A stretch of 20,000 nucleotides of DNA from Jimgerdemannia flammicorona (lineage: Eukaryota): the NCBI GenBank assembly GCA_003990765.1, contig RBNJ01000005.1:48505-68504 (forward strand), given 5' to 3'. Shown one piece after another: positions 1 to 20,000 of the stretch (the stretch's first letter is position 1; each line of letters opens with the position of its first letter). Made by a program: the position numbers and the translations under genes. The notes beneath the pieces are model-generated. The model saw nothing but the letters and a program-made list of their open reading frames with translations. It was not told the origin of the DNA and did not search any database.

Positions 1-1
1 A

Positions 2-282
2 GTATACTACAACTCTGTAACATATAGTACTGTAACCTATCAAAGATATATTAATAGCAAATTCAATAAAAGCAAAGATAAAGTACCTTCACTATCTACC
101 AATACCATACTCAGTATATGAGATAGATGATGCTATTCTATGAGATAATCAGTTTATTTCAATATATTACTATATAAATGAACAGAGAGATATAATCCAA
201 GAACTACTCTTTCTAGATAACTACTTTATTAGAGATGATATCATATGATGATCTCATCAACCTATACTCAGACAATATATAA
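2..282 (+). pseudogene. C-terminal remnant of the LTR-encoded accessory ORF (copy A)
   Basis: Translates with frameshifts to VYYNSVTYSTVTYQRY...PIPYSVYEIDDAIL*DN...LLFLDNYFIRDD...YSDNI*, aligning with 12180-12463. Confidence 0.7.
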
Positions 283-345
283 GTCTATAAATAGCTTAGC
301 AGCTATTAGTATAGTTAGATTAGTAAGTACTATATAATTATATTC

Positions 346-480
346 TGACTCATTAGTTAGTAAATCTCTTAATATATCAGTTTATAACTTATACTATAAA
401 ACTTAATTCTGACTCATCAAGTACTAAAAGTACTAATTCATATTTAGTCTAGTCTAGATAGTCTCTCATTAGTATAAATA
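346..480 (+). promoter_or_regulatory. Main LTR promoter of copy A: two TGACTCA (AP-1/Gcn4-type) sites and a TATA box
   Basis: TGACTCA at 346-352 and 410-416, TATAAATA at 473-480. Equivalent positions are conserved in copy C. Confidence 0.6.
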
Positions 481-940
481 CTCTCTCTTCCAGATCTCAG
501 AAAATTAGATAAAAAATACAAACAATCTGAGTATAAACAATCTCTTATACAAATAATCCTTCACATACTACTCCTAGTATTTACTAATAGCAATATTATG
601 AATAGTGAATAAATCTATTTAATAACTCTCAAACCACAATTAAGTAAATCTATACTATATTAGATCTCACTCCTAACTACTCTAGAAATTTTCTAATTAA
701 ATATTATTTATAGTAATATACTAATTCAACTAAACTGGTCTTAGTTTCTTGAACTTTCTGAAATAATAGAAATTCTGAACATCTAAAACAAGTTCAAGAA
801 AAGGACTTTAATTGAGATGTTAACCTAATCTTGAAATCAATAATTATAGAGAATGTACTCTATATAAAATTGATCTTGATCTAAAAAAAATAGTCTTCTA
901 GAATATTCAGAGTAATTTAACAAAGTACTCTCTTATAACT

Positions 941-952
941 TAGTAGCAGTAG
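941..952 (+). other. Primer-binding site remnant (copy A)
   Basis: TAGTAGCAGTAG is the G>A-mutated form of TGGTAGCAGTGG and lies 3 nt after the LTR end. Confidence 0.75.
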
Positions 953-2948
953 TTTACAATTCAATTCTACTTTAAGATACTTTCTTATATAGCTATAAAT
1001 CTTCTCAAAAATTTCTACAAGTTAGTATAAAGCCTAACTACTGAACTAGAATTTATCCTGAACTATCTGACAATCTGGAGTAAATTGAACCTAATATATA
1101 AGGACAATTAGATCTCTACACCTGTAACAGATAAGATAAGCTTTATATAAATAATATAGTACTCTAGTTAAACTAACTAATAAGAGAAAATCTATTTATT
1201 AAACTTCTTACTCTACATTCTATAAGTCAAGATGAAGAAGGTTTTATATAAGCCTTCTTTACTCTTTTCAATAAGAGTTTTATAAGCACCAAGAACCCAA
1301 GTGATCTAGGATAACTAGTAGCTATCTTTCTAGCCTTAGTATTATATAAAACCCAAGTATCAGTAGTCTAGTGGCTTAACTCTACTAATTATTACTAAAC
1401 CAGAACAAAGACTATCCTATATTACTATTTTTAAAATTATAAGATCTATCATATTTTTAAAGAAGAGATCAGAGAAACTCTTTATCAATAATCAATAACT
1501 GAGCTAGAAGTAGGTCTAGCCAGAACTCTTCCTGAATCCAAAACTGAATCTGAAGCTAAACTAGACCTTAAGGAGCTTTTGATTTAAGCTCATCTGAACT
1601 CTATTATACAATAATACTATCTACTTTAATGCAGAACAAACTCAGCTACAATAAGACTAAAATAAAGAAAAGGAGAAGTATCTCACTAAATTCAATATAG
1701 AAATTCAGGACAAAACATATCTACAGAACAGCAGATAGTTATCTATCAGACCCTTATACCAGATTTATATCAGTCACTCTAGCAACTCATACAAACTCAA
1801 AAAATATCTTTATACTTGCACTTTAAATTATATCAATAACTCCACTATTAGTAGTATAACTATCTTTAGTAAACAATATGACAAATTATCAAATTCAGAA
1901 TCTCATAGCCCAAATAGCTATAATGGCAGCAACTATTACTGCCTTAGTTAAACAGACTAGATTAACTAAAAGTCTGAGTCTACTTATCCTCAATAGTACT
2001 ATATAAGAAGTTCAAAGCTTTATTAGAGTAGTAGATATCAATTTTGAAGCCAATCAATAGACTAATATATAAGTAAGTTACTGATCACCTTCTGACAAAC
2101 TGAGATCACAATATTAAACAACTTTTTGCTACTACTATGACTTATATCTACAGAGTTATTACATTTTTCTGAAGACCTGCTGAAGAATAGTAGTGAATAC
2201 TTCCTAAGAACCTCTAATATAAGACACCCAATCTGCTGTTTTTACTCAAAATATAGCAAATAATTCCCCTAGATATAAAGACCACTCTATAGCTCCTGAG
2301 CTTAAATAACCCATAATTACTTGATATCTAAGTAAAATCCTAATAGCTGAATCTTGAGTTAAACTCTATAATTTTTAATTTAATATATATAAAAAAGAAG
2401 AATTTAAAACCTTCTATATAAAACTCAAGTTACTTCTGAATACTGTTAGCTTAGAATATATCACCAATGATGAAGCACAAAATAGTATAAGAGCAGACCA
2501 CTTATTCAATATACTACCAGAATAGCTTACTAGAAAAATCTAAGAATAAGATGACTCTATTGGTTATAATTACCAAAAATAATACCTGAGTAGAATTAAG
2601 ATCATAGTTAAGTAAATTCTAACTGCTGAACCAATTCTATCTCAAAAAAAAATTCTATAGATATAATAAAGAAAAACCATAAACCAAGAAAGAGAAACTC
2701 AAACATAAACTATCCCAAGCTCTCTCTATATCCACATCCTAGATATCTAGAAATTCTGAACCTATCTTACTAAGTACCTTCAAAAAGCTCACTGAAGGAG
2801 AGTGAAATAAACTCAAAAGAAGTAGAGTATACTTCTATTGCTGAAAGACAGAATACATAGCTAGTGCTTGTTCTAATAGAAAACTCTAAACTATAATATA
2901 GGCAACTTCACCACTCTGTACCATCTCAATAATCTGACTACCAAAATA

Positions 2949-3355
2949 CTAAACTTTATCAAGTTAAGGATAACAGCTACTGCCCCTACTAAATAAAGCT
3001 AAAAAGTAGCAGATATAATCTATATATTACTAAAGAAGATATAGTATCCAACTATAAAATCAAGTAAGTCTATATAGAAATCAGTATACAAATTCCAAAA
3101 GAATATATTGGATAGATATATTCTTATAGCAGTCTAGCATTGGAAGAACTCTCAGTAGAAAGGGGAGTTATTGATGAAGATTACATAGATAAAATTATTG
3201 TCCTCATCTGGAACCATAGTTGGATACTCTTCAATATCTCTATTGATTACTATATTGCCTAGATCCTATTTCAGAAAATTGAGTCTACTCTAATAATTAA
3301 GAAAGTTCCTAAACTACTATCTACTATCTGAGGTTTAAAAGAATTTGACTCATCA
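2949..3355 (+). pseudogene. dut: dUTPase domain remnant (copy A)
   Basis: GVIDEDYIDKII (motif 3), IA*IL (motif 4) and *GLKEFDSS (motif 5 remnant); colinear with 15182-15589. Confidence 0.88.
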
Positions 3356-6300
3356 AACAAAGCCTCAGTCTAATTTACAGCAAATAAGAAAGAATAATTC
3401 TATGGAAAAATTGAAGAAGAATTTATATCTAGTAGTTAATACTCTTATAGTATTAAAATATACTCTTCTTAAATAAATAACAATTACTTCTCATATATTA
3501 ATAAATCAGTCAAATAAAGGACTAACAGAAAAAAGCCACCAAAATATATAGTTACTATTATAGATCAGACAAACTGCTTATCTTGTAAGCTTTTATCAAT
3601 TGAGTCCCTGTCAAGATCATAATAGACAGTACTATTTCTGGCAACTTTACTAATAAATAGAAAACCAAAAGACTTAAAGACTGACCTTCTCAGTATAACA
3701 AATACAAGCAGTTGTCACTGCTGATAAACCTCACATATTATTAAAAAGGAAGTCTGCAATCTACTCTTCAGAATTAGTAACTACTGAGTATATATTACTC
3801 TCCAAATTATATTACTCCCAGATAATAAGATTATTCTTAGAATATCTTAGTTAAAATAAAAAACTCTATAATAGATTAAGTAAACCATTCTCTGGCTATA
3901 AAGAAGAGACAATATAGTTTTAAGCTATAAGATGAAAAGGTTTATCAATTCTAGTGAATCTGACTAAAGATCATTTGTATCAATAAACTCTAACTTAAGA
4001 AATTAGTAAAAAAAAAATGCTCTTTCTTTGTTATTTCCATATGCTCATCTAAAGGAGAACTAAGAAATCTTAAGAAAGACTTCTCTAAAGTTGACAATTA
4101 AGTCAGACCCATGCTCCAGAGATTTTGAGACATATTTTCAAAGAAACTATTTAAGAGACTACTATCTATTTAAGTAGTAGATCATACAATCAAGACTATA
4201 TCAAGTGTTAAACTAGTCTTTAAGTCTATCTACTATATATCTTCTAGAGAAATTGATACTCTTAAAAAAGAGATTGATGAACTTCTAGAATAAGAATTCA
4301 TTAGGCCTAATATATTATTATATAGTATATAAGTCTTCTTTATTATCAAAAAAGGAGGAGATCTCTGTATATATATTGATTATTAAGATCTCAATAAACA
4401 GATTATTAAGAACTGTTGCCCTCTACTTTGAATTGATGAAGTCTTTGACAGACTTATCAACTTACAATTTATGAGTTCTTTTAACCTCTAAAATAGATAC
4501 TGGTAAATTGCTATAAAGGGAGACATCTACAAAACTACCTTCTGAACCTACTCTAGATACTTTGAATTTTAAGTTATATTCTTTGACTTAACTAATACTT
4601 CTACAATATTCCAGATCTTGATGAATACTCTTCTATATCTATATCTAAATAAATTTATTATTATCTATATTGATGATATTTTAATCTTTAGCAAAACCCT
4701 AAAGAAATATCTTAAACATCTTAAACTAGTACTACACAAACTCTGAGAAAACCAACTCTTTATAAAACTTAGTAAATAAAAATTTCTTTTGAAAGAAATT
4801 CAATTTCTTAGAAATATAGTTACACTTAATGGAATTAAAGTAGATTTTAGCAAAATCTCTGTAATTAAGAAATGGCCCAGACTCAAGAAGCTAAAAGACC
4901 TTTAGTTATTTTTAGAATTAATAAACTATTATATGTAATTTATTATAAACTTTGGCAAAATCACCACTACTCTTATCTAACCAACTAAATATAGTAAAAA
5001 AGAAGAATAACTCTAGACTATAAAGTAAGAAAAAGACTTCAACAATCTTATTAATTAGAGATCTGAATAAGATATAGTGTTTCAAGTCTTGAAAGATACT
5101 CTGATAACTACTCCAGTACTTTAAGCAATAAATCCTACTATGTTATATAAAGTTACCACTGATGCCTCTGAGCTAGCTCTTAGAGTAGTACTTATACAAG
5201 AAGAATACCCTGTGGCCTATCATTTCAGTAAGTTCAATGATACTAAATTAACTATACTATCTATGAGAAAGAGATGTTAGCCATTATAAATACTCTGATT
5301 AAATAGCATCTATACTTTAAAGGAGTACACTTCACTATTTTGATAGACTACAAATTATTGATCAATATCAAGACCCAGGCTATTCTTTTCCAAAAGTAAA
5401 CTAGATAGATGAAAATTCTTACCAACTTTGACTATGATATCTAGTACTACTCTTATAAGAAAAGTATTATTACTGATATTATCTCTATATTACTCATTGA
5501 TGAAGTAATCCAAACTCTTATCTTAGTTACTAATTCTATTATAGAATAAGTTATCACAGCATATATTGATGATAAAAAAGCTCAACCATGTTAAAAAATC
5601 TTGAGTAATGATAATATCAGTATATAATCTCAATACTATCACTACTAATTAAAAGATAATACTATTTATTATAAGGATAAATTGAATATTTCTAACAACT
5701 GCAATCTCTAAAGAACTATCTTCTTTAAATATCATAATACTCCTATAGTTAGATATATATTTAGAATTTGATAAATATTATAATTTTATCTCCTAAAACT
5801 TCTATTAGCTCTAAATAGTAAACTAGTTAAAGATCTATATTACTTCTTAAGATATCTGCTAGCAAAACAAGTTCTCAACTTTAGCAAAACTAAAACTACT
5901 CAACTCTATCTCAGTACTCTCTGTTAATTGGAAATAAATCACAATAGACTTTATTATATAACAACTTTAAACCAATAATGAGAAGGATATAATTGTTGTC
6001 TTTATAGATTATTTCAACAAATAAGCCCACTTTATATCTACTACTATAACTACAATAGTATCTGAAATTACTACTCTTTTATTTAACAATATCTTCTACT
6101 ATCTTGGTCTCTCTAAAATCATTATTAGTAACTGAGATCCAAAATTCACTATTTATTTTTGAAATGCTCTATACTTATACCTTGGAACAAAACTAGTACT
6201 ATCTACTGTCTTTTACCCTAAAACTGATAGCCAAACTGAAAGAATGACCTAAATTCTTGAGCAAATACTAAGGAACTATATTTCTTATAAGTAAGATAAT

Positions 6301-7036
6301 TGGCATAAATATCTCACTATAGTTAAGTTTGCCTACAATAATAGTAAATAAGCCTCTCTTAAAATAACTCTATTTTTTTTAATAATATAGAATAAAACCC
6401 AAACACTCTCCTGACTCTTATCAGATCTACAGATGAGCTCTCTACTGTTGAAGCTATTGAAGAATTTCTACTCTAAATATACAACTTAACCCAAGAATCT
6501 ATCTCAAGTCCAAAACTAATAATCTCAGTATATCAACTGATACTATTGAGAAGAATTTTTTGATATTAGTGAAAACATCTTACTAGATATCCAAGAATAC
6601 TAAATTGATAACCTCAAGTACAAACCTTCTACAAAACTAAACAGTAAGTTCATCAGACTATTTAAAATTATTATATAAGTTTCTCTAATATCCTATAAGC
6701 TAGCTTCATCAGATATGTACTATCAAGATTTCTCTGGTCTTCAATGTTCAACATCTCAAGCAATATAATGAAAATGGTGATGTCTTGTTTCTGAACTAAA
6801 CTATAAAACCACCAGTACCTATTATTATTAATAACTATGAGAAATATAAAGTTGAACAAATTTTCAATAAATATAGATATAAGAACCACCCAGAATATCT
6901 TGTTAAATAGAAAGGTTATCTGATCTACAATACTATATAAGAACTCAGAACAAATCTCTCAAATGCTACTAATTTAGTTTAAGAATATAATTCTTTGAAT
7001 AACTAGTTAAAATACTCTAATATCAACTATTACTAT

Positions 7037-7908
7037 TGCTTCTTTCTCTACTACCTTATTAGTTATAAGATTTGATAGGTATCCTTCCAAGTCTCCTTTC
7101 CTCTATTATTACTCCCTCTATCTTGGATTGATTTGCTGTACCTGTAAGAGCATAGTGGGTGGGAGGTAATGGTGTTGAGGTGCTCCTTTATCAGTATAAG
7201 ATCAGTGTCTTCTCCACTTTTTCATAGTTTCTAGAACCTTTGACTGTATCTGGGTATACCTATTTTGATGTGGTGTTTTCTTTCTTTTACTATCATCAAT
7301 GAGGTATCATCTTGGTATATCATAGACTATATATAATATCAGCCAATATTGGGTATTAAGTACTAGTAAATGTTATCTGCAGGTCTCTGATACCTGTGGT
7401 AGGACTCTCTGAGCTTTAGTGAGCTTCCCAGTAAGTATAGTTCTGATATAGGTGACTGCTTTTCAGATTGAGTTAAGATGAGAGGGGAGATGGTCATCAT
7501 AAATAAGAGAAAGAGTAATTATAGTAGATCAGTAAGATGCTAGACTAGAAGTAGTCATTGGGGCTGGGGCAGATACTATATCAGTAGGATCTTTTGATTG
7601 ATATAGAGAGGTTAGGTGGTAGGTATTACTCTCAGCTACTTTTGGCAAGTTATGAAGTTAGGCCCTGGTCATTAGAGATGATTGGGAGACCTAAGGCTAT
7701 CTGGGTCAGGTATCTTGGCTGCACTCAACTTTGCCCTATTGTATTTGATATGGTTGAGCTACTAGACAATAGCTAGCCTAAGTTTAATAAGGGTATAGTG
7801 CTTGGGGGGTGGTAGGGGAGGATTTTGGCCTATATAGTCGAGGTTCTCTTTTAATAAAATCTGTAGGACTTCAGGTTCATTAAACAAAAAAAAAAAAAAA
7901 AAAAAAAA
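7037..7908 (+). mobile_element. 5'-truncated non-LTR (LINE-like) retroposed insertion with poly(A) tail, probably with an inverted 5' segment
   Basis: Absent at the homologous site in copies B and C. Ends with a G-rich tract (7804-7821), AATAAA (7853-7858) and A23 (7886-7908). Flanked by a ~15-bp direct repeat, ATCAACTATTACTAT (7022-7036) and ATCAACTATCACCAT (7908-7922), differing by two C/T changes. Confidence 0.85.
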
Positions 7909-8323
7909 TCAACTATCACCATACTATATATATTATTCTTCCAAACATTATTAGCTCTCTTATAATTATTATGAAAACTCAGTCAAAATCTTAGCAAAAT
8001 TAAGATAAAAGAATATCTACTATTTAGAAAATAGCAAAACTAAAAGTCAGTCTATTCTCCCTATACTATTAGTGAGAAATGAGATATAGATATTTAAGAA
8101 GATTTCTTAGAGAAAATTCTCTAATAATGAATAATGTCAGAATTACTTCTAGTATACAGCATCAAATATATAATTCTTTAATATATAATTTAATATATTA
8201 GACAACTATACTATAAGTATATCACTTTCTAAAAAAAATGAATATTTTCAGACTTTTGTCTATCCAAATAGTATAATAACACTAAACTTAAATTATAAGA
8301 ACTCAATGAAGATGTAAAAAACT

Positions 8324-8333
8324 AAGGAGAGAG
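8324..8333 (+). other. Polypurine tract, copy A
   Basis: AAGGAGAGAG directly before T-TGTAAA; homologous to 19661-19673. Confidence 0.8.
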
Positions 8334-8334
8334 T

Positions 8335-8668
8335 TGTAAATATATAATCTCTAAGCTATAGAAATCTACATTACTCTCAGATCAAATTCAGAAATTATAT
8401 ATAAGATTATAAAGCTGAGTTAACTCAAAGTTATAGAATATAAAACTCATGAAAACAGAACCTTATCAATCAAGATTGAAGATATATATATTAGATATAT
8501 AGTATACCAAAACAGAGAACTACAATAAACAATAACTATAAATTCTCAAATATATATCCAGCCATGATCACTGAAGTCTACAACTGTATCTATACTAATA
8601 TTTGAAATACTATTGTCAACTGTGCTATAGAACTCTTATCTCTTATAAATATCTATAGCTTAGTACTA
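8335..8668 (+). repeat. 3' LTR of copy A (5' ~330 bp, truncated)
   Basis: Starts TGTAAA after the PPT and is homologous to 11111-~11471. Includes ATG 8564 and ~35 codons of the LTR ORF, then abuts pol sequence of copy B. Confidence 0.88.
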
Positions 8669-8669
8669 A

Positions 8670-10172
8670 TATAAACTCTCACCTTAGTTATTAACTCTAT
8701 TATAGAATAAATTATCACAGTATATACTGATGATAAAGAAGCTCAAGTATTCTGAGAAATCTTGAGCAATGATGATATTGACAAGTACTCTCAGTATCAC
8801 TAGTATTAATTGAAGAACAATATTATCTACTATAAGGAAAGATTGTATATTTCTAACAATCAAGACCTCTGAAGGACTATTCTATTCAAATATTATAATA
8901 CTCCTATAGCCAGATATTTAGGATTTGACAAATACTATAAAGTTATTTTTTGATACTTCTATTGGCCCTATATAGCAAATTGGTTAAAGACCTACATCAC
9001 TTCCTGTAATGTTTGCCAATACAACAAGTCCTCAATACTAGCAAAACCTGATCTACTCTACCCTATTCCAGTACTATCTGCTAATTGGGAATAAATATCT
9101 ATAGACTTTATTGTACAACTACTCTAAACCAATAATGAGAAAGATGTAATTGTTGTCTTCATAAACTATCTTAGCAAAAAAGTCTATTTAATACTTATGG
9201 CTACAATAGCAATAGTATCTGAAATTACTTTACTCTTATTTGATAATATCTTCTACTATCATAGTCTTCTCAAGATTATTATTAGTGACTGAGATCCAAA
9301 ATTCACAAGCTACTTTTAAAAAGCTCTACATATATACCTTGGAATGAAACTTGTACTATTTATAGCCTTTTATCTCACAACTGATGACCAAACTGAAAGG
9401 ATGAATCAAACACTAGAACAAATGCTAAGGAACTATATTTCCTATAGGCAAGATGATTGACATAAATACCTTACTACAGTTGAGTTTACCTATAACAACA
9501 GCAAACAAACTTCTCTTAAAATGACTCTATTTTTTGCCAATATAGGATAAAACCTGAACACCTCTCTGACTCTTAGCAGAACTATAAATGAACCCTCTAC
9601 TGTTGAAGCTATGTATTGAAGAATTTCTACTCTGAATGTATAATATAAGCCAGATTGAAATTGAGAATTTTTCCTAAGCTCAAGGACAATAATTATAGTA
9701 TTTCAACCAATACTACTAAGAAGAAATATTTGACATCAGAGAAAAAGTTCTACTAGATATCTAAGGATACTGAGTTGACAACCTCAAGCACAGACTCTCT
9801 ATAAAGCTAAATAGTAAATTTATTAGTCTATTCAAAGTTATTATACAAGTCTCTCCTACTTCTTACAAATTAGTACTACCAGATATCATCAAGATTCACT
9901 CTGTCTTTAATGTCCAACATCTCAAGTGATATAATGAAAATAATAATAAGCTATTCTCAAATCAAACTACAAAACCACCAGCACCTATCATTATTAATGA
10001 CCAGGAAGAATATGTAGTTGAACAAATCCTCAACAAATGTAGCCACAAGAACTATTTATAATATCTTATCAAATGGAAAGGTTATCCAATCTATAAAGTA
10101 ATATGAGAACCCAAAACCAATCTCCAGAATACTACTAACTTAGTTCAAGAATATGATTCTTTGAACAACTAA
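8670..10172 (+). pseudogene. Integrase + chromodomain pseudogene fragment, copy B
   Basis: CNVC zinc-finger half, IDFIVQL, SD*DPKF, DQTERMNQTLEQMLR, and chromodomain YVVEQILNK...YLIKWKGYP. Stop TAA at 10170-10172. Confidence 0.92.
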
Positions 10173-10604
10173 ACCTGAATACTCCAATACCTATTAGTCT
10201 TATACTATATATTACTTCTCTCAAATATTGTTAATACTATCCTTATAATTATCATAAATAAAATCAGAAACTCAGCAAGTCAAGATAAAAGAAATACTGA
10301 TTCTTTAGAAAAATAGCAAAACTGAAAGATAGTTTATTCTCTCTTTACTACTAGTGGAAAATGAGACATAGATATTAAGAAGATTTCTTAAAGAAAATTC
10401 TCTAGCAGTAATGATATCAGAATCACTTCCAGTGCATAGTATCAAACACATGACCCTTTAATATATAAATTTAACATTTTAGGCAACTGTACTATAAGTA
10501 TACCACTTTCTGAGAAAAATGAACATTATTAAACTTTTGACCATCCAAATAGTATAACAAACACTAGACCAAATTAGAAGACCTTGATGAGAACATCAAA
10601 AGCT

Positions 10605-10617
10605 AAGAAGGGGAGAG
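10605..10617 (+). other. Polypurine tract, copy B
   Basis: AAGAAGGGGAGAG followed by T-TGTAAG. Confidence 0.88.
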
Positions 10618-10618
10618 T

Positions 10619-11110
10619 TGTAAGTACACAACCTCTAAGCCACCAAAATTGCATATTACCCTCAGAACAAATTCAGAAATCACATACAAGATTTTGAAGC
10701 TAAGTTAAACTAAAGTCACAGATCACAAAGCTAAGTTAAACTGAAGTTACAGATTACAAAGCTGAGTCAACTTGAAGTTATGGAATACAAGATTTACATA
10801 AATAGAATCTTACTAATCAGGACTGAAAGTATATATACTAAATATGCAGATACATCAAAATGAAAAACTACAACAAACTAAACAAACAACTACAACTCTT
10901 AAATATATCCCAAACATAATCACTGAAATCTACAACTATATCTATACTGATATTTGGAATATTATTATCAACTGAGCTACAACTCTTCTGCTCCTCATAA
11001 ATATCTATAGCCTAGCACTCCTCTATTTTGTAGAAGCCTGATGGAATGCCCTGAACATATATAGCAAAGCTCACTGAATCAGACAAATCTCAAGTTACTA
11101 CCAGATTAGT
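10619..11110 (+). repeat. 3' LTR of copy B (5' ~490 bp, interrupted by copy C)
   Basis: Starts TGTAAG and is homologous to 11111-~11561. Contains the first 65 codons of the LTR ORF (ATG>ATA at 10916). Confidence 0.9.
10690..10782 (+). repeat. 31-bp tandem repeat x3 in U3 (unit ~GATCACAAAGCTGAGTCAAACTGAAGTCACA)
   Basis: Units at 10690-10720, 10721-10751 and 10752-10782. Copy C LTRs have two units each (11181-11242, 19745-19806); copy A has one (8405-8435). Confidence 0.88.
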
Positions 11111-11180
11111 TATAAGTGCACAACCTCCAAGCCACTGAAATCACATGCAATCTCTGAACAAATCTGGAAATCACCTACAT

Positions 11181-11297
11181 GATCACAAAGCTGAGTCAAA
11201 CTGAAGTCACAGTGCACAAAGCTGAGTCAACATGAAGTCACGGAATACAAGATTCACACAAATGGAATCTTACCAATCAGGACCAAATGCATATATA
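11181..11297 (+). promoter_or_regulatory. Putative upstream U3 promoter for the LTR ORF: 2x GCTGAGTCA, CCAAT box, TATATA
   Basis: TGAGTCA at 11192-11198 and 11223-11229, CCAATCAG at 11273-11280, TATATA at 11292-11297, then an A/C-rich leader and ATG at 11369. Confidence 0.5.
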
Positions 11298-11368
11298 CTG
11301 AGCACCAAGATGTGTCGAAACAAAGAACCAAAACAAACAATAACCACAACTTCTGAACATATACAAAT

Positions 11369-12463
11369 ATGACCACTGAGATCTACAACTGCATCCATGC
11401 TGACATTTGGAATGCCATTGTCAACTGAGCCACCCCCTCTGCCCCTCATGAATATCTATAGCTTAGCACCTCTCTACTTCATGGAAGCCTGATGGAATGC
11501 CCTGAATATACTTAGTGAGGCCCACTGAATTAGACAAATCTCAAGTTACTATCAGATCAGTCACCTCCTAGAAGACATGGTCGAACACCACCACGATACA
11601 GACATCACTCAGATGTCTCAACATCAGAAACTCATTTCCTGCAAACATCAAGAACTCTTCTATGAGTATAGCACTGTTATTCTCTGCCTCCAAGTTACTA
11701 CCACCGAAATGGTTGCTACCCTGTCCTATGGCCAAATCAACAACATGATACAAGAACTCAATCACAAGTACCTTGAGTATGTTGAGACTACAGACAGAAC
11801 CTTTCCACACCCCAATGACCATATCCTGCAAATGCCTCAAGTCGGATATGCCATGAAGGATGTCTATGATATAATCTGATTTGATAAAGATGAAGTAGAA
11901 GACAATGATCCCTCTGATGCTGATATGACCTCAAGCCAAGGATCCCTGCCAACCCTGATCACACCACCAACCTTACCGATGAACTTACAATAGTTCATAA
12001 CTACATATGAGACTTATTGGGACAATGATCACTGGTATGAATACCAACCCACATTTATTCTCGATTACTTTAATTATAATGAAGAGACTGGAGAACACAA
12101 CCTGTATCTTCAGACAACTCTCAAGATCAAACCAACAACTCTGCCACCCAAGTACAAGTGATTTGAACCACAGCCACCAGCTTACTACAACCCTGCAACT
12201 CATAGTGCTATAACCTATAGAAGGTATACAGATAGTGAATCTGATGAAAGTAAAGATGATACACCACTCCTTTACCCACCAATACCTTATCCAGTATACA
12301 AGACAGAAGACGCGATCCTGTGGGACAGTGATGAAGTTCCAATGTATTATTACCTCAGCGAATAAGGAGAAGTAATCTGCAAACTACTCTTCCTAGATGA
12401 CTATGTTATCAGAGATGATGTATTGATGGTAATGTTATTGAAGACTACCCAGACAGTGTCTAA
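11369..12463 (+). pseudogene. LTR(U3)-encoded accessory ORF, ~365 aa, unknown function
   Basis: Reconstructed as MTTEIYN(R)IHADIWNAIVN(R)ATTLLPLMNIYSLAPLYFMEA(R)WNAL...MVEHHHDT...YDII(R)FDKDEVED...PPKY..PPAYY...YPDSV*. A 2-nt deletion near 11435 is bridged in frame by copies A and B. ORF-track 11577..11879 is a piece of it. Synonymous transversions versus copy A support coding. Confidence 0.75.
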
Positions 12464-12526
12464 ATCTATAAATAGCTTAGCAGTCATAGTATAGTTAGAT
12501 TAGCCTTATACAATATGACTGTGAAC

Positions 12527-12660
12527 TGACTCAGCAGTCAGATGATCTCTAGATATGTCAGATCACACCTGTACTATGTAACTACATTCTGACTTAGCAA
12601 GACACTAAGTGCTACATCCATATCTAGCATAGTCCAGATAGCCCCTCACTAGTATAAATA
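12527..12660 (+). promoter_or_regulatory. Main LTR promoter of copy C
   Basis: TGACTCAGC at 12527-12535, TGACTTAGC at 12590-12598, TATAAATA at 12653-12660 followed by a C-rich tract. Confidence 0.6.
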
Positions 12661-12787
12661 CCCCCTCCCCCAGATCTCAGAATCTCAGACTCGAACACAC
12701 CAGAACAATCTGAACACAACTTCTGAGCACTTCTCCACAATATCTCTTCACATAACTACTCCTAGTATAGTAGTATTATAAATAGCA

Positions 12788-12793
12788 AATAAA
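12788..12793 (+). terminator. LTR polyadenylation signal AATAAA
   Basis: Lies 128 nt downstream of the TATA box, is preceded by TAGT-rich sequence, and is conserved in copy A (608-613). Confidence 0.55.
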
Positions 12794-13154
12794 CCTATTT
12801 AATAACCCACAAACCACTCTTAAGTAAATCTGCTCCCTGTTAGGTCCCACTCCTAACCCCATCACAAAATTTCCTAATTGGGTATTGTCTGCAGCGATAT
12901 GCCAATTCAACTAAGCTGGTCTTAGTTTCTTGAGCTTCCTGAAATACAGAAAATCCTGAACATCTAGAACTAGTCCGAAAAAAAACTTTAGTTGAGACAT
13001 CAACCTGATCTTGAAATCAATAAGTGTAGAGGATATACTCTATATGAAATTGATCTTGACCAGAAGAAAACAGTCTTCCAGAATATCCAGAACTTCCAGA
13101 AAACTCTTCCAGAACTATGTAATGGTTACTGTAAAAAGCAACCCTCTTACAACT

Positions 13155-13166
13155 TGGTAGCAGTGG
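13155..13166 (+). other. Primer-binding site, tRNA-iMet type
   Basis: TGGTAGCAGTGG, complementary to a tRNA 3' end ...CUGCUACCA as in eukaryotic initiator Met tRNA; 3 nt after the LTR-terminal CA. Confidence 0.8.
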
Positions 13167-14113
13167 TTTACAATCCAATTCTGCTTCAAGATGCTTCCTC
13201 ACTCCACTATAAACCCTTCTGAGAATTCCTACAAGTTGGTATAAAGCCCAACCTCTGAGCTGGAATTTATCCTGAACCATCTGACAATCTGGAGAGAATT
13301 GAATCTGACATATAAGGACAATTTGACCTCTACACCTGTAACAAGTGGGACAAACTTCACTTAAAGAAAGAAGTACTCTGATTAAATCAGCAAATAGGTG
13401 AAACCCTATTCACCAAACTCCTTGCCCTACACCCAGCAAGTTAAGATGAAGAAGGTCTTATAGAAGCCTTCTTTATCCTTCTCAATAAGAGTTTTATCAG
13501 CTCTATAAATCTGAGCGACCTAGAACAACCAGCAGCAGTCTTTCTAGCCTTAGTCTCTCACGAAGCCCAAGCCTCTGTAGCCAAGTGGCTCAACTCTACC
13601 AACTTTCACCATACTAGGACCAAGACTGCATTATACTACCAATTCCAGAACAGCAAGGCCTGCCATATTCTTAAGGAAGAAGCAAGAGAAACCCTTCATC
13701 AACTATCTGACCCCAAACCAGAAGCAGGCCCTACTACTGCTCTACCTGAATCTGAGACCAACACTGAACCAGAACTTGACTTTGAACTAAGTCCATCTGA
13801 AATCAGATATATAACTGATTCTGTCTACTTTGATACTGAGCAAACCCAATTACATAGGGACCAAACCAAAGAAGAGGAGGAGTATCTCAGTAAATTTGAT
13901 CCCAGATATATCACTGAAGGAGACACACCTCCATCAGGACAGAATACACTGACACAGCAACAGATAGCTATCTATTGAGCCCTCACTCCAGACCCACAAC
14001 TACTACTCCAGCAACTTACACAGACCCAAAGAACTCCATCACACTCTGTACCAGTACCTCAAGTAGTACCAGTAACACCACTACCAGCAGTCCAACTGCC
14101 TCCAGTAAACAAT

Positions 14114-15103
14114 ATGGCAAACCAACAGATTCTAGACCTTACAGCCCAGGTAGCAATAATGGCAGCAACCATTACTGCCTTAGCCAAACAGACCCGACCT
14201 ACCAAAAATCTGAGCCTACCTACCTTCAATGGTACTGCACAAGAAGTCCAAAGCTTCATTAGTATAGTTGACACCAACTTTGAAGCCAATCAACGGACCA
14301 ATGAGTGAGTTGCTGACTGCATTCTGATAAACAATCAAGACCACACTCTGGAACAACTCTTTACTACAACTACAGCCTATGTCCACCAAGTTGTTACATT
14401 CTTCCAAGGACCTGCCAAAGAATGGTAGTGAACCCTTCCTGAAAAACCCCTCACATGGGACACCCAACCTGCAGTAATTGCTCAGAATGTAGCAAATAAT
14501 ACCCCAGGATATAGAGCCCATCCTGTAGCCCCTGGACTCAAATAACTCATGATTGCTCAATACTGCAGTGAAACCATGATTGCTGAATCTCGAGTAAAAC
14601 TCTACAATCTCAAATTTGATGTATATGACAAAGAAGAATTTGAAACCTTCTGTACAAAACTTGAGTCACTCCTGAACACTGTTGGTCTAGGATATATTGC
14701 CAATGATGAAGTATGAAATGGTACAAGAGCAGACCATTTATTTGATGCTCTGCCTGAATGGCTTACTAGAAAAATCCGAGAACAAGACCACCCAGTTGGT
14801 TGTGATCACCAACAATGGTGCTTGGTAAGAATCAAGACTATGGTTAAGCGAATTCTAACAGCTGGACCAATTCTGCCCCGAAGACAATTCAATAACAAGG
14901 AAAAGACTTGGACTAAGTGAGAAGAACCCAAGCATGAAGCATCCCAAGCTCCCTCCACATCCACCTCATGGACACCCAGAAATAATAAACTCACCTAGCT
15001 GAGTACCTTCAAGAAACTCACCAAAGAAGAAAGGAATGAACTTTGAAGAAGCAGAGCATGCTTTTATTGCCAAAAGACAGGACGACATATGGCCAGTGCC
15101 TGC
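14114..15103 (+). pseudogene. gag: Gag (capsid-like region + CCHC zinc knuckle)
   Basis: LPTFNGTAQEVQSFI and FFQGPAKEW(W) capsid-like motifs. Knuckle CFYCQKTGRHMASAC at 15059-15103; copy A has the canonical CX2CX4HX4C spacing. Confidence 0.85.
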
Positions 15104-15181
15104 CCTAACCAAAAACTCCAAACAGCAATATGAGCAACTATTACTACTCTGCACCACCTCAATAATCTAACTACCAGAACA

Positions 15182-15589
15182 CTGGACTTTGTCAAGTTAA
15201 GATAAACTGCTGAGGCCCCAACTAAAGGAAGTCAAAAGGCAGCTGGATATGACCTGTATGCAGTTGAAGAAGCTACAGTTTCCAACTGAGAAGTTAAGTA
15301 AGTCTACACAGGAATCAGTATCCAAATCCCCGAAGGATATATTGGAAGAATATATTGTTGCAGCAGCCTAGCATTGAAAGGACTCTCAGTAGAAGGAGGA
15401 GTCATTGATGAAGATTATACAGGCGAAATTATTGTCCTCATCTGAAACCATAGTTGGACACCCTTCAAGATTCCCATTGATTTCTGCATTGCACAGATCC
15501 TATTTGAAAAAATTGAGTCAACACTGACAGTCAAGAAAGTCCCTGAACTACTACCCACCATCTGAGGATCCAAAGGATTTGGCTCATCA
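15182..15589 (+). pseudogene. dut: Trimeric dUTPase domain, in frame between nucleocapsid and protease
   Basis: All five motifs are present: AGYDLY; GRIYC(R)SSLA; GVIDEDYTGEI; (R)IAQIL; (R)GSKGFGSS. Arg codons appear as TGC/TGA. Confidence 0.95.
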
Positions 15590-15814
15590 AACAAGGCCCC
15601 AGCCTAACCTACCATGAACAAAGAAGAACAATTCTATAAAAAAATCGAAGACGGATATATACCAAGTGGCCGATGCCCCCATGGTATTGGAATGTACTCT
15701 TCCTGAATGATTGATGATTGCTTCTCTTGTATCAACGAACTGGCTCAAAGAAGAACCAACAGAAGGAAAGCTCCTATAACTGAAATCACCACCATTAGAT
15801 CAGACAAACTACTT

Positions 15815-16140
15815 ACACTTCAAGCTTTTGTCAACCGAGCACCTGTCAAGATTATGATAGACAGTGGTGCCTCAGGCAACTTTATCAATGAAGAAACAGC
15901 CAATAGACTCAAGGTCTTCACCTCTCTGGTACAACAAACTCAAGCAGTTGCCACAGCTGATATGTAGAACCTCACATGTCATTAGCAAGAAAGTCTGCAA
16001 TCTACCCTTCTGAATTGGTAACTACCAAGTACATGTTACCCTCCAAATTGTACTGCTTCCTGACAATGAGATCATTCTTGGAACTCTATGGTTAAAACAA
16101 GAGAACCCTATGATCAATTGGGTAAACCATTCTCTGACTA
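15815..16140 (+). pseudogene. Aspartic protease domain
   Basis: MIDSGASGNFI (DSG at 15860-15868) and IILGTLWLKQENPMINW. Confidence 0.92.
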
Positions 16141-16429
16141 TCAAGAAAGGACACCACAACTTCAAACTGCAAGGTGAAAAGGACCCACTCAGTTCTAGTG
16201 ACTCTGGACCAAAGATTACCTACATCAACAAGCTACAGCTCAAGAAATTGGCCAAGAAATGCCCTCTCTTTGCCATCTCCATCCATTCATCCAAAGGAGA
16301 ACCCAAGAACACTGAGGAAGACTTTTCCAAAGTTGACAGCCATGTTAGACCCTTACTCCAGAAATTCTGAGATATATTCCCAAAGAAGCTTCCAAAAGGC
16401 CTATCACCTAAATGAGCAGTAGACCATGC

Positions 16430-17370
16430 CATCAAGACTATCCCAGATGCCAAGCCAGCCTTCAAGTCAATCTACCACATATCGCCAAGAGAAATCAATG
16501 CACTCAAGAAAGAAATTGATGAACTCCTAGAACAAGGATTCATCAGACCCAGTGTATCACCCTATGGTGCACCAGTCCTCTTCATTGTAAAGAAAGGAGA
16601 AGACTTGCAAATGTGCATTGATTATCATGATCTCAATGAACAGACCATCAAGAACTGTTGCCCACTATCCAGAATCGATGAAATATTTGATAGGCTCACC
16701 AACCCACAATTCATGAGCTCTTTTGACCTGTGAAATGGTTACTGGCAAATTGCCATGAAAGAAGAAGACATCTACAAGACAGCCTTCCAAACCTGCTATA
16801 GACACTTTGAGTTCCTGGTTATACCTTTTGGCTTAACTAATGCTTCTGCAACCTTTCAGACACTGATGAACACCATCCTGTATCCATACCTAGACAAATT
16901 CATTGTTGTCTACATTGATGATATCCTAGTCTTCAGCAAAACCCTGGAGGAACATCTTGAACACCTTGAACTAGTACTACTGAAACTCCGAGAAAACTGA
17001 CTCTTTGCAAAACTCAGCAAGTGTGAATTCTTCCTGAAGGAAATTCAATTCCTTAGACACATTGTTATACTAAATAGAATCAAAGTGGACCCCAGCAAAA
17101 TCTCCACAATCAAGGATTGGCCCAGACCTAAGAAGCTGAAAGACCTCCAGTCATTTCTGGGATTAGCAAACTATTACAGGTGATTTGTTGCCAACTTTGC
17201 CAAAATTGCTATGGCCCTCACCCAAATGACCAAGCATAGCAAGAATGAAGAACAGCCCTGGACCATGAAACAAGAGAAAGACTTCAACAATCTTGCAAAT
17301 TAGGGACCCAAACAAGATACAGCCTTTCTAGCACTGAAAGATATCTTGATAATTACTCCAGTACTTCAAG
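16430..17370 (+). pseudogene. Reverse transcriptase and connection domain
   Basis: GFIRPSVSPYGAPVLF, CIDYHDLN, DL(R)[23 protein letters not shown] and YIDD (16911-16922). Confidence 0.97.
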
Positions 17371-17384
17371 TGGCAAACTTTGCC

Positions 17385-17745
17385 CTGCCATATGAAGTTA
17401 CTACAGATGCCTCTGATCTAGCCCTTGGAGCAGTACTCATGTAAGAAGGACACTCTGTGGCCTATTACTCTCGAAAGTTCAATGATACTAAAATCAACTA
17501 TACAACTCACGAGAAGGAAATGTTAGCCATTGTAGACACTCTGATCAAATGGCAACCATATCTAGAAGGAGCACACTTCACTGTATTGACTGATCACAAG
17601 TCATTAGTCAACATCAAGACCCAGGCTACCCTTTCTTGAAAGCAAGCCAGATGGATGAAAGTTCTTACCAACTTTGACTATGAAATCTAGTATCACCCTG
17701 GCAAGAAAAATGTTGTTGCCGATGTGATCTCCAGACTACCAATCG
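17385..17745 (+). pseudogene. RNase H domain
   Basis: VTTDASDLALGAVL, NYTTHEKEMLAIV, LTDHKSL and GKKNVVADVISR. Confidence 0.95.
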
Positions 17746-17899
17746 AAGAAGTTATCCAAACTCTCACCTTGGTTACAAACTCTATCATAGAATAAATTAT
17801 CACAGCATGTGCTGATGATAAAGAAGCTCAAGCACTCTGAGAAATCCTGAGCAGTGACAATGCTGACAAGCATATCTGATACAACCAATACCAACTAAG

Positions 17900-19000
17900 G
17901 GATAATGCTATCTACTACAAGGACAGATTATATGTTCCAAACAACTGAGACCTCCAAAGAACTATCCTATTGATACCATAGCTGGATATTTAGGATTTGA
18001 CAAATGCTATGAAGTTATCTCCCATAACTTCTATTGGCCCCACATGGCAGATCAGCTAAAGACCTACATCACTTCCTGTGATGCCTGCCAATGAAACAAG
18101 TCCTCAACACTAGCAAAACCTGGCTTACTCCACCCTATCCCAGTACCATCTGCTAATTGGGAACAAATCTCTATAAACTTCATTGTACAACTACCCCAAA
18201 CCAAGAACAGAAAAGATGTAATTGTTGTCTTTGTAGACTATCTCAGCAAATCAAGCCCACTTTGTGCCAACTACCACTACTGTAACAGCACAAGATATAG
18301 CTACACTCTTGTTCAACAACATCTTCCACCATCATGGTCTTCCTAAGATCATTGTTAGTAACTGAGATCCGAAATTCACCAGCCATTTTTGGAAAGCCCT
18401 CCATGCACACCTTGGAATGAAGCTTGCACTATCCACAGTCTTTTACCCTGAAACTGATGGCCAAACTGAAAGAATGAACCAAACTCTAGAACAAATACTA
18501 AGGAACTATGTTTCCTACAGATAAGATGATTGATATGAACACCTCACTGCAGTCAAGTTTGCCTACAACAACAGCAAGCAAGCCTCTCTTGGAATGACTC
18601 CATTCTTTGCCAACACTGGACAAAACCCAAACACCCCTCTGACACTCATCTGAACTACTGATGAACTCTCCACAGTTGAAGCTGTTGAAGAATTTCTGCT
18701 CCGAATGCATAATCTAAGCCAGATGGCAATTGAGAATTTATCATGAGCTCAAGAACAACAGTCACAATATATTAACCAACACTGCTGAGAAGAAATCTTT
18801 GATATTGAAGAAAAAGTTCTACTAGATATCTGAGGATACTGAGTTGACAACCTCAAGTACAGACTATCTACAAAGCTGAACAGCAAGTTTATTGGACCAT
18901 TCGAAGTCATTGCACAAGTCTCTCTGACCTTCTACAAATTGGCACTACCAGACACCATTAAGATTCACCTAGTCTTCAATGTCCAATGTCTCAAGCGATA
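17900..19000 (+). pseudogene. Integrase (HHCC partly deleted, DDE core, GPF)
   Basis: CDAC, I(D)FIVQLP, VS(D)(R)DPKF, TDGQTERMNQTLEQILR and KFIGPFEV. Confidence 0.95.
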
Positions 19001-19079
19001 CAATGAGAATAATGATGAGTTATTCCCAAACTGGACCACCAAACCACCTGCACCTGTCATTATTAATGATCAAGAAGAA

Positions 19080-19223
19080 TATGAAGTTGAACAAATCCTC
19101 AACAAATGTGGCCACAAGAACCACCCCGAGTACCTTATTAAATGGAAAGGTTACCCAATCCATGATGCAACCTGGGAACCCAAAACCAATCTCCAGAATA
19201 CAACTGACTTAGTTCAGGAATAT
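19080..19223 (+). pseudogene. Chromodomain at the integrase C terminus
   Basis: YEVEQILNK...EYLIKWKGYPIHDATWEPKTNL, with the aromatic cage residues intact. Confidence 0.95.
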
Positions 19224-19237
19224 GATTCCTTGAATAA

Positions 19238-19633
19238 CTGAAACCCGAACACTTCTGCACCTATTGGTTCATACTATATATTGCCCTCCTGAACATTATA
19301 ATTATCACAAACAAAATCAAGAACTCAGCAAGTCAAGACAAAAAAGAATACCAACCCTCTGAAAAAAAAGCAAAACTGAAAGCAAGCCTATTCTCCCCAT
19401 ACCACTGGTGGGAAATGAGGTGTAGATATTTAAAAAGATTTCTTAGAGGAAATTCTCCAGCAGTGAATGATGTCAGAATCACTTCTGGTGTACAGCATCA
19501 AACACATGATCCTTTAATGTGTGAATCCAATGCATTAGGCACCTGTATTATGAGCATACTACTTTCTGAGAAAAATGGACTTCACTGGACTTTTGATCTT
19601 CTAAATGGTGTAATAACACTAGAACAAAATTAG
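19238..19633 (+). other. Putative small ORF in the env position with an N-terminal hydrophobic segment (start codon not identified)
   Basis: 131 sense codons without a stop: LKPEHFCTYWFILYIALLNIIIITNKIKN...PYHWWEMRCRYLKRFLRGN...TLEQN*. Homologous DNA is present in copies A (7923-8300) and B (10173-10577). Confidence 0.45.
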
Positions 19634-19660
19634 AAGGCCCCAATGAGGATGTCAAAAGCT

Positions 19661-19673
19661 AAGAAGGGGAGAG
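19661..19673 (+). other. Polypurine tract, copy C
   Basis: AAGAAGGGGAGAG followed by T-TGTAAG. Confidence 0.9.
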
Positions 19674-19674
19674 T

Positions 19675-19983
19675 TGTAAGTGTGCAACCTCCAAGCCACT
19701 GAAATCACATGTGACCTCTGAACAAATCTGGAAATCACCTGCACAATCATGAAGCTGAGTCAAACTGAAGTCACAGCATACAAAGCTGAGTCAATATGAA
19801 ATCACGGAATACAAGATTCACACAAATAGAATCTTACTAATCAGGACCAAATGCATATATACTGAGCACCAAGATGCATCAAAACAGAGAACCAAAACAA
19901 ACAACAATCATAACTTCTAAATATACACAAATATGACCACTGAGATTTACAACCACATCCATGCTGATATTTGGAATACCATT
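19675..19983 (+). repeat. 3' LTR of copy C (5' ~309 bp, interrupted by poly(T))
   Basis: Gap-free alignment to 11111-11419; includes ATG 19933 of the LTR ORF. Confidence 0.93.
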
Positions 19984-19999
19984 TTTTTTTTTTTTTTTT
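19982..19999 (-). repeat. Poly(T)18, probably the poly(A) tail of a minus-strand non-LTR insertion
   Basis: The LTR should continue ...CCATTGTCAAC but switches to a T run. The rest lies outside the window. Confidence 0.5.
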
Positions 20000-20000
20000 A

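Follow-up and report, generated by a model that had tools for sequence, protein, structure and literature searches.

The stretch of DNA analysed here (the window, 20 kb) is made up of three degraded, hypermutated copies of one LTR retrotransposon, denoted A, B and C, which are 72–80% identical to each other in pairwise comparisons. No ORF of at least 150 amino acids starting with ATG was found anywhere in the 20 kb, and all element copies in the window are dead. Copy C carries a 5' LTR of about 2 kb, and inside this LTR lies a decayed gene that is the subject of this study. The features of the locus are collected in Table 1.

Table 1. Features of the three element copies and of the LTR-borne gene (positions in the window; +, forward strand)
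Feature	Position	Strand	Remarks
Copy A	5' LTR end 1–937, internal part to 8334, 332 bp of 3' LTR	+
5' LTR of copy A, 3' part	1–937	+	gene end 5–281, then TATAAA, AATAAA, CTTATA
3' LTR of copy A, first 332 bp	8335–8666	+	ATG 8564 and 34 codons of the gene
Copy B	5'-truncated internal part 8667–10618, then 492 bp of 3' LTR	+
3' LTR of copy B	10619–11110	+	492 bp, directly after the polypurine tract; first 65 codons of the gene
Copy C	5' LTR 11111–13151, internal part, 308 bp of 3' LTR from 19675	+
5' LTR of copy C	11111–13151	+	2,041 bp; starts TATAAG, ends CTTACA
Two 31-nt tandem units	11184–11245	+	each with TGAGTCA (11192, 11223); enhancer-like, motif-based
CCAAT (11273) and TATATA (11292)	11273–11297	+	72–96 nt upstream of the ATG; candidate promoter, motif only
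LTR-borne gene, here a pseudogene	11369–12463	+	ATG 11369 to TAA 12461–12463
TAG/TAGT-rich block	12467–12510	+	just past the stop codon; read by eye
TATAAATA	12653–12660	+	candidate core promoter for genomic RNA; same word in copy A at 473
AATAAA	12788–12793	+	candidate polyadenylation signal; in copy A at 608
Primer-binding site TGGTAGCAGTGG	13155–13166	+	3 nt past the LTR end
gag (CCHC), dUTPase, protease, RT, RNase H, integrase, chromodomain of copy C	13445–19241	+	all decayed
Polypurine tract of copy C	19661–19673	+
3' LTR of copy C, first 308 bp	19675–19982	+	start codon 19933 and 16.7 codons, then T run

A decayed dUTPase-bearing chromovirus in three copies

The preliminary description of this DNA had called the element a chromovirus, and Pfam searches agree with it. 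Copy C matches, in order, RVT_1 (6.7e-28), RT_RNaseH (2.3e-30), SH3_Tf2-1 (1.3e-13) and Chromo (2.3e-15). A CCHC zinc knuckle, CFYCQKTGRHMASAC, is present in the gag frame of copy C, which gave no match to a gag family in Pfam, and a dUTPase domain (14948–15700, Pfam 3.7e-31) lies between this zinc knuckle and the protease, the motif of which is also present. The domain set and order of copy C (gag CCHC, RT, RNase H, integrase, chromodomain) thus identify the element as a Ty3/gypsy chromovirus. The hallmarks of Ty3/gypsy elements were found as well, namely TGTAAG..CTTACA (TG..CA) ends, the primer-binding site and the polypurine tract. The nearest pol proteins found are 35–51% identical, and an Rfam search gave no match.

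The copies have decayed largely by transitions, which make up 36 of the 42 differences between the two LTRs of copy C and 1,288 of the 1,760 differences between the internal parts of copies C and A. Going from copy C to copy A, 53% of CpA sites and 55% of CpG sites were changed, versus 21% of CpT. C-to-T hypermutation forms a gradient over the copies, with a GC content of 28% in copy A, 30% in copy B and 41% in copy C, and CpG is almost absent throughout, with observed/expected ratios of 0.01, 0.00 and 0.13, respectively. The RIP indices of copy A (1.21 and 0.90) pass the usual limits, and those of copy C (0.80 and 1.39) fail. C-to-T change in this repeated DNA is thus focused on CpA, and here also on CpG, in the manner of RIP-like hypermutation; the decay agrees with a RIP-like process of fungal type together with CpG decay, and the host of the element looks fungal. 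Plant-type CHG methylation as the mutator was ruled out, since CAG and CTG are not in excess.

An alternative genetic code was considered because many pol stops are common to the copies, and it was rejected on two grounds. The shared stop cluster at 17979–18234 coincides with a shift of the true frame: the integrase core of copy C (~17900–18240) is in a frame different from those of RT and of the integrase C-terminus, and hence many of the stops that appear shared in a single frame are out of frame. At the other stops a homologue mostly has Arg, Lys, Gln or Trp, as CpG and CpA decay predicts.

Two breaks in the copies were observed. At 8666/8667 the cut 3' LTR of copy A runs straight into pol sequence of copy B, at the counterpart of position 17752, and this junction is a deletion or recombination, not an integration. 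At the end of the window, the 3' LTR of copy C gives way to 17 consecutive T (19983–20000), which could stem either from a further, reversely oriented insertion or from the assembly.

A gene between the LTR start and the primer-binding site

The limits of the LTR can be read from the copies themselves. The polypurine tract, AAGAAGGGGAGAG, is followed by one T and then by TGTAAG of the LTR; this start was seen directly after the tract at 10619 and 19675 and was placed at 8335 by alignment, and the 5' LTR of copy C reads TATAAG at the place where the other copies have TGTAAG. The end is marked in copy C by CTTACA (13146–13151), ACT and TGGTAGCAGTGG, and copy A has a decayed twin of this arrangement at 932–952, of which 941–952 correspond to the primer-binding site. 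Consistently with these limits, 12183–13248 of copy C aligns to 5–1034 of copy A at 72% identity. The three junctions between polypurine tract and TGTAA, the CTTACA end (13146–13166 including the primer-binding site) and an LTR length of ~2 kb had all been proposed from the sequence at the outset, and they hold, with the junction at 8335 resting on alignment. The promoter-like motifs named at the same time (TGAGTCA, CCAAT and TATATA) were all located in the LTR, as were TATAAA (12653) and AATAAA (12788). Copy B has about three of the 31-nt units (10697–10790) where copy C has two, indicating that the enhancer-like repeat varies in copy number. A tract similar to the TAG/TAGT-rich block, which the preliminary description had likened to a 3' end, follows the stop of the gene in copy A at ~286–325, again as read by eye.

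The gene starts 258 nt inside the LTR of copy C and ends 688 nt before its end. The polypurine tract precedes it and the primer-binding site follows it, which places it outside the internal region and, as in the case of MMTV sag, leaves the complete ORF inside the LTR. Pieces of it were found in the 3' LTRs and in a second 5' LTR. The preliminary description had the three 3' LTRs entering the ORF by 35, 65 and 17 codons; we measured 34.3, 65.0 and 16.7 codons past the position of the start codon. ORF pieces adjoin both the polypurine tract (3' LTR of copy B, 65 codons) and the primer-binding site (5' LTR of copy A, ~80 codons), demonstrating that the gene is LTR-borne. Copy C joins the first and last parts of the gene unbroken, and 11562–12182 is present in a single copy in the window. 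The window holds no complete 3' LTR and no solo LTR, the three 3' LTRs stopping after 332, 492 and 308 bp.

We also examined related contigs from four public runs (three soil metagenomes and one organism), aligned to copy C at a likeness of at least 85%. The runs gave 7,637, 1,473, 855 and 765 aligned contigs, and contigs from all four cover the 30 bins. The 32 pieces listed, out of 10,752, are 151–515 nt long and hence short, and among these short aligned contigs of the four runs none links the polypurine tract to a whole LTR. Scans of metagenome_contigs and viral_contigs yielded no related locus of greater length.

Copy C sits within the 3' LTR of copy B (11108–11111), which breaks off at the start of copy C, at the counterpart of position 11561. 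Contigs of other runs join 11794, 11906 and 12779 back to the LTR start (11111/11113), as 11561 is joined to it in the window itself, which shows that the family nests in itself repeatedly. Among the joints listed inside 11561–12183 there are only two single contigs, both jumping back to the LTR start, as expected of nested insertions. Since such insertions occur at varied points, 11561 does not mark an LTR end. One contig of run X5 connects 13151 (LTR end and primer-binding site) to 17557 in pol, skipping 4.4 kb, and looks like an internally deleted derivative. Summed contig depth over 12455–13327 is 2–4 times that over the gene, where depth is not copy number; gene-less LTR variants, or merely better conservation of 12455–13327, could account for it.

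Reading frame, relatives and product of the LTR-borne gene

A ~365-codon ORF at 11369–12463 had been proposed for the LTR. Its start, stop and length hold, and it is not open. Of the 364 codons read in a single frame from ATG 11369, 36 are internal stops. It is the frame of 11412–12421 that carries the coding signal, with 6 stops in 360 codons, and over the whole LTR the frame of the coding signal has 29 stops in 685 codons versus 54 and 48 in the other two frames. The ATG at 11369 and the TAA at 12461–12463 are joined only via two small frameshifts, near 11430 and 12421, and across these frameshifts there are seven internal stops (11426, 11490, 11526, 11877, 11991, 12159 and 12363). The single TAA of copy C to which the decay had at first been limited therefore understates it. 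The gene begins with MTTEIYNCIHADIWNAIVN*A (21 codons from 11369) and ends with IDGNVIEDYPDSV (13 codons) before the stop. The stop density of the gene (6 in 360 codons) is about that of gag (9 in 552) and pol (28 in 959), each read in a single frame. In the core of the gene, 11709–12425, there are 4 stops in 239 codons, a number equalled or bettered in the best frame of only 67 of 20,000 shuffles.

The related contigs bear on both frameshifts. Two extra bases after 11430 are present at depths of 309/354, 71/191, 18/21 and 36/80 in the four runs, and also in copies A and B. One extra base after 12421 is present in all of X5 and X7, at 34.9/132.9 of the depth in X2 and at 0/23.9 in X1. Restoring both indels brings start and stop into a single frame of 366 codons, in agreement with the preliminary description. 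Position 12363 is a sense codon in most related contigs (26, 18, 9 and 7 contigs in the four runs). In the window, codons 1–65 share a single frame in the 3' LTR of copy B and are interrupted by stops only at the three positions where the homologue P0127 has Arg, and copy A retains about the last 80–90 codons of the gene (5–281), with one frameshift and a stop at 279–281 in the matching place.

Relatives of the protein were sought by word-based searches of 5.8 billion proteins and a profile search of 1.84 billion representatives (E <= 0.001). The word-based searches found two relatives, P0127 and P0002. P0127 is an intact sequence of 128 amino acids that is ended by the edge of its 1,180-nt contig. 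It begins with MTTEIYN, as the window does at 11369, is 81% identical over 106 residues, and has Arg at the TGA stops 11426, 11490 and 11526. The profile search returned only P0002 and P0006. P0002 is intact, 247 amino acids long, on a 998-nt contig, and is 59% identical and 79% similar to 11709–12425. The final 13 residues of P0002 correspond to 12422–12460, read in the neighbouring frame; both sequences end in ..YPDS(I/V), in the window next to the TAA at 12461–12463. P0002 has Gln at the window stops 11877, 11991 and 12159. P0006, a plectin-repeat protein matched in 8 short stretches, was set aside as a repeat artefact. Neither the profile search (1.84 billion representatives) nor the word-based searches (5.8 billion proteins) found a cellular homologue.

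The differences between copies carry a coding signature, as the preliminary description had held. In 12183–12421, transversions between copies C and A fall 5/2/11 on codon positions 1/2/3, thus 11 of 18 (61%, p 0.014) on third positions, and the corresponding counts are 28/34/91 for pol, 26/15/55 for gag and 18/20/9 for the non-coding part of the LTR. Transitions between copies C and B in 11431–11561 fall 4/3/13. Given the two intact homologues, one with the matching start (P0127) and the other with the matching end (P0002), sequence comparison shows that the gene in the LTR is real, family-conserved and ~365 codons long. To suppose that there is no gene, and that the near-open frame is a chance or compositional effect of an A-rich LTR, is hardly credible: the window has no open frame at the gene and the protein models are of very low confidence, but the two homologues, the bias of transversions to third positions and the rarity of so few stops among the shuffles all stand against it.

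The protein is an orphan with no recognisable family or fold. The N-terminal ~125 amino acids are predicted to be helical with low confidence (AlphaFold pLDDT 49). The protein beyond this part, as seen in P0002, is acidic (pI 4.05; 46 Asp+Glu versus 10 Lys+Arg), Tyr/Pro-rich and without Cys; the AlphaFold model of P0002 is poor (pLDDT 33), with no confident fold predicted for the C-terminal part. Pfam gave nothing at or above the curated cut-off, with one RAMP match for P0001 (E 0.067, 13.7 bits versus a cut-off of 27) and none for P0002 and P0127. The LTR protein had no match in a PDB sequence search and no usable match in the ESM Atlas, and no hydrophobic segment was noticed in it by eye. 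The protein is, in our view, an accessory or regulatory factor of the retrotransposon.

Probable placement in U3 and comparison with known systems

Together, the data make it probable that a dUTPase-bearing Ty3/gypsy chromovirus family has a 2.04-kb LTR with a complete extra gene of ~365 codons, most likely in U3, which is a pseudogene in the window. The CpG- and CpA-directed C-to-T hypermutation that destroyed gag-pol would also have put the seven stops into the gene. Because the gene lies inside the LTR, every full element carried two copies of it. The gene is situated between the upstream module of repeats, CCAAT and TATA and the TATAAATA and AATAAA words of the LTR, so placement in U3 rather than in R is the most likely reading, one that draws on the TATA and AATAAA motifs only.

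The gene could instead lie in a very long R or leader, with the TATATA at 11292 acting as the genomic promoter and the gene as the first cistron of the genomic RNA. The CCAAT and TATATA upstream of the ATG, below the two TGAGTCA repeats, do resemble an LTR promoter. This arrangement would, however, make R ~1.5 kb long and put over 2 kb, with a 365-codon ORF, between the cap and gag, whereas the second TATA (12653) and the AATAAA (12788) are at the usual spacing and the same words occur in copy A; we regard it as unlikely. Less likely still, to the point of being improbable, is that the gene is no standard part of the family but was picked up by the LTR of a single sub-lineage, from the host or a foreign source, or that the LTR is a recombinant chimera. 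Such an origin would suit the orphan protein, the single copy of 11562–12182 in the window and the depth over the gene, which is below that of 12455–13327, but each of copies A, B and C has parts of the gene despite their divergence, P0002 is still intact at just 59% identity, the codon-position bias is like that of gag and pol, and the profile and word-based searches gave no cellular homologue, only P0002 and P0127 once P0006 was set aside.

If the gene is in U3, it may be transcribed from the upstream module of each LTR (two 31-nt repeats, CCAAT and TATATA; 11184–11297), and the transcript would be polyadenylated at the LTR's own signal (AATAAA 12788), with genomic RNA beginning at the downstream TATA (TATAAATA, 12653). 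That each LTR, solo LTRs included, is in this way a self-contained gene, with an upstream promoter, a 365-codon orphan ORF and the LTR poly(A) signal, is a tentative suggestion that we find somewhat doubtful.

Among known systems, the layout is closest to the superantigen gene sag of MMTV. This gene is a complete ORF of a few hundred codons in the U3 of an unusually long LTR, upstream of the LTR core promoter, and each provirus carries two copies; its product, Sag, is a type II membrane glycoprotein. The gene described here likewise has its whole ORF, a few hundred codons, within an LTR of unusual length, upstream of the candidate core promoter (12653), and is duplicated in each element. The LTR protein, however, has no sequence match to Sag (Pfam, PDB sequence search), which makes it a topological analogue only, the host is fungal-looking, and the element is a chromovirus without env. 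In HIV/SIV nef and foamy-virus bel/bet, accessory coding sequence 3' of pol reaches into the 3' LTR. These genes begin in the internal region and share only part of their length with U3, unlike the present gene, which both starts and ends inside the LTR.

In plant elements, additional ORFs (ORF0 of Retrosat2/RIRE3/RIRE8, the env-like ORF of Athila, gene23 of Grande) are described in the available text of two papers as family-conserved, of unknown function, often orphans and often faster evolving than pol (PMC3485330, PMC7264820). An extra orphan ORF conserved in a family is what they share with the gene described here. As described in the same text, they are all internal, located before gag or else in the stretch from pol to the 3' LTR (PMC7264820, PMC3485330), whereas the gene in copy C lies between the LTR start and the primer-binding site and is therefore duplicated with the LTR. 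Fungal chromoviruses that bear a dUTPase are known, namely Tmt1 of Tuber and elements of Phanerochaete and Postia (PMC2864245). They resemble our element in being Ty3/gypsy with a chromodomain and a dUTPase domain, but the available text describes no gene within an LTR for them (PMC2864245). Literature searches by phrase for ORFs in LTRs brought up essentially MMTV papers alone and no case from an LTR retrotransposon, although such cases may be in print, for example in supplements. The gene appears to be an accessory gene of an LTR retrotransposon in a sag-like position, a layout otherwise known mainly from MMTV.

LTRs are usually regarded as control regions that do not code for protein, and they are masked during annotation. 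A gene in the LTR, if conserved, would be duplicated with each insertion, would persist in solo LTRs after the loss of the element and would be missed by gene finders. It would carry the idea of the retroviral U3 accessory gene over to a non-enveloped, fungal-looking retrotransposon, and it offers an orphan protein with a testable role in transposition or host silencing; if the reading is true, its action might be, for example, to activate the LTR or to counter silencing. If each LTR is self-contained, the element would seed the genome with additional units for expressing a transposon-encoded accessory protein. If true, it would be the first LTR retrotransposon outside the retroviruses found to have a sag-like U3 gene.
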